Shown here in pieces: positions 1 to 64,000 of a DNA stretch of 64,000 nt. Under the pieces are notes generated by a model, which was not told the DNA's origin, did no database searches, and saw only the letters and a list, made by a program, of their open reading frames with translations. Position 1 is the first letter of the stretch; each line of letters opens with the position of its first letter. Source of the DNA: Candidatus Bathyarchaeia archaeon (GTDB lineage Archaea > Thermoproteota > Bathyarchaeia > Bathyarchaeales > Bathycorpusculaceae); assembly GCA_049521795.1 (NCBI GenBank), contig JBEKOM010000003.1, positions 157,752 to 221,751 of the forward strand, in the 5' to 3' direction. A program made the position numbers and the translations under genes.

Positions 1-100
1 TAGTCTCCAAAGGGTTCACTTTGCCACAGACTGGACAAACCTTTGCGTTGGGAGGAACTAGCTGACCGCAGTATTTGCATGGTTTCCTGTAGCTTGACAT
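1..100 (-). CDS. Zinc-ribbon protein, N-terminal part (runs off window start)
   Basis: Manual translation from ATG at 100: MSSYRKPCKYCGQLVPPNAKVCPVCGKVNPLET, two CxxC knuckles; not in ORF track. Confidence 0.75.
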   Translation of the reverse strand, partial: MSSYRKPCKYCGQLVPPNAKVCPVCGKVNPLET

Positions 101-226
101 GAGCCTTCACTTAACAAGTTGCTAGACGTTTTGGTATTATACTTTTGTTGGGTCTGTGCCGCTGAACATAAGCTTCTTATAATCGCACATTCGATCCTAG
201 TTTGTCACACGTCAGGAGTTGTTGTG

Positions 227-886
227 ATGCCTTTCATTCCGTTTACGAGAAACTACGCGGACAACAGCACTGAAGCGGGGTTCGAATTCACGTTCTACTG
301 CGACGTCTGCAACGACGGCTACAAGACCAGCTTCATGGAATCAAAAACCTACAAGAAAGCAGGGCTTCTAAGGGGATTGGGCAGAGCTGCTTCCATAGGA
401 AGCTCAGTGCTGGGTCGTGGAGGCGGATACCAGGTCGAAAGCGGAACAGACGTGATCTCCGAACGGTTCAGCGGCATGTCTCCTGCTTGGCACAAGGAAC
501 ACGAAGAAGCCTTCAAACTCGCTCAGAACGAGGCCATGGGACACTTTCACAAGTGTCCAAAGTGTGGAAAATGGGTTGACGACACGTGCTGGAACGACGA
601 AGACGGTCTCTGCACTCAGGATGCTCCGAGAGCTGCAACGGAGATCGCAGCCGCAAGAGCCACTCAGAGGAAGGAACAGATATGGAAGAAGGCAGAAGAG
701 ACGCAGGTCTTCACCGGCGAAATCAAAGCCACACAGACCATTTGTCCACAGTGCGGGAAACCGGCTGGAGCAGGCAAGTTCTGCACAAACTGCGGAGCCC
801 CACTGGGCATGCTGAAGTGTTCAAAATGCGGAGCGCAGAACGTTCCAGGCACCAGATTCTGCGGAGAATGTGGAAACAAACTCTAG
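227..886 (+). CDS. Double zinc ribbon (DZR) domain protein
   Basis: Multiple CxxC pairs (CDVC, CPKC, CPQCG..FCTNCG, CSKCG..FCGECG); ATG at 227 after AGGAG preferred over the track start at 119. Confidence 0.8.
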   Translation: MPFIPFTRNYADNSTEAGFEFTFYCDVCNDGYKTSFMESKTYKKAGLLRGLGRAASIGSSVLGRGGGYQVESGTDVISERFSGMSPAWHKEHEEAFKLAQNEAMGHFHKCPKCGKWVDDTCWNDEDGLCTQDAPRAATEIAAARATQRKEQIWKKAEETQVFTGEIKATQTICPQCGKPAGAGKFCTNCGAPLGMLKCSKCGAQNVPGTRFCGECGNKL

Positions 887-913
887 ACCAGTGCAACAAC
901 ACCTAAGAACTTC

Positions 914-2287
914 GTGGTGCGGAGCGAAGGCCAGAAAGAGATACACTTGGCAAGCGAAGAAGAAAACAAGAGCGCAATCGAATGCCCGATGAGCTACACA
1001 CTTCTCAATGAGAACGGTGAACAAACAGCCAGTGGCGACTGCAAAGGAACGATAGACAAGGAGTATCTCACGTTATTCCCCAAATTCGGCGACATTCTGC
1101 CCGTCCATTTGAGAGACATAGACCAGGTTGAAACAGAAGACTATCGAATCGTTCTCTCGCTCTCTTCAAAAGAAAAGCTCGCACTGTCAAGTCTAGGCTA
1201 CTGTTTTGAAGATTTCCTCAGAGTCCTGACAGACCTTAGAAACGAAGTGATAATCAAAGACCTGCTCATGAACGAACCTGTCCGAAAACCAGACGTCAAC
1301 ATGGAACTCACCTACCGCGACGACAGAGGAAATGAGAGACAAAACATCCCTGGAAAGGTTAGGCTGTACGAGACAGGCATGGTCATCATCCCGTACAAAG
1401 CCGAGATTCTGCGTGTGCCGTACAGCGACATCCTCAACGTTTCAGAGGAGAATCTAAGCGTCAAGGTCAGCACTGAACTCGGAGAACAATTCCTCTTTCA
1501 GAAGATGGGTTCAGAATTCGACCCATTCCTCAAAGAATTCTTAAGGGCCTACAATGAACTTCAATCCAAAGCGGTCAATTCACTCAAAACCCTCTTTCCA
1601 ACCATAGATTCTCTGTCACTTAGAAAAATCGCCACGATCATGAAGGAAGGAAAAGCCGCCAAGAGGACTGACATAGAAGCTATCAATCCAAAACTGTGGC
1701 AGGAGCTGGAAAAGAGAATAGCCCTAGCGGGTTTGAATGAGTCCTACACCTATCTGAAAGAATTGGCTCGACAACAGAAAATGGCCATAGGATTCAAACG
1801 CGGGCTGATGGGCGACCTGACCGGTGAGTACATCTGGTTCCTCGTGCCCATTTACGATGCGGACGAAAAAGACTTTGGAAACGCGGTTGCAATGGAAGCA
1901 ACAGAGCCAACTGGCGAAACGAGTTCTGGAAAAGCCACATACTTTTTCAGGATAATGAACAGGGAAGTCTATCCAAACTCAAGCCTCGAAGAGCGTGACA
2001 GGGAGACAGACAAACTCGTCAAAACGATAAACCGGTGCATGCTCGCGATAAACTTTCGCAGAGAACCCATATACCTCGCAGACGAGAAGCTGGATGAAGC
2101 TGACTACTCCAAGTACAGAACAGCCGTGAAAAAAATCCCGCTGCTACAAGTGCTCAGAAGCCTGTACATCGGAAGAGTGATACACGCTTCGCCAGATCAG
2201 TGGAAAAGTGACGTGATAGACCTGCTCAGATTCAACTTGAAGACGCAGGATGAACGAGCGAAATGGGAAAAGAAGGGAATCCGCTGA
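914..2287 (+). CDS. Hypothetical protein, possibly tandem PH-like beta domains
   Basis: 457-aa ORF directly downstream of the DZR gene; N-terminal half has two beta-rich segments ending in a helix. Confidence 0.65.
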   Translation: MVRSEGQKEIHLASEEENKSAIECPMSYTLLNENGEQTASGDCKGTIDKEYLTLFPKFGDILPVHLRDIDQVETEDYRIVLSLSSKEKLALSSLGYCFEDFLRVLTDLRNEVIIKDLLMNEPVRKPDVNMELTYRDDRGNERQNIPGKVRLYETGMVIIPYKAEILRVPYSDILNVSEENLSVKVSTELGEQFLFQKMGSEFDPFLKEFLRAYNELQSKAVNSLKTLFPTIDSLSLRKIATIMKEGKAAKRTDIEAINPKLWQELEKRIALAGLNESYTYLKELARQQKMAIGFKRGLMGDLTGEYIWFLVPIYDADEKDFGNAVAMEATEPTGETSSGKATYFFRIMNREVYPNSSLEERDRETDKLVKTINRCMLAINFRREPIYLADEKLDEADYSKYRTAVKKIPLLQVLRSLYIGRVIHASPDQWKSDVIDLLRFNLKTQDERAKWEKKGIR

Positions 2288-2452
2288 GGACATGGGTTTC
2301 TAGAGGTCCGAGTCAAACGGTGTCCTGTTAAGGGTCAACACAATCTGTTGCGATGAATATTCACGGCTGCAAATGTTCTAGTTTACAATAAGCCTTTGGT
2401 CTTCGAGTATAGCGAGTTGTGTTGAGCAGAGGAAGGCGAGTTGACGTTTTCT

Positions 2453-2536
2453 TTACTTTCTTCTTACGTAACTCTTAACGTGTACTGTCTTGTGCTTATT
2501 TCCTGGTTTGGCTCTTTTGTAGGATTGTACTTTCAT
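2453..2536 (-). CDS. Putative 27-aa basic micro-protein
   Basis: MKVQSYKRAKPGNKHKTVHVKSYVRRK*, internal repeat V-x-S-Y-x-R; lies in an otherwise empty intergenic gap. Confidence 0.45.
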   Translation of the reverse strand: MKVQSYKRAKPGNKHKTVHVKSYVRRK

Positions 2537-2726
2537 TTTCTCACTTGTGCATAATCAGAACGCTTATGCTAGAAAAGAGTTATGAAGCGGCGATTCAGAG
2601 TTCAAATCTATGGTTTTGGCAACTACGATGGTTGTCGGGTACTGTTAAGTTAAGTTACCTACTTGTTTGCCCGTTTTTTGGTGGTTTTTGTTTCAAGATT
2701 TTGCGTGCGCGCTAAGCCTTGGTATG

Positions 2727-3515
2727 TTACCAATGTGACTTGATTCCTTTGCAAAAGATTGCCCCTGTGCCAAATCTCAAACCAACTGTTTTGATTTGTC
2801 TCACCATTTTGGCGTGAACAAGGCGAACTTCTTTTCTCTCTACCCCACCTTCTACAGCAAGCTCCCAGAGCGATTCTTTGCCATCGCCAAATAGGTTCTT
2901 CGTCGCCCATTCAAACGTCGGAACGTCAGTTACTACAGGCGGCTCCCTCACCATGACCTCTACGTTTCCCAACCCAGCCTTGTGAAATAGAGCTCTTATG
3001 TTACGTTCGTTGAAAGGCACTCGACGTATAGTTGCATAAAAGGCCCTTTTGATTTGAATAGGAATGCCTAGAAGTCCTCCAGGCTCTGCGACCACGACCC
3101 TTCCACCGTGTTTTGCCACGCGCACCATTTCTCTCATCGCTTTTAATCTATGATCTAGAGATGCAACCAAAGACTTACAGCATACGACATCGGCAAAATA
3201 ATCTTTAACTGGAATACTGTAGACATCTCCAAATCTGGATTCAAGCGTTTGATACTGACTCTTTTTCGCAGCTCTCCGTCTTGCTTGCCGGATAGCAGAC
3301 TTTGAAATATCTAGGCCTATGACTTTTCCACTTTCCCCAACTTTTTCTGCTAGTTTAAACCCGAGGAACCCTGCCCCTGTTCCAACATCAACTATCGTTT
3401 CCCCTGTCTTTGGTCCAATAAACTGCACTATACTATCAAGCAGTTGTTTGCTCTGTTCTGGGAACCTTCGGTACATTTTCTCAGGGATTTTGTATGCAGA
3501 TTCGGTCGAAGACAT
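2727..3515 (-). CDS. Class I SAM-dependent methyltransferase (UbiE/ArsM-like)
   Basis: VDVGTGAG motif I, GLDIS motif II, EMVRVAKHGG. Confidence 0.85.
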   Translation of the reverse strand: MSSTESAYKIPEKMYRRFPEQSKQLLDSIVQFIGPKTGETIVDVGTGAGFLGFKLAEKVGESGKVIGLDISKSAIRQARRRAAKKSQYQTLESRFGDVYSIPVKDYFADVVCCKSLVASLDHRLKAMREMVRVAKHGGRVVVAEPGGLLGIPIQIKRAFYATIRRVPFNERNIRALFHKAGLGNVEVMVREPPVVTDVPTFEWATKNLFGDGKESLWELAVEGGVERKEVRLVHAKMVRQIKTVGLRFGTGAIFCKGIKSHW

Positions 3516-3737
3516 TTAACTCCCTCTTCGAAAACCTATTGAGGGTTGGATATTTAATTTTCACTCTTTCCATGATCCGCTTTCATATTCCGCTTGTGCC
3601 AAGATGTCTTTCTCCTCAAGTAACTCAACGGCTCGATAAGAAGAGATTTAAGAAGCATCTGGGCAAATCAGTGAAGCAGGTTGATTGTCCAGATCAATTG
3701 GCACTGATCCAGAGCTCCGATGAGGGATGGTGAAACA

Positions 3738-4523
3738 ATGTGTGGAATATTCGGTTTTTCACTGAGAAAACCTGTGTCCATGAACAAAGTCTTCAAGGTT
3801 CTTCAAAAACTGGAGGTCAATCAGCTTCCGCAAGAGCCGCGGCCCGTCGGTGGTTATGGTGCTGGTGTTGCCGTGCTCTTGGAAGATGGCAACCTGCTAG
3901 TCGAGAAAGTTGGAAAGGTCGATGGGTCTCCTGCTTGTCACCTGCCTGAAATTGTCAAGGTCAAGGACGCCTCAGTCTTGCTTGGACATGTGAGGATGCC
4001 GAGTCCGGAGTTCATGAGCACGGCCAAGCTCAAGGAGACTGCGCAGCCCTACGTCGTTGAACGCGACCCAGGGTTAACCATAGCCTCGGTTCACAACGGG
4101 AAAATGGAGAATTATGAAGAGGTCAGAAAGAAGTTCGGGGCCGGACACGTTTTCGAGTCTGAGAAGGTTGAACTCATCGATTCAGAGGTCATTCCGCATT
4201 TTTTCGAAGAGATGCTCAGTGAAAAGGGAGACGTTACTGAAGCCTTGTACGGGTTTTTCTGTGCTTTAGAGGGCTCAAACGCAGTGGCCATGCTGCAACT
4301 GGGAGAAGAGAACTCGTTCCTGCACCTTGTTCACAAAGGAAAATCAAGGGGACTAACGGTTTGGACCAGTGAAAAAGGCGAGGTGATCTTCTGCTCAAGG
4401 AAAACACCGTTAGTAGAGGAATTCGGGAAAACACTTGAAACAGGAAAGTTCAAAGAGACAATATCAATACCGTACCGCGAAAGCGCTGGCCTGATACTTT
4501 CTTACCCGTTGCCGGGAAGATAA
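3738..4523 (+). CDS. Class II (Ntn) glutamine amidotransferase domain protein
   Basis: N-terminal MCGIFG, GHVR, AQPY, VHNG, DSE motifs. Confidence 0.85.
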   Translation: MCGIFGFSLRKPVSMNKVFKVLQKLEVNQLPQEPRPVGGYGAGVAVLLEDGNLLVEKVGKVDGSPACHLPEIVKVKDASVLLGHVRMPSPEFMSTAKLKETAQPYVVERDPGLTIASVHNGKMENYEEVRKKFGAGHVFESEKVELIDSEVIPHFFEEMLSEKGDVTEALYGFFCALEGSNAVAMLQLGEENSFLHLVHKGKSRGLTVWTSEKGEVIFCSRKTPLVEEFGKTLETGKFKETISIPYRESAGLILSYPLPGR

Positions 4524-4558
4524 AGAATAAGACTTGCGATCACCCATCTTTTCGACTT

Positions 4559-7492
4559 GTGAGAATGCCTAAACCCAAGTTGAACCTAAAAGTCTTCAAA
4601 CAGCTTGCGAAACCCATTCGTGACTCTTTGTCTGAACTGGGCTTCACTGAGCCCACTTTACCCCAGAAGATGGCCATTCCTCACGTAGCAAAGGGCGAAA
4701 ACGTCCTCCTGATTGCTCCCACAGGAAGCGGCAAAACAGAGGCGGTTCTGCTCCCGATCTTCTCAGACTTGATTCAGCGGGAAAAAAGGAAGGGCATAAC
4801 CCTGATCTACATCACACCTATGAGGGCCTTGAATCGTGACCTGCTGAAACGACTGTCATTCTGGTCTTCAAGGTTGGGCCTTTCGATCGAGGTGAGACAT
4901 GGAGACACCGAACAGAAGCTTCGGAGAAGGCAAGCCATTTTTCCGCCTGAAGTGCTTGTGACGACGCCTGAAACGCTTCAGGCCATTCTGCCAGGTTCGC
5001 GCATGAGACAGCACTTGGCCAATGTAAAGTATGTCATTGTTGACGAGGTGCACGAACTTGCGTCAAGCAAGCGTGGTGTTCAGCTTGCCGTAGCCTTAGA
5101 AAGGCTTCAGGAGATCGTTGGAAAAGAGTTTCAAAGGATAGGTTTGTCAGCCACTGTCGGCAACGCTGATGAGGTGGCCCAGTTCATCGCTGGCACAGGC
5201 AGAAGTGTCGAGGTGGTTGAAGCCTCATTCGTTAAGGGCTACAGATATCGTGTCGAAAACCCGAGTCCGATCGAGTCGGACTTCGACCTAGCTGCGAAGC
5301 TCAATACGGCGCCTGAAGCGGCTGCAAGAATAAGACGCATAACTGAGCTTGTTGACAGTCACAAGTCGACCTTGATTTTTGTGAACGCTCGAACGATTGC
5401 TGAGATGCTGGGCTACAGGTTTAATCAGCTCGGGCGCAGTGACGTTGCTGTTCATCACGGTTCCTTGTCCAAGGAGGAGCGAGCCCAGATTGAGGACGAG
5501 TTTAAAGCTGGTGTCTTGAAAGCGATTATCTGCACGAGCACGTTGGAGCTTGGCATAGACATTGGAAGCATTGACCTGGTTATTCAGTATCTTTCGCCCA
5601 GACAGGTCAGCAGCTTGATTCAGAGGGTTGGCCGAAGTGGCCACCGATTGGACATGCTTTCAGAAGGCGTCATCGTAACTGCCTTTCCGGATGACACTTT
5701 GGAGTCGATTGCAGCGGTTAGGAACGCTTGCAAGAACAAGCTTGAACCGGTCGTGATCCATGAATGTGCCTTGGATGTTTTGGCTCATCAAATCGTTGGA
5801 GCAGTGATGGATAAAGGCACGGTGGAGTCGAAGGAATTATTATCGATTTTGCGACGTGCTTATCCTTACAGGAAGATTTCAGAAGACACTTTTTATGAAG
5901 TGGTATACTTTTTAGAGCGTTTGGGAAACATAAGAATAGGAGAAGAAGGCACGGTTTTGAGAAAGGCTCGGAAGACTAGAAGCTACTATTATGAGAACCT
6001 ATCTATGATTCCGGACGAGAGACGCTATCCGATCGTGAACGTGATTTCTGACAGAAAAATTGGAACCTTGGGCGACGAGTTCATGGCCTTGAAAGCCAGA
6101 GTAGGCTTGAACATCATCCTCAAGGGCAGAGTGTGGCGAATCGTCCAGATCGAGCAGGAAACCGGCGTTGTCTACGTTGTTCCTTCAGAAGACCCTCTGG
6201 GCGCGATTCCAGGGTGGGACGGTGAGATGCTTCCCGTCCCTTTTGACCTCGCACAGGCAACGGGGACACTTCGAGAAGAAATTGCAGATCAGCTGAAGAA
6301 GACGAAAAACGCGGAAGCCGCATCGGAAACGCTTGCAAAAAGACTCTCAACCGACAGATCCGCACTGCTTGCAACAGTCAAAGAGGTTGAAGAGCACGTG
6401 AAAACGGGCGCGCCGCTGCCCACGCACGATCACATCGTTGTCGAATCTTTCGACAAATACCTGATAATTCACGCATGCTTCGGTGAACTGGTGAATCGCA
6501 CTTTAGGCTGCGTTTTTGACGCTGTGCTCTCTGACAGGGAAGTGATAGTCGGCTGGTGGAACGACGGTTACCGCATACTCATCGAGACGCCCAGAAAGCT
6601 GAATCCGAATGAGACTGAAAAACTGTCTAAAACGTTGTTTAGTTTGACAAGCAAAGAGGTTGACAAGGCTTTTGAGGATTATTTGGAAGCGAAGTTTCCC
6701 TTCGGTTACAAGATGAAGTTTGTTGCTGAAAGGTTCGGTGTTTTGCCACGGGGAAAAACCATGAGTTACGAAAGGCAAAGCCAGCTTCCAAGCCGGTTCG
6801 GCAGAACCCCCATTTACGATGAAACACTGCGAGAGGCGATGATAGAGAAAGTCGATACGAAGAGAGCCAAGGAGATCATGCGGCGAGTTAAGAGCGGCAT
6901 CATAAAGGTCAGCACTGTGTGCAGCTTGGAGAAACCAACACCGTTGGCTTATCACATCCTCGCGAAGTTTTCAGACATGTCAGAGCTGATGGCGCCCGAA
7001 CAGGTCTTGCTGAACAACATAGACAGGATGAAAATGACGATAGAGGCTAGAACAGCAAGGATGCTCTGCATGTCCTGCGGCGAATTCGCAGGCGATCTGA
7101 AAATTAGAGAATTGCCTGAACAACCTTCATGCAGGAAATGCGGGTCGAAGCTTCTGACGGTTCTGTACAGAAGTCAAGACGCAAGCCATTTGGGCGAATT
7201 GCTTAAGAGAAGACGCGAAAGCAGCTCGCTTACGGAGGAAGAGCTGAAGGAGTTAACTCAGGCAAGACGAGCCGCGGACCTGGTGTTGAGCTACGGTAGA
7301 AAAGCGCTCATTGCCCTTGAAGTCAAAGGCGTAGGCCCTGAAACTGCATCAAGAATTCTTGGGAAAATGCATCCGAAAGAAGCAGAGTTTTTCATGGACC
7401 TTCTGAAGGCGAAGATTCAGTACCTGCGAACCCGCGAATTCTGGGAAGAAAAAGAAAACCGCAAAGAATTCCGCAGTTTTGACAGCTCATAA
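4559..7492 (+). CDS. lhr: Lhr-family SF2 (DEAD/DEAH-box) helicase with C-terminal Zn ribbon and HhH
   Basis: APTGSGKT, DEVH, GLSAT, HHGSLS, TSTLELGID, QRVGRSGH; C-terminal CMSC/CRKC and GVGPETA. Confidence 0.93.
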   Translation: MRMPKPKLNLKVFKQLAKPIRDSLSELGFTEPTLPQKMAIPHVAKGENVLLIAPTGSGKTEAVLLPIFSDLIQREKRKGITLIYITPMRALNRDLLKRLSFWSSRLGLSIEVRHGDTEQKLRRRQAIFPPEVLVTTPETLQAILPGSRMRQHLANVKYVIVDEVHELASSKRGVQLAVALERLQEIVGKEFQRIGLSATVGNADEVAQFIAGTGRSVEVVEASFVKGYRYRVENPSPIESDFDLAAKLNTAPEAAARIRRITELVDSHKSTLIFVNARTIAEMLGYRFNQLGRSDVAVHHGSLSKEERAQIEDEFKAGVLKAIICTSTLELGIDIGSIDLVIQYLSPRQVSSLIQRVGRSGHRLDMLSEGVIVTAFPDDTLESIAAVRNACKNKLEPVVIHECALDVLAHQIVGAVMDKGTVESKELLSILRRAYPYRKISEDTFYEVVYFLERLGNIRIGEEGTVLRKARKTRSYYYENLSMIPDERRYPIVNVISDRKIGTLGDEFMALKARVGLNIILKGRVWRIVQIEQETGVVYVVPSEDPLGAIPGWDGEMLPVPFDLAQATGTLREEIADQLKKTKNAEAASETLAKRLSTDRSALLATVKEVEEHVKTGAPLPTHDHIVVESFDKYLIIHACFGELVNRTLGCVFDAVLSDREVIVGWWNDGYRILIETPRKLNPNETEKLSKTLFSLTSKEVDKAFEDYLEAKFPFGYKMKFVAERFGVLPRGKTMSYERQSQLPSRFGRTPIYDETLREAMIEKVDTKRAKEIMRRVKSGIIKVSTVCSLEKPTPLAYHILAKFSDMSELMAPEQVLLNNIDRMKMTIEARTARMLCMSCGEFAGDLKIRELPEQPSCRKCGSKLLTVLYRSQDASHLGELLKRRRESSSLTEEELKELTQARRAADLVLSYGRKALIALEVKGVGPETASRILGKMHPKEAEFFMDLLKAKIQYLRTREFWEEKENRKEFRSFDSS

Positions 7493-8231
7493 CAAGATGA
7501 ACAGTTCCCAAGGTGAAAACTTGGCTGGTCTCACGGGGAAGCTCAAAGATTTCGTCAAAAAGAAGGGAGCAACACTCGTGGGAGTAGCAACCACAAAAAG
7601 ATTTTCAAGAGCGCCGAAAGGCCATCGTCCGAGAGACCTCTTGCCGAACGCCAAAAGCGTCATCTCCATAGGACTACGCATAAACAAGTCTTCAATTCTT
7701 CAACTTCCAAAAACCATGAGAGAGTACAAGATAAACTATGACGTGGCAAACCAGAAGCTTAACAGCCTAGCATGGGAGACAGCGCGATTTCTCGAAGACC
7801 TTGGATACGAAGCCTTAGCGATTCCAGCCAGCTCACCGTACGACAAAAAGAAGAATTTCGGGGATATGTCCCACAAGCACGCAGCCGTCGCAGCTGGCAT
7901 GGGCAGGTTTGGAATGAACAATCTGGTCCTGACACCAGATTACGGGCCTTACGTACGTTTTGTCACAGTCATAACAAGCGCCGCGCTCAGACCTGATAGA
8001 CCCTTGACCGAGGACATTTGCCTTCTGGAAAAGTGCCTAAAATGCGTCAAGGCTTGTCCTGCCGGAGCCTTGGAAAACCCAGTGTACGATGCTTCTGAAG
8101 GATGGCTGATAAACAAGGAGAAATGTCACGAATACATGCACATCGTCTCTGGCGGGACCGTATGCGGCCTGTGCATCAAAGCGTGCCCAATAACGAGACC
8201 ACAAGACCCGCGATCAAAATCCAACGATTGA
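7479..8231 (+). CDS. Epoxyqueuosine reductase/reductive dehalogenase-like 4Fe-4S protein
   Basis: SHKHAAVAAGMG, GxNNLVLTPDYGP, CxxxxCxxCxxxCP and CxxCxxxCP. Confidence 0.85.
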   Translation: MTAHNKMNSSQGENLAGLTGKLKDFVKKKGATLVGVATTKRFSRAPKGHRPRDLLPNAKSVISIGLRINKSSILQLPKTMREYKINYDVANQKLNSLAWETARFLEDLGYEALAIPASSPYDKKKNFGDMSHKHAAVAAGMGRFGMNNLVLTPDYGPYVRFVTVITSAALRPDRPLTEDICLLEKCLKCVKACPAGALENPVYDASEGWLINKEKCHEYMHIVSGGTVCGLCIKACPITRPQDPRSKSND

Positions 8232-8372
8232 GGGCCATTAAGGATAGAGAACATGAGCAGAGATCCACGCTTAAGCCGACTTCTGGACTGCTCAGCGTCA
8301 CGACCATAAGCATAGGCGCACGCGATGTAAGAACTGCCATTACATGCCGCAAGAGTTGATGTTTGGGTTTGA

Positions 8373-8551
8373 GGGTAAAGTTTTATCCAAACCAAACTGA
8401 CGACGATGCTAGTGGTCTCAGAAGAGGCTAGTGAGACGGCAATATACACGGTTCAGCACATAGCCTATGATCTCTGCAAAGGAGGGGATATAACGGAATT
8501 CAGGTCATAATGGGGTGCGTAAATAGGGGCTATCGGAATCGAGTATACGCC
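8373..8551 (+). repeat. Dispersed ~180-bp element, copy 1 (palindrome GGGTAAAGTTTTATCC ... TCGGAATCGAGTATACGCC)
   Basis: Shares both end motifs and an internal GTCATAATRGGGT with 26576-26765. Confidence 0.75.
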
Positions 8552-8658
8552 CTTTGCGTTTCCGAGCCAAAGGATTGCTTTCTTTCTTTGAAACCCATGC
8601 AGTTTGAATGCGAAGTTTTTTTATAGTGAAAATAAGAATTGCTCAAGAGATGGTGTGA

Positions 8659-9099
8659 ATGAAGGAAGATCGTGTACGAGATTTTGTTGTAACTTGGCTC
8701 AGCAAAAATGACTATACCGATATAAAACTGACCGCCTCACGTGGCGCACCTCGAAAACGCAGAGAAGGAAGGGGACGACCTCGATTGAATCCGACCGATC
8801 CTGATGTCAAAGCGAGAAAAGGATCGGCATATTACTTCATTGAAGTGAAGGGCGATCCACCATTGACTTGGAAAATCTACCAAGCTGTTGGGGAAATCTG
8901 CACTAAGCGAGCATCAACAACCCCAAAGATATGTGCCATTGCTTTTCCAAGGTCTTTTGCTAGAATTCTTTCAAAGACACTTCCCCTCAGAGCCTGGGAA
9001 AAGCTGAAGATAAGAATTCTCATAGTAGATAACTCGGGAAATGTGAGCGAGTTCCCACCGTCCAAAAGGAGTTTTGAAAAAATCCAAGGGCTATTGTGA
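8659..9099 (+). CDS. PD-(D/E)XK restriction-endonuclease-like protein
   Basis: E..V..WL helix, PDVKA..YFIEVKG, YQAVGE; inserted basic segment with GRGRPR. Confidence 0.7.
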   Translation: MKEDRVRDFVVTWLSKNDYTDIKLTASRGAPRKRREGRGRPRLNPTDPDVKARKGSAYYFIEVKGDPPLTWKIYQAVGEICTKRASTTPKICAIAFPRSFARILSKTLPLRAWEKLKIRILIVDNSGNVSEFPPSKRSFEKIQGLL

Positions 9100-9229
9100 A
9101 AAACATATCTACTTACTTGTCAAGAACTCCTATGGGTGAGTTCGCTTTAAGAACTGATTTGGCACATTGGCTCACCCAACGAATTCTCACAATGAAAAGA
9201 CTGATTAGACATCAAATACGACAGATAGA

Positions 9230-10438
9230 ATGGGTATAAGAATGACAGAGAAAGCTTTGTACTATCCTGGGTCGAATGGCGAAGGGTCAATTAATGTCCC
9301 AAACCTTCATTTTCTTCCCTCTAGGACCATGGAGGGCTTTGATGGGTTCAGCCCGATAGTTATTCTTGGTGGAACAGTCGATTTTGTCCCGTTTCAGGAA
9401 AAAGAATACGAATGCGCCAGAATTGAAAGAGAGGCATTTAATTCTCTTCAGAAAGGGAATGTTGTTTGTCTGACTGCAAATGTGGACGGCCTGATGGGAA
9501 GCATTCTTGGAAGGATAGGTGCAGGATTTCTTTCTTCTTCTTCTTCACAGTTACGGGTTGACCATGTAGTGAAAAGATCAGAGTTCCTCCCGTTCTACCA
9601 AGGATTTGTCTCATTGCATGGTCACATTGTTGGCGGGCCTTTTGACGACGTAATCTGCGAAGATGCAGACAAAGAGGTGATCGGTTTTGCCAAGAAAGTG
9701 GACAAGGGTGTTCTGATTGCTTTACCCTGCCTTATGCCTATCGACAAATTCTCTGACTATTTCTACTTAGATAGATTTCTGAACTCACTGTTTGACGCTC
9801 TGGATAAATATGGCCCTAAAATCCAGTACAAACCACCGCTCTGGATTGACTCATTTACGTTTCCTAAAGAAATCCCTGTATTGTCCACGGTTCAGAGGCT
9901 TCAGAACGAACTCGAATTGCAGAAAAAAGTGTTGGAAGGGTATCTGAGGCTTAAAGAAATCTTGTGGTTTAGAAATAACGAGTTGGTCGTTTCAGTTATC
10001 AAGTTCTTCGAGAGCATGGGATTGAGGACAAAGAGGGAAGAGAAATACGAGGAAGATTTTTGGATTTTGGATGGAAAAGATGAGGACATTATTGTGGAGG
10101 TAAAAGGGCTAGATAAAAACCTGACAAGGCAACACATAAGTCAGTTAGACGAGCACAGAGCGGCAAGGGAAAAACCTGATGACTTCCCCGCATTACTAGT
10201 CGTCAACAGTTTTAACAGAGCTGTTTCCTTAAAGGAAAAGAACGAGGCTTTTGCTCCAAATGAAATAAAGAAGGCCGTTCAAACAAATGTTCTCTTGATG
10301 AGAACGTTTGATCTGTGTCAGGTGTTTTCCATGATCGAAGAAAGAAAATTGAATGCTTCGAAACTGATTAGAATAATCAAGACTGAAAAAGGTTGGTTGA
10401 AAGCAATAGGTTCCGCCTTGGAAATCAAACATGAATGA
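9230..10438 (+). CDS. Protein with coiled coil and C-terminal PD-(D/E)XK nuclease-like domain
   Basis: EDFWI..IIVEVKG..ISQL motif after a helical linker. Confidence 0.7.
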   Translation: MGIRMTEKALYYPGSNGEGSINVPNLHFLPSRTMEGFDGFSPIVILGGTVDFVPFQEKEYECARIEREAFNSLQKGNVVCLTANVDGLMGSILGRIGAGFLSSSSSQLRVDHVVKRSEFLPFYQGFVSLHGHIVGGPFDDVICEDADKEVIGFAKKVDKGVLIALPCLMPIDKFSDYFYLDRFLNSLFDALDKYGPKIQYKPPLWIDSFTFPKEIPVLSTVQRLQNELELQKKVLEGYLRLKEILWFRNNELVVSVIKFFESMGLRTKREEKYEEDFWILDGKDEDIIVEVKGLDKNLTRQHISQLDEHRAAREKPDDFPALLVVNSFNRAVSLKEKNEAFAPNEIKKAVQTNVLLMRTFDLCQVFSMIEERKLNASKLIRIIKTEKGWLKAIGSALEIKHE

Positions 10439-10659
10439 GAATAATACTCGAAGGCAGAAAGGTGGGCAACGGAGACGTCGCTGTCTACTTCCAAAATAGG
10501 GCTTGGTTCACGAAAAGAGGACTGAACAGACGCATAGTGCTGCATGAATTGTATCATCACTTGATTTACGTAAATGGGACGGACATGCCTCAGAGAATGG
10601 AGGAAAAAAGTGCTGATGGTTATGCTAGAGATTTTCTAAACCAATGTTTTGCCTTTTGA
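10435..10659 (+). CDS. Small HEXXH metallopeptidase-like protein (ImmA/IrrE-like, possibly a remnant)
   Basis: VLHELYHH plus E..AD.YA; ATGA overlap with upstream stop. Confidence 0.5.
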   Translation: MRIILEGRKVGNGDVAVYFQNRAWFTKRGLNRRIVLHELYHHLIYVNGTDMPQRMEEKSADGYARDFLNQCFAF

Positions 10660-10734
10660 CATCCAAAAAGTGATGGAGGAGCTGATCGGATCGACCGCAA
10701 GTATTGACCTAGTGCATTCAACCCTGCGGAGAAA

Positions 10735-11856
10735 TCATGCTTTGACCAGTGTAGCTATCTTAGTAGAATAGTTTCTGATTATGCAAGCTCCCCTGAATGG
10801 TTGCGTCTTTATGCATTTGCCGCATTTGTTGCATTTCACTGAATCAACGGTGATAGACTGGCCATCCACCTTTAAAGCCCCTCTTCTGCACAAAGATGTA
10901 CAAGCCCCGCAGGCTTTGCAGTTTATTGCCTTCTCAACAAGAACGTTGAGTCTTCTTCTGTCAATATCCTTGACTGTAATCCTCAGTTTGCTTCCAATAT
11001 GGAAGTAGTTGTCTGTAATTATTGGTAATATCTTGACTAAGCGTCTTATCTGTTCTTCGTTCTGGCCACTGAAAATCAGGTCAATCTGGTCTCTATCTGT
11101 CTGACAAGGAGAGTATAATCCTACTGAGATCTTCTTTATCGGACTAGCCCAAGCAGTCCATCCTCTTCCTGTTATGAACTTCTCTCTATCCATAACATTC
11201 ATCTTCACAGCAAAATCAGCCAAGAGCCTTTCGAATGAGCATGCTCTTTCTGGAAATATCTTCTTGATTTTCTTCCAGTCGTCGTCTGTCCTGAAGGGGC
11301 AACACCAGCATCCTATTCGATCAAAATACTTGTACAATGGATTGATGGGAAGAGAGTTGTCTTTAATATAGGTCCAGACATCGTCGTCACTCCACTCAAG
11401 AATCGGGTTTATTTGTAGGACTGGAACGAGAGGGTTATTGTCAAGCATCTTGTATCGAGATCTCTTGTTAGATTCTTTCATCCTGAGCCCAGTGACGAAT
11501 CCATATAGATCTTCACTTGCCGCGTAATTCGAAAGTGGCCCAAATTTGAAGACGTCACAACACCATCTTAGAATTCGCGAGGGAAATCCTACATGTTTTA
11601 CCATCTCAAAAAATGTGATAGGTGCACGAACAACGTCAATATCCATACCGTAGAAGGCTCCCACTTGTTCCACGAATTCCTTCGTTTCATCAAACTCAAC
11701 TGTGGTGTCACAAAAGACTGCTTTCCTTATTCCGACCCTATGTGCCAAATCCAAGGTAACTAGACTGTCCTTTCCACCTGAAAAACTCACAGCTACTTTT
11801 TTCTCGGAAATGCTTGAGAGATAGGTCAAAGCGATTTTCTCTTTCTCGACTAACAC
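10735..11856 (-). CDS. Phosphoadenosine phosphosulfate (PAPS) reductase family protein with C-terminal 4Fe-4S dicluster
   Basis: SFSGGKDS PP-loop, RWCC..FK, GLR..ES..R, NPILEW, RIGCWCCP; CKACGACTSLC and CNKCGKC. Confidence 0.9.
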   Translation of the reverse strand: MLVEKEKIALTYLSSISEKKVAVSFSGGKDSLVTLDLAHRVGIRKAVFCDTTVEFDETKEFVEQVGAFYGMDIDVVRAPITFFEMVKHVGFPSRILRWCCDVFKFGPLSNYAASEDLYGFVTGLRMKESNKRSRYKMLDNNPLVPVLQINPILEWSDDDVWTYIKDNSLPINPLYKYFDRIGCWCCPFRTDDDWKKIKKIFPERACSFERLLADFAVKMNVMDREKFITGRGWTAWASPIKKISVGLYSPCQTDRDQIDLIFSGQNEEQIRRLVKILPIITDNYFHIGSKLRITVKDIDRRRLNVLVEKAINCKACGACTSLCRRGALKVDGQSITVDSVKCNKCGKCIKTQPFRGACIIRNYSTKIATLVKA

Positions 11857-11934
11857 AATAAGTGAATTGATTACCCGGCTATAAATATCCTTGGCTCAAG
11901 GATGTAACGTGTCTGTATGAGCAAAGCTCTTATA

Positions 11935-11980
11935 GAAGACGTGAGATAAGATACGTGATACAAGAGACGTGATACGTGAA
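11935..11980 (+). promoter_or_regulatory. ACGTGA direct repeats, putative operator in divergent promoter region
   Basis: ACGTGA at 11939, 11953, 11967 (14-bp period) and 11974, just before ATG 11983; TATA-like boxes near 11880 and 11930. Confidence 0.55.
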
Positions 11981-11982
11981 CT

Positions 11983-12843
11983 ATGATCTGTATTAAATGC
12001 GGACTGAAGAAAAGCGGGAACCAAGATTTCTTTGAGTGTGATAACTGCAGAGATTTTTCGAAAATCGTCAGAACAGTTTTCGATGATATACATGAAAAAA
12101 TGGAACGAGCAGGGAGTATCGATCCAGATACTCATCCTATCCTAAGGCTGCTCGCTGATAGCTCTTTTATCACGTCAAAGAATCCTCAAACAGCAATCTT
12201 CTACAAAATCAGCGACTACATAGTTTCGAAAGCTTTTGCTGGTGTCAATGAAGTCACAGAAGATGAACTTAACCAGCATGTAACTACCACTAGGGGATGG
12301 AGTGGTGCTTTCAAGATTTTCGAGGAACTGAACCTTGTGCGTGTTCGGACCGAGAAATTCCGACGTGTTCTTGTCCTGACGGACAAAACCCGAAAATTCG
12401 CAACTCAATATCTGGGAGCTGAGCACCTTAGCGATATAGGCCTCAGAACAAGACTTGCTCATATCTACGGAGGATATGTTCTTCTTTTCATTCTATGCAA
12501 GATGGCGGATTTGTCCGTGGACAACATAGACAAAGCAACGCTTCCATATAACCAGAGACCCAGGACTTTTTGGATTACATTGATGTTCTTATGGTCAAAT
12601 GCCTACCTAGACAGTCGGACTTTCAGCGGGGAGGACCTGAGAGTATTCGTGTCGAAACGGCGCATACCTTCGACAACGAGAGGAAAAATACTAAATGCCC
12701 TTGAAGCGAAAGATGGACGCAGTACTCAAGGTCTCATAAAAGATGTGCGCATTGAAGACGGGGGCCTAACATTTGAGTTCGAGGATTATGTATTGCTGGA
12801 AATGCAAAGAATCAGAGAACTCGTGAGAGAAAGAGAACGTTAA
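11983..12843 (+). CDS. Hypothetical protein, N-terminal C4 Zn finger, probable winged-helix domains
   Basis: CIKC..CDNC; helix/wing-like segments; ends RERER; TAATG coupling to next gene. Confidence 0.75.
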   Translation: MICIKCGLKKSGNQDFFECDNCRDFSKIVRTVFDDIHEKMERAGSIDPDTHPILRLLADSSFITSKNPQTAIFYKISDYIVSKAFAGVNEVTEDELNQHVTTTRGWSGAFKIFEELNLVRVRTEKFRRVLVLTDKTRKFATQYLGAEHLSDIGLRTRLAHIYGGYVLLFILCKMADLSVDNIDKATLPYNQRPRTFWITLMFLWSNAYLDSRTFSGEDLRVFVSKRRIPSTTRGKILNALEAKDGRSTQGLIKDVRIEDGGLTFEFEDYVLLEMQRIRELVRERER

Positions 12844-13616
12844 TGGAGAGTAGTCACATGTTTGAAACGAAAGAAGCAGAAGCTGTAAGCGGAGTGACAC
12901 TTCCTGAAGTAAATCTACTGCCTGAGCTACTGCAAATCGAAGATCTAATCTCGCGAACTTGTGAATACTTTTTCAAGAGTGGATCCCCTCTGCCCAATTC
13001 TCCTTTCAAAGGTTTTCTTTTGCAGGGACCTCCCGGAACCGGGAAGACTGAAATAGTGAAGCAGGTTGCGAGGAAGCTTGACAGAAGAATGGGAAATGTG
13101 TATTGGTTATTTATCGATGGGGCTTCGATTGCAGCTCCCAAATGGGGCGATGCTGAGAAAGCGCTAAGGAATGTTTTCAAAACAGCGGAGCAATTGAGTA
13201 AGAATTACAGAAACCCGAGGTTACTTGTGCATTTCGATGACATAGAATGTCTAATGATGGCAAGAGGAGCAGAGTTGGCAAAAGAATGGCATTATTCGAT
13301 TAACTCCATCCTATTTCATGAGATCGATAGACTTGACCCAATATCCACAATAGTTTGTGGAACGACGAATAGGCCTGATTTGGTTGATGAGGCTCTTCGA
13401 GACCGGCTCTATGTGATTGAAGTTTCTCCTCCTCCTATTGAACAGCTAAAATTCGTCATAAGAGAGATTCTTGATTCGACTGGTGTGACCTCCAAGAAAG
13501 AGACAATGGAAGCGAGAGTCTTTTCCAAACTTAGAGACCTGCCCAAAGCCACAATCAGAGATGCTCGTCAGCTCACAGTTGTCGAATGTATCAAGGAGAG
13601 ACTGTGGACCGTATGA
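12843..13616 (+). CDS. Single-domain classical-clade AAA+ ATPase
   Basis: GPPGTGKT, pore loop PKWGD, Walker B VHFDDIE, second region of homology TTNRPDLVDEALRDR. Confidence 0.9.
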   Translation: MESSHMFETKEAEAVSGVTLPEVNLLPELLQIEDLISRTCEYFFKSGSPLPNSPFKGFLLQGPPGTGKTEIVKQVARKLDRRMGNVYWLFIDGASIAAPKWGDAEKALRNVFKTAEQLSKNYRNPRLLVHFDDIECLMMARGAELAKEWHYSINSILFHEIDRLDPISTIVCGTTNRPDLVDEALRDRLYVIEVSPPPIEQLKFVIREILDSTGVTSKKETMEARVFSKLRDLPKATIRDARQLTVVECIKERLWTV

Positions 13617-14002
13617 TTCCTTTAGATGAAATACCAAGATCAGGCCAACTAATCATAGCAGTTCACTTCAGCGGATATGGGCAATACTATGCCAATGAGA
13701 CAAGGAAAGCACTAATGCATTTACCTGAGAGAGCGGACGTTAAAGAAATTGGCATTGAATTCTATCCTCTAGACTACTGGCTAAAGAGGGCGATCGTGGG
13801 AAAGGAGAAGGATGAAGAACAGTATGCAACAGATGAGGCAACCTGGTACAGCACTCGAGCAGGTGGAGGCTTGTACAAGATCGGCTTCGCTGATATGACG
13901 CCTGAGAAGTTTGAGAAACTGCATATCGTTTTGAAGAAAATGCAGAAAACCTACTGGGAGAATTATGAGATACTTATTGCGAGTCAAGTTGAGGGATTTT
14001 AA
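13613..14002 (+). CDS. Hypothetical protein (129 aa)
   Basis: ATGA overlap with AAA stop; TAATG coupling downstream. Confidence 0.7.
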   Translation: MIPLDEIPRSGQLIIAVHFSGYGQYYANETRKALMHLPERADVKEIGIEFYPLDYWLKRAIVGKEKDEEQYATDEATWYSTRAGGGLYKIGFADMTPEKFEKLHIVLKKMQKTYWENYEILIASQVEGF

Positions 14003-14133
14003 TGGCAAGATTGTCTAAAGAGTTCGTTGAAAAGATAGCACTTGAGAAAACCACTACACAAAATCTCCAAGACCAAGTCGAACGAGAATTGAAAGGACTG
14101 GTAGAAGAGATTGCCACGAGGTTTGCCAAATGA
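14002..14133 (+). CDS. 43-aa amphipathic helical peptide
   Basis: MARLSKEFVEKIALEKTTTQNLQDQVERELKGLVEEIATRFAK*; fills the gap exactly with TAATG and ATGA overlaps; not in ORF track. Confidence 0.7.
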   Translation: MARLSKEFVEKIALEKTTTQNLQDQVERELKGLVEEIATRFAK

Positions 14134-16094
14134 AGGCCACACTTAGACTGAAGAATATTGGGGGCCTGAAGGAAGGAGACTACATGTTCAGATCAGACAA
14201 GCTGAACATTATCGAATCTGCCAATTCTTCTGGAAAGACTTCAATCGTCAAAGCCCTAGCTGGAATATTATCAATACCTAAGAATGGTGCCCTTTCAGAG
14301 TCTATGTTTGATGAGGCAATTAAACTTGGCATCAAGACAGATCCTCACAATCCCTTTGAAGGATTTGTGAATGTGCATGCAAGTCAAGGTCAGGCAGAGC
14401 TCGAACTTGATGGCACTAGGGAAAAGTACGTTGTTAAACAAAACGGAGATGTTATTGCAGCTCCCGAACATGGTGATGAGAGATTTCTGTTGGCTGGAGT
14501 CTTGTGCAACAACTCTCGAGTACTCAGACAATTGAGAGGACTCGATCAGAGAGAGCCAGATGACTTCAGATGGGCAGTTGAAGAACTGTCTTTTGCTCGG
14601 AAGTATTCCGACGTGGCAGAGGTTCTGAAGACTTGGAAAGAAGACTTCACTGAAAAAGAAGAGTTGATCAAGAAGAGCATTCAGGAAATGAAACCTCTTA
14701 ATGAACGCCATTCCGCCCTTCAAAAAGAGATAGAGAAACTTGATTCAAGAGTCAACAAACTAACAACTGAGCTTGCAGACACTCGTGTGGAGATCGAGAG
14801 CATAGTGAAGGATAGGGAAGAATCACTGAGAGAGATCAACCGTCTGAAAAAGGAAATGCAGGATAGAGAAGTCTTGAAGACAAGAATCACAGTAACAGAG
14901 CTTGCACCAAAGCAACGTGAGTTGGAAAAGGCAAAGGCTGTCAAGAAGGAGAATGAATCAAAACTTCAGAAAACTCGTGAGGAGATTGAGGCGTTAGAGA
15001 ACAAAGGAAGTAGAAAACAAGAGATTGAAATTGAAGTAAACAAGCTTATGGATCAACGCAATACGTTGGACGGAATTCTTAATCTCTACATTGTTGCGGA
15101 AACTAGCTTACGGGAAAAAAGGGGTGACAAGGTGCCTTGTCCGCTTTGCGAGGTCGGGTACGTAACATATCGTGGAATAACACAGCACATCACGGAATGT
15201 CGCGGCCAACGCGAATCGCTGAACTCAAGAATCTTACAGCTCAACCAAGAGAAGCAGAATATTTCAATTCAATTGACAAAGGCTCAGGAACGTGCCCAGG
15301 AATTGCGCAGCAGAATCAGAGAGCAGAGTGATCGAATAGGTTTCATCGAGAAAGACCTCAAGAAACCTGAAGATGCTGTCAGACAGATTGACAGCGTCAT
15401 CGCAGACTACAAGAGGAAATTGGAAAGTGAACAAAAGAGCTTCGGCGAGCTTGACAAGGAAGTGAGTTCCCATACAGGCAAGACGGCAAATGAGGAATTC
15501 AATGAATTGAACAAGACTCGTTCCCGAATGCATGAGGAATCGGGTCGCATTCTTGAAAGATTAAGCGAGCTTTCAGTTTTTCCAATTATGGAAACGGTCT
15601 TCGATACAAAAGTGGCAGCGCTCGTGGCCAAAGATGTTGTCGAGATACTCAAAGATAGAATCAGTCACCTTGAACAAAGGGCTGAAGAGGAAAGGGAACA
15701 GGCTGCAAGAAGATTCAATGAGAGCATCAACATTCTGTTAGCGAACCTTGGCTTCAAGGAATTCAGAACAATGAAACTCGCAGGTTCGCCAAGTTATAGA
15801 CTCTATGTAGAACGGTTTGACTCTCAGAAGAAGGACTACAAGAGCCAAGATGTTGGAACTCTTAGCACTTCAGAGAAGCTGGCAATCTCATTGATACTGC
15901 AGATGGCTCTGAAGGAGACATACATGAGAAACACGCCTTTCCTCATAGTTGATGATGTGCTAGAGGATTTTGACCCTGAAAGACGAGAGCTAGTTGTTGA
16001 ATATTTGAAAGACAAGATCTCCAAGGAAAACTGGTTCATAGTAGCAACGAAACTGGTGGAAAAACGTGGCCCTCCCACAGTCAAATATCTCTAG
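14130..16094 (+). CDS. SMC/Rad50-like ATPase with zinc hook (archaeal Sph/ClsN-like)
   Basis: LKNIGG, Walker A ANSSGKTS, long coiled coils around CPLC, signature LSTSEK, Walker B/D-loop FLIVDDVLEDFD. Confidence 0.88.
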   Translation: MKATLRLKNIGGLKEGDYMFRSDKLNIIESANSSGKTSIVKALAGILSIPKNGALSESMFDEAIKLGIKTDPHNPFEGFVNVHASQGQAELELDGTREKYVVKQNGDVIAAPEHGDERFLLAGVLCNNSRVLRQLRGLDQREPDDFRWAVEELSFARKYSDVAEVLKTWKEDFTEKEELIKKSIQEMKPLNERHSALQKEIEKLDSRVNKLTTELADTRVEIESIVKDREESLREINRLKKEMQDREVLKTRITVTELAPKQRELEKAKAVKKENESKLQKTREEIEALENKGSRKQEIEIEVNKLMDQRNTLDGILNLYIVAETSLREKRGDKVPCPLCEVGYVTYRGITQHITECRGQRESLNSRILQLNQEKQNISIQLTKAQERAQELRSRIREQSDRIGFIEKDLKKPEDAVRQIDSVIADYKRKLESEQKSFGELDKEVSSHTGKTANEEFNELNKTRSRMHEESGRILERLSELSVFPIMETVFDTKVAALVAKDVVEILKDRISHLEQRAEEEREQAARRFNESINILLANLGFKEFRTMKLAGSPSYRLYVERFDSQKKDYKSQDVGTLSTSEKLAISLILQMALKETYMRNTPFLIVDDVLEDFDPERRELVVEYLKDKISKENWFIVATKLVEKRGPPTVKYL

Positions 16095-16953
16095 AACCTC
16101 AAATGCAGGTTATCCCCAGGCGGGCGCAGGACCGCACGATAAGTGGAAACGCCAGCTATATGCTGGAAAGTGTAAGCTCTGCGGCAACAAATCGTACGGA
16201 GAACACTGCAAGCTGTGTGAATATACTCTCCTGCAAATGGATGAAATAATCAAGCTGTATTTGGAAGGGGCTCCACCTGAGGACTTGGACAACGCAGTTG
16301 TAGAGTTCGATAGGATCTACTTTAGCAATCTGAGAATAAGGACGTTCTATAATACGGCTTGCGAAGCGATCCGCTTTGTTATCGTGAATCCCAATTCGCC
16401 GCTCATACTGATGGAACCAAATTTCTCAAATATCCCAGAGCCCAAGATTCTGGCAATTCTGGAAGAAAGCAAAATAATCACAAAAAAAGAAGAGAATATA
16501 TATGCCGGACCGTTGCTCGAGAAGCTTATCAGGTTAAGACTCACTAAGTACGGAATCAGCTCCCCGGAGTTCGCAAAACAGCTCAGAATCATATATGCTG
16601 TTCTTACACTTGTAGTAACCAAGACATTGCTCAAACATGAAGAGTACATTCCGCAGATCGTCGTTGGAGTTTTCCGCGTTATTTCCGCTCATGTCGCCCG
16701 GAATTTCGATTCTGCGATGATTCCAAAGGAAATCACACGTTCGACATGGGAGGCAGGTCTGAGAGGTATGAACCCGAGAGAAGAGGTCCATCTAGAATGG
16801 GATCTACTTGGACTGACTGCAAACACCAACCCCCGCATATTCGACGACTATGATGCAGAGCTAGAGCAATTCATCTCAAAGCCTTGCATGCTCAACTACT
16901 ATGAGTATGTCCGAAACATCATCAGGGAGAGACAACTTGAGAGGGACCGCTAA
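16066..16953 (+). CDS. Hypothetical protein, C4 Zn finger, paralogue of 11983-12843
   Basis: CKLC..CKLC; collinear similarity to 11983-12843; ends RERQLERDR; exact start uncertain. Confidence 0.75.
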   Translation: MALPQSNISRTSNAGYPQAGAGPHDKWKRQLYAGKCKLCGNKSYGEHCKLCEYTLLQMDEIIKLYLEGAPPEDLDNAVVEFDRIYFSNLRIRTFYNTACEAIRFVIVNPNSPLILMEPNFSNIPEPKILAILEESKIITKKEENIYAGPLLEKLIRLRLTKYGISSPEFAKQLRIIYAVLTLVVTKTLLKHEEYIPQIVVGVFRVISAHVARNFDSAMIPKEITRSTWEAGLRGMNPREEVHLEWDLLGLTANTNPRIFDDYDAELEQFISKPCMLNYYEYVRNIIRERQLERDR

Positions 16954-17087
16954 AGAGCGAGACTACGCGCGCACACACACAAGATGAAGTTAATTGTTTG
17001 GAGCCTTGCAGTTAGAGCAATTTGTGAGTCGTTTGGAACAAAACAGTTCCACAATACGCACGCGCTGGTTGGCTGACTGAAAAGGAC

Positions 17088-17714
17088 TCATGAATGAATG
17101 ATGCGGCTGGCCACATCTGTGACGCCGTTTATCAAGAACTGTACAGCGATTGCCAAGACGATGATGGCCATTATCCGTGTGACCACATGCAAGCCTTCAG
17201 TGCCTAACCGGCCGGCAAGTCGGCCCGCGTAAGTCATCCCCACGTACGAAAGCAACACGCTCACAAGAACTGCCACAAACACGAAAGGCCACTCAAGCAG
17301 GTCGTTGGTCTGAGACATGAGCAACATCACCGTCGTGATCGAACCGGGTCCCGCAGTCAAAGGAAACGCCAGGGGTACGATCGCAACGTCCTCCAACTCC
17401 TCTCGCGTGTACTCATCCTTCCTGGGATGCAGCATCCTCATAGCGACATCAACCAACAGAATCCCGCCTGCGATCTGAAAAGCTGAAATAGTAATGTTGA
17501 AGACTGAAAACACAAGCTGCCCCGCCAGGGCAAAAAAAGCCAACACCACAAAAGAAATCTTCATGGCCTTGCCCACGATTCGCCGTTTCTCTTCAGTACT
17601 CTAGCCCTCGGTCAAACTGAGATAGATCGCAATGTTGCTGCCAGGCTCAACAACTGCGACCACAGATGTTACGGCGAGCAAAGCAAAACCTATAACCTCA
17701 AGCACCCAGACCAC
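17088..17714 (-). pseudogene. marC: MarC family membrane protein interrupted by in-frame TAG
   Basis: AFQIAGGILL, VPLAFPLTAGPGSI, RIMAIIVLAIAVQ; the frame continues upstream through TAG 17603-17601 to GTG 17714 with a MarC-like N-terminus. Confidence 0.8.
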
Positions 17715-17834
17715 GTCAGATAATCTCCATACTAAAAATTTTAAGCTTTCCTCACTCGCGCGCTAACCAGACAGACGGCTCGCCACTATGAACTTTGTTC
17801 CCACTTTACAGACCCAAGATATGAGAGCGCGCGC

Positions 17835-17913
17835 TACACACCTGTCTGCTTCTTCAAGACCTGTTACCACACAACATTACCACTGACGTTACTTCTGAAC
17901 AAAAGGGGGTCAA
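17835..17913 (+). repeat. Dispersed repeat family A, copy 1
   Basis: CCTGTCTGCTTCTTCAAGA..TGTTACCACACAACATTACCA..CGTTAC..GGGGGTC also at 37920-38020 (+) and 56378-56463 (-). Confidence 0.85.
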
Positions 17914-18190
17914 CCTCGAAATAATCCGACCTCACGAAGTCTAGCGAGCGCTATGTTTTGTGCTGGCGCAGATTCGGTTGACAGTTCTGGTTGGAGAACA
18001 AAAGCGGCGCGCTGCCTTGTCCCATTATTATGCGTGCGCACTTGAACAGCCACGTGGCCCCGCATCCAACCTGAACAGCCTCACCGTTTTCAACGATGCT
18101 TGCCAACTGGATATGCAAAGTGTATTTGCAAAACGTATATGCTCACAATTACGCACTATTCACAAATTTAGGGACAAGCCAACGCGCTGG

Positions 18191-18643
18191 TTAGGGTTGC
18201 ATTGTTCGGCGGGGCATGATTCGTTGTTGTTGCGTTGTCGTGTCAGGAAACCTGGAGTAGTGTTCGTGGACCACTTTCCATGTTGAATCTTGTTTGTTGA
18301 GGACGGATGTGACGCGTGAAGTCACGTCGAACGTCCTGTTTCTCATCACTGCCTGATAATGTATGATGAACGTGGCGATCGCTGTGTTGCCGAGAATGTT
18401 CGCTTGAAAATCCCTCAACTCGTAACTGTAGCTGGACATCACCTTGAACGCTCCGAACTCGTTCTCCAAGGCTTTCGAGCCTTCCTGCCTCTCAAAGGGC
18501 GGCCAGTCGTCAAACTTGTTGTAGTGCTCATCAACGAGAGCTTTCACCGCACCCTCATCCCTGTTCTTCATAGCGTCAAACCGACTAACTATAACACTTC
18601 TGACTTCATCCTGCGCGGATGATCCGACTGCAGTCTGTGCCAT
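18191..18643 (-). CDS. NTF2/SnoaL-like (DUF4440) protein
   Basis: GNTAIATF..RVTSVL.KQDSTWKVVHEHYS signature. Confidence 0.85.
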   Translation of the reverse strand: MAQTAVGSSAQDEVRSVIVSRFDAMKNRDEGAVKALVDEHYNKFDDWPPFERQEGSKALENEFGAFKVMSSYSYELRDFQANILGNTAIATFIIHYQAVMRNRTFDVTSRVTSVLNKQDSTWKVVHEHYSRFPDTTTQQQRIMPRRTMQP

Positions 18644-18856
18644 TTTGACACTCTCACCATAAGGCGCTTGTTCTTCTCTCTTCAAAACGCGCTGGTATCT
18701 TATGTTCCTTTCTCAAACTGGTTCTGTGAAGTCTTCGGTTGATATGGGGTTCATGTGAAAATTCGGTTGATGAATCAGAATATGTTGTAGAAACTGGAAC
18801 CCTAAGAGTTTATTAAAATGAAATATGCTTGAGCGCGCGCGAGGTCGCAAGAAATT

Positions 18857-19116
18857 GGGTCCGCCCCCTTTTGGGTTCGATTCCGTAGAGGCCTGAGCCC
18901 CTTAGGGTTCTAGTCCGACCGGAATTTTGCGCATTCTCCTCCGAACCCTTAATAGATAATAGATCTGCAGAATGGATATCATTCTTATTTCTCGGCTCTG
19001 AACCAGTTGGCCTAAGACAAAGAGAATGCTGATTACAGAATATTTGAAGTAGCGGACTCGAACCCGTTTGGGTCTAAGTCCGCTAGAAGCCTGAACGCGT
19101 TCAGGTGCTGGTCCGG
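18857..19116. repeat. REP-like hairpin repeats (GGACTCGAACCC-N4-GGGTTCGAxTCC) and a ~77-bp repeat
   Basis: Degenerate ~30-bp hairpin units at 18857-18917 and 19054-19116; 18995-19071 recurs at 25332-25408; hairpin again at 30242-30270. Confidence 0.7.
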
Positions 19117-19348
19117 GCAGTATGCTGTATGTGAGGTTTTCAGGTTTTGAAAATGTTCATGGAGTGTTGATACAGTTCGTCAGGCTCTTCCTCGCGCGCT
19201 TCGTTCCTTTGATTGGGCTAGCATCAGTTGTGTATCAAAGTAAGGCTCTCAGCACATATGGTCGCCGTTGGAAACCAGCCGCCTTTATTGCGTCTCGAAT
19301 CGCTTCGCGCGCGCTAATCGCCTGGGTTAAGAGATTAGTGTGTTGGTG

Positions 19349-19858
19349 CTAGTGAAAGAATTTCTTAAGTACAAACTTGAGATTGTAGTTGTAATATTCC
19401 TGTTTGCCAATGTAAGTGACATTTGTCGCTCTGTTCTTTATCTGTTCTTTCTTGAGGCCATACGCTTTGATGCATTTTCCAATATCCTCAAGATCTCTAT
19501 CATCAAGTCTTCCAATTTTCGTTACGACAATGTCAACTGGGTGGAGAGCTCTCAATGATATGCGTTCCAGATTGGCTATTTCTGTACTATTGGCTAAATA
19601 GTCATCTGGAAGGTTCTGACTGAAGATGCACCCATCCAGAAATATATCAATCTTATGACCGTGCGGTACATTTTTCTCGGCCCTCTTGTACTCAGGAAAG
19701 TCACTGCTAGGAATTGTGAAGTCGATGTCTATTGTTGATGGTTTTAGATCAAGTAGTGTCATTGCTGTTCCACCAACGGCTATGAGAGTGATTTTTCTGC
19801 CAAGCTCCTTATTCAACTCTTCTAGAAAGTTGAGTAATTCGCTCTTATCAAGTGGCAT
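19349..19858 (-). CDS. Nucleotidyltransferase toxin-like protein (DUF6036/AbiEii-like)
   Basis: AVGGTAM..K.STIDID, DIVVTKIGR..RDLEDI. Confidence 0.8.
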   Translation of the reverse strand: MPLDKSELLNFLEELNKELGRKITLIAVGGTAMTLLDLKPSTIDIDFTIPSSDFPEYKRAEKNVPHGHKIDIFLDGCIFSQNLPDDYLANSTEIANLERISLRALHPVDIVVTKIGRLDDRDLEDIGKCIKAYGLKKEQIKNRATNVTYIGKQEYYNYNLKFVLKKFFH

Positions 19859-20900
19859 TGTATAATCTCATTTTCTGCAGAATGCTTTGCTCATCGGTCG
19901 GTGTTTCTTCCAAATTGAAGATCTTCAGAATATCTAGTGTCTCACCTGTTTCACTCGACGATTTTATCTTTTGCAGGATTCTCAACAAACCTAAGAGTTT
20001 TCCAGTTGTTCCGAATTTCTGACTTAAGAATGCCAACAGGTTGCTTCTAAAACTGTTTTTTGCCAGAACTATTGGTACAGCTTCCAGTCGCCTCGGATCG
20101 TCTAGAAGTAATAGGGCCGTGATTAAGTATTCGATGCAAAATTTCTTGCCTTGTTCTATCTTGAGCCCAAATTCTTTGTATCCAAATCTGCCAAGATTGT
20201 AGACGATATCCAAATCTGAGATGCTAGCTGGTTTTGTTTCTGTCTTAATAAATTTGATTTCGGTCTTTTCTGCAACTTCTCTGATTTCACTCCAGAACGC
20301 TTGAGGACAGAAAAAGACGGTCTTTCTGAATAGGGCTTCTCTGAGGGGATTGATCTCATCCGACCTTATCAGATCAGAAAAATCATCTTCATCTAGGATA
20401 AGACTGTCAACTCTCAAGTTATACTTGTTCTGCAGTTTCAACATTTCGCTGTAAAGCCTAACAGTCTCATTATGATAATCAGATGTTTTCCTTAAGAGAA
20501 AGAGCAACTCAACCCTGTTGAGTTTGATGTTTTTTACGAGATTTATGGAACTAATCGATTTTATTGCGCACGTTTCATTCAGAGACTTGTCCATTTCTGT
20601 TAAGAATATCAGCAAGTCATTTCTATTCTTTAAGAGTTCCATCTTTTTCTCCATTTCCATCTCCGACAGGAGATCGATCAATAAGTAATTCTGAAAGTTT
20701 AGTTTAATAATGGAAGATCTTCCCAGGTTGTCGAGAGTAAGCACATTTTCTTTCTTTAGTTTCTGCAATTTTTGGTAGATGTTCGCATAATATGCACTGC
20801 CATATGTATCTTTGATTCTCTCAGTAAGCTGATTAATCGACAAACTTTCACCTAAATTAGATGATACCGTATCTAAGATTCGAAGCGTGGGTGTATCCAT
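19848..20900 (-). CDS. wHTH-containing putative antitoxin/regulator
   Basis: N-terminal wHTH (SINQLTERI..YANIYQKLQKL), overlaps the NTase gene. Confidence 0.7.
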   Translation of the reverse strand: MDTPTLRILDTVSSNLGESLSINQLTERIKDTYGSAYYANIYQKLQKLKKENVLTLDNLGRSSIIKLNFQNYLLIDLLSEMEMEKKMELLKNRNDLLIFLTEMDKSLNETCAIKSISSINLVKNIKLNRVELLFLLRKTSDYHNETVRLYSEMLKLQNKYNLRVDSLILDEDDFSDLIRSDEINPLREALFRKTVFFCPQAFWSEIREVAEKTEIKFIKTETKPASISDLDIVYNLGRFGYKEFGLKIEQGKKFCIEYLITALLLLDDPRRLEAVPIVLAKNSFRSNLLAFLSQKFGTTGKLLGLLRILQKIKSSSETGETLDILKIFNLEETPTDEQSILQKMRLYNAT

Positions 20901-20926
20901 TTTGTATTTTTCTCCTAAGTCATCAT

Positions 20927-20981
20927 TATAGCCAATTGACTATATACTAACTAACTATAACATTATAGTAAACAAACTATA
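20927..20981. promoter_or_regulatory. TATAG-N8-CTATA inverted-repeat operators upstream of the TA-like operon
   Basis: Copies at 20927-20944 and 20964-20981, degenerate third copy between them. Confidence 0.6.
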
Positions 20982-21386
20982 AAAAGACTACTGCCAACCA
21001 CTCGACATTCCAACAATTCGAGAATCAGACTTTTCTGAACATTCTCGACAAGAAAAAGCAAATTCTCCTTACATCCAACCGAATTGAAAATCGGAAGCGC
21101 GCGCGCTGCAAGGAGTTCCCATGTCAATCACATTATGACCAAAAAGACGGAGTTTACTCCAGACAATCTCTGAATAATTGGAAAGACTTGATGAGTAGAG
21201 GCTTTACTCCATTCCAGTAGCATGGCTCAGCCTTTACACATGATATGGTTGTTGGATAAGCTTTACCACCAAACCCACACAAAAAGGGGAGAAGAGGGGA
21301 GGCATCGAACGCGCGTTTTATCCCTGCGTGTCTTCGACAAACATAAGTCCTAGTTCTTTCTACTGTGGTATCTTGCGTGCGCTTGA

Positions 21387-21728
21387 ATGACTGTTCAGAT
21401 TGAGGTCTACGTGAGAAAAAAGAGGCAGATAGTCCGGCAGTACGTTACTCCTCCTGTGTCGGATGGCATCCAACACCATGCTTGCATGTCTAAGCAAGTA
21501 ACAGAATTCGAGGAAGTCCTTCCTGACGCCGACAACCAAGCGTTGAGAATTGTGGATCAACTGGCGACTGAATTCGCGGTGCCCTTCAAGGTCTACAACA
21601 TTGCAACCTTTGCGGGAAAACTAAAAGCAAAATCAAAAGGCATCACGAAGACTCCGACCGTAATCCTGAACGGAGAAAAGATAGAGAGCATCAGTGTCGA
21701 GGTTCTCAGAAGCAAAATACATATCTAG
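21387..21728 (+). CDS. Small thioredoxin/glutaredoxin-fold protein lacking CxxC
   Basis: C-terminal GITKTPTVILNGEK thioredoxin-fold motif. Confidence 0.65.
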   Translation: MTVQIEVYVRKKRQIVRQYVTPPVSDGIQHHACMSKQVTEFEEVLPDADNQALRIVDQLATEFAVPFKVYNIATFAGKLKAKSKGITKTPTVILNGEKIESISVEVLRSKIHI

Positions 21729-21845
21729 CATGTGTCAGAACATAGCCACAACTTTGAAAGGTCGTTAACGCTAGCTCCCTGTCTGGATCATCAAAACTTC
21801 GACAATGCATTCACATTGTCGTTGTGGGCACCAGTTTGGTTGGGT

Positions 21846-21861
21846 GGATAAAACTTTGCCC
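21846..21861. repeat. Palindromic motif GGATAAAACTTTGCCC (direct copy at 22489-22504, flanking the GNAT gene)
   Basis: Identical 16-mers on both sides of 21921-22412. Confidence 0.8.
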
Positions 21862-21920
21862 CACGCACAAAAATTCTGGAAATGTCGAATGCCTCTGCAA
21901 GCAAAGTTGCCTCTTTGGCG

Positions 21921-22412
21921 TTATGAGAGAAATTTGCTGTAGATTATCATGTCCAATCCTCTTGTGTGTTTTCTCAAGAAGCCTTCGGGCAAGAATCCAT
22001 TGTTGACGTACAGCCTTATTGCTGGCACGAGGTGTGGTGATGTGTGCAGCCAGATCTTGTGGGCTTTTCTTTTCCTTCCCTCTTTGATGAACCTGTTCAG
22101 AAGTCTTGACCCAACACCTCTGCCTCGGCACTCCTTTGTTACCGCCAGAAATCCGAGACTGCACACTCCCGCTGCTTCTCGGCCCAAAGCCATACCTACA
22201 ATCTGACGGTTTTCCACAGCAACTAAAAGAATCTCGCTCTTGTTTTCTATTCTCTCCCTGAGCTTCTTGATGTACTCAGGTTCATGCATGCTCTTGATTT
22301 CAGGGTCAACGAAAGAAGCAGGCAACCACTCACGAAGACTCTCAAAGGTTCTAATCAGACAATTGTCCAGGTTTTCGCAATCCTCAACAACAGCAAAACG
22401 AACCTTGAACAT
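21921..22412 (-). CDS. GNAT family N-acetyltransferase
   Basis: LAV..ECRGRGVGSRLL motif A; AIRLY.NNGF. Confidence 0.9.
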   Translation of the reverse strand: MFKVRFAVVEDCENLDNCLIRTFESLREWLPASFVDPEIKSMHEPEYIKKLRERIENKSEILLVAVENRQIVGMALGREAAGVCSLGFLAVTKECRGRGVGSRLLNRFIKEGRKRKAHKIWLHTSPHLVPAIRLYVNNGFLPEGFLRKHTRGLDMIIYSKFLS

Positions 22413-22564
22413 TTTTCCTCATCAACATCTTCAGAATCGTTTCGTTGTGTTTTAAGAATTTTCCTACTGACGTTCACCTTTGAGTTTGGGATAAAACTTT
22501 GCCCGTGCGCGTGTGCGCGCTATAACACCTTGCCTTTAAGCTTCGGACGGAATTTCTAACGCGC

Positions 22565-22746
22565 CTATTTTCTTCTCAGAAGCACCATGTTCAAGCTGTT
22601 CGGAGATTTGGCTTTCTCAAGAGGCTTGTCGAGGTACCACGTACTTTCATTTCCCTGCCACCATCCCAGAAACTCAAATCTGCCGTTGAGTTCCACCAAG
22701 GCCTTGAACTCTTGGGGAAAAATGAACTTCAAATTCTCGCTGCTCT
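22565..22746 (-). pseudogene. 3' remnant of a SAM-methyltransferase-like gene
   Basis: LKFIFPQEFKALVELNGRFEFLGWW..MVLLRRK* resembles methyltransferase C-termini; starts abruptly at (CG)n run 22747-22755. Confidence 0.5.
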
Positions 22747-22834
22747 CGCGCGCGCTCAAGTGTAAAGAAAACATGTAGATCTGTCTGCTCACAGCAAAGT
22801 CTTTAATTGTGTATGCGACCAAGAGCGTCGGTCG

Positions 22835-23710
22835 TTGCCGAACTGGGAGAGGCGCAAGGGATTGATTAAGCGAGTTAGTATCGTTTTTGCGAATTATTGT
22901 CCACACTGTGTACCGTTTTCTCTGCGTAATGCTAACAAAATGTCCGAAGACCTTGGGGTTCCGCTTCTTACTCTTGACATAGAGATCCCTGAGCAGCTTG
23001 AGGCAGCTGACAGGCTCGTCGAAGAACATGGCGATTGGTCGGAGGATTATCTTATCCCTCAAGTCTTTGTTGAACACATGGACGGGAGAGTTAATCACGT
23101 ATTAACTGGTTTTTCAGAGGCAGTTTCGGTGACAGAAGGTTCTTGGAAAGCGCTGTTTTCGAGTAGTTACTATCAAAGCCTCGTACATGAACAACCGGCT
23201 ATCTCGTATCCTCACTCATCATCACATCGTAAGTCGTTGAAGGAGTTTGTAGAGGCATACCTAACGTTCGATGGACAATGTTACAGGCACTGCGATAGCC
23301 CTTCCTCCTTCGTAGATCTGCGATCCGACTCGGATAATGTCATCGGAGCATACGTCTGCCCCGGCGGATACGTGTCCAGGGTCGTCTACTTCAGTGTTCA
23401 CCCAGATATCAAGCAATTCAAAAGCTTTCTTAACTCCCAAGTCGGTAAGGAAATTGTTACCGATCGCGATATCCGTCCAGCCACTAGGCACGGGTGGGAA
23501 TTGGAAAGCGATGCCATGGCTGAGATTGGCGAGGTGAGCCCCACCGGTGTCATAAAGGAGATTTATTGGACAGTCTATGCCAAAACCGAAGACGAAAGAA
23601 GACGGGGAGTTTTTGTCTGCTCACATCCTGGGAAAGGAAGGGGATGCAACAGACTATTCGTTCAAGACAGGAAGTCAAGAAACAGATTGTGCCCAAAGTG
23701 TAAACAGTGA
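22835..23710 (+). CDS. Thioredoxin-like (CPHC) domain fused to a Cys/His-rich region
   Basis: YCPHC, LIPQVFV; later CxxHC, C..GC, CPKC. Confidence 0.7.
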   Translation: MPNWERRKGLIKRVSIVFANYCPHCVPFSLRNANKMSEDLGVPLLTLDIEIPEQLEAADRLVEEHGDWSEDYLIPQVFVEHMDGRVNHVLTGFSEAVSVTEGSWKALFSSSYYQSLVHEQPAISYPHSSSHRKSLKEFVEAYLTFDGQCYRHCDSPSSFVDLRSDSDNVIGAYVCPGGYVSRVVYFSVHPDIKQFKSFLNSQVGKEIVTDRDIRPATRHGWELESDAMAEIGEVSPTGVIKEIYWTVYAKTEDERRRGVFVCSHPGKGRGCNRLFVQDRKSRNRLCPKCKQ

Positions 23711-23893
23711 ACCTTAGCGCGCGCTATAAAGGCGTGAATTTCGCGGCATCCAGCAACGTGCTGAGCGCGCGCGCACGAACCGCAAGTCTTCCAGCAGAGC
23801 GTTAAGGCGCGATTGAGCCCAAACCAAATCGCATGCAATGAAACGAAGAACTGATAGGGTAGAAACAAGAAGTGTCAACGTTAGGGAAAGGTC

Positions 23894-25291
23894 ATGAAGA
23901 TAAAGTTCTTGGGCGCAACGCGTCAAGTGACGGGGTCAAGCTACTTTCTGGACGCTGGCGGAGTGAAGATCCTTGTCGATTGCGGCCTGTTTCAGGAAAG
24001 AGACTATTCCCACAGAAACTGGGAGGCCTTCCCCGTTCCTCCAGACCAGATCCAACATCTCCTCCTAACCCACGTTCACCTAGACCACTCGGGGCTTATT
24101 CCCAAACTTGTCAAGGATGGGTTTAACGGAGACATCCTGCTCACCCCCGCATCCAAACTGTTGTTTCCGATAGTCATTCTGGATTCTGCCCGAATGCAAG
24201 AAGAAGATGCCGCCTACAAGAAAAGACGCCACGAAAAGGAAGGCCGAAAGGGACCCTACTCCGAAATCCCTCTGTACACAGTCCAAGATGCCCAGAAGTG
24301 CTTTCCCCTCCTGAAGGATGTTCCCTACGAAGAATTTCTCTCCCTGAACGACAGAGTCAAAGTTTGCTTCCACGATGCCGGCCACATTCTCGGCTCCGCC
24401 ATGATCGAGATCACTGTCCAAGAACAGAACGAACCGCGGAACATCATCTTCTCCGGGGATGTCGGCCAGTGGGACAACCCTCTTCTTGCTAACCCCTCCG
24501 TCTTTGACCATGCAGATTACGTGGTCATGGAGTCCACCTACGGAGACCGCAACCATGACAACCCCCAAGACATCGATGACAAACTCGGCAAGATCGTCAA
24601 CGACACCATAAAGTCCGGCGGAAACGTCCTCATCCCGACCTTCGTCATCGAACGCGCCCAAGACCTGCTGTACCACTTCAGCCGCTTAGCGCGTGCCAAA
24701 AGAATCCCTTACGTCCCGATCTTCCTCGACAGCCCAATGGCCGTCGAAGTCACAAAGGTCTTCGAACAATGCAAAAAGTATCTTGACAAAGAGACACTGG
24801 ACCTCTTCAAAGATGGCCAATTCCCCTTCGACTTTCCAGGATTGAAACTCGTAGACTCCATTGAGGCATCCAAAGCCATCAACCAGATCAAAGAGTCAGC
24901 CATCATAATGGCCGGTTCGGGGATGATCACAGGAGGACGAATCAAACATCACCTAGTCAGGGAGATAACTCGCTCAGAATCTACGCTCCTCTTTGTAGGA
25001 TACCAAGCGGCTGGGACGCTGGGACGGCAAATCCTGGACGGGGACTCTCCCGTCAGAATCCTCGGACAATCCTACCCAGTTAAGATGAAGATCGAGAAGA
25101 TCGACGGCTTCTCCGCCCACGCCGGCATGAACGACCTGCAACGCTGGCTCAGCAACTTCAAATCCCCGCCCAAGCATGTTTTCCTAACACACGGCGAAGA
25201 AACATCGATTCTGAGCCTAGAAAACTATCTCCAATCCAAGGGTGGATGGCAAGTAAGTGCACCAATATACATGGAAGAATACAACCTCTAA
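23894..25291 (+). CDS. MBL-fold beta-CASP ribonuclease-like protein
   Basis: LTHVHLDHSG, AGHILGSA, FSGD, MESTYG, GFSAHA, THGE. Confidence 0.92.
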   Translation: MKIKFLGATRQVTGSSYFLDAGGVKILVDCGLFQERDYSHRNWEAFPVPPDQIQHLLLTHVHLDHSGLIPKLVKDGFNGDILLTPASKLLFPIVILDSARMQEEDAAYKKRRHEKEGRKGPYSEIPLYTVQDAQKCFPLLKDVPYEEFLSLNDRVKVCFHDAGHILGSAMIEITVQEQNEPRNIIFSGDVGQWDNPLLANPSVFDHADYVVMESTYGDRNHDNPQDIDDKLGKIVNDTIKSGGNVLIPTFVIERAQDLLYHFSRLARAKRIPYVPIFLDSPMAVEVTKVFEQCKKYLDKETLDLFKDGQFPFDFPGLKLVDSIEASKAINQIKESAIIMAGSGMITGGRIKHHLVREITRSESTLLFVGYQAAGTLGRQILDGDSPVRILGQSYPVKMKIEKIDGFSAHAGMNDLQRWLSNFKSPPKHVFLTHGEETSILSLENYLQSKGGWQVSAPIYMEEYNL

Positions 25292-25331
25292 CCTCTCCAA
25301 AAGACTGCATCCCCTAGTCTATGCGCGCGCA

Positions 25332-25408
25332 GCTCTGAACCAGTTGGCCTAGGACAAAGAGAATGCTGGTTGCAGGATGTTTGAAGCAGTGGACTCGAAC
25401 CCATTTGG
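25332..25408 (+). repeat. Second copy of the 18995-19071 repeat, bounded by (GC)n runs
   Basis: GCTCTGAACCAGTTGGCCTA.GACAAAGAGAATGCTG..GGACTCGAACCC. Confidence 0.8.
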
Positions 25409-25475
25409 CGCGCGCGCCTCAAAACCAAAAACTGGCTTAGAAGAACTGATAGAAGTGTTTTCTATTCTACATGAC

Positions 25476-26233
25476 TCAGATATCAACTTGTTTTCGGACA
25501 AAGTCTACCATTTTCTCTGCCCAACGCTCCAGATACTCTTCTCCTTGACCAGCTTTAGCTTTGCGAGGATCACCAAGCACACCATTCTTCGAGACGGCTT
25601 TGATGCCTTGACTATACATTAGACCCATCAACTTATCATCGAAACTTCCCACAAAACCTGTTTCAGCATTCTTCATGTCAACCAGATCTTTGCGTATCGC
25701 TAAAACCATTGACGTTTCGGATTCACCTGCATGAGCCCCTGACTCACCAGCCGTAATTCCATATTTAGATGAAAACTCGGTAAGGAATCCAAGAAGACCT
25801 TTCAGATCCGCGTAAGATACGACCTTAGTTCCTTCAAGACTTTGGTTGAGCTCATCGGTCACCTCTCGCACAGCATTGAAATTTCCGCCATGAGATGGAA
25901 GTATAACGATGTTCTTGAATCCCTGCTTTGCCAAACTAGCACAGTAGTCGCGGATCAAACTTTTCAGCGTTTCCGGTCTAAGACTGATGGCTCCGGGGAA
26001 CACCATGTGAGCATCGGAGCATCCTACATTTATAGAAGGCGCTTGAAGAGCCCTACCAAGTTTCAAAGTCACTTTATTGGCCAAAACATCACCTTCCAAC
26101 GTGTCCGTACAGGTAGGCAGATGAGGCCCATGCTGTTCATTTGAGCCCACAGCGAATACAACCGTGCTAAAACCTCTGTCCAGGGCTTTCTGGATATCAA
26201 GCCGAGTCATCTCGGACATGCGAACCTTAACCA
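25476..26233 (-). CDS. Creatininase/creatinine amidohydrolase (MftE-like) family
   Basis: GSNEQHGPHLP..TD, SHGGN, HAGESETS, GVLGDP; start uncertain (26233 or 26291). Confidence 0.9.
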
Positions 26234-26575
26234 TTTGTGTTTCCTCGTCTTGTTGATCTAACGTGCCATACTCAAGCGACTTAGTGTTCACAATTTTGTT
26301 TCGGTTCGGTTATATCTTTTCCGCAAAAGTAAAAAATGGTTGGTTAGACCAAAGTCTTATCCCAGTATGAAAATCGAAGGAATTTAGTAGTTCCTTCATT
26401 CGATATGGTAATGTGGTTACGATGGTGCAAAAGACACTTCTCGAAGAAGAGAAAATCGAACGAACTACCCGTCGCGCGCGCTTTTTTTTGTTTTTGTTTT
26501 TTTGTTTGTGTCAAGGTGTAGAAAGTAAGAGAGATAATTAATAGTAATAAGAGAAGAAAGGAAGAAGAAGAAAAA

Positions 26576-26765
26576 GGGTAAAGTTTTATCCAACCAAACC
26601 AAGATTCAATGGCTTCAGCATGATTCTGGGAAGACAGGATGAGTCAGGCGTATACCAGATTCAGGATATACATGGAGCTCTCATGGCATGGAAAAGAAGG
26701 CTAGTACCAAAAATCAAGTCATAATAGGGTTAAGATATAGGTATAGTCGGAATCGAGTATACGCC
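26576..26765 (+). repeat. Dispersed ~190-bp element, copy 2, with internal 16-bp inverted repeat
   Basis: GGCGTATACCAGATTC (26647) pairs 14/16 with GAATCGAGTATACGCC (26750). Confidence 0.75.
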
Positions 26766-26869
26766 TGCTCTAAATGATATCACTAAACGAGCGCCCATTG
26801 GTTAAAAATGGGACAAAACTCCTATATGTTAGGTATTAGCTTGAACTTCTTAGGATGTGGTGAGAGAGC

Positions 26870-27097
26870 ATGGAACTCCATTGTCTGAAATGTGGTCATC
26901 TACTACCAAAAGATGAGAGCGCAAAATCCTTGTTCCCGTTTGAAGTTTACCGCTGTCGGAATTGCGGGGACGGTTTGCTTTTTGATATGGCTACAAAAGA
27001 AGCTTTTCTGATTCCTAAAAGTCTAGGACTTTTCGAGATGACACTTGAAAAAATCAAAAAAGCAATCAACAAAATTCCGTACGATGAAGATTATTAA
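26870..27097 (+). CDS. Small C4 zinc-ribbon protein
   Basis: CLKCG..CRNCG; GGTGA upstream. Confidence 0.6.
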   Translation: MELHCLKCGHLLPKDESAKSLFPFEVYRCRNCGDGLLFDMATKEAFLIPKSLGLFEMTLEKIKKAINKIPYDEDY

Positions 27098-27345
27098 ATT
27101 TCTAGCAAGCCTTTGGCAATTAAATACAAACCAAGGCCCCTTACCAAATGCGCGCGCGCAAGTGCTTGAAGCATAGTCCAAACATTTAATCTTTCTACGA
27201 TCATAGCGCGCGCTTGCTGTGCCGATTTAAGATTTCTGTCTGTCTTTTTTGTCTGTCTGGGAGAGAGAGTAAGTGAGTGGTTGAGTAGTAGAAGGGTTTG
27301 GGTTTGGGGTTAAAATTTAATCCAACCAACCAACCAACCAACATT

Positions 27346-27999
27346 CTAAACCTGCAATTCCTCGTCTTCTTTCAGTGCCACAACCCTTGTTTTTGAGTTG
27401 GTTTCCACCTTCTCTTTGAAGTCATCAATGTCTTTTCCCTGATTGTGCATCGGTATCACGATTTTGGGTTTTATTGCTAGAGAAGCCTCGGCGGCATCGA
27501 CATTGTCCATAGTGTACGTATCCCCAGTGGGAAGCAACGCAACGTCCACCTTTCCAAGTTGCTTCATCTCAGGGACAAAATCCGTATCTCCAGCATGATA
27601 GATAGTCTTTCCTTCAGCTGTTATCAGATACCCGACACCGAGACCCTTTGGGTGCCAAGGATTTCCAGGAGACTTGAAACGCTTAAGGTTGTAGGCTTCA
27701 ACAGCCGTCACGGCTATGTCTCCGATGATTGCCTGTTCTCCAGGTTTGAGTTTTCTGACAGCGCCGCCGATTTTCTTGACGCAGGAAAGGAAGAGAGGAA
27801 AAGGAGCAATTATCACGGTGTCAACTTTGTGAGCTTTGTTGATTTTCAATGTGTCACAATGGTCAAAATGTGCATGCGTAACCAGAATCAAATCTGCTTT
27901 CTGATTGTATTCACCTTTGTAGGGGTCTATGTAAATCGTTTTCCCTTTAGTCTTGATTCGAAAACTAGCATGCCCCAGCCACTTTATAACCACGGTCAT
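27346..27999 (-). CDS. MBL-fold metallo-hydrolase (UlaG/beta-lactamase_3-like)
   Basis: WLGHASF, THAHFDH, YHAGDT, PMH. Confidence 0.9.
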   Translation of the reverse strand: MTVVIKWLGHASFRIKTKGKTIYIDPYKGEYNQKADLILVTHAHFDHCDTLKINKAHKVDTVIIAPFPLFLSCVKKIGGAVRKLKPGEQAIIGDIAVTAVEAYNLKRFKSPGNPWHPKGLGVGYLITAEGKTIYHAGDTDFVPEMKQLGKVDVALLPTGDTYTMDNVDAAEASLAIKPKIVIPMHNQGKDIDDFKEKVETNSKTRVVALKEDEELQV

Positions 28000-28056
28000 T
28001 CTGACATCGCCTTTCTCGTCCAATCATCGCCGCTTTTCTAATCATTATGGTGGTTT

Positions 28057-28392
28057 GGATAAAACTTTACCCCAACCAACCAACACGGACGACGGACGAC
28101 GACGACCACGACGGACGACGGAGACGTGAGACGACGACGAAGGATGGAAGGAAGGATGGAACAAAAGTGCTTTTCAACGTTAAGAAATGTATGTCTTAAG
28201 CTCTTCGTAAGACGTACATTAGCGCGCGCGCGCTAAAAATGTCAATATAAATAATTTAGCAACAAACTGGCGCGCGCACCGTTTCCGTCTTCCGTCGTGG
28301 TTTTCCGTCGTGGTCGTCCGTCGTTCGTGGTCTTTTAGGAAATCCGTCCGTCGTCCGTGGTTTGGTTGGTTGGTTGGGTTAAAATTTAATCC
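28057..28392. repeat. ~336-bp imperfect inverted-repeat element with central perfect palindrome
   Basis: Arms: palindromic motif + (CCAA)n + (ACG/ACGG)n versus their complement; TTAGCGCGCGCGCGCTAA at 28219-28236 near the centre. Confidence 0.75.
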
Positions 28393-28498
28393 CGACACAT
28401 ACCTAGCATTTTCGGGCTTCTGCTCAATTACTCGCTAACAATTACTGATCGTACATACAAAAAATAATATAAATGCTATTTCAACTATTTTGTAAATT

Positions 28499-29446
28499 AT
28501 GAAAATAGCTGTCGTCGGGATTGGAGGTGAAGGCGGCTTCTTCGGAGCGGTTCTCGCAAATGCTGGAAACGATGTGACCCTAATCGCTAGGGGGCAAACC
28601 CTGGATGCCCTGAGGACTAATGGCCTATTCGTCAAATCCAACTCACTCGGAGACATCAAACTATCTGTGAAAGCAACTGATAGGCCCGCCGAAGTTGACC
28701 CCGTTGACCTAATCATGTTCTGCGTGAAGACCTACGACCTTGACTCCGCCGCGCAGCAGATGTCACCACTTATCAGTGAAGGAACCGTCATAATCCCAGT
28801 TCAGAACGGAGTAGAGGCCGCTGACCGCATAGGGAATATAGTCGGATTAGAGCATGTCCTCGGAGGAGTCTCCTGGGTGAACGCCAGAGTTGAGAAACCA
28901 GGCGTGATCATACACGGAGGTTCGACGAGGCTAATATTCGGGGAACTCGCAGGAGGTGTGACGAGGCGCACAGAAGAGATCTCTAAGGTTCTCAAAGAAG
29001 CCAATATCGCCGCCGAACTTCACCCAGATATCCGCCACGCGTTGTGGGAGAAGCTTGTCTCCAACTCAGCATTCAACGGGGTCTTTTCATTGATTAGGCT
29101 CCCAGCAGGGCCTGTCCGAGATTGCCCTGATTCTATGCAGTTGCTACGCGACACGATGAAGGAGAACGTCATGGTGGCAAAGGCGTGTGGAGTCGCAATA
29201 CCTGAAAGATTTGTCGATGATAGTATGAAGATGTTAGAGGGGTACGCGAGTTGGGCTAGGCCGTCTATGCAGGTCGACCTCATGGCGGGTCATCGGCTGG
29301 AACTTGACGCTATGATCGGCACCATTGTTCGATTGGGTCGAGAGAAGGGGGTGGAGACCCCTATCAATTCCACAATTTACAGGGCGCTCCTACCTCATTT
29401 AAACGGGGCACCCCCAAATCCGACTCCTCCTGAAGATCGAATGTAA
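28499..29446 (+). CDS. panE: 2-dehydropantoate 2-reductase (ketopantoate reductase)
   Basis: GxGxxG, CVKTYD, QNG, WEKL..N, SMQVD..GHRLELD. Confidence 0.9.
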   Translation: MKIAVVGIGGEGGFFGAVLANAGNDVTLIARGQTLDALRTNGLFVKSNSLGDIKLSVKATDRPAEVDPVDLIMFCVKTYDLDSAAQQMSPLISEGTVIIPVQNGVEAADRIGNIVGLEHVLGGVSWVNARVEKPGVIIHGGSTRLIFGELAGGVTRRTEEISKVLKEANIAAELHPDIRHALWEKLVSNSAFNGVFSLIRLPAGPVRDCPDSMQLLRDTMKENVMVAKACGVAIPERFVDDSMKMLEGYASWARPSMQVDLMAGHRLELDAMIGTIVRLGREKGVETPINSTIYRALLPHLNGAPPNPTPPEDRM

Positions 29447-29554
29447 CGCCGATTTATGCGGTCTGTATGTACGTAGCGCGCGCTATTACCAGACTTGACA
29501 TAAAGAGTCGCAGTTATTTGGAATTAAAAAAAGAAGAAGGTTTTGGGTTTGAGG

Positions 29555-29869
29555 CTATTTGGCTTTTAGCATTTTCATGGCTTCTTCCATGCCCGTCGCC
29601 AATTTGACTTCGGCTGTTTCGTACTTGCCTAGTGCCAGAGCTTCTGGTTCCATATTGGCTTTTTGGAAAGCTTCTAGACTTGGGGCTTCGATTATAAAGA
29701 CGCTCAGATGTTCTGAAATGACACCTCCACCCCAAAGCATCTTCATTTTGTATTTCTTCGATATTTTGTCCATGTTGCTAAACCAGTCCACGTAGGTCTT
29801 TCTTGTTTTTTCATTGAACAGCGGGCAGTTTTCGGGCGCATGCCTTGTAATCATCAAGAATGTAGGCAT
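29555..29869 (-). CDS. Small hypothetical protein (GYD/DUF3303-like ferredoxin fold)
   Basis: H.PENCP and H..VFIIEAPS motifs. Confidence 0.65.
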   Translation of the reverse strand: MPTFLMITRHAPENCPLFNEKTRKTYVDWFSNMDKISKKYKMKMLWGGGVISEHLSVFIIEAPSLEAFQKANMEPEALALGKYETAEVKLATGMEEAMKMLKAK

Positions 29870-29974
29870 ATCAAAACGCTCCAAATTATCATTTCTACAA
29901 ACTATATAAAAGACTTTGCTTTTTTCAAAAAAAGTCTCAGCTTTATGGAATTTTACTTAAATGAAAAATAATCC

Positions 29975-30133
29975 CTTTTTGCCTGTCTGTGTGTTTGTCT
30001 GTTTGTGTGTGTCTGTCTGTGTGTGTCTGTCTGTTGGTGTCAGTAGGTAGTAGTAAGTAGAAGTGGGAAGGAGAGGGAAAGGGAAGAAAGGGGAAGTAGA
30101 AGGAAGTTTGTGTGTGTGGGTAAAGTTTTATCC
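29975..30133. repeat. Simple-sequence tract (TGTC/TG then purine-rich) ending in GGGTAAAGTTTTATCC
   Basis: Same layout at 26482-26591 and 27234-27323. Confidence 0.75.
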
Positions 30134-30690
30134 CAGACACTAGACCCTTGACTCAACCATTTTCATGACTTCTAAGTGTCTTGAGTTCTCGAGTTGGACT
30201 ATCTGCTTAGCGCGCGTCGCCGTTTTGATCGCGCGGTTGCTGGACTTGAACCCGTTTGGGTTCGAATCCCCTAGAGGTCAATCCCAGAAACGGTACGAAT
30301 CCTTATAGTTCTGCTTTTGTTTCGCATGCGCGAAATTAGCGCACGCACTTCAATTTGTTACACTTGATGGTTCTTTCTACATTCTGCAAAACTTCTCGAT
30401 ATCACAATTTGTTACAGTCCGGTCGTCAAAAGAATTTCGCGGTCAGTATGCAAATAGCGGCGCGGCCTTTATGCACGAGCACGCGCGCCTAGGTCTGGAG
30501 ACAAACTATGCGCGCACTAACGTTGGCTATGATCGTCGGCTTATGTACTTGCCTGACGAACGCTTGAAGCATCCCAGTGCCCAAGTGCATTCTTGTTGGA
30601 CAGATAAACAATAAGATTTATTAAGATATAAGATATCTCCCTCACTAAACCGTACGGACAAGCCTGACTCTAAACCCGGGAGATCAACAC

Positions 30691-32658
30691 TTGAAAGGCC
30701 ACGATTCCAGCAGAAGATTCTTCTCAGTAATGAATGCAAGCGCATTCTGGATTCTCACAGTTCTAGCCATCTTGACTCTGGTTTCCTCAGCGATCACGCG
30801 TCCCGCCTACGGAGGATCAATGGGGCTTGGGAACCTTCCAGGACCGTTTGTCTCCTCTGACGGAACTATGAACTGCACTGCTGTTGTCGCTTCAAGTGTT
30901 GGGCATGGGCCTTGTGGTGGTGCTAACACGATGGACGTGATGGGCGCCATACTCGTGGGAGGCGAATTTGGCTTGAAAACCAACAACGGCAACGGCACAT
31001 TGGAGGCAACGATGGATGACTATGTTTCAACCTACAACTTTACTACTGCGAAAGTTCAACTTGGGGATCTTTCGTCGAATCTGATCGTGATCGGCGGTCC
31101 GGGTGTCAACCAGATAACGTGGTACTACAACAACCTGAGGAACAGTAGCGGCGACAGAGTGTTACCCGTCTACTTCGACAAGTTCCCAAACGGAACCGAC
31201 TACATCTACGCGGTTGCTACCAGCAATTCCTACACGATCGAGCGCGATGGTCTGGGCAGGGTGTCAGCCGACTACGGTGTCATTTTGATGTTTCAGGATG
31301 GGCCACGTTTTGTTCTTATCCTCGCCGGACTGGGTGGGTCTGGCACAGCAGCTGCTTGCCAAATCATCTCGTCGTATGGCAGTTGGAACCTACAGGGAGC
31401 CGCGGCAATCGTGAAGTACAGCGACACGAACGGTGACGGATTGCTAGACACTCTTTCTGTCGTGGAAGAGGCTTCAGGGCCGATAAGCACGTTTAATGTA
31501 GCTAGCTTCCTGTCGTTCGGACTGTTTTCAGCCGCGCTGTTGCCCAAGTTGAAGGCTCAGAGACGGAGGTTTCCATCCAGGCGTCAACTGTTAAGGCTTT
31601 CAATAGTTCTGCTCCTCTTGTTGGCAGTCTCGCAAATCGCATTAATCGCTTTCTCAGATAGTCCGGGCCCTGATTTATACACCTTTAAGGATTTCTCGCA
31701 TCCATTTGTCTCCTCTGGTGGTTTATTTAACTGCACCGCTGTTGTTGCTTCAAGTGTTGGACATGGTCCTTGTGGCGGTGCTAACACGATGGACGTGATG
31801 GGCGCCATCATGGTCGGCGCTCGGTTCGGGATGGATGCAACCGGAGGGTCTTTGTGTTCAACTCTGGACGATTACATTTCATCATACGATATGAACACGG
31901 GACAAATGAACCTCTCTTCTTTGACAAGCAACCTCGTGGTTGTTGGCGGTCCGGGTGTCAACCAGATAACGTGGTACTACAACAACCTGAGGAACAGTAG
32001 CGGCGACAGAGTGTTACCCGTCTACTTCGACAAGTTCCCAAACGGAACCGACTACATCTACGTGCCTTCAAGCGGTCATTACTACACCGTTGAACATGAC
32101 TCTCAGGGAAGAGTGAGCGCAGACTACGGAGTGGTAACCCTTTTTCAAGACACCACGCATGGCTGGTGGGTGCTCATTGCTGCAGGTCTAGGAGGGGCAG
32201 GAACGCTTGCAGCATTGAGGCTATTGACAACCTATAGAAGCTGGAGCCTTTTTGGCCAGGGTGTTGTGGTCAAGGATTCTGACACCAATGGAGACGGGTA
32301 CTTGGACACGATAAGCGTTCCGGAGCTCGTGGGGGTTGGAAATAGTATGGACGTTTTCTGCGATGTTAATTGCCGAAACGCGATTCGATCAATAGATTGG
32401 GGAGCCCTCACTCCGGGGGAGACAAAAAACGTGACAGTTTACGTTAGAAATGAAGGGCAAGGAGGCATCGTTCTTGCGTTGAACATCTCTGATTGGACTC
32501 CGCCAACGGCTTCAAACTACCTGAGCATAGGATGGAACTATTCAGGAGGTGTCGTCCAGTCTGGGCAGACTGTGCCGATCATGCTCACGTTGAACGTGAA
32601 CTCAAGCGTTACAGGTGTTACTGACTTCGGAGTTAACATCACGATTAGTTCCGATTGA
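30691..32658 (+). CDS. S-layer-like surface protein with internally duplicated domain
   Basis: Signal peptide; two copies of a domain with NL.V.GGPGVN and D.NGDG..D; two central hydrophobic helices; many N-x-S/T sequons. Confidence 0.75.
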   Translation: MKGHDSSRRFFSVMNASAFWILTVLAILTLVSSAITRPAYGGSMGLGNLPGPFVSSDGTMNCTAVVASSVGHGPCGGANTMDVMGAILVGGEFGLKTNNGNGTLEATMDDYVSTYNFTTAKVQLGDLSSNLIVIGGPGVNQITWYYNNLRNSSGDRVLPVYFDKFPNGTDYIYAVATSNSYTIERDGLGRVSADYGVILMFQDGPRFVLILAGLGGSGTAAACQIISSYGSWNLQGAAAIVKYSDTNGDGLLDTLSVVEEASGPISTFNVASFLSFGLFSAALLPKLKAQRRRFPSRRQLLRLSIVLLLLLAVSQIALIAFSDSPGPDLYTFKDFSHPFVSSGGLFNCTAVVASSVGHGPCGGANTMDVMGAIMVGARFGMDATGGSLCSTLDDYISSYDMNTGQMNLSSLTSNLVVVGGPGVNQITWYYNNLRNSSGDRVLPVYFDKFPNGTDYIYVPSSGHYYTVEHDSQGRVSADYGVVTLFQDTTHGWWVLIAAGLGGAGTLAALRLLTTYRSWSLFGQGVVVKDSDTNGDGYLDTISVPELVGVGNSMDVFCDVNCRNAIRSIDWGALTPGETKNVTVYVRNEGQGGIVLALNISDWTPPTASNYLSIGWNYSGGVVQSGQTVPIMLTLNVNSSVTGVTDFGVNITISSD

Positions 32659-32750
32659 GACGCGTTAGAATTGGTATCATGATTCGCAATACATAATACT
32701 TAATACTTCTCCAGATGAAAAAACGTTAATGGACAGATAGAACCTGCGGC

Positions 32751-34103
32751 TTGATTCTCATGTTTCAACTGCGTCGTTTAGCAATCAGTATTCCGAAGCG
32801 AGGCTACTTTGTGGCAGGATTGCTGCTTCGACTGGTTCTTGCGCCCTTTCTGAGTCATCCGTTTGACATGCGGGTCTTCATGGCGGTCGGTGTCGCAGTG
32901 TCCAAGGGGATAACCCCTTACGGTCAGTATGTCCTTCAGAACATGTTTGCCGCAACACCGCAGTTGCATCTTTATGGGACGTTTCAAGGCATAGGGTATC
33001 CGCCACTTTGGGGTCTGATGACCGGATGCATGTACGCGCTGTCTTCGGTCTTTGCTCCGAACAATTTGTATGCGTACGTTCTTGCTCTGAAGCTTCCTGT
33101 GATCGTGGGAGAAATGGCGCTTGCCATCTTGGTCTACAACATTTTGAAGGCTCAGGCCAACGAGAAGATTGCCAAGGCGGCCTTTCTCCTGTTCATCTTC
33201 TGCCCTTTCATAATGGTTGTGGGCACCGTGTGGGGCATGTTTGACGTCATTGCACTCGTCTTTGCTTTACTGTCTGCCTATGTTCTTCTTCGCGATTGGA
33301 AACTGTCTGCGGTTTTCTTGTCAGTGTCCTCTCTCCTCAAGCTCTTTCCCCTCGTCCTCGCTCCATTGTATTCCATTTTTCTCTACAAATCCACCCGGAG
33401 CCTGAAGCTTGCCGTTAGTTTCCTTGTATCTACAGTTGCTGTCACAGCTGTTTTTACTTTTCTTCCGATGATCTTGTTCAACTGGCCGATTTCTAATATG
33501 TACAATGCTCTCACTTATCAATTCACGACAGCCAATCCTTCGTATGACAACGCCGCCTCTTTTCCCTACGGGGCTGCGAGTCCCTTTAACGCTTTCACTC
33601 TTCTGAATAATCTGGCACACAGCAGCATACAACCGGTCGCGCTGTCTGTCTACATTTGGATCCCGGCATGCGTTGCGGTCTACGTGCTTCTTCTCCGTGG
33701 CCGGACGTCTGTCACGGTTAAGGAAGTGGGCGCCAGCACAGATTTTGCCCTCATTGTGCAGTGGTCGCTGCTTCTCTTTCTAACGTTGTTTACCACGCGG
33801 GCCTGGGTTTCTGAGCAGAACCTCATCTTTCTCTTTGTTTTTTTCTCTCTAAGCGTGTTTCTACAGTATCGTAAGGAGTTGTACAAAGTGCAATTGTTAT
33901 GGTTGCTTCTGTTCATTTTTGTGTTGGTGCATGTGCCCGCGATATCGTTCTTGTGGCTTCCGTTACCGTGGACACTCAACGTAGCCAGCGCTTTTGCCGA
34001 CGGTCCATTCGGATGGACTAGGCTGCTGCTTATGACCGGGTTGACCTTAAGCTGGCTTGCCTTGTGCTGGCACTACGTTGCCAGAAAGCTGAGGTGGTGG
34101 TGA
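32751..34103 (+). CDS. Multi-TM GT-C glycosyltransferase (GT87/PIG-M-like)
   Basis: HPFD, YPPLW, KLP, WGMFD, LKLFP; many TM helices. Confidence 0.8.
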   Translation: MILMFQLRRLAISIPKRGYFVAGLLLRLVLAPFLSHPFDMRVFMAVGVAVSKGITPYGQYVLQNMFAATPQLHLYGTFQGIGYPPLWGLMTGCMYALSSVFAPNNLYAYVLALKLPVIVGEMALAILVYNILKAQANEKIAKAAFLLFIFCPFIMVVGTVWGMFDVIALVFALLSAYVLLRDWKLSAVFLSVSSLLKLFPLVLAPLYSIFLYKSTRSLKLAVSFLVSTVAVTAVFTFLPMILFNWPISNMYNALTYQFTTANPSYDNAASFPYGAASPFNAFTLLNNLAHSSIQPVALSVYIWIPACVAVYVLLLRGRTSVTVKEVGASTDFALIVQWSLLLFLTLFTTRAWVSEQNLIFLFVFFSLSVFLQYRKELYKVQLLWLLLFIFVLVHVPAISFLWLPLPWTLNVASAFADGPFGWTRLLLMTGLTLSWLALCWHYVARKLRWW

Positions 34104-35257
34104 CGAAGGTACTAACGCTTCTTTTGCACGATGAGCGTTTCAGCGGATGGACGCCACGAGACAAGCTTGTTCGCCAGCACTTTTCAACGCAGTACCTGCG
34201 TTTTTACAGGCATAAAGGCGCAGACCCGATGCTGTACACTTTTCACGAGCATGTAAAGTCTAACCAGATTCACGAGCTGGACCGCGTCGGCACAGTCAAG
34301 ATTTTTCCTGTGAGGTTCCGCTTTCCGCCGTTTCTGCGTTTCGGCAACGATCATAACCCTGAGTCCATAATGCGAGAAATGCTTCGTGACCAACCAGACC
34401 TCGTGCACTTTCACCACTACTATCTGTTCTCATATCCTTACACGGCCATGTTTGTCAAGAAAAGGCTCAGACGACCGTTGATCGTACAACTTCACGGAGT
34501 TAACGACAATTACATCCGAAAATGGTGCTATCTGCCATGTCTCTTGGCGTTAAAGCACGCTGATAGGGTTCTTTACAGCTACGAGCCTGAAAGACTCATC
34601 TACGAGAAGTTAGGGATTGCTGACAAAGTTGTCAAGCTGCCTTTTCCAGGTGTTGATCCTGGAGTCTTCAGACCGCAAAAGCGGCGCAGTTCGAATAGGT
34701 TGCTGTATGTTGGAAGAATCCCGGATCGGGAAACTGCCTACGGTGAAAAATCTCCATTTCTGCTAATTCGCATTTTTGAGAGACTGTTGCACCATGATGA
34801 GAACGTCTTGTTGGACATCGTGGGAGATGGTCCTGGTCTATCTCGAAGTCGCAGGCTGGCTCAAAGTCTAGAAGTAGCTGACCGTGTGTCTTTCCACGGC
34901 TATGTTGATCACAAGGACCTGCCCGCGTATTACCGCGCTTCGGCGTTGACTTTCTCTCCTATTCAGCTCTACGATGTTGATGGGTGGATTGATGGTGCAA
35001 TACAGGAGAGCCTTGCCTGCGGCACACCAGTTGTGGCGCTGAAGGCGTCAGCCAAAGCACGGTTGCGAGGAACCTACGGGTTTCTGCTTTCGAACAACAC
35101 GGAGAGAGCAGCCGAGGAACTTCACGAGCTCTTGAAGGCACCAGAGGAGATGAACCAAGTGGCGAGGGAAGGGTCAAGGTTTGTGCGCGAAAACTGTTCC
35201 TGCGACAAGGTTGTCTCCGAATTGGATAGAACATTAGAGGATGTGATTAGAAATTGA
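34064..35257 (+). CDS. GT4 family glycosyltransferase
   Basis: LYVGRI, VGDGP, ESLACGTPVV; true start probably GTG near 34094-34100. Confidence 0.85.
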   Translation: MLALRCQKAEVVVTKVLTLLLHDERFSGWTPRDKLVRQHFSTQYLRFYRHKGADPMLYTFHEHVKSNQIHELDRVGTVKIFPVRFRFPPFLRFGNDHNPESIMREMLRDQPDLVHFHHYYLFSYPYTAMFVKKRLRRPLIVQLHGVNDNYIRKWCYLPCLLALKHADRVLYSYEPERLIYEKLGIADKVVKLPFPGVDPGVFRPQKRRSSNRLLYVGRIPDRETAYGEKSPFLLIRIFERLLHHDENVLLDIVGDGPGLSRSRRLAQSLEVADRVSFHGYVDHKDLPAYYRASALTFSPIQLYDVDGWIDGAIQESLACGTPVVALKASAKARLRGTYGFLLSNNTERAAEELHELLKAPEEMNQVAREGSRFVRENCSCDKVVSELDRTLEDVIRN

Positions 35258-36174
35258 AAATAAGCATAGCTGTTTGTGCCTATAACGAGGAAAAATCAAT
35301 CGGGCCCCTACTGCAGAACCTGATGAGTCAACGAACCCCGGCTGAGGTTGCAGACCGTGAAATCATAGTCGTAGCGTCAGGATGCACAGACAGAACTGTT
35401 GAAATCGTCAAAGAACACATGAAGACGAACACGAGGATCGCTCTTATTGAAGAGGAGGAGAGGTTAGGCAAGGCGTCAGCGTTGAACAAGGCTTTTGTTG
35501 CTTCGTCCGGTGACTACATTGCCCTAGTTCCAGCAGATGTCGTGCCTGCTGAGGGTGCCATGTTTAACCTGCTTGTCCCGTTCAGAGACAGCAGTGTGTC
35601 GGCGGTGAGCGGTCGTCCGATGCAGAACCCTTGGAAAGTGCCCAAGGGTTTCTCGGGCTACTTGGCCAACATGACGTACAGACTTTGGTCCAGGTTGATG
35701 AGAAGGCTAAACGACAAGGGTGAGATAGCTCATTGCAGCGGAGAATTCATGGCCATAAGAAGCGATGTCAAAACGGTCATCCCCGATGACTGCGCTGCTG
35801 ACGACTCTTACATTGCCATCGCCGCCAAGAAGAAAGGCGTGATAAAGTTTGCTCCCAAAGCCGTCTGCTACAACCTGTTACCTTCTAACCTTGCTGATTA
35901 CATAAACCAAAGAAGAAGATGGCTTTACGGCCATTTTCAGACAAAGAAAATGACAGGCGAATATCCGACGGTGCTGGACACGATGGTTCTGTCAAGGCCC
36001 GGCGTCACATTGCGGGTCCTCGCTGAGGAGGCAGCCGAGAAGCCAAAGGACACAGGTTACCTTGCAACCGCCGTAATTGTCGAAGGGATCATATACCTGC
36101 TGTCCATCTTCGACCGTCTGCTCTGTCGTCAATACGGTGTTTGGCCAGTGATCAAATCAACGAAGTCTGTCTAG
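35254..36174 (+). CDS. GT2 family glycosyltransferase
   Basis: AYNEE, GKASALN, ADD, QRRRW. Confidence 0.88.
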   Translation: MKISIAVCAYNEEKSIGPLLQNLMSQRTPAEVADREIIVVASGCTDRTVEIVKEHMKTNTRIALIEEEERLGKASALNKAFVASSGDYIALVPADVVPAEGAMFNLLVPFRDSSVSAVSGRPMQNPWKVPKGFSGYLANMTYRLWSRLMRRLNDKGEIAHCSGEFMAIRSDVKTVIPDDCAADDSYIAIAAKKKGVIKFAPKAVCYNLLPSNLADYINQRRRWLYGHFQTKKMTGEYPTVLDTMVLSRPGVTLRVLAEEAAEKPKDTGYLATAVIVEGIIYLLSIFDRLLCRQYGVWPVIKSTKSV

Positions 36175-36200
36175 ACTTGAAAATATTATGAGAGATCCAT

Positions 36201-37082
36201 ATGACCAAAATCTGTGTGGTGATACCAACGTACAACGAGGCTGAAAATCTGCCGAGCCTGACTGCACAAATCGAGGAGGCGCTGGGCAACGGGGATTTCA
36301 GCCTTATCATTGTGGATGACAATAGTCCAGACAAAACAGCGAGGGTCGCCGAACAGCAGAATCGTGTGTATGGAAATGTCATCGTCAGAACTAGAGCGGT
36401 AGAACGTGGCTTGGGATCCGCTCTTCTAGAGGGGCTCAAGACTGCCCTCGACATGAAGGATGTCGAACAAATCGTAACGCTAGACGCAGACTTATCCCAC
36501 AATCCAAGAGAGATCCCCAAGTTGCTTCATGCATCACAAAAAACAGGCATGGTTCAAGGAAGCCGGTATGTTGAATACGGAACGGTGATAGGCTGGGGTT
36601 TAAAGAGAAGGCTGATCAGTTGCGGTGCAAACTTGATCTGCAAGTTGCTGCTGAGGACATCAATGCAAGATTGCACCGGTAACTTCAGGGTTTATTCAAG
36701 GGAGTGTGCAGAGGCAATTGTGAATTCCACGGTCACTAAGGGTTTTGAGTGGGTCGTTGAAGCTGTGCTGGTCGCCAGGAAACATGGGTTTTGGGTCAGG
36801 GAAGTTCCCATCACTTTCACGGGTCGCAGGGAAGGAAAGACAAAACTGAAAGCCTCGGAAATGCTGAGCTGGGCACTTTTTACAGTGAAAAGCCTGTTCT
36901 CCATCAAGCGTTTGAAACTAAACGCATCGGCTCAGCCGAAGCATGTGATCCACAGGTCGTCAACCTTCACCGTAACAGCAGTTGCTCCAATCACTTCTGC
37001 CACAACGTACACGCTTTCAAGAGCGTCACCAGGTCTGAGTGACCATGCCGAGTTGATGCGCCCGGTTAGATCCACCGAGTAG
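36201..37082 (+). CDS. Polyprenol-phosphate mannose synthase (Dpm1-like GT2)
   Basis: IPTYNEAEN, VDDNSPD.T, DADLSH, GSRY, EVPITF..R..GKTK. Confidence 0.88.
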   Translation: MTKICVVIPTYNEAENLPSLTAQIEEALGNGDFSLIIVDDNSPDKTARVAEQQNRVYGNVIVRTRAVERGLGSALLEGLKTALDMKDVEQIVTLDADLSHNPREIPKLLHASQKTGMVQGSRYVEYGTVIGWGLKRRLISCGANLICKLLLRTSMQDCTGNFRVYSRECAEAIVNSTVTKGFEWVVEAVLVARKHGFWVREVPITFTGRREGKTKLKASEMLSWALFTVKSLFSIKRLKLNASAQPKHVIHRSSTFTVTAVAPITSATTYTLSRASPGLSDHAELMRPVRSTE

Positions 37083-37714
37083 TTCTTCCACTCGCCCAGA
37101 GCTGCTTGGTCCATTTTGTACTCGACTACGTCTCCGCCCTTATAGACCGTGTTGCCCCCAGACCTGACGTTTCCAGATTGACACGCGAGCACCGTGGGGC
37201 TGTCCCAAAAATCCATTTCGGTGTACACGACTGAACCGTTAAGCCGGTGAACCGCGCAGGCCAATGCGACCCGGAGCCATTCAACACCCGACTCGCAATC
37301 TGCGGTAAGCACGTTGGCTCGGAAGCTTGCTGAAACCTGCACGGGCTTCGACGTGTAAAGTGGAAGTTTCTCGTTTGATTTGAAGCTGGTCGTCCACCAC
37401 GCACCCGTCGCAACGTGTCCTGCTTCGTTAGGACCCGTTTCCAAGAATATCTCAGTCTCGTTCTCAAAGGTGACTGTCCAGCTTGAAGCGTTCGTGAGCC
37501 CTGTCGAGTGGGGGTTCCAGCACAGTCTGTTTTGTACTCCTGAAAGTGACACGTCTCCGTCGACGTTGACTATTTCCCCGGTCCCCATCGCCAAGGTTCG
37601 TTGAATGCTATTTCCTGTATCTAGGACTGACGGGCTTGAAACCGAGCCGTTAACCAGTAGCAGAGCTGGCAACATTCCCAGAAGAATTGCGATTAGGGCG
37701 TAACGCTTATCCAT
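36932..37714 (-). CDS. Secreted beta-sandwich hypothetical protein
   Basis: Signal peptide; Trp-rich beta strands ending VDDLWI. Confidence 0.65.
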   Translation of the reverse strand: MDKRYALIAILLGMLPALLLVNGSVSSPSVLDTGNSIQRTLAMGTGEIVNVDGDVSLSGVQNRLCWNPHSTGLTNASSWTVTFENETEIFLETGPNEAGHVATGAWWTTSFKSNEKLPLYTSKPVQVSASFRANVLTADCESGVEWLRVALACAVHRLNGSVVYTEMDFWDSPTVLACQSGNVRSGGNTVYKGGDVVEYKMDQAALGEWKNYSVDLTGRINSAWSLRPGDALESVYVVAEVIGATAVTVKVDDLWITCFG

Positions 37715-37919
37715 TTTTTTGTCCCATCAGCGTTTTTGTGTTGTACTGTACTAAGGTTGTACGTACATACAATATGTCTTAACTCGCACCTATTCCACAA
37801 CTACCAATGGTCAACAGCACCAATTAAACTTTATGTACACGTGTTGAACACACGACGCTTTGCTCGGAGGCCGCACCTTCTCCCGGCTGCAAAGACCGTG
37901 GTAAGCTTCCCAGACTTGA

Positions 37920-38130
37920 GCATCGATCCATACACCTGTCTGCTTCTTCAAGAAGTGTTACCACACAACATTACCAAACAACATTACCAAAACCGTTACC
38001 ACAAAAACCGGGGGGTCAAACGCGAAACACCACGCCTAGACAAACTCTCACAGAGGCACAAACTCACAGGAGAACAGAGGCACAGCATAGGATTCGTGTG
38101 TTACTGTTTCTGTTCCTTCTTTCTTCAGCA
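37920..38130 (+). repeat. Repeat family A copy 2 plus duplicated 3' end and flank of hdrA-mvhD
   Basis: 38013-38130 matches 56511-56602 (with an insertion), including TTACTGTTTCTGTTCCTT. Confidence 0.85.
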
Positions 38131-38158
38131 CGCGCGCGCCAAGTATGAGAAACGATAA

Positions 38159-39523
<1,365 letters not shown>

Positions 39524-39690
39524 ACCCGCGAGCACAGTACGTAGCCCTGCTTAGCGTGCCCAAGACATGAGGCAACGCCCTCTGAGGCCAAAACAAACCG
39601 TCGTTTCGGAGGACCAACTTGAACAACCGCTCAAGCCTCCCACGTTATTTTTATTAGAACGAAGAGAACAGAACGAATACTGGATGCCCT

Positions 39691-40659
39691 ATGATAAAGT
39701 TCGGAAGCTTTGTTCCTCAAGGATGGCTTTGCGAGTTCGCTGGCTGGGAGAAACCGGGAAAGGAGTTTGACGCCATCCGAAGCGTGGCCTTAGAATGCGA
39801 AAGGCTTGGGTACGACTCCGTTTGGCTTTACGACCATTTCATCACCTACCCCGAAGCCACCGCCGATCCATGCTTTGAGAGTTGGACCACATTGAGTGCC
39901 CTCGCCTCCATAACCACGAAACTGGGTCTGGGTACAATAGTAACGTGCAATTCGTACCGATATCCCTCGGTTTTGGCCAAGATCTCGGCAACACTGGATG
40001 TCATAAGCAACGGAAGACTAAACTTCGGAATAGGGGCTGGCTGGTACGGCGCAGAGTACAACGCCTATGGCATACCTTTCCCGAAAGCCCCTGTTCGAAT
40101 TGCGCAACTTGAAGAAGCCCTGCAGATAATCAGAAAAATGTGGGTGGATGAGGAACCCACTTTCCACGGAAAATACTACGCCATAGAAAAAGCGATCAAT
40201 GGCCCGAAACCGGTACAAAAGCCTCATCCTCCTATTCTGGTTGGAGGAAGAGGGAAGAAGCTGACCTTGAGAGTCACGGCCAGATTTGCTGATCGTTGCA
40301 ATTTTGGAGGAGGTGCCACACTCGAGGAATACAAGGAGCTTCTCAGCTTGTTAAAGAAGCATTGTAACGCGGTGGGCAGAAATCCGGACGAGATAGAAAA
40401 AACCCACATCGTAGATCGTGTTATCATAGGAGGAAACACTGAAGATTTAAGAGAGAAAATCAAGAGGTTCAAACCGAAGGACACGTCAACAGGAGAGTTC
40501 ATCAAGAGAAATCTGGTAGGAACACCAGAGCAGATTATCTGTCAAATCCAAGGGTTTGTTGACGTTGGGTTTACGTACTTTATGTTGCGGTTCCCCGATA
40601 TGATTGAACTCAAGCCGCTACGAATGTTCGCGGAGCAAGTCTTCCCAGCTTTCAAATGA
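39691..40659 (+). CDS. LLM-class F420-dependent oxidoreductase
   Basis: WLYDHF, ESWTTLSALA, GIGAGW..E, PKPVQKPHPPI. Confidence 0.9.
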   Translation: MIKFGSFVPQGWLCEFAGWEKPGKEFDAIRSVALECERLGYDSVWLYDHFITYPEATADPCFESWTTLSALASITTKLGLGTIVTCNSYRYPSVLAKISATLDVISNGRLNFGIGAGWYGAEYNAYGIPFPKAPVRIAQLEEALQIIRKMWVDEEPTFHGKYYAIEKAINGPKPVQKPHPPILVGGRGKKLTLRVTARFADRCNFGGGATLEEYKELLSLLKKHCNAVGRNPDEIEKTHIVDRVIIGGNTEDLREKIKRFKPKDTSTGEFIKRNLVGTPEQIICQIQGFVDVGFTYFMLRFPDMIELKPLRMFAEQVFPAFK

Positions 40660-40700
40660 AATTTGCTCAGCATAGCGCGCTTGTGGAGGAGTGCAGCAGC

Positions 40701-41498
40701 TCATCCTACTGAGACTGAAAACGAATTAGACTTCAGCCCCGTGCCACCCTGCCAGAGTTCGAAACCTGCTTCCACAGAGATAAGGTACCAAGAGTTTTGG
40801 ATGTAGCCCCTGGATACCGCGTCTGTGACGAACGTGTTGATATTGAAATTTGCAAACGTGGTCTTGCTGGTTATACGGTAGGCGATGTACTGCCAATTCA
40901 TGGTGGCAATCCAAACCTCCCAAGTAGCACCGGAGAGGGACACTGTGGCAATCTTTGAGCCTGCAGGCTGGATTGCCCCCTGATAGTTCAGCCAAACCAT
41001 CAATTCGGCGCCGTTAGGCGAACCGCCCGAGTAATCGCTCGTTTGATGGAACCAGACATCATAGACGGCGTCCCAAGCTCCAGTGCTGGCTGTGCCGAAA
41101 CTCCAATTGGTGCTAACACTCAGGCCGCTCACCCGTTTCGGCAGACCGCTATTGGCCGTGACGGTGCCATAGTGGTTGCCTTCATAAATGGAGGCGTAGG
41201 AAGCTGGTGGTCCGCTAGTAGACTTAGCGTGGTTTGCTGCAACTACAGTGAAGGCCCCTGTCTGGTTATTCACCTGAAGGGTCTGCACCCAGCCACTGTC
41301 TGGGTTCCAAACGTCGTTCTGTACACAGTACGTGTGCGTAGTTGGAGTGATCCAAGCAATATCATATTGTCTGGAAATGGTGACCGTTGCTGCCGGCGAG
41401 GATTGGCTAAGTATCGCCACGAGCAATGCTACCGAAACAAGAACAATGATGGAAATGGATAATGCCCAAAACTTTCTGTTGAAATAACGTCTTGCCAT
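40701..41498 (-). CDS. GH12 endoglucanase with N-terminal signal/anchor
   Basis: QNDVW, YDVWF, AELMVW, SVEAGFELW. Confidence 0.92.
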   Translation of the reverse strand: MARRYFNRKFWALSISIIVLVSVALLVAILSQSSPAATVTISRQYDIAWITPTTHTYCVQNDVWNPDSGWVQTLQVNNQTGAFTVVAANHAKSTSGPPASYASIYEGNHYGTVTANSGLPKRVSGLSVSTNWSFGTASTGAWDAVYDVWFHQTSDYSGGSPNGAELMVWLNYQGAIQPAGSKIATVSLSGATWEVWIATMNWQYIAYRITSKTTFANFNINTFVTDAVSRGYIQNSWYLISVEAGFELWQGGTGLKSNSFSVSVG

Positions 41499-41836
41499 AT
41501 TCTAACCTTTAACCTCAATTATCACTTCTGCCGCAGTGCCTTTTGTCTCAACATCTCCGCTTAGTCTTCGTCAGACCCCTATTTTTGAGAGAATCTTTCC
41601 AGCCCTGGAAGACCATTGAAATGCTAGCAGACGACGAAATAAAAGCTTACGCTCTTCACAAGCTCCCCGTGCGCTGGAAAAGCCCGAGCTCCGCTGCGCT
41701 GTTGATAATGCCCTTCATCTTTTGGCAACTGTGGTGCACAGCATTCAGCGACGAAGAAGACTAGCGCTTGTGCTCTGGCATTTCTGGCGAGTAAGCATAA
41801 TCTTTTAAGGTCAAATGGGTGCGCTAGGCGGCAAAA

Positions 41837-42133
41837 ATGGATAAGGGTGATGGAGTTATTCTGTTCGGAACGGATGGCGGATTGAAGCTTGATCCTTTCA
41901 TCTTCTATGCTGAGCAGGAGGAAAAACAAGTGGCAATAACTGTCGACCTGCCCTCACTGGGGAGTGACTTTGTGGACGATTTTCTAACGGCGTGCTTAAA
42001 GAATGGAAGTTCGAAAACTCTAGGCGAAGACGGCTTGAAGGTCCTGCAGATGATCAGTATGGCGTGTCTATCATCAAAACTCTGCAGAGAAGTAACTGTT
42101 AAAGATTTGAAGAAATCGAGGAGGGGTGGATGA
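41837..42133 (+). pseudogene. C-terminal fragment of a Gfo/Idh/MocA oxidoreductase
   Basis: LFGTDG..DDFL.AC..GEDGLKVLQMI..ACLSS; NAD-binding domain absent. Confidence 0.6.
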
Positions 42134-42134
42134 A

Positions 42135-42896
42135 ATGGCGAAGATACCGATTGCACTGCAGCTTTATTCAGTTCGTGAGGATTGCACGCGTGATCTCCCC
42201 GCAACTCTTGAGTCTGTTGCAGATATGAGCTATGAGGGTGTGGAGTTCGCAGGCTATTATGGTCGAAGCGCGGATGAGTTAAGGGATATTTTGGACAGTG
42301 TCGGGTTGAAAGTGTGTGGGACTCATGTTAGCATTGAGAGTTTGCTTGGAGGCGAACTGGAAAGAACAATTGAGTTCAATCAGATACTTGGCAACCGTTT
42401 CCTCGTTGTGGCTGAATTCTCGGAAGAGAGGAGAAAATCAAAGGCTGCATGGCTAAAGACAGCTCGTCTTGTAAACGAAATTTCTGAGAAGTTGAAGCCT
42501 GAACGGATGCGTTTCGGTTATCATAATCATGCAATTGAATTTCAGCTAATGAACGGAGAGTTGCCGTGGGACATTTTCTTTGGCGCAACAGTTTCTGATG
42601 TGATTATGCAACTAGACACCGGAAACGCTATGCAGGGCGGAGTCAATGCAGAAGGAATACTGGAAATCCTGAAACGATATCCTGGTCGCGCCATAACCGT
42701 ACATCTTAAGGAGTTCTCCTCGACGAATGAACGAGCACTGATCGGCGAGGGACAGATGAAGTGGAGAGAATTCTTCTCGTTATGCGAAACTGTAGGCGGA
42801 ACGGAATGGTACATCGTCGAGCAAGAGAGTTATGCCTTCCCCCCGCTCGAATGTGTGAGGCGTTGCATGAATAATCTAAGCAAAATGAGACGGTAA
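42135..42896 (+). CDS. Sugar phosphate isomerase/epimerase (xylose isomerase-like TIM barrel)
   Basis: ALQLYSVR, GVEFAGY, YHNH..EF, QLDTG, HLKE, VEQE. Confidence 0.9.
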   Translation: MAKIPIALQLYSVREDCTRDLPATLESVADMSYEGVEFAGYYGRSADELRDILDSVGLKVCGTHVSIESLLGGELERTIEFNQILGNRFLVVAEFSEERRKSKAAWLKTARLVNEISEKLKPERMRFGYHNHAIEFQLMNGELPWDIFFGATVSDVIMQLDTGNAMQGGVNAEGILEILKRYPGRAITVHLKEFSSTNERALIGEGQMKWREFFSLCETVGGTEWYIVEQESYAFPPLECVRRCMNNLSKMRR

Positions 42897-43156
42897 ATCA
42901 GTAGAAATTTCGGAGAAGCTGGGGTTCTTGACAAAAATCAGAGCTGCGCGAAAAAGCAGAATCAGGGTGATGCCTAGGCTGATAGTTCTCTCAAAGTGTC
43001 TTGTCCTTCTAATCAAGGAGTTTTCACTAAGCGACATCAGGCGATGACTTCAAAGCAGTTATGATGCACTCAGGAGAGGAATTCATCAAAGTGACACGAG
43101 CATATCCGACGCGCTTTTGGCTATCGCGGCTGTTCACCACATTCTAGACTGTTGGT

Positions 43157-44219
43157 TCATGTTTTCAGCTTGAGGCTAATGGGCTCCCATTTCCCAGACT
43201 TCATTGACTGATAGCAGGCGTCAAGTATGCAGTTGACGGTGTACCCATCCCTGAAGGTTTCTCTCGGCATCTCACTCTTGAGAAGACATGAAATAAAATG
43301 TTGCAGCTCAAAGAGGTATCCGTAGACTTCGTGTTCCCTCCAAATCGGGTACATCCACCCCTTTTTAGCATCGGCTTTTTCAGCAATATGCCCTATTTTT
43401 TCCTCTGATGCAACGGTGAAAAATCTGATGCCAGTTTCCCTAGTCAAGTCGATGAAAAATGCGCCCTCAGACCCGTATATCTCATATCGTAGGTCCAAGC
43501 CGCCATGAGCTGCCCAACTATTCTCTGATTGGCCGAGCTCGTTGCCTTCATACTTGACGAGAGCAAGGCTGTTGTCTTCTGCTTCCGTTGCATGAACAAG
43601 TGTAGCTCCCCAAGCATAAGCTTCCGTCGGCTTCTTATCAATGAGGTACCTGGCTACCTCGATTGAGTGGCAGCCCATGTCCATTAAAACGCCTCCTCCT
43701 GCGAGCTCAGGGTTCCAGAACCAAGTTGAGTGAGGCCCGAAGTGAGCTTCCCTGCTTCTGATCCAGAAAACGCTGCCGACCATCCCCTTTTTCAATTAAT
43801 TCCTTCGCTCTGGTTACGTGAGGTGTAAACGTCTGATTTTCAGCGTAGCAGTGAATCACTCCAGCTTTTTCAACGGCATCAAGCATAGCTCTTGCCTCGT
43901 TCACATTGCGGGCCAACGGCTTCTCACATATCACGTGTTTTCTGTTTTCGGCGGCTAGCAAGGCTGCCTTTTTGTGAAGGAAGTTAGGTAATCCTATATC
44001 TACCACTTCGACTTGAGAATCCTTGCACAACTTCTCAATAAAGTCATCACCAAAATAGGTCTTCTTTATTCTCCATCTATCAGCGAACTCTTCAACAGCT
44101 TCTCTCCTACGCCCTCCGACAGCTGTGACATTCGCCTCAGGAATCTCCTTGTAACAAGGCATATGAAACTCTGATTGAACGAAACCGTAACCTAACACGC
44201 CGACATTTATTTTTCTCAA
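43157..44219 (-). pseudogene. Gfo/Idh/MocA oxidoreductase split by a 1-bp frameshift
   Basis: N-half (CEKPLA) and C-half (GGGVLMDMGCH) join at GAAAAAGGGGATG near 43781-43793 if one base is removed. Confidence 0.85.
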
Positions 44220-44693
44220 TGCCTTTCCCTTCTTTGAAATATCTGGAGCTTTTTAAAGCCTTATTGGTGTACTTCGTAGCGCACGTAAAACCAGAGCAGA
44301 AAGAATTTGAAAACTTGCTTTTTAGAAAAGGAGAACAAAACCCGCAGGGTTCTCGTCTATGTCCAAGAGGTCGTCGTATTAGCTTGGGCTGAGACCTCGG
44401 TGGACTGAAGAGAAGAAACGAGGGAAACCATATGACGTGGCACTTAGCAATTGCGCGCGGGGCGATTGACGTTGAAGAGTAGCGTGAACCATGCCGGCTT
44501 AAGGGGGTACAACCAAACTTTCCTAATAGGCCTGTCCGTCTCAGCTTCTGAGAAGAATCGAAAGCTGAAGCCCTTTAACTTGAAAACGAGAGCAGAGAAA
44601 TCCAGCTGCTACCGATTCAAAACGATCATTTAATTCGCCCGCGCGTATCAGCAAAACAAAGCTTAAATACTCATTGAGGCGATATGTGATTCG

Positions 44694-45395
44694 GTGCTTA
44701 CCACGACGAACCTAACAGCTCAAATAACAAGAAGGCCGATATTATCTGTATTCTTCTCAGCGGTCATCTTCTGCGCAATAATTCTGTATGGCTTAAGCGT
44801 GAGCGTGCCAACAGCATCAGCCGCTACAACACCTCAGATCCTAATCAGTCCGAGCTCTGCCGGTTACAGCGTTGGACAGACCTTCACGATGACCATTAAC
44901 CTGACAGGTTTTACAAACCTGTACCTGTACCAATTGGTGTTCAAGTACAACGGCACAGTCTTAAACTTGACCAACCTCTGGTTCCCGGCTAATAACGTCT
45001 TCAGTGGCCACAACGTCGTAACTGTTTGGTCGAACGACACTGAGGCGGCGGGAGACACCGTCGATCACCTCAACTACACCATGGCTGGTCAATCGTTGAT
45101 TGGCACGGGATCCGTGTCGGTTACCAACGGCGTGCTCTGCGACGTGAACTTCACGGCGGTTGGACTCGGACAGTCAACCATCGCGGTCGCCACCAAGGAC
45201 GCCCCTGCTAACGCGCCCACGCGCACCTGGTATACATACTGTCAGGATCCAGCCAGCACTGAGTACGATATTTTCGTGACTCCAGCCAGCACTATAACTG
45301 TGCCAGAGTTTACGCCTATCCTACTAATGATGATGCTACCTATCCTAGCAGCCGCAGTTCTAATAGCTCGCAAGAAGCTCGGGCGACGGGCTTAG
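44694..45395 (+). CDS. Cohesin-domain surface protein with PEF-CTERM sorting signal
   Basis: Signal peptide; VGQTFTMTINL..NLYLYQLVFKYN..VL..GVLCDVNF.A.G.GQS cohesin pattern; VPEF + TM + RKKLGRR. Confidence 0.8.
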   Translation: MLTTTNLTAQITRRPILSVFFSAVIFCAIILYGLSVSVPTASAATTPQILISPSSAGYSVGQTFTMTINLTGFTNLYLYQLVFKYNGTVLNLTNLWFPANNVFSGHNVVTVWSNDTEAAGDTVDHLNYTMAGQSLIGTGSVSVTNGVLCDVNFTAVGLGQSTIAVATKDAPANAPTRTWYTYCQDPASTEYDIFVTPASTITVPEFTPILLMMMLPILAAAVLIARKKLGRRA

Positions 45396-45756
45396 GTGAC
45401 TGCTTAAGGACCCCACGCTCCAGCTTTAAGTATCCTTTTTTCTTCCCCATGAGTACGAGGTCGTCTAGCATTTAATTGCGGTTTGATTTTTCATGAACTG
45501 TTTCGTCGACCAGCAACTTTGGTTCTGCTAGAAATATGCCACCTCAAAGTTTCAGCGGTCCAAAGAGGATATTCGAACGCTTTCAACTTGTTTTAGGGTT
45601 CATTTTCTGTCTAGTCAGACAGTTTGTTAGTTGACTTTGAATAATATTCGAAATGGTGAGCTTTTTGACTTTCTGCTGTTCGTGCCTGTGCGCATGCCTG
45701 TTTCGAAAATGGCCAAGAATGGTTTGGAATTTTCTTGTATGGGTTGAGTTATAGAT

Positions 45757-46146
45757 TTGTTTGATCAGCGTGTCTTGGCCGTGCTGAACGACGGTGAGCC
45801 TAGATTTTTCGCTCAACTTCTAGACGCGGCGGGTTTCAGTCGCAACACGCTGAAACTGGGCCTCAAGCGCCTGATAGCTCAGAGCTTGGTGGTGAAGGAA
45901 AAAACGCTCATGAATGGACGGGGAAGGCCCAAATACACCTATTACACAAGGCCCAGAACCCGGCGACAGGTTTCCGCCGCCCTATCAGACCCGTCAATAA
46001 TGAGTGTGACCCTCCCGTTCAGCCGCATAAGACACCTCTGCAGGTTCGAGAAAGGCGGATACTGCAAACAAGTTAGAAACAGGTGTGACCCAATAAACTG
46101 CAAATCCCAAGAGTCAAAGAATAGAAGCCATTTTTGGCCATTTTAG
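45757..46146 (+). CDS. Winged-HTH protein with C-terminal Cys cluster
   Basis: GFSRNTLK..LKRL..GRGRPKYTY; C..EKGGYC..C..NC. Confidence 0.65.
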   Translation: MFDQRVLAVLNDGEPRFFAQLLDAAGFSRNTLKLGLKRLIAQSLVVKEKTLMNGRGRPKYTYYTRPRTRRQVSAALSDPSIMSVTLPFSRIRHLCRFEKGGYCKQVRNRCDPINCKSQESKNRSHFWPF

Positions 46147-46325
46147 GAACACGCATGTGCGCTGTGCTCAATGCCTCGTACACCTTTGTGGTGACGGCAA
46201 TCGTCCTTGCGATGGCAACCGTATACCGTCATAATAGGGACCAAAAGCATCAGATTGATGATCCTATAGAGCGTGCCAATAAAAAAAGGGAAGATGTTTG
46301 TGGTCGCTGGTCCTCACTAGTGCTG

Positions 46326-48551
46326 CTACGTGTAAGTGTATGTTGTGCCGAAAGCCTTTGCGACGGTTCCAATGTCTTTCATGTCTACTTGGCGGCCGTC
46401 ATTTATGTCGCATATTGTATTCCATCTTGCGCTGCCTGGGATTGTGCCGAAAGCGCCTGCAACAAGTGCTATGTCCTTCATGTCTACTATTCCGTCACCG
46501 TTCAAGTCGAGGTTCTTTGGGTGAAGTCTCCAGATGCCCAACTGGAGGTCTGCTAAGTTCGCCCTGCCGATGTAGGGACCGCATGGGAGCAACGGGTTCG
46601 AGTACTGGTCAGCGAAGCCAATCCAATACTTGTCGCTGTAGATGTACCAATTGGGATGCCCTCCCTCAGGAATGATAGGGATATTGCTTCCAACGATCTG
46701 TTCGATTTGATTGGCGATGTTCTGTTGAGCCTGCGAGCCAGCGGGCACTGTGTCAAGGCTGGCGATTAGAGTCGTCAACGTTGGATTTCTGTAGCTACCA
46801 TAGTGGTTCCAAGTTCCTTCGTATGAACCCGTGAAGAACTGGGTGTAACGCTCAAACATGTTATTGTCCAAGGCGCCTTCCATGCAGTAGTCCGCGAAGT
46901 CAAAGCTGCTGTTGCCTTTAACGTAGTTCATGCGATCTACGTATTCGGGCGACCAACCTGGGGGTCCCAAGAGGTCCGATACGAGGTTTATGCCTAGACT
47001 CTGTTGCACCGAGTAACATACGATTGAGTCTGCAGCGTTGACGTCTGACCATCCGGCGATGTTTATGAGATTCCATACTCCCGACCCGGCACCAACTGTG
47101 GGAATCGCCACGTGGACTTTTCCGTCACCCCAGCTAGGCAGCGCATTCACAACCTTTGAGTCGCCGCTTGAATATTCCGGATACAGAGCAAGCTCGTCTG
47201 CAGTCGGACCGTCCTTCGTGTACCATTGCCCGGATACCGACCCTTTCGTACCGTCTCCCTTGAAGCAGTATTGATTTAGGATTGCGAGCGCGTCTGTCGG
47301 GTTGTAAGTAGGTTGGTATTGACTCTCGATAGTCGTGTTCACTAGCAGTCGAGCAATAGCGTCGTCTACAGGTAATAATAGAACACTAGGCGTCCTCAAA
47401 TAGTAGCTGTCGACCGCGCTGATAGCAGTATAGTTTATGCATTCTGCTATGGCTTTCGCGAGCCAAGGTTCACCTACTGGGTACTCGCGGTGGTTTGGAA
47501 CTATGCACAATGCTGACCCGTCTGGGAAGTACGGTAGATCCCAGAAATACGTGTGCACATTCGGATTCGTAGTCGTAATGGTCTGCAAGCCTGCAATGTA
47601 ATTGCCGTCCCAGTCGATATCTCCGGACTCTACTGCGGCCGGTACAAAAGCGTTACCGGCGAAGAAGTAGTTTTCAAGGTACTGAGGCATCGGTTTTCTG
47701 CCGAAGTCCGCGTCGTTCGCGCCCCACCAGATGGGGTTTCTCTGCATGATCGTGTCCTTAGATACAGTGTCGTGATACCAGGGCAGATACATTCCTGAGG
47801 CGACCATCCATGCCTGCGGCATAGACTGGGATTGGCCTGTCCAATCGTTTGCGAATGACAACGGGGTAGTAGCATAACCATCTTTCGTGTCGCTCATTAT
47901 CTGGGTCCAAACGTCCCATGGAAGTATGAGGACGTTCTTGGTGATGGCGCGAAATGCGACGTCGCTGTTTGCAAATGCGGGGTTCAGGCGAATTACGAAT
48001 TCATGGTCACTGATGATCACAAAGCTGTTTAGGTCATTGCTTGTTCCATTATTCTCCAATCTGTCTCTGAGGCCATTCAAGTAAGTGCACCAAGTGCCCG
48101 ACGAAAAGAATCCTCCATAAAGCCAGAAGGTATAGTTGACGTCCTTGGCTGTTATCGGCCTATAGTTCACAGGACCGCTAGCCGTCAGGTTCACCCAATA
48201 AATGTCAGAGCGAAGGACCACGTCTATGGCGGTGCTGTTGACCCATGATATGCTCTTGCCCAACCAATTAATTTGTGTACCAGTCGCAAGGTTTTGTCCG
48301 AACAATGGCTCATACATTATGCCCACGTCAAAACCCATATTCCCGCTGTCATATTGCAATGGATTGAAATCAGTAACATCCGCCGAGTAGCCGGCACACA
48401 CCAGGAGTTCGCTGCGCGGTGGGGTTGTATAAGTGAACCAATTAGCTGAAGACACTGTATAAACATTTGAAAGGCACATGACCACGAGCAGCATGGTCGC
48501 AGTTAGTAGTGCTGTTATCGCTTGTATTTGTCTTTTGTTAAATGTTCTCAA
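46326..48551 (-). CDS. ABC transporter family-5 solute-binding protein with C-terminal dockerin
   Basis: YEPLF, ITAKDV.YTF, SGMY, RNPIWWG; terminal duplicated DLNGDGIVDMKDI..VAGAFG / DINDGRQVDMKDI..VAKAFG. Confidence 0.9.
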   Translation of the reverse strand: MRTFNKRQIQAITALLTATMLLVVMCLSNVYTVSSANWFTYTTPPRSELLVCAGYSADVTDFNPLQYDSGNMGFDVGIMYEPLFGQNLATGTQINWLGKSISWVNSTAIDVVLRSDIYWVNLTASGPVNYRPITAKDVNYTFWLYGGFFSSGTWCTYLNGLRDRLENNGTSNDLNSFVIISDHEFVIRLNPAFANSDVAFRAITKNVLILPWDVWTQIMSDTKDGYATTPLSFANDWTGQSQSMPQAWMVASGMYLPWYHDTVSKDTIMQRNPIWWGANDADFGRKPMPQYLENYFFAGNAFVPAAVESGDIDWDGNYIAGLQTITTTNPNVHTYFWDLPYFPDGSALCIVPNHREYPVGEPWLAKAIAECINYTAISAVDSYYLRTPSVLLLPVDDAIARLLVNTTIESQYQPTYNPTDALAILNQYCFKGDGTKGSVSGQWYTKDGPTADELALYPEYSSGDSKVVNALPSWGDGKVHVAIPTVGAGSGVWNLINIAGWSDVNAADSIVCYSVQQSLGINLVSDLLGPPGWSPEYVDRMNYVKGNSSFDFADYCMEGALDNNMFERYTQFFTGSYEGTWNHYGSYRNPTLTTLIASLDTVPAGSQAQQNIANQIEQIVGSNIPIIPEGGHPNWYIYSDKYWIGFADQYSNPLLPCGPYIGRANLADLQLGIWRLHPKNLDLNGDGIVDMKDIALVAGAFGTIPGSARWNTICDINDGRQVDMKDIGTVAKAFGTTYTYT

Positions 48552-48706
48552 TTTTCCTCTTTCCTTCTCTTAATTCCTACTTAATTGGTTAACTGCGCAT
48601 TGTTTAAAAGGTTTATGGGCCAACGTTTCAAGAGAAAGTCACCCTCAAGTGAAGGGACGAGAACTGGCCAGTAATGAAGCTTCTGACATCCTGTTTTTCG
48701 CGAGTT

Positions 48707-49516
48707 TTAGCTGTATTCCCATTTTTCGTACAGTCTGGGTACGCTTGCAAGCAAACTCTTTGTGTACGGATGTTTCGGTCTGACGAAAACTTCGTCTACG
48801 GGGCCCTGTTCAACCACTATTCCCTTCTCCATCACAACGATCCTGTCGGAGATGTACTGAGCTTGACCAATATCGTGCGTTATGAACAGCACTGCTAATC
48901 CTTTATCTCTTTTTAGGCTTAGAAGGAGGTTCAAGATTCCAGCGCGCGTCGATGCATCGATCATGCTTGTTGGTTCATCGGCTATCAGCAATTCTGCACC
49001 TATGACTAGGGCCCTCGCGATGAGGATGCGCTGCATTTGGCCGCCGCTCAACTGATGCGGATGTCTGCCTAAGACTTCATTAGGATTTAGCCCGATCGAT
49101 TTTAATGTGGACTCACTTATTTCTTTTCTCTCATCAGGGGAATAGTGATGGTTGAGAAGACCAAAAGCCTTGTCCAAAACGCGGTCAACCTTATAAAATG
49201 GATTAAATGCAGAGTAGGGATCCTGAAAAATCGCTTGCACTCGCCTATAGTAGTCTCGCTTATCGTATGAAAGCATGTTCTTGCCGTCGAAAAGGATGTC
49301 GCCAGAGGTCGGTTTAATCAACCTCAGAATCATCTTGGCCACGGTCGATTTGCCGCTGCCACTTTCACCTACCAGAGAAACTATCTCTCCTCTTTTAATA
49401 TCGAAACTCGCGTTTTTTGCGCCAACTACAGACTTCGTTCTTACGAAGCCCGAAGTGTATATCTTGGTCAAATCCTTACATTGCAAAAGAACCTTGTCAG
49501 CGTTCATCTTATTCAC
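48707..49516 (-). CDS. ABC transporter ATP-binding subunit (OppF/DppF-like)
   Basis: GESGSGKST, LSGGQ, ADEPT, HPYT. Confidence 0.92.
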   Translation of the reverse strand: MNKMNADKVLLQCKDLTKIYTSGFVRTKSVVGAKNASFDIKRGEIVSLVGESGSGKSTVAKMILRLIKPTSGDILFDGKNMLSYDKRDYYRRVQAIFQDPYSAFNPFYKVDRVLDKAFGLLNHHYSPDERKEISESTLKSIGLNPNEVLGRHPHQLSGGQMQRILIARALVIGAELLIADEPTSMIDASTRAGILNLLLSLKRDKGLAVLFITHDIGQAQYISDRIVVMEKGIVVEQGPVDEVFVRPKHPYTKSLLASVPRLYEKWEYS

Positions 49517-50497
49517 TCAATAATCGCAGCAAGCACACTCTCTCTTGCCCTTTTCAGCTTTGAGTATCGGAGGTTCGGTGGTTTTGCAAGCGTGCGTTGC
49601 GTTCGGGCATCTTGGATGGAATCTGCATCCAGACGGAGGGTTCCTCAAATCAGGAGCTTCTCCAGGTATGCTCTTTAATGCTCCCTTTTGTCTTCCTTCT
49701 GGGTCGTAAGAGACCACGGAAGTTATGAGTCCCTTAGTGTAGGGATGATGGGGATCGTTTATTATGTCGTCCATGGGTCCCGTTTCAACAATCTGTCCGC
49801 AATACATAACTGCACATCTATCGCAGAGCTGTCTCAAGCTAGTGATGTCATGAGATATATATAGCATGCTCTCGATTATTCCCGCCTGTTTCAAATCTAA
49901 GAGAGATTTTATCATGAGTTTTTGCGAAGTCACATCAAGTGCAGAAGTTGGCTCGTCGATTACGAGAAGCTTTGGGTTCCAAAGGGTCGATATTCCTATG
50001 ACAACCCTCTGCTTCATGCCTCCACTGAGTTCAAGTGGATAACGATCGAGTACCCAACTCTCTAGTCCTAACTTCTTGAGATGTTCTCCCGCCATTTTGA
50101 GGACTTCCTCTCTCGAGGGTTCTTTGCCTGTGCGCTCTTTTACGACATCCATGATGAAATCCCTTATTCTTTTTACCGGATTCAAAGACTCCATTGAGGC
50201 CTGAGGCACGTAGGACATACGCTTGCATTTGACTTCTGTTCTCAAAACTTCTTTGTCGATGTTGTATATATCAAACCCATCGACGAGGATTTTGCCTCCT
50301 TCAAAATGTAACAGCGGAGGTGGGGAACCTGAAACGAGTTCTGCGAGAGTGGATTTTCCACAGCCTGATTCACCAGCAAGACCTATTATTTCACCCTTGT
50401 CAAGTGTAAGCGAAACTCCATCGACACCAAATACTACGCCAAATGTGCCTCTGTAATAACCCTTGAGTTCTTCGATTTCAAGTAGGTGCTGAACCAT
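49517..50497 (-). CDS. ABC transporter ATP-binding subunit (OppD/DppD-like)
   Basis: GESGCGKST, LSGGM, DEPT, GCRFHPRC. Confidence 0.92.
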   Translation of the reverse strand: MVQHLLEIEELKGYYRGTFGVVFGVDGVSLTLDKGEIIGLAGESGCGKSTLAELVSGSPPPLLHFEGGKILVDGFDIYNIDKEVLRTEVKCKRMSYVPQASMESLNPVKRIRDFIMDVVKERTGKEPSREEVLKMAGEHLKKLGLESWVLDRYPLELSGGMKQRVVIGISTLWNPKLLVIDEPTSALDVTSQKLMIKSLLDLKQAGIIESMLYISHDITSLRQLCDRCAVMYCGQIVETGPMDDIINDPHHPYTKGLITSVVSYDPEGRQKGALKSIPGEAPDLRNPPSGCRFHPRCPNATHACKTTEPPILKAEKGKRECACCDY

Positions 50498-50503
50498 CTA
50501 AAA

Positions 50504-51340
50504 TCACTCTCTTCTCAACCTGGGATTAAACAATTCGTCCATCCCTGCGTGCATAACAAAAACAGCTGACAGGAATAAGGTTAACACGATGCCCGGCGGG
50601 ATGAACCACCACCAAACACCCCACCACTGTGGAGTTATGGTTTCGTTCATCGCATGGAAAAGCATTTGCCCCAACGTAACGCTGTTGGAAGGACCTACGC
50701 CTAACATGCTGATTCCCGCCTCAGTTAGCATACCACCACCAGCCAATAACACAAAAACCATAATAATATATGCCAGCATATTTGGCAAGACTTCTGTTAT
50801 CACCGTTGTTATATCTTTCATCCCTGACAATCGAGCCACATTTATGAATTCTCTTTCTTTTAGGCTGAACACTTGCGATCTGATGCTTCTCGCCGCCCAA
50901 GGCCAATAAAACAATGCTATTAGCAGCCCAACTAGTAATAGAGATCTTTGCTGGGTAAGTTCCGCTACGATTAATAATAGGGGTATCATGGGAAAAACTA
51001 TCATTACGTTGGTGACAAAACTCGAAATTTCGTCAGCCAAACCTCCTTTGTATGGGCCCAAAGCACCAAATAGAACGGCGATCAACGTGCCCAAACCTCC
51101 AGCTAACGCGCCCACTTCCAGGGAGTTGCGTATTCCCGTGCACAACTGGGCAAACACATCTTCTCCTAAGACAGTCGTGCCCAGAAGATAATCACTGTTA
51201 GGGGGTTTCGCCATTATATTGTAATTCTGCTTTAGCGGGTCTCGAGTTACATAGGGGCCTATTATCCCAATCATGACGATTGCTAACACAATTGCTAAGC
51301 CAACGATGAATTTCTTACTTCTCAGGAGGGTTTCCCACAT
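50504..51340 (-). CDS. ABC transporter permease (OppC/DppC-like)
   Basis: LGT..GED, REFINVAR.SG loop, WWWFIPPG. Confidence 0.9.
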   Translation of the reverse strand: MWETLLRSKKFIVGLAIVLAIVMIGIIGPYVTRDPLKQNYNIMAKPPNSDYLLGTTVLGEDVFAQLCTGIRNSLEVGALAGGLGTLIAVLFGALGPYKGGLADEISSFVTNVMIVFPMIPLLLIVAELTQQRSLLLVGLLIALFYWPWAARSIRSQVFSLKEREFINVARLSGMKDITTVITEVLPNMLAYIIMVFVLLAGGGMLTEAGISMLGVGPSNSVTLGQMLFHAMNETITPQWWGVWWWFIPPGIVLTLFLSAVFVMHAGMDELFNPRLRRE

Positions 51341-51342
51341 TT

Positions 51343-52383
51343 CTATCGTCCGCGTCCAGTTCGGATGCGTGGGTCTATGAATCCGTACAGGATGTCGATA
51401 AGAAAGTTGCCCAGAATCGCCACGACCATGAGAACCATAAAGCCACCGAAAAGTAACATGTAGTCATCGGCTCCCACAGCGTCAAACATCATTTTACCGA
51501 TTCCAGGCCATCCAAAGATGATTTCAAGTATCGCGGTCTCCCCGATGAGAGCATTGAACTGCAAGTTCAGACCAGTGACCTGAGGAAGTATGGCGTTCCT
51601 CTCAGCGTAAGACATCAGCTTGTTCTTTGTGAAGCCCAACTGTTCACCGTAGCGCACGTAGCCCGAGTCCATCTCATGAATGATCATCGACCTCATGCCG
51701 GTAGCCCACCCCCCCACGTATATGATGAACAACGTGAGGAAGGGCAATGAATAGTGCCGTAAGAGGTCGAGAAAGAAACTGAGGCTCCAGTTGGGTATCG
51801 TCCCCATGGTGGCTATTCCATATGCGGGAAAAACCTTAAGGACCGCTGCGAAAACGAACACAAGAACCATTCCGAACCAGAAACTCGGTAGCCTGTTGGA
51901 AAAAACTGAAAAGAAATAAGCTAGTGTGCTCCGTTTACCGCCCGCATACGCGGCTTTGGCTCCTATCCAATTCCCCAAAAAGAAACTCAGGAGAAGCACA
52001 GGAACTACTATGGCCAACGTATAAGGCAGCCTCAACATGACCATACTCATAACGCTCTGTGGGTAATTTATCGGGTATGACGGCCCCAAGTTTAGCGTAA
52101 AAAGTTCACGCCAGAAAAGTATGTATTGGTCGAACAAAGGTTTGTCTAGGCCAAAATACTCCATCAACTTTGCTTTCAATACTAGATAATTTGTTCCACC
52201 CGCTTGTCCACTAATACCACTTAGGCTTGAAATCATTCGATCAACAGGATTGCCCGGCATAAGGTGAGTAATGAAAAATACAAAGGTCATCGCAACAAAT
52301 GCCACGACCACGTAAAAAACAACTTTCTTGGCGACAAATGCCGCAAAAGGATTGTGAAATAGACCTTTAGCGCGCCTGCGCAT
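51343..52383 (-). CDS. ABC transporter permease (OppB/DppB-like)
   Basis: MPGNP, GLDKPL..QY, FGWPGIG, DPRIR. Confidence 0.9.
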   Translation of the reverse strand: MRRRAKGLFHNPFAAFVAKKVVFYVVVAFVAMTFVFFITHLMPGNPVDRMISSLSGISGQAGGTNYLVLKAKLMEYFGLDKPLFDQYILFWRELFTLNLGPSYPINYPQSVMSMVMLRLPYTLAIVVPVLLLSFFLGNWIGAKAAYAGGKRSTLAYFFSVFSNRLPSFWFGMVLVFVFAAVLKVFPAYGIATMGTIPNWSLSFFLDLLRHYSLPFLTLFIIYVGGWATGMRSMIIHEMDSGYVRYGEQLGFTKNKLMSYAERNAILPQVTGLNLQFNALIGETAILEIIFGWPGIGKMMFDAVGADDYMLLFGGFMVLMVVAILGNFLIDILYGFIDPRIRTGRGR

Positions 52384-52454
52384 GCTTTAATACGTCTTTT
52401 TGTTCCCTATAAATCTTGTCACACGCGCGCCAAGGTTCTCGTTCGCGCGCAGCG

Positions 52455-52661
52455 TCAATGCCTCATTGTAATAAGTATTACAATACCTATGCAGAAGAGA
52501 ATCCATGAGGTGAAAAATGCCGTCACTGGGTTAAAATCGATTTGAAAAGGAGCTTGATTGATCTGGTACAGATAGGAATAAACCAACAGAAGTACGAACT
52601 GCAAAATGAGAAGGCTTCCTATCAAAATGAAAACAAGTCTCTTCGTAACCTTCATTTTCAT
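52455..52661 (-). CDS. Small two-TM membrane protein
   Basis: Two hydrophobic helices; flanked on both sides by (GC)n runs. Confidence 0.45.
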   Translation of the reverse strand: MKMKVTKRLVFILIGSLLILQFVLLLVYSYLYQINQAPFQIDFNPVTAFFTSWILFCIGIVILITMRH

Positions 52662-52759
52662 GGTTTCCTTATTTACTATTTGATGATGGAGATATCTGCG
52701 CGCGCGTGCTTAATCACTTTTTTCCTTTGAATCATCTAGGTCGTCAGCTGGTAATCTGT

Positions 52760-55117
52760 TTACCCCATCGTAATCTTCACAGTGTGCTTCTTTCCATCTG
52801 CGAAGGAGGGCAGCAGACTGGTCTTCAACTTCTTGCCGTCTACAGTCACATCCTTTATTCCATTGGACACGTGATGTGGATTTTCAACTCGTATTTCATA
52901 GACGGCATTCCTAAAACGACGGATTACCTTGAAATTGAACCAGTCTGTGGGTATGCATGGGTCTACCAGTAATCCATGATATTGTGGTCTTATGCCCAGA
53001 ATCCAGTTAGTAGCTACCTTGAACATCCACGACGCGGTTCCTGTGAGCCAAGATTGACGGGCCGCACCGAAGTTGGGGTGATCTTTACCAGCGATTGTTT
53101 GGGCGTACACGTACGGCTCGGCTTGATGAATTTCGGCTATCCTGTTTTTCGTTGGAGGGGCAAGTTTCTTGTAGTATTCGTAGGCTTGGTCTCCCCGTCC
53201 GAGCATGCACTCTGCCAAGATTGCCCAGGCATTAGCGTGGCTCCAAACGGAAGCGTTCTCCTTCAGTCCAGGAACGTAGCTGCTCAGCGCTCCTATTTCA
53301 GGATGATACCTCGAGTAGGCTGGAGCAAGAAGCATTATCCCATATTTGGTGTCCAAATGCTTTTTCACCGAGTTCATGCATCGTATTCCCCTGTCTTTCG
53401 GGGCGATTCGGCTGATGACGGCCCACGATTGAGTGTTAATGTATATCTTTCCTTCTTTGCGCTTTGAACTTCCCACGAGATTTCCTGAATCGTCATACGC
53501 GCGGAAATACCAATTCCCATCCCATGCCGTCTCGTTCACATGGGTTTTGGTCTTGCCAGCTATGGCTGCAAACCTCTGGGCGTCTTTCTCTCGTTTATGC
53601 TCTTTGCAGAGTTCTGTTAATTCTAGGAGGACTTTGTGAAATAGCATGGCTGTCCACACGCTTTCAGCTGCATTGTTGGGGCCAGGCAAGCTTTGGGGAT
53701 CGTTCCAGTCAGCCGTTCCTAAGAGGGGCATGTTGTGCTTGCCCATATTGTCGAGGGTGAAGTCAATAGACCTTCTTAGATGCTCATATAGGCTTGCGCT
53801 TGAGCCTTCAACGAAGTTGACGTTTTCGTTCAGGATACTCATGTCTCCTGTTTCTTTGATGTACTCGCTCGTCGAAAGGATCAGCCAAAGATGGTCATCA
53901 CTGAAGAATTTCATCTGCTCCTTCACGTAAGGCGGCCAGCCTCCTTCTCCGCTGAGGGGAAAGTATAGGTGGTAGACGTGGCCATTTTCGAACTGGTTCT
54001 TGGCGAGGTCTAAGATGCGTTGACGCACCCTTTCGGGCGAAGTGTGAACTACGCCGAGAGTGTCTTGATTGCTGTCTCGGAAGCCCATTCCTCTGCCTAT
54101 GCCTGTTTCGTAAAATGACACGTATCTGGACCAGTCGAAGGTTGTCTTGCACTGGTACTGGTTCCAAACATTGATCATAGCATTGAATTCTTCGTCGGGA
54201 GTGTCAACATTGAGGTTGCTGAGGTAGGTGTTCCAATATTCCCTTAGCCTTCGCAACTCTGCGTTCACATTGGACTTTTTCGCAAATTTCTGAATGTAAG
54301 GTTTGGCGTCAGATTTTTTCTCCACCACGCCTAAGATGAATATTATTGTCTCTGCTTCTCCAGGACAGAGTTTCACGACGTTGCTCGTAGCCGCGATCGG
54401 GTTACCTCCTTTAGTTTCAGAGTTAAAGCATCGGCCTCTTTCTACGGCTAAGGGATTTGATTCGCCTCGATACGGACCGATGAACTTCTCTCTGTTGCAG
54501 TCATATCCAGTGATTGTGCCGCTTGAGGAAAAGAAAGCGTATCCGGTGCTTACGTCGAAGAAGCTGTAGAAAATAGCATCCTCCTCGTATCTGGCTACCG
54601 CTAAGCCTTGACTAAATTGAAGGTCAGTCAGGTCGCTAAAGGCTTGCCAAAGACAAAACTCTGCGTATGAAAACACGCTTAATTCCTTCTTCTCAGAAGA
54701 AGCGTTTTTCAAAGTCAGCATCCAAATCTCTAAGTTCCCTTCCACGGGGACAAAGTATGTGACTTCCGCCTCAGTGTCCGAGTACGAGGAAGATATCTTG
54801 GTGTATCCCAATCCGTGTCTACATTCATACTCGCTTAATTTTTTGAGAACCGGTTGCCACGTCGGAGACCAGTACTTTCCTGTCTTATTGTCTCTGATAT
54901 ACAGGTACCTTCCCGGCCTGTCTACCGGTAAGTTGTTGTACCTGTATCGGAGAATCCTCCTATCTCTCGGATCTCTGTGAAAACTATGTCCGCCCGCCGT
55001 ATTAGAAATTATAGCACAGTACTCGCTGTTGCACAAATAATTAATCCACGGCGTTGGAGTGCCGGGTCTAACAATCACATATTCCTTATCATCTTGCGAA
55101 AAATGTCCGTACTGCAT
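52760..55117 (-). CDS. GH94 glycoside phosphorylase (cellobiose phosphorylase-like)
   Basis: TP.PWINYL, RYRYNN, GIGRGMGFRDSNQD, ADWND, KENA, SWLTGTASW. Confidence 0.93.
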   Translation of the reverse strand: MQYGHFSQDDKEYVIVRPGTPTPWINYLCNSEYCAIISNTAGGHSFHRDPRDRRILRYRYNNLPVDRPGRYLYIRDNKTGKYWSPTWQPVLKKLSEYECRHGLGYTKISSSYSDTEAEVTYFVPVEGNLEIWMLTLKNASSEKKELSVFSYAEFCLWQAFSDLTDLQFSQGLAVARYEEDAIFYSFFDVSTGYAFFSSSGTITGYDCNREKFIGPYRGESNPLAVERGRCFNSETKGGNPIAATSNVVKLCPGEAETIIFILGVVEKKSDAKPYIQKFAKKSNVNAELRRLREYWNTYLSNLNVDTPDEEFNAMINVWNQYQCKTTFDWSRYVSFYETGIGRGMGFRDSNQDTLGVVHTSPERVRQRILDLAKNQFENGHVYHLYFPLSGEGGWPPYVKEQMKFFSDDHLWLILSTSEYIKETGDMSILNENVNFVEGSSASLYEHLRRSIDFTLDNMGKHNMPLLGTADWNDPQSLPGPNNAAESVWTAMLFHKVLLELTELCKEHKREKDAQRFAAIAGKTKTHVNETAWDGNWYFRAYDDSGNLVGSSKRKEGKIYINTQSWAVISRIAPKDRGIRCMNSVKKHLDTKYGIMLLAPAYSRYHPEIGALSSYVPGLKENASVWSHANAWAILAECMLGRGDQAYEYYKKLAPPTKNRIAEIHQAEPYVYAQTIAGKDHPNFGAARQSWLTGTASWMFKVATNWILGIRPQYHGLLVDPCIPTDWFNFKVIRRFRNAVYEIRVENPHHVSNGIKDVTVDGKKLKTSLLPSFADGKKHTVKITMG

Positions 55118-55247
55118 ACTTACCCCTTTTCGGCGTGAAGTGTGCCCAAGTGCCTTTTATACTTTTTCTGGAGGTAAGAAGGTAGACAGAGTGAACAAAC
55201 CACGAAAGTGCCCGCTGCGTGCACTACATTTGAAAGCCAGGCGGACC

Positions 55248-56180
55248 TTACCTGCTAAAACACGCTTCAATGAGATCTTCCAGATGTGCAGTTGCCACGC
55301 ACTGAACAGTATCCGCACCGCCATAGTAGATTTTGACTTCTCCATCTTCTTCGAGGATAGCGCCACTTGTAAACACTACGTTGGAAGTCAGCCCAGAGCG
55401 CTCATACGGTTCTTTTGGTGAAAGAATAGGTGCTTTAGCTCTTGCGATGACTTTGGATGGGTCATTCAAATCCAATAGCATTGCGCCGAGATGGTAAACG
55501 TATTGATACCCTGCCATTACGTGCACACCATGCCAAATTTCAAGCCAGCCTTTCTTGGTTTTGATGGGGACCGCACCGGCGCCGATTTTTTGCCAGTACC
55601 AATGGCCGTGCGCTCCGCGTTTGAACACGCATTTCGACTTGCCCCAGAAGATTAAATCAGGTGAATAACTGATCCATATGTCACCATGGTCACCGGGCAA
55701 AATCGGCCTGTCAAGCCGAGCGTAAAGTCCACCGATTCTTTCGGGAAATAGTACTCCATTGCGGTTGTCGGGTTCTGATATGAAACCGCACGAGTCGAAT
55801 TTTTCAAAATCCTTCGTCTTAAGCATCCCAATTCTAACACCGTATGAACTGTGTGCGGCAAAACAGACATAATAGACACCGTCGATTTCCGTAATACGCG
55901 GGTCGTAGATCATCTCTTCAGTGTATCTTTTGAATTCTTCATCTTTGGGGAGGCTGATGGGTTTCTTACGAACCTTGAAATGATATCCGTCGTCACTTAT
56001 GGCCGGTATGAAGTAGTTTGATATGTCGATACTTTCAACTCTGCACAACATCAGATATTTCCCATCAAATTTAACCACTCCTGAATTGTAAATGCCCGAA
56101 CAGGTGAAGGGCATATCATCCGCCGTCAAAATGGGGTTTTTTTCGTAGCGTTTCACGATTTCCTTTTTGGGATAAAGCAT
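55248..56180 (-). CDS. GH130 beta-mannoside phosphorylase
   Basis: NPIL, YNSG, YDPRI, NRNGVLFPE, NVVF, YYGGADT. Confidence 0.92.
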   Translation of the reverse strand: MLYPKKEIVKRYEKNPILTADDMPFTCSGIYNSGVVKFDGKYLMLCRVESIDISNYFIPAISDDGYHFKVRKKPISLPKDEEFKRYTEEMIYDPRITEIDGVYYVCFAAHSSYGVRIGMLKTKDFEKFDSCGFISEPDNRNGVLFPERIGGLYARLDRPILPGDHGDIWISYSPDLIFWGKSKCVFKRGAHGHWYWQKIGAGAVPIKTKKGWLEIWHGVHVMAGYQYVYHLGAMLLDLNDPSKVIARAKAPILSPKEPYERSGLTSNVVFTSGAILEEDGEVKIYYGGADTVQCVATAHLEDLIEACFSR

Positions 56181-56377
56181 GCCATTACCTTCTTCTGCTT
56201 TAAAGCCGAGATTTATGATACCATGCTTTACTTAAAATGATTCCTGACCGATACTCGAGCCTCCGGGATACCTTGCCCTCGCCATGCGCTGCATCATGTT
56301 CGAAACCGATAAAGCTGAACCGGTCTGCAAGACAAGCTTTAGATACTCTTCTATGGGCTCGGATGGCCGCAGCTTTA

Positions 56378-56463
56378 GACCCCCCTGTTCAGAAGTAACG
56401 GTTTTGGTAATGTTGTGTGGTAACAGTTCTTGAAGAAGCAGACAGGCATATGGATCGATGCCC
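56378..56463 (-). repeat. Repeat family A copy 3 (inverted)
   Basis: Reverse complement matches 37920-38020 and 17835-17913. Confidence 0.85.
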
Positions 56464-56573
56464 AAGTGTGGAGTGCCTGCAAGGATATAAGCAGCCGCGA
56501 GAAAACAGATGGGTCAAACGTGAAACACCACGCCTAGACAAACTCTCAAAGAAGCACAGTATAAGACTCGTGG

Positions 56574-59081
56574 TTACTGTTTCTGTTCCTTTCTCTTCAG
56601 CATGTTTTCCAAGATCGGCCGCATCTTGGCGTTTTCTGCCTTTATCTTTTCCTTGCCTAAGGCGTCCATCTGGGCGGCTATTTCTTTGACCACCTCGGCG
56701 AACTTGATGCCTTCGGCTGCCGAAACGTATTCTACGCGTAATCGTTCAGGGCTCATGCCGAGCTTTTGCAGCATGGGCGCCAAAGCGTCCATGCGGGCTT
56801 TCATCTTGTAGTTTCCGCTGATGTAGTGGCAGTCGTAGGGAAGGTGGCAGGCGCCGACCATAACCATGCCTGCGCCAAGCCTGAAAGCTTCAAGGATAAA
56901 GTCGCGGTCAACCCGGCCTGAACACATCACCCTGATCGGCCTGATAACCGGCGGATACTCAAACCTGCTCGTGCCAGCCAAGTCGGCGCCGGCGTAGCTG
57001 CACCAGTTACACAGAAACGCCAGAATCTTGCCCTCCGGGTCCGTCTCCAACGCGGCTCTTATCTGGGACACTATCTGCGTGTCTGTGAAATGCTTCTGCG
57101 TAATCGCGTCTGTTGGACATTCGGCGACGCACGTGCCGCATCCGTGGCACATCGCACTCATCGTCTCTGCAACCTGGCCTTCGGCGGCTCTTATAGCGCC
57201 GTACGGGCACGCTTTGGCGCAGAGGCCACACTTAACTTTCGTGTTCCGGCACTTGGAGGGGTCAACGACGGCTACTATGGGCTGAATCTTGTACGTTGGT
57301 TTTGAAAGCACCGTTGCTGCTCTGGCGGCTGTTCCCATGCCTTGAGAAACGCTGTAAGGAACATCTTTCGGCCCCTGGCATCCTCCTGCGACGAAAACAC
57401 CGTCTGACGGCGTGTCTATGGGCTTCAGCTTCGGATGGCTCTCCATGAAGAACCCGTCGCTTCCTCGGCTGATGTTGAAGACCCTCGCAACTTCTTCCGA
57501 CCCTTGGCTTGGCACGGCGGCTGTTGCCAAAACGACCATGTCAGTTTGTACTTCAACTGGTTCGCCGTTTTCTTTTTCAGCGTGCACCACGAGCTTCTTC
57601 GTTTCCGGGTTCTCACTCACGTTTCTGTTCGTCAGGCCTACGCGGATGAAGTTTATGCCCAGCTGCTGGCCCTTTCTGTACAGCTCCTCATACCCTTTCC
57701 TGTTTGCCCGCATGTCCGTGTATAACACGTTGATTTCCAGTTTGTCACCGTACTTCTCCTTGAGGAAAACGGCGCTCTTGAGCGTGAGCATGCAACAGAA
57801 GCCTGAACAGTACTCGAACTTGTTTATGTCCCTCGAGCCGACGCACTGCATGTACGTCAGGCTTTCAGGCATTTTGCCGTCTGAAGGTTTGCGAAGGTCT
57901 CCGAGCAGCTGCGTGTCCGTGTCTATGATTCTTTCAAGCTGCAGGGCCGTGATAACGTCCTTGTGTTTTCCATAGCTGTAGTTTGGGAGGTCGTACGGCT
58001 CGTAGATGTCGTAGCCCGTTGCTACGACCATGCAGCCGACTTCAAGCTTCTCCTCTGCTGGTTTCTGCTCAAAGTCCACAGCGTCCACGGGGCAGATTTC
58101 TTGGCATTTCCTGCAGCTTCCGTCTTTGAAGTAAAGGCAGGTTTCTCTGTCAATCGTGTAAGTGTTAGGCGTCGCGTTCGTGAACGCCAAGTAAATGGCT
58201 TTGCGTTTCCTCATGCCCGCGTCGAACTTGTTCGGTGATTCAACCGGACAGACTTCAGCGCATTTGCCGCAGCTAATGCACTTGTTTTCGTCGACGAAGC
58301 GCGGTTTTCTCACGATGCTGGCCTTGTAGCTTCCTATGACGCCTTCAACGTGCTTGACGTCTGTGTAAGCAAGAAGTTTGATCTTCGGATTGACTGCCGC
58401 AGCGCCTATTCTCGTTGCAACGCACGAGAACCTGGGACAGTGAATCTGCTGTGGACAGTTTGAACATTCGAAGACGGGGAAGGTCTTGCCGAGCTGAGCC
58501 ATGTGGCCGCCTATTATTTCGGCTCGGTCGACCAGGTACACTTGGTAACCCATCTCTGCAAGGTCGACGGCGGCGCTTGCGCCTGCAACGCCTGCACCCA
58601 CGACTAATGCTCTGTTAGTGACTGGGACCTCGATCACGTCCAGCGGTTCGAGAAGTCTCACTTTCGCAACGGCCATCTTGACAAGCTCTTTTGCCTTTTC
58701 AGTTGCCTCCTTAGGCGTTCCTTGATGGCACCAGCTCGAAAACTCGCGGATGTTCGCCATCTCGTACAGGAAGGGGTTCAAGCCAGCCTCTGATACGGTT
58801 CTGCGAAAGGTTGGTTCATGCATTCTGGGTGAGCATGCTGCAACCACAACGCGGTTCAGCTTATGCTCTCTTACGCCTTTTCGTATTTCCTCTTGACCCG
58901 GGTCGGCACACGTGTAACGGTTTGTCTTAACGTAGACCACGTTGGGCAGCTTGCGAGCGTACTCGGCCACATCCTCCACGTCCACGGTGCCAGCGATGTT
59001 GAGACCGCAGTAGCACACAAAAACGCCGATGCGCGGTTCCTCAACTTTCACCGAGGACTTCAGGGCCGACTGCTCACTCAC
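56574..59081 (-). CDS. hdrA: Heterodisulfide reductase subunit A fused to MvhD
   Basis: GVFVC.CG.NI, ACSPR.HE, QCVGSRD, GCQGPKD; C-terminal FLCNWCSYAGAD..MCSGRV..CHY. Confidence 0.93.
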   Translation of the reverse strand: MSEQSALKSSVKVEEPRIGVFVCYCGLNIAGTVDVEDVAEYARKLPNVVYVKTNRYTCADPGQEEIRKGVREHKLNRVVVAACSPRMHEPTFRRTVSEAGLNPFLYEMANIREFSSWCHQGTPKEATEKAKELVKMAVAKVRLLEPLDVIEVPVTNRALVVGAGVAGASAAVDLAEMGYQVYLVDRAEIIGGHMAQLGKTFPVFECSNCPQQIHCPRFSCVATRIGAAAVNPKIKLLAYTDVKHVEGVIGSYKASIVRKPRFVDENKCISCGKCAEVCPVESPNKFDAGMRKRKAIYLAFTNATPNTYTIDRETCLYFKDGSCRKCQEICPVDAVDFEQKPAEEKLEVGCMVVATGYDIYEPYDLPNYSYGKHKDVITALQLERIIDTDTQLLGDLRKPSDGKMPESLTYMQCVGSRDINKFEYCSGFCCMLTLKSAVFLKEKYGDKLEINVLYTDMRANRKGYEELYRKGQQLGINFIRVGLTNRNVSENPETKKLVVHAEKENGEPVEVQTDMVVLATAAVPSQGSEEVARVFNISRGSDGFFMESHPKLKPIDTPSDGVFVAGGCQGPKDVPYSVSQGMGTAARAATVLSKPTYKIQPIVAVVDPSKCRNTKVKCGLCAKACPYGAIRAAEGQVAETMSAMCHGCGTCVAECPTDAITQKHFTDTQIVSQIRAALETDPEGKILAFLCNWCSYAGADLAGTSRFEYPPVIRPIRVMCSGRVDRDFILEAFRLGAGMVMVGACHLPYDCHYISGNYKMKARMDALAPMLQKLGMSPERLRVEYVSAAEGIKFAEVVKEIAAQMDALGKEKIKAENAKMRPILENMLKRKEQKQ

Positions 59082-61134
59082 GCTTTTTCACCCTTCTTTC
59101 CATACCTGCCTGAATCTGCGTCACAATCTGATTATCCGAATAGTTCGGCATCGTTATCGCGTCCATCGGACAAGCAGAACTGCAGATGCCGCAGCCTCGG
59201 CACAAGCCTTCAACAACTTTTGCGACGGGTTTTTCGCCGACTTTCTCAACGTTGATTGCGCGGTAACTGCAGGCTGATTCGCATATCCTGCAGCCGCTGC
59301 AAAGTTCCTCGTTGACCTTTGCGACAAGCGGCTCAACTGTCCATGAATCTTTGCTGAGAACAGATGCAGCTTGAGCTGCCGCAGCACTTCCTTGGGCAAC
59401 GCTGTAAGGAATATCCTTCAAGCCTTGACACGCGCCTGCCAAGAAGATTCCAGGCACTTCAGTGTCGGTCGGCCTGATCTTGGGTTGACACTCCTTGAAG
59501 AATCCGTCTTTTCCAAGAGGGATGTTCAGAATTCTTGCAACCTCCCGCCCCGTGTCAGCTGGGACAGCCGCGTTTGCCAAGATAACCATGTCTGCCTCGG
59601 CTGAGACAGGTTTCCCGTCCTCGGTTTCCCCGTAGACCGTCAAGCTCTTGGTCTGCGGGTTCTCGGTTATCCGTCGGTTTTCAAGTTTGACTCTCAGGAA
59701 TTTGACTCCGGATTTTTGGGCTCTGTTGAAGAATTCTTCGTAGCCTTTGAAGTTGCTTCTCATGTCGTTGTAAAAAACGTTGACTTCGATGGCATCTCTG
59801 TACTTTTCCTTAAGCATGACCGCATGTTTGAGGGTGTACATGCAGCAGAAGCTGGAGCAGTACTCGTATCTGTTGACGTCGCGCGATCCGACGCACTGGA
59901 TGAACGCTACAGAATGTGGCTTTTGCCCATCTGAGGCCCGGACCACTTTGCCCCCGGTCGGTCCTGCTGCGAGTATGAGCCTTTCAAACTCCAGCGCTGT
60001 GAAAACGTTAGAGAATTTGCCGTAGCCGGTCCACTCTAGGTCTTTAGGGTTGTACATTCCGTAGCCTATGGTGACGACTATGGCTCCAACGTTGAAGTCA
60101 ACCTCTTCGGGTTTCTGGTCAAAGTTTATCGCTTGACGAGCCCCGCAGGCGTCGACGCACTTGTAGCATTCGATGCAGTAGTCGCGGTTGATCGTGTGCG
60201 TAAGCGGGACAGCTTGATCGAACGGAATCGATATAGCCTTTCTCACGCCAAGATACATGTCTGCATAGTTCGGGTATTCTATCGGACACGCGTCTCTGCA
60301 CTCGCCGCAGCCGGTGCAGTTTGCGGCTATGACGTATCGGGGGTTCTTACGGACTTTCACGTTGAAGTTGCCAGCGTACCCGTCGACTTTCAAAACGTCT
60401 GCGTAAGAGATTATTTCAATGTTAGGATGCCTGCCGACGTCGACCATTTTGGGCCCTTCGATGCATATGCTGCAGTCAAGAGTTGGAAACGTCTTGTCCA
60501 GCAGCGCCATGTAGCCTCCTATTGTTTCGGTTTTTTCAACCATGTAAACTTTGAAACCCATGTCGGCCAGGTCTAGGGCAGCGTTGATTCCGGCGATTCC
60601 GCCGCCGATGACCATGACCCTCTTCGTCATGGGCAGTTCTATCGGTTTTAACGGTTCCAGAAGTCTTGCTTTGGCAACGGCCATTCTGACCATGTCTTTC
60701 GCTTTTTCCGTTGCCTTCTCAGGTGTGGTCTGGTGGCAGTAGGATGCGAATTCTCGGATGTTTGCCATCTCAAAAAGCCATGGATTGAGCTCTGCCTGAG
60801 ACACGCAGCTTTGGAAAGTCGGTTCATAAAGCCTCGGTGAGCAGCCGGCCACGACTACGCGGTTGAGCTTCTTGCCCTTAATTGCTGCGATTATCGCGTC
60901 CTGACCTTGGTGGCTGCAGGGATAGTTCATGCTCTCCGCGTGAGCCACGTTCCGCAAAGTCTTTGCATATCTTGTTAGAGCATCAACGTCTATTACTGAA
61001 GCTATGTTTGAACCGCACTGGCAGACGAAGACTCCTATCCGAGGAGTTTCAGTCTTAGCCTTGGGCTTCGTCTGTCTCAGCCTTCTCTCTTTCTCAGAGG
61101 TTTGATCTTTCTCAGGGGCAGTTCTTCTAGGCAC
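59074..61134 (-). CDS. hdrA: Heterodisulfide reductase subunit A
   Basis: GGGIAG, LDKTFPTLDCSIC, QCVGSRD, YCSSFCC, several ferredoxin motifs. Confidence 0.93.
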   Translation of the reverse strand: MPRRTAPEKDQTSEKERRLRQTKPKAKTETPRIGVFVCQCGSNIASVIDVDALTRYAKTLRNVAHAESMNYPCSHQGQDAIIAAIKGKKLNRVVVAGCSPRLYEPTFQSCVSQAELNPWLFEMANIREFASYCHQTTPEKATEKAKDMVRMAVAKARLLEPLKPIELPMTKRVMVIGGGIAGINAALDLADMGFKVYMVEKTETIGGYMALLDKTFPTLDCSICIEGPKMVDVGRHPNIEIISYADVLKVDGYAGNFNVKVRKNPRYVIAANCTGCGECRDACPIEYPNYADMYLGVRKAISIPFDQAVPLTHTINRDYCIECYKCVDACGARQAINFDQKPEEVDFNVGAIVVTIGYGMYNPKDLEWTGYGKFSNVFTALEFERLILAAGPTGGKVVRASDGQKPHSVAFIQCVGSRDVNRYEYCSSFCCMYTLKHAVMLKEKYRDAIEVNVFYNDMRSNFKGYEEFFNRAQKSGVKFLRVKLENRRITENPQTKSLTVYGETEDGKPVSAEADMVILANAAVPADTGREVARILNIPLGKDGFFKECQPKIRPTDTEVPGIFLAGACQGLKDIPYSVAQGSAAAAQAASVLSKDSWTVEPLVAKVNEELCSGCRICESACSYRAINVEKVGEKPVAKVVEGLCRGCGICSSACPMDAITMPNYSDNQIVTQIQAGMERRVKKRE

Positions 61135-62071
61135 ATTCCTCCCCCTTCAATCCTACCCTCTTCTTCACAGATTCTCGCGCTTTCAGAGAACCCTTACTCT
61201 TCAATTCCTTGCTCATCTCTGTCGACGAGGTGAGCCGTTCCAAGGCCTTGTTCCAAGCGCCTGAGCGGACAGGCGTGTGATTAATGTGAGTCCTTTTGAG
61301 CTCAAGAGCATCGTCCGCTGGACAAGCGAGTTTGCAGGCTCCGCAGTAGACGCAGAACATCTCATTCACATGCACCTTCTTGTCGCTGTCTGAAACGTAG
61401 AGCGCTCCGGTGATTGGACAAACATCCATGCAGACCGTGCATCCGTCTGGGCACTTCTCGGCGTTGACCGAGAGCTTTCCGGAAATGAACTTGCGCACAT
61501 GAATTGCTCCATCAGGAAGCTTCACTTCGCATATTCCGCAGCATGGGCAATGCTCCTTTTCAATTTCAACGTTGACGCTGAGCCGTTGCCTCTCGGGCTC
61601 GCTTAGAGAAGAAGGTTCTTCAACCTTTTTTCCATCCGCGGTCAAGAAGGAGACTTTTATGAGTTTCAGCGGGCAGACATCTTCACTCTTCTCGTCGTCC
61701 AACGGAAACTTGTTTGCATCAACCTTGATGTCGCGGACGAGCTGAGGAAAACTCTGCTTGTCAAGAACGGCGAGTAAATGTTTTCCGTCTACCGTAACGT
61801 TGATGGCACCGTACGGGCAGGATACGTCACATATTCCGCAGAAGTTGCACTTGGCCAGGTCGATGTCTACCTTAGCTTTCTGCGCTTTTTCCCCCTGAAT
61901 CTTCGGACGTCTTTCAAGTTTGACAGCCTCTTTTGGACAAGCTAAGGTGCAGATCTGACAGCCCACACACTTGCGCTTGTCAAGGGTAAGCTTGTAATTC
62001 TTCACGTGCAAAACCCATTCTAACGTTAGTGATTCTGCCGTTTCTTCCTTCAAAGCTTTCAACGGCATCAA
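61127..62071 (-). CDS. Polyferredoxin (FwdF-like 4Fe-4S protein)
   Basis: Repeated CxxCxxCxxxCP motifs. Confidence 0.85.
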   Translation of the reverse strand: MMPLKALKEETAESLTLEWVLHVKNYKLTLDKRKCVGCQICTLACPKEAVKLERRPKIQGEKAQKAKVDIDLAKCNFCGICDVSCPYGAINVTVDGKHLLAVLDKQSFPQLVRDIKVDANKFPLDDEKSEDVCPLKLIKVSFLTADGKKVEEPSSLSEPERQRLSVNVEIEKEHCPCCGICEVKLPDGAIHVRKFISGKLSVNAEKCPDGCTVCMDVCPITGALYVSDSDKKVHVNEMFCVYCGACKLACPADDALELKRTHINHTPVRSGAWNKALERLTSSTEMSKELKSKGSLKARESVKKRVGLKGEECA

Positions 62072-62314
62072 AGGTCACATCCTTCAACGTCTCTCCAACA
62101 CGAAACGAAGCGTGATGCTGCAGGTCTGGAGTTGACGTTTGACATCGATGAGTGGTCCTTCTTCTTGGAAAGCTTTCAGAGCCTGAATTGTTAATATAAA
62201 CGTTGCTCGCTGTGCGTGACAAAACGTACATGTGGCGCGCGGGAAAACCTTTGCCATGGCGTACGACATTGATATTAAGGGATGCTTCTCTAAAGCGGGC
62301 TATAGATCGTTGGG

Positions 62315-63250
62315 GTGCCAGTTTTGATAACTGCTTTGGCTGGAGGGGTTGGGGCAGCAAGGTTCCTGTCTGGACTGGTAAGAGTATTCCCGGAGAAGGA
62401 ATTGTCGGTGATTGTGAACACGGGTGATGACATCGAGCTCTACGGACTGCACGTTTCACCGGACCTCGACATAGTCTCGTACACTTTGGCAGGCATGGTC
62501 GATGAGGAGAAGGGTTGGGGGATAAAGCGAGACACGTTTCGTTGCCTCGAAATGTTGAAAAGCTATGGGTTTGAAACTTGGTTCAACCTGGGCGATAAGG
62601 ATCTCGCAACGCACCTGTACAGGACCATTCTCTTAAAGAGAGGGCTTAAGCTGTCTGAGGTGACGGCTGAAATATCACGGGCCTTAGGACTGAAGGTAAG
62701 GATTCTTCCGATGACTGACGACAAGTGTGAAACATGGGTAACAACCGAGGCAAGCTCCACGCATTTTCAAGAGTACCTGGTGAAACGAGGCGGCACAGAA
62801 GCCGTGTTAGACGTGAAACTTGTGGGAGCAGAGACCGCCAAGGCTGCGCTAGGAGTCATCGACTCCATTCTTGGAAGCGAATTAGTCATCGTGTGCCCGA
62901 GTAATCCGATCGTTAGTATAGGCACGATCTTGTCTGTGAAAGGAGTGAGAGAGGCCTTAAGACGGAGTGAGGCTCGAAAAATTGGGATAAGTCCAATAGT
63001 TGCGGGTGCCCCAATAAGAGGTCCTGCGGACAAGTTGATGAAAGGGTTAGGCTTGGAGGTTTCAGCCTATTCTGTTGCTTGTCTTTACAAGGATTTTCTT
63101 GACGTCTTTGTGCTGGACGTTGCCGATGAGATGGAGAAGATGAAGGTCGAAAAGCTGGGGATTGAAGCGGTCACGGCGAACACGATAATGAAGACGCTGA
63201 GGGACAGGGTTGAGTTGGCAAGGGTTGTTCTTAAAGCGGGGGAAAGATGA
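62315..63250 (+). CDS. cofD: 2-phospho-L-lactate transferase
   Basis: AGGVGAARF, NTGDD, SPDLD, LGDKD, PMTD, HFQEY, PSNP.VSI. Confidence 0.95.
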   Translation: MPVLITALAGGVGAARFLSGLVRVFPEKELSVIVNTGDDIELYGLHVSPDLDIVSYTLAGMVDEEKGWGIKRDTFRCLEMLKSYGFETWFNLGDKDLATHLYRTILLKRGLKLSEVTAEISRALGLKVRILPMTDDKCETWVTTEASSTHFQEYLVKRGGTEAVLDVKLVGAETAKAALGVIDSILGSELVIVCPSNPIVSIGTILSVKGVREALRRSEARKIGISPIVAGAPIRGPADKLMKGLGLEVSAYSVACLYKDFLDVFVLDVADEMEKMKVEKLGIEAVTANTIMKTLRDRVELARVVLKAGER

Positions 63251-63373
63251 TGACTCTTCTTCCTGTTGAACGCAGTAATTAGCGTATTCAGTGCGGATTG
63301 CACTCCATGCGGTATAATGTATAAGTTTAAGTTGCTTTCAAGTGTACAGCGTTTGTTGGAGGAGGTGTTTCGG

Positions 63374-64000
63374 TTGAACGCGGTTCAGGTGATCGCGGTA
63401 GAGGGGCTGCCGATCATAAAGGCGGGGGACAGTGTTGCTAGGCTCGTGTGCGATGCGGCTCGGAGGCAGGGCACTCCCGTTGAGGACAGGGATGTGCTGG
63501 TGGTTACGCATGTTTTTGTTTCGCGTGCCGAGGGAAGCGTTGTTAATCTTGATGAGGTTGTTCCGTCAGATTTTGCGAGATGCATAGCGGTGCAGTTTGG
63601 TAAGGACCCTGCTTTGGTGGAGGTTGTTCTTCGCGAGTCGAAGAGCATCAGTCGAATGCGCGACGGTATCCTCATTACGGAGACGAAGCATGGGTTTGTG
63701 TGTGCGAATTCTGGGGTTGACAGGTCTAACGTTCCTGGAGAGAGAAACGTGGCTTTGTTGCCGGCGGACCCTGACAGGTCAGCTGAGGCGATTAGGCGTG
63801 AAATGAAGAGATTGAGTGGCTGTGAAGTGGCCGTGATCGTCTCTGACACTCATGGTCGTCCGCTTAGGCTTGGCGAGATAAACGTGGCCATAGGCGTCGC
63901 GGGGATCAAGCCTATCAGAGACAGAAGAGGCGAGAAGGACCTGTTCGGGTATGTGCTGAGAGTGAAGCAGACGGCGATCGCGGACGAGCTTGCTTCAGCT
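63374..64000 (+). CDS. cofE: Coenzyme F420-0:L-glutamate ligase (partial, runs off window)
   Basis: Manual translation from TTG 63374 after GGAGGTG: GLPIIKAGD, VSRAEG, CANSGVDRSN, LP.DPD.SA, SDTHGRPLR, ADELAS. Confidence 0.92.
   Translation, partial: MNAVQVIAVEGLPIIKAGDSVARLVCDAARRQGTPVEDRDVLVVTHVFVSRAEGSVVNLDEVVPSDFARCIAVQFGKDPALVEVVLRESKSISRMRDGILITETKHGFVCANSGVDRSNVPGERNVALLPADPDRSAEAIRREMKRLSGCEVAVIVSDTHGRPLRLGEINVAIGVAGIKPIRDRRGEKDLFGYVLRVKQTAIADELASA

Follow-up and report, generated by a model that had tools for sequence, protein, structure and literature searches.

A portable archaeal gene cassette linking an ASRP-family ATPase to a BrxP-type enzyme as a candidate DNA-modification module

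Seven neighbouring genes of a Candidatus Bathyarchaeia archaeon form a self-contained, portable cassette, in which an SMC-like ATPase assigned to the ASRP family is joined by a PAPS-reductase-like enzyme whose sequence resembles the core of BrxP. We tentatively interpret the cassette as a DNA-modification module built on the ASRP protein, probably for phosphorothioation (PT) and analogous to DndCDE and BrxPC, with a probability of roughly 0.45. The chemistry would most likely be phosphorothioation, or else a related thiolation of the backbone or the bases. The genes were found in a 64,000-nucleotide stretch of DNA, referred to here as the window; six lie on the plus strand (11983-16953) and the seventh is divergent:

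10735-11856, minus strand: PAPS reductase-like PP-loop enzyme (PAPS protein), 373 aa, divergent from g1
11983-12843, plus strand: g1, 286 aa, predicted zinc ribbon and two winged helices (AlphaFold2)
12843-13616, plus strand: g2, classical AAA, 257 aa, PF00004
13613-14002, plus strand: g3, 129 aa, without a family match
14002-14133, plus strand: g4, conserved micro-protein of 43 aa
14130-16094, plus strand: g5, SMC-like ABC ATPase, 654 aa, ASRP family (NF045487)
16066-16953, plus strand: g6, 295 aa, GTG start, predicted zinc ribbon and two winged helices

The six plus-strand genes are tightly joined, as the initial annotation had described together with the divergent PAPS reductase gene. From the ORF coordinates, g1 and g2 overlap by 1 nt; junctions read directly in the sequence are ATGA overlaps of 4 nt at g2/g3 and g4/g5 and a TAATG with a 1-nt overlap at g3/g4, and g5 and g6 overlap by 29 nt. 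The AT-richer island noted at the outset is also real, the GC content being 0.41-0.46 over about 8.5-17 kb of the window versus 0.48-0.51 on both sides. The claim that the genes lie next to nucleases was not established: a 402-aa neighbour (9230-10438) matches NOV_C below threshold (E 0.003, 18 bits versus a cut-off of 22.1), and the second large neighbour is an Lhr-type helicase. The host of the module is an uncultured peat archaeon.

The gene order is conserved beyond the host genome. Among 23 metagenome loci, every one that reaches far enough keeps the order g1-g2-g3-g4-g5-g6, and all seven genes are present again wherever the contig allows. The PAPS gene is retained in 8 of 8 informative places (the window, L007, L009, L014, L015, L010, L011 and L018), in two arrangements, either divergent upstream or downstream. 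Since the flanks are not common to different loci, the genes behave as a self-contained cassette. The module is accessory, portable and rare in its phylum: a search of 10 same-genus genomes did not find g5, and among 401 phylum genomes searched g1 occurs in one, the window's own. In two loci (L009 and L012) RM methylase genes of the Eco57I type lie beside the module, and flanks elsewhere include housekeeping genes (ProRS, amino-acid kinase, tetrapyrrole methylase), so that the resemblance to a defence-island setting is modest. In the flanks of the metagenome loci, no conserved restriction or PT-sensing partner accompanies the module, a point against the modification interpretation, as is the modest island setting.

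The PAPS protein, which had been taken for an appendix to the operon, offers the best clue to function: it shares its core architecture with BrxP, which together with BrxC produces phosphorothioate DNA. Pfam PAPS_reduct matches residues 21-187 (5.8e-39), and residues 302-350 match Fer4 families, all below the Pfam cut-off (best Fer4_7, 4e-4, 21.2 bits versus 27), in line with a ferredoxin-type C-terminal domain. The PADLOC BrxP profile (positions 133-514 of 779) aligns with residues 19-367 at 1.1e-49, a match that spans the PAPS, spacer and Fer4 parts and is by far the best when PADLOC and NCBIfam are compared. Lesser scores were obtained with SspD (3.5e-17) and DndC (1.6e-6 in PADLOC, 1.4e-5 in NCBIfam), and NCBIfam PRK13795.1-2 matches below its cut-off (6e-55). 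The BrxP of an annotated BREX-4 operon on a Methanosphaera plasmid shares 29% identity over 92% of the length, and the motifs SFSGGKDS, RWCCD and GCWCCP, together with two Cys clusters, are invariant in 6 of 6 homologues. As described in PMC12839542, BrxP joins a PAPS reductase to an alpha+beta domain, a Cys-rich region resembling ferredoxin and DUF4007, the last made of one HTH and two wHTH modules; judged by sequence, the protein here is this core and lacks only DUF4007. According to part of a further account, brxP and brxC are enough to make PT as long as there is a desulfurase, and the criterion used there for PT systems is a PAPS-reductase domain beside a P-loop NTPase (10.1101/2024.06.03.597175).

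The same enzyme could instead belong to an operon for RNA or small-molecule thiolation or for sulfur metabolism, in which the SMC-like and winged-helix proteins act on non-DNA targets, although we regard this as highly improbable. PP-loop enzymes of the same superfamily do thiolate tRNA (ThiI, MnmA, Ncs6 and TtcA, as listed in part of 10.1101/2024.06.03.597175), and the solved structures nearest to the PAPS protein are APS/PAPS reductases (E 1e-12). However, the CysH and APS-reductase models of NCBIfam fall well below their cut-offs, DNA handling is the typical role of zinc-hook SMC-like ATPases and of winged-helix proteins, and the distribution of the module is accessory and patchy. Enzymes of sulfate assimilation carry a C-terminal catalytic motif of the ECGLH type; inspection of the PAPS protein by eye found no such motif, and its sequence argues against a role in sulfate assimilation. 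A Methanobacterium plasmid encodes a stand-alone homologue (34% identity) on a record with no annotated SMC gene, so the enzyme is not dependent on an ASRP in every context, which counts against the modification interpretation.

The SMC-like protein g5 is not an orphan: its sequence places it in the published family of archaea-specific SMC-related proteins (ASRP) rather than in a new one. It matches NF045487 at 5.2e-78, with residues 9-643 aligned to positions 1-592 of 593 and a score under the cut-off (263.1 versus 300 bits). Like the family, which comprises Sph1/Sph2/Sph3 and ClsN/coalescin (PMC9389158), it has a length of about 590-660 aa, a split ABC head, an antiparallel coiled coil and a CxxC zinc hook. 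Over its full length g5 aligns colinearly with one ASRP from haloarchaea and one of ClsN type from Sulfolobaceae, at 22% identity each. In BLAST it clusters separately, in a group made up of the window protein and 27 representatives (at 50% identity). The Zn hook reported initially (C337-P338-L339-C340) is unchanged in all 14 homologues aligned, as are Walker A G35-K36, the LSTSEK signature and Walker B D608-D609. Walker B motifs normally end in a catalytic Glu; both ATPases of the module, g5 and g2, have Asp in its place, which we count against DNA modification. The portions of Yoshinaga et al. 2022 (PMC9389158) on gene context give no flanking-gene consensus for ASRPs, whereas the clade of g5 has six fixed partners.

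Two of these partners, g1 and g6, had been called zinc-finger proteins; the zinc ribbon stands, and predicted structures refine each to a zinc ribbon (CxxC...CxxC at the N-terminus of g1), a pair of winged helices and an R/E-rich helix at the C-terminus, which in g1 ends in the tail ...RERER. The AlphaFold2 model of g1 has a pLDDT of 87.4 and a pTM of 0.87, and that of g6 a pLDDT of 77.7 with residues 1-31 disordered. Neither protein has a family in Pfam, PADLOC or NCBIfam, and the 77 clusters of g1 homologues (39-94% identity) include none with a functional name. The fold of g1 matches only generic winged-helix or tandem-WH proteins (AF1382, SSV1 F-93, SarS and Cdt1; all Z <=5.4). Secondary-structure elements follow an identical order in the two models, and hhalign is colinear over 144 columns, weakly (E 0.027, probability 1.8%), with no similarity by BLASTP. 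Their common predicted architecture suggests that g6 is probably a distant paralogue of g1. Such winged helices, as modelled, are the expected look of a separate DNA-binding adaptor. The Pfam DndE and DUF4007 models match neither protein, and no kinship to DUF4007 was detectable by hhalign against one BrxP C-terminus (E 0.12 and 0.34), which speaks against the modification interpretation.

A rather unlikely alternative is a DNA-organising, segregation or cell-shape complex of the Sph/ClsN type, in which the ASRP would work with g1 and g6 as KITE-like tandem winged-helix subunits and with g3 and g4 in a bridging role. Such a complex would serve to compact or partition either part of a chromosome or a mobile element, with the AAA protein loading or unloading it and the PAPS-type enzyme as an accessory, for example in cofactor or Fe-S/sulfur handling. 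The match of g5 to the ASRP model over its full length suits this proposal, as do the weak matches of g1 to tandem-WH MAGE and MukE (Foldseek E 0.08-0.25). Characterised relatives also act in this manner and not in modification: ClsN acts in chromosome compartments (PMC9389158), and Sph3 with the adjacent RdfA sets rod shape in Haloferax, the RdfA gene adjoining 42 of 50 SMC-like genes in haloarchaeal synteny, according to parts of Schiller et al. 2024 (PMC10869688). There are 136 plasmid records with ASRP matches, mostly haloarchaeal by genus name, and at one plasmid locus inspected in detail the ASRP adjoins orc1/cdc6, ParA and RdfA. RdfA is likewise a small partner with a zinc-binding Cys motif, but it is about 209 aa long with a C-terminal CxxC...CxC, and hhalign with a single RdfA sequence detected no relationship with g1, g6 or g3 (E 0.13, 0.25 and 0.35). 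Two inspected haloarchaeal ASRP loci had no AAA or PAPS gene alongside, and no kleisin was recognised in the module. A module not found in the same-genus genomes searched and rare in the phylum is a poor fit to a core cell-biology function, and the strict retention of a BrxP-type enzyme in two arrangements would be left unexplained.

The extra classical AAA ATPase was confirmed (g2, PF00004, 4.2e-20) and is an unusual addition to such a system. By sequence, g2 is a minimal single-domain AAA resembling Cdc48/VCP/Afg2: NCBIfam CDC48 (2.9e-18) and CdvC (3e-16) match far below cut-off, and in the PDB it matches Afg2/VCP (about 1e-26). GPPGTGKT, W101-G102 and D132-D133 are invariant in 7 of 7 sequences, Walker B thus reading 'DD' versus the usual 'DE', and a KWG stretch lines up by eye with the pore loop. 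Second to g2 in conservation among the module proteins is g3 (mean column identity 78% over 11 sequences), for which neither a family in Pfam, PADLOC or NCBIfam nor a longer fused form was found. The micro-protein g4 has no family match; an ORF of 43-45 aa occupies its position in 14 of 15 loci checked, with the common motif M.RLSKEFLEKL...ELK.L.EE.

We also considered that the module might sense foreign DNA in the manner of Lamassu or Wadjet. On detecting DNA ends or small DNA circles, the ASRP complex would switch on an effector that stops infection, which here would be either the PP-loop/Fe-S enzyme or the AAA unfoldase; this appears unlikely. In these systems, too, an accessory module is built around an SMC-like ATPase. 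The LmuB models of PADLOC match g5 (best 8.9e-17) and the JetC models do so weakly; the LmuB matches nevertheless cover mainly the coiled coil and C-terminal head common to all SMC-like proteins. g2 resembles the defence ATPases IetA (1.6e-12) and TRIP13 (6.9e-11), and the accessory status of the module, its lower-GC region and the RM genes alongside in two loci would suit a sensor. Pfam and PADLOC, however, find no LmuA-type effector, LmuC, JetA, JetB, JetD Toprim or nuclease domain in the module, and PAPS-reductase-type enzymes of known systems are modifiers rather than abortive effectors in the parts of three sources that treat them (10.1101/2024.06.03.597175, PMC10853773, PMC12839542).

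PADLOC, Pfam and NCBIfam agree with the initial annotation that the module holds no complete known system: no module protein matches models of JetA/B/D, LmuA/C, DndB/D/E, BrxC/PglZ/BrxL or SspB/C. The 'new machine' envisaged there holds to that extent, but not as a wholly new kind, since the BrxP core architecture makes the module resemble a variant of a known scheme of PAPS-reductase-type enzyme, P-loop NTPase and DNA-binding adaptor. BREX type 4 and Ssp share the BrxP core and its linkage to a P-loop NTPase; the module differs in lacking DUF4007, BrxC/SspC (ORC/Cdc6-type AAA+), PglZ and BrxL, and its NTPases are one SMC-like protein of ABC type and one classical AAA. In the relevant passages of Rakesh, Aravind and Krishnan 2024 (PMC10853773), Dnd is centred on a coiled-coil ABC ATPase of the DndD/CxC clade, with a Zn hook in the CxC members, and on a small DNA-binding partner; this scanning core recruits DndC or other modifiers, and the modification module often lacks a restriction partner, as here. 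Unlike Dnd, the module has zinc-ribbon double winged-helix adaptors instead of double RHH, and extra AAA, 129-aa and 43-aa proteins.

For DNA modification, we infer the physical interactions, the chemistry and the order of events, as well as any role in defence, as follows. The ASRP would dimerise via its zinc hook and load on DNA, where it would act as a clamp or scanner powered by ATP. Without DUF4007, DNA binding would need the separate g1 and g6, which may be the target-selecting subunits of the ASRP complex and fill the place of DndE with DndD, of SspB with SspC and of DUF4007 within BrxP. The complex would bring the BrxP-type PP-loop/Fe-S enzyme to DNA, and sulfur could come from a housekeeping cysteine desulfurase; class-V aminotransferase/cysteine-desulfurase-type genes are present in other parts of the genome (best E 8.9e-147). 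The Cdc48-like g2 may remodel or recycle the complex, and g3 and g4 may be further structural subunits. An ASRP, five unnamed partners and a BrxP-type enzyme in one cassette would thus probably constitute an undescribed DNA-marking system.

The initial annotation had described six tightly packed genes beside a divergent PAPS-reductase gene, and both the ORF coordinates and a reading of the junctions confirm this arrangement. The genes occupy the following positions of the window:

10735-11856, minus strand: gene of the PAPS-reductase-like protein (PAPS protein), 373 aa, divergent from g1
11983-12843, plus strand: g1, zinc-ribbon/double winged-helix protein, 286 aa
12843-13616, plus strand: g2, classical AAA protein, 257 aa
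13613-14002, plus strand: g3, small protein, 129 aa
14002-14133, plus strand: g4, small protein, 43 aa
14130-16094, plus strand: g5, zinc-hook SMC-like ATPase, 654 aa
16066-16953, plus strand: g6, zinc-ribbon/double winged-helix protein, 295 aa, GTG start

By these coordinates g1 and g2 overlap by 1 nt and g5 and g6 by 29 nt, and the letters read at the remaining junctions are ATGA (g2/g3), TAATG (g3/g4) and ATGA (g4/g5). The AT-richer island proposed for this region was likewise recovered, with a GC content of 0.41-0.46 over approximately 8.5-17 kb of the window, compared to 0.48-0.51 on both sides. The module had also been placed next to nucleases, which was not borne out: its neighbours are an Lhr-type helicase, an Fe-S protein, two family-less proteins and a 402-aa protein for which only a sub-threshold match to NOV_C was obtained. 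PADLOC gave no match on these neighbour genes, no Rfam family was found over 7500-19500 of the window, a tRNA scan of 1-30000 found none, and a repeat search found no direct repeats flanking the island. On the minus strand at 19349-20900, where the GC content of the region is lowest (0.36-0.40), a gene for a 350-aa family-less protein overlaps that of a 169-aa DUF6036 nucleotidyltransferase-like protein (PF19502, 5e-9; weak AbiEii match in PADLOC), and the two form a possible toxin-antitoxin-like pair.

Metagenome contigs were scanned with an alignment of g5 homologues, and 23 loci were found at 47-100% identity. Gene order is conserved: in tblastn with the seven proteins, the order g1-g2-g3-g4-g5-g6 is kept in every locus extending far enough, and a g4-equivalent ORF is present in 14 of the 15 places checked. 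The PAPS gene is present wherever it could be seen (8/8), divergent and upstream in the window and in loci L007, L009, L014 and L015 (the last two being near-duplicates), and downstream of the module in L010, L011 and L018. These last three loci carry an insertion, consisting of a diverged g6-like gene (27% identity) followed, before the PAPS gene, by an additional protein that combines an N-terminal winged helix with TFIIB cyclin repeats:

L010, 3369-4370: winged-helix/TFIIB-repeat protein, assigned by BLAST grouping only
L011, 4246-5199: winged-helix/TFIIB-repeat protein, PF00382 at 1e-18
L018, 8089-9090: winged-helix/TFIIB-repeat protein, PF00382 at 4e-23

L011 additionally has a canonical g6 copy immediately after the PAPS gene. 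When the ORFs of the loci were clustered all against all, nothing beyond the module proved to be widely shared, further flanking genes being common only to near-duplicate loci. Eco57I-type restriction-modification methylases flank the module in two loci, and the flanks of others hold ProRS, an amino-acid kinase, a tetrapyrrole methylase or a PIN protein. The seven genes are a self-contained, portable cassette.

The PAPS protein matches one model best by far, PADLOC BrxP (1.1e-49, residues 19-367 against profile positions 133-514 of 779), followed in PADLOC by SspD (3.5e-17) and DndC (1.6e-6); against the NCBIfam DndC model (TIGR03183) it reached E 1.4e-5 and 24 bits, relative to a cut-off of 290. 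The CysH and APS-reductase models fall below cut-off. Invariant in 6/6 homologues are the PP-loop SFSGGKDS, a CC...CxCC motif and two C-terminal ferredoxin-type Cys clusters. The protein can be aligned across 92% of its length to a 785-aa BrxP encoded on a Methanosphaera plasmid, in an operon annotated as BREX-4; in Pfam terms that BrxP consists of PAPS_reduct, Fer4 and DUF4007, whereas the PAPS protein of the window is without DUF4007. A stand-alone homologue of 381 aa, 34% identical over 93% of the PAPS protein, is encoded at 3702-4847 of L079 (NZ_LT607757.1), an 18-kb Methanobacterium congolense plasmid on whose record no SMC gene is annotated. That gene heads a same-strand run annotated as CARDB, metal-dependent hydrolase, Hjc and transglutaminase-domain protein. 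The genome of the window has cysteine desulfurase-type genes at other places.

Archaea-specific SMC-related proteins (ASRPs) are widespread in archaea, but little is known of their partners at the molecular level or of how they work. The match of g5 to the ASRP model NF045487 covers nearly the whole of it (263.1 bits, E 5.2e-78, residues 9-643 to model positions 1-592 of 593). Because this full-length match lies under the curated equivalog cut-off of 300 bits, we filed g5 as a divergent ASRP clade and not as an equivalog. In the paper that defined the family, which includes Sph1/2 and ClsN (Yoshinaga et al., 2022; PMC9389158), ASRPs have an N-terminal Walker A and a C-terminal Walker B with a coiled coil between them and, in most members, an apical CxxC zinc hook; g5 has these motifs, with G35-K36, C337-P338-L339-C340, LSTSEK and D608-D609 invariant in 14/14 homologues. 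It is colinear with, and 22% identical to, both a haloarchaeal ASRP and a Sulfolobaceae ClsN-type ASRP, and from the colinear alignment to the model and these two proteins we infer a coiled coil. In Walker B, both ATPases of the module have Asp-Asp as an invariant pair instead of the usual Asp-Glu (HFDDIE in g2, IVDDVLE in g5); at the g5 position Asp-Asp is the majority pair across 19 distant ASRPs aligned.

The other SMC-type loci of the genome were considered as copies of the module and rejected. They are a Rad50 gene in a NurA-HerA-Mre11 operon (contig C15); a 1211-aa frame on contig C12, matched by the ASRP model in pieces only and read from its length as a canonical SMC; and a second SMC-like gene of 654 aa, whose partner resembles Nse4_C. 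Since these three are encoded separately, g5 is an additional, fourth member of the SMC superfamily in this organism. The second 654-aa gene lies outside the window, in a set at about 188058-191412 of contig C2 (L043:7058-10412; PF02463, 3e-39), and two proteins are encoded after it, the first of 275 aa and with a below-cut-off match to the kleisin C-terminal domain Nse4_C (1.9e-4), the other of 195 aa; together they look like a compact SMC-kleisin set, perhaps with a KITE, distinct from the C12 SMC and the C15 Rad50 operon. Two genomes of the same order encode a short, 501-aa ASRP-like ATPase (L073:7691-9690, on G034:C8, and L074:8241-10160, on G123:C15), each directly followed by a 133-aa CdvA-like coiled-coil protein (PF18822, 1e-15 and 2e-13), which pairs an SMC-like ATPase with a partner of the cell-division type.

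Neither g1 nor g6 matches a Pfam, PADLOC or NCBIfam family. Their AlphaFold2 models (pLDDT 87.4 and 77.7, respectively) are predicted to follow the same order of zinc ribbon, long helix, winged helix 1, helices, winged helix 2 and C-terminal helix, and both proteins end in an R/E-rich tail. BLASTP between the two found no similarity, and hhalign gave a weak match (E 0.027) over 144 colinear columns; they are probably distant paralogues. The g1 structure matches generic winged-helix or tandem winged-helix folds only, with a VIA-align Z of at most 5.4 in all rows and weak Foldseek matches to MukE and MAGE (E 0.08-0.25), and Foldseek of g6 against the PDB returned nothing at E <=0.001. PDB sequence searches with g1, g6 and g5 gave only two weak winged-helix rows and chance-level matches. 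A three-chain prediction of g1, g6 and the PAPS protein (score 0.00, mark 0.32) neither supports nor opposes binding.

The AAA protein g2 consists of one classical AAA domain, and the closest relatives of solved structure are Cdc48/VCP/Afg2 (~1e-26). It keeps Walker A and a KWG stretch, which by visual alignment falls at the pore loop, and the "DD" of its Walker B is invariant. No family match was found for g3 or g4, and no fused longer form of g3 was found; g3 is highly conserved, with a mean column identity of 78% in its alignment, and g4 is a conserved micro-protein. ESM Atlas look-alikes of g3 and g1 (scores <=0.90, few shared features) were treated as chance.

Among the genomes searched the module is rare. 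The g5 gene was not found in 10 same-genus genomes (63-98% complete) and has only weak partial matches in 4 of 40 relatives' genomes, and a g1 profile searched against 401 genomes of the phylum found the window's own and one marginal 30-residue match. Scans of genome contigs with an ASRP alignment and with P0123, a member of the halophile-like clade, produced 216 and 125 pattern matches, respectively, none of them a relative. Viral contigs scanned with the g1 alignment, phage records searched by tblastn with g5 and plasmids searched by tblastn with g1 gave none. In a metagenome protein collection g1 has 77 homologue clusters, none bearing a functional name, and the g5 profile matches 381 clusters with E <=1e-3, of which 97 reach E <=1e-30; among the representatives of these clusters, 27 full-length ones group with g5 of the window, and the member names in the clusters of 10 ASRP representatives were uninformative. 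ClsN-type ASRPs were above cut-off in 15/15 genomes of one family in the same phylum, Sulfolobus acidocaldarius being one of two control genomes that matched this search, which makes Thermoproteota the probable phylum.

Exact window DNA occurs in sequencing runs labelled as peat metagenomes: X1-X4, from four studies, contain 45-100% of the sampled words, and one of these studies may be the source. Among the sequencing runs listed, no RNA run contained module DNA. No read contig with adequate flank joined across the island; two "skip" joints with sides of only 22-23 letters, in one run only, were for these reasons read as short repeats and rejected. In the peat-metagenome contigs the window stretches 8363-8397, a hairpin-like palindrome (TTTGGGTTTG...CCAAACCAAA), and 18719-18772 have summed depth bins of 97-155 relative to ~1-25 around them. 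Neither matches an Rfam family, and these stretches cause the spurious short-sided joints in that run.

The established phosphorothioation (PT) systems are three in number, Dnd, Ssp and BREX type 4, and in each a PAPS-reductase-type enzyme works alongside a P-loop NTPase and an element that binds DNA. The claim that the module matches no catalogued system stood: PADLOC, Pfam and NCBIfam find none complete among the seven proteins. Dnd requires a DndC equivalog, the ABC ATPase DndD and DndE, and none of these was recognised in the module, DndD and DndE (double RHH) models giving no match to its proteins at E <=0.1. For Ssp, the SspD model matches the PAPS protein (3.5e-17), but the SspB (DUF4007) and SspC (DUF6079 AAA+) models match nothing in the module. 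The BREX type 4 partners BrxC/PglY, PglZ and BrxL have no PADLOC, Pfam or NCBIfam match among the seven proteins, and where BrxP joins a PAPS reductase to a ferredoxin-like Cys-rich region and DUF4007, the PAPS protein matches the core and has no DUF4007. A structural account describes extra alpha+beta and ferredoxin-like regions in BrxP and an HTH with two wHTH modules in DUF4007 (PMC12839542); hhalign of g1 and g6 against one DUF4007 sequence gave E 0.12 and 0.34. The finding is real, conserved and uncatalogued.

ASRP and BrxP-type proteins, the two informative components of the module, are known families, and its overall logic parallels the modification modules of Dnd, Ssp and BREX-4. One survey presents the Dnd core, a coiled-coil ABC ATPase with a DNA-binding partner, as a "DNA-scanning apparatus" to which DndC or other modifiers are recruited and which frequently occurs uncoupled from any restriction module; the CxC clade of the ATPase has a Zn hook (PMC10853773). 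In the BREX-4 study, brxP and brxC were sufficient to make PT when a desulfurase was available, and the search criterion was a PAPS-reductase domain with a neighbouring P-loop NTPase (10.1101/2024.06.03.597175). By analogy, the cassette fits the Dnd/BREX-4 logic with other parts: a DUF4007-less BrxP core, a zinc-hook ABC ATPase and two winged-helix proteins. Our main reading is that the seven genes may form a DNA-modification module, to which we assign a probability of about 0.45.

Two other readings were weighed. A Lamassu-like sensor is suggested by LmuB models that match g5 (8.9e-17), but the LmuA effector, and LmuC of type II, have no match in the module, and we consider this reading quite improbable. 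That the module is a structural or segregation complex is unlikely, although kin of g5 act in this way: Sph3 acts on cell shape (PMC10869688) and ClsN on chromosome compartments (PMC9389158). SMC-kleisin-KITE complexes have a kleisin that bridges head and neck and tandem winged-helix KITE subunits; g1 and g6 are predicted to have two winged helices each, with the weak MukE and MAGE matches given above, and no kleisin was recognised in the module, in which the folds modelled were those of g1 and g6. For Wadjet there were weak JetC matches (5e-4 or worse), but no JetA kleisin, JetB KITE or JetD Toprim.

On a Haladaptatus halobius plasmid (L078, NZ_CP085337.1:15154-29028), the gene for RdfA, the partner of Sph3, immediately precedes that of an ASRP, and orc1/cdc6 and ParA are adjacent; this setting hints that the pair may serve to maintain the replicon. 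The g1, g6 and g3 profiles reached E 0.13, 0.25 and 0.35 by hhalign against this single RdfA, a weak one-sequence test; the Cys motif of RdfA is C-terminal, and the NCBIfam RdfA model has no match to the module proteins. Tblastn with a halophile-type ASRP matched 136 plasmid records, mostly haloarchaeal by genus name, and the 10 matches listed are all annotated as ASRP.

Linkage, families, predicted folds and distribution are what the evidence establishes, and each step of the following mechanism is one that we infer. In the DNA-modification reading, ASRP dimers joined by their zinc hooks would bind DNA in an ATP-dependent manner, with DNA contacts, and perhaps the choice of sequence, provided by g1 and g6. 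The PP-loop/Fe-S enzyme would be recruited to this complex and would thiolate the DNA with sulfur from a housekeeping desulfurase. The AAA protein g2 would remodel or recycle the complex, possibly by way of the R/E-rich tails in which g1 and g6 end, and g3 and g4 may be bridging or regulating subunits. More tentatively, this could be a fourth, archaeal type of DNA backbone modification, in which an ASRP scanner and KITE-like g1/g6 deliver a BrxP-type sulfurtransferase and a Cdc48-like unfoldase resets the assembly.

The cassette retains a PAPS-reductase-type enzyme, with all else swapped for an archaeal SMC-like complex. If it is indeed a fourth type, the ASRP family would gain an enzymatic DNA-marking role beside its structural ones, and an SMC-like complex would have its own AAA remodeller. 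The paper that described the family found "no apparent consensus" among genes flanking ASRPs (PMC9389158), and our full-text search, with supplements outside its reach, found no paper describing an ASRP/PAPS-reductase combination. An ASRP clade with six fixed partners offers a defined protein set for reconstitution with a testable enzymatic output, and a chance to test whether a classical AAA unfoldase can be dedicated to an SMC-like complex. Should the module write a mark on DNA, work on epigenetics and on virus-host relations in uncultured peat and sediment archaea would gain both a tool and a marker.
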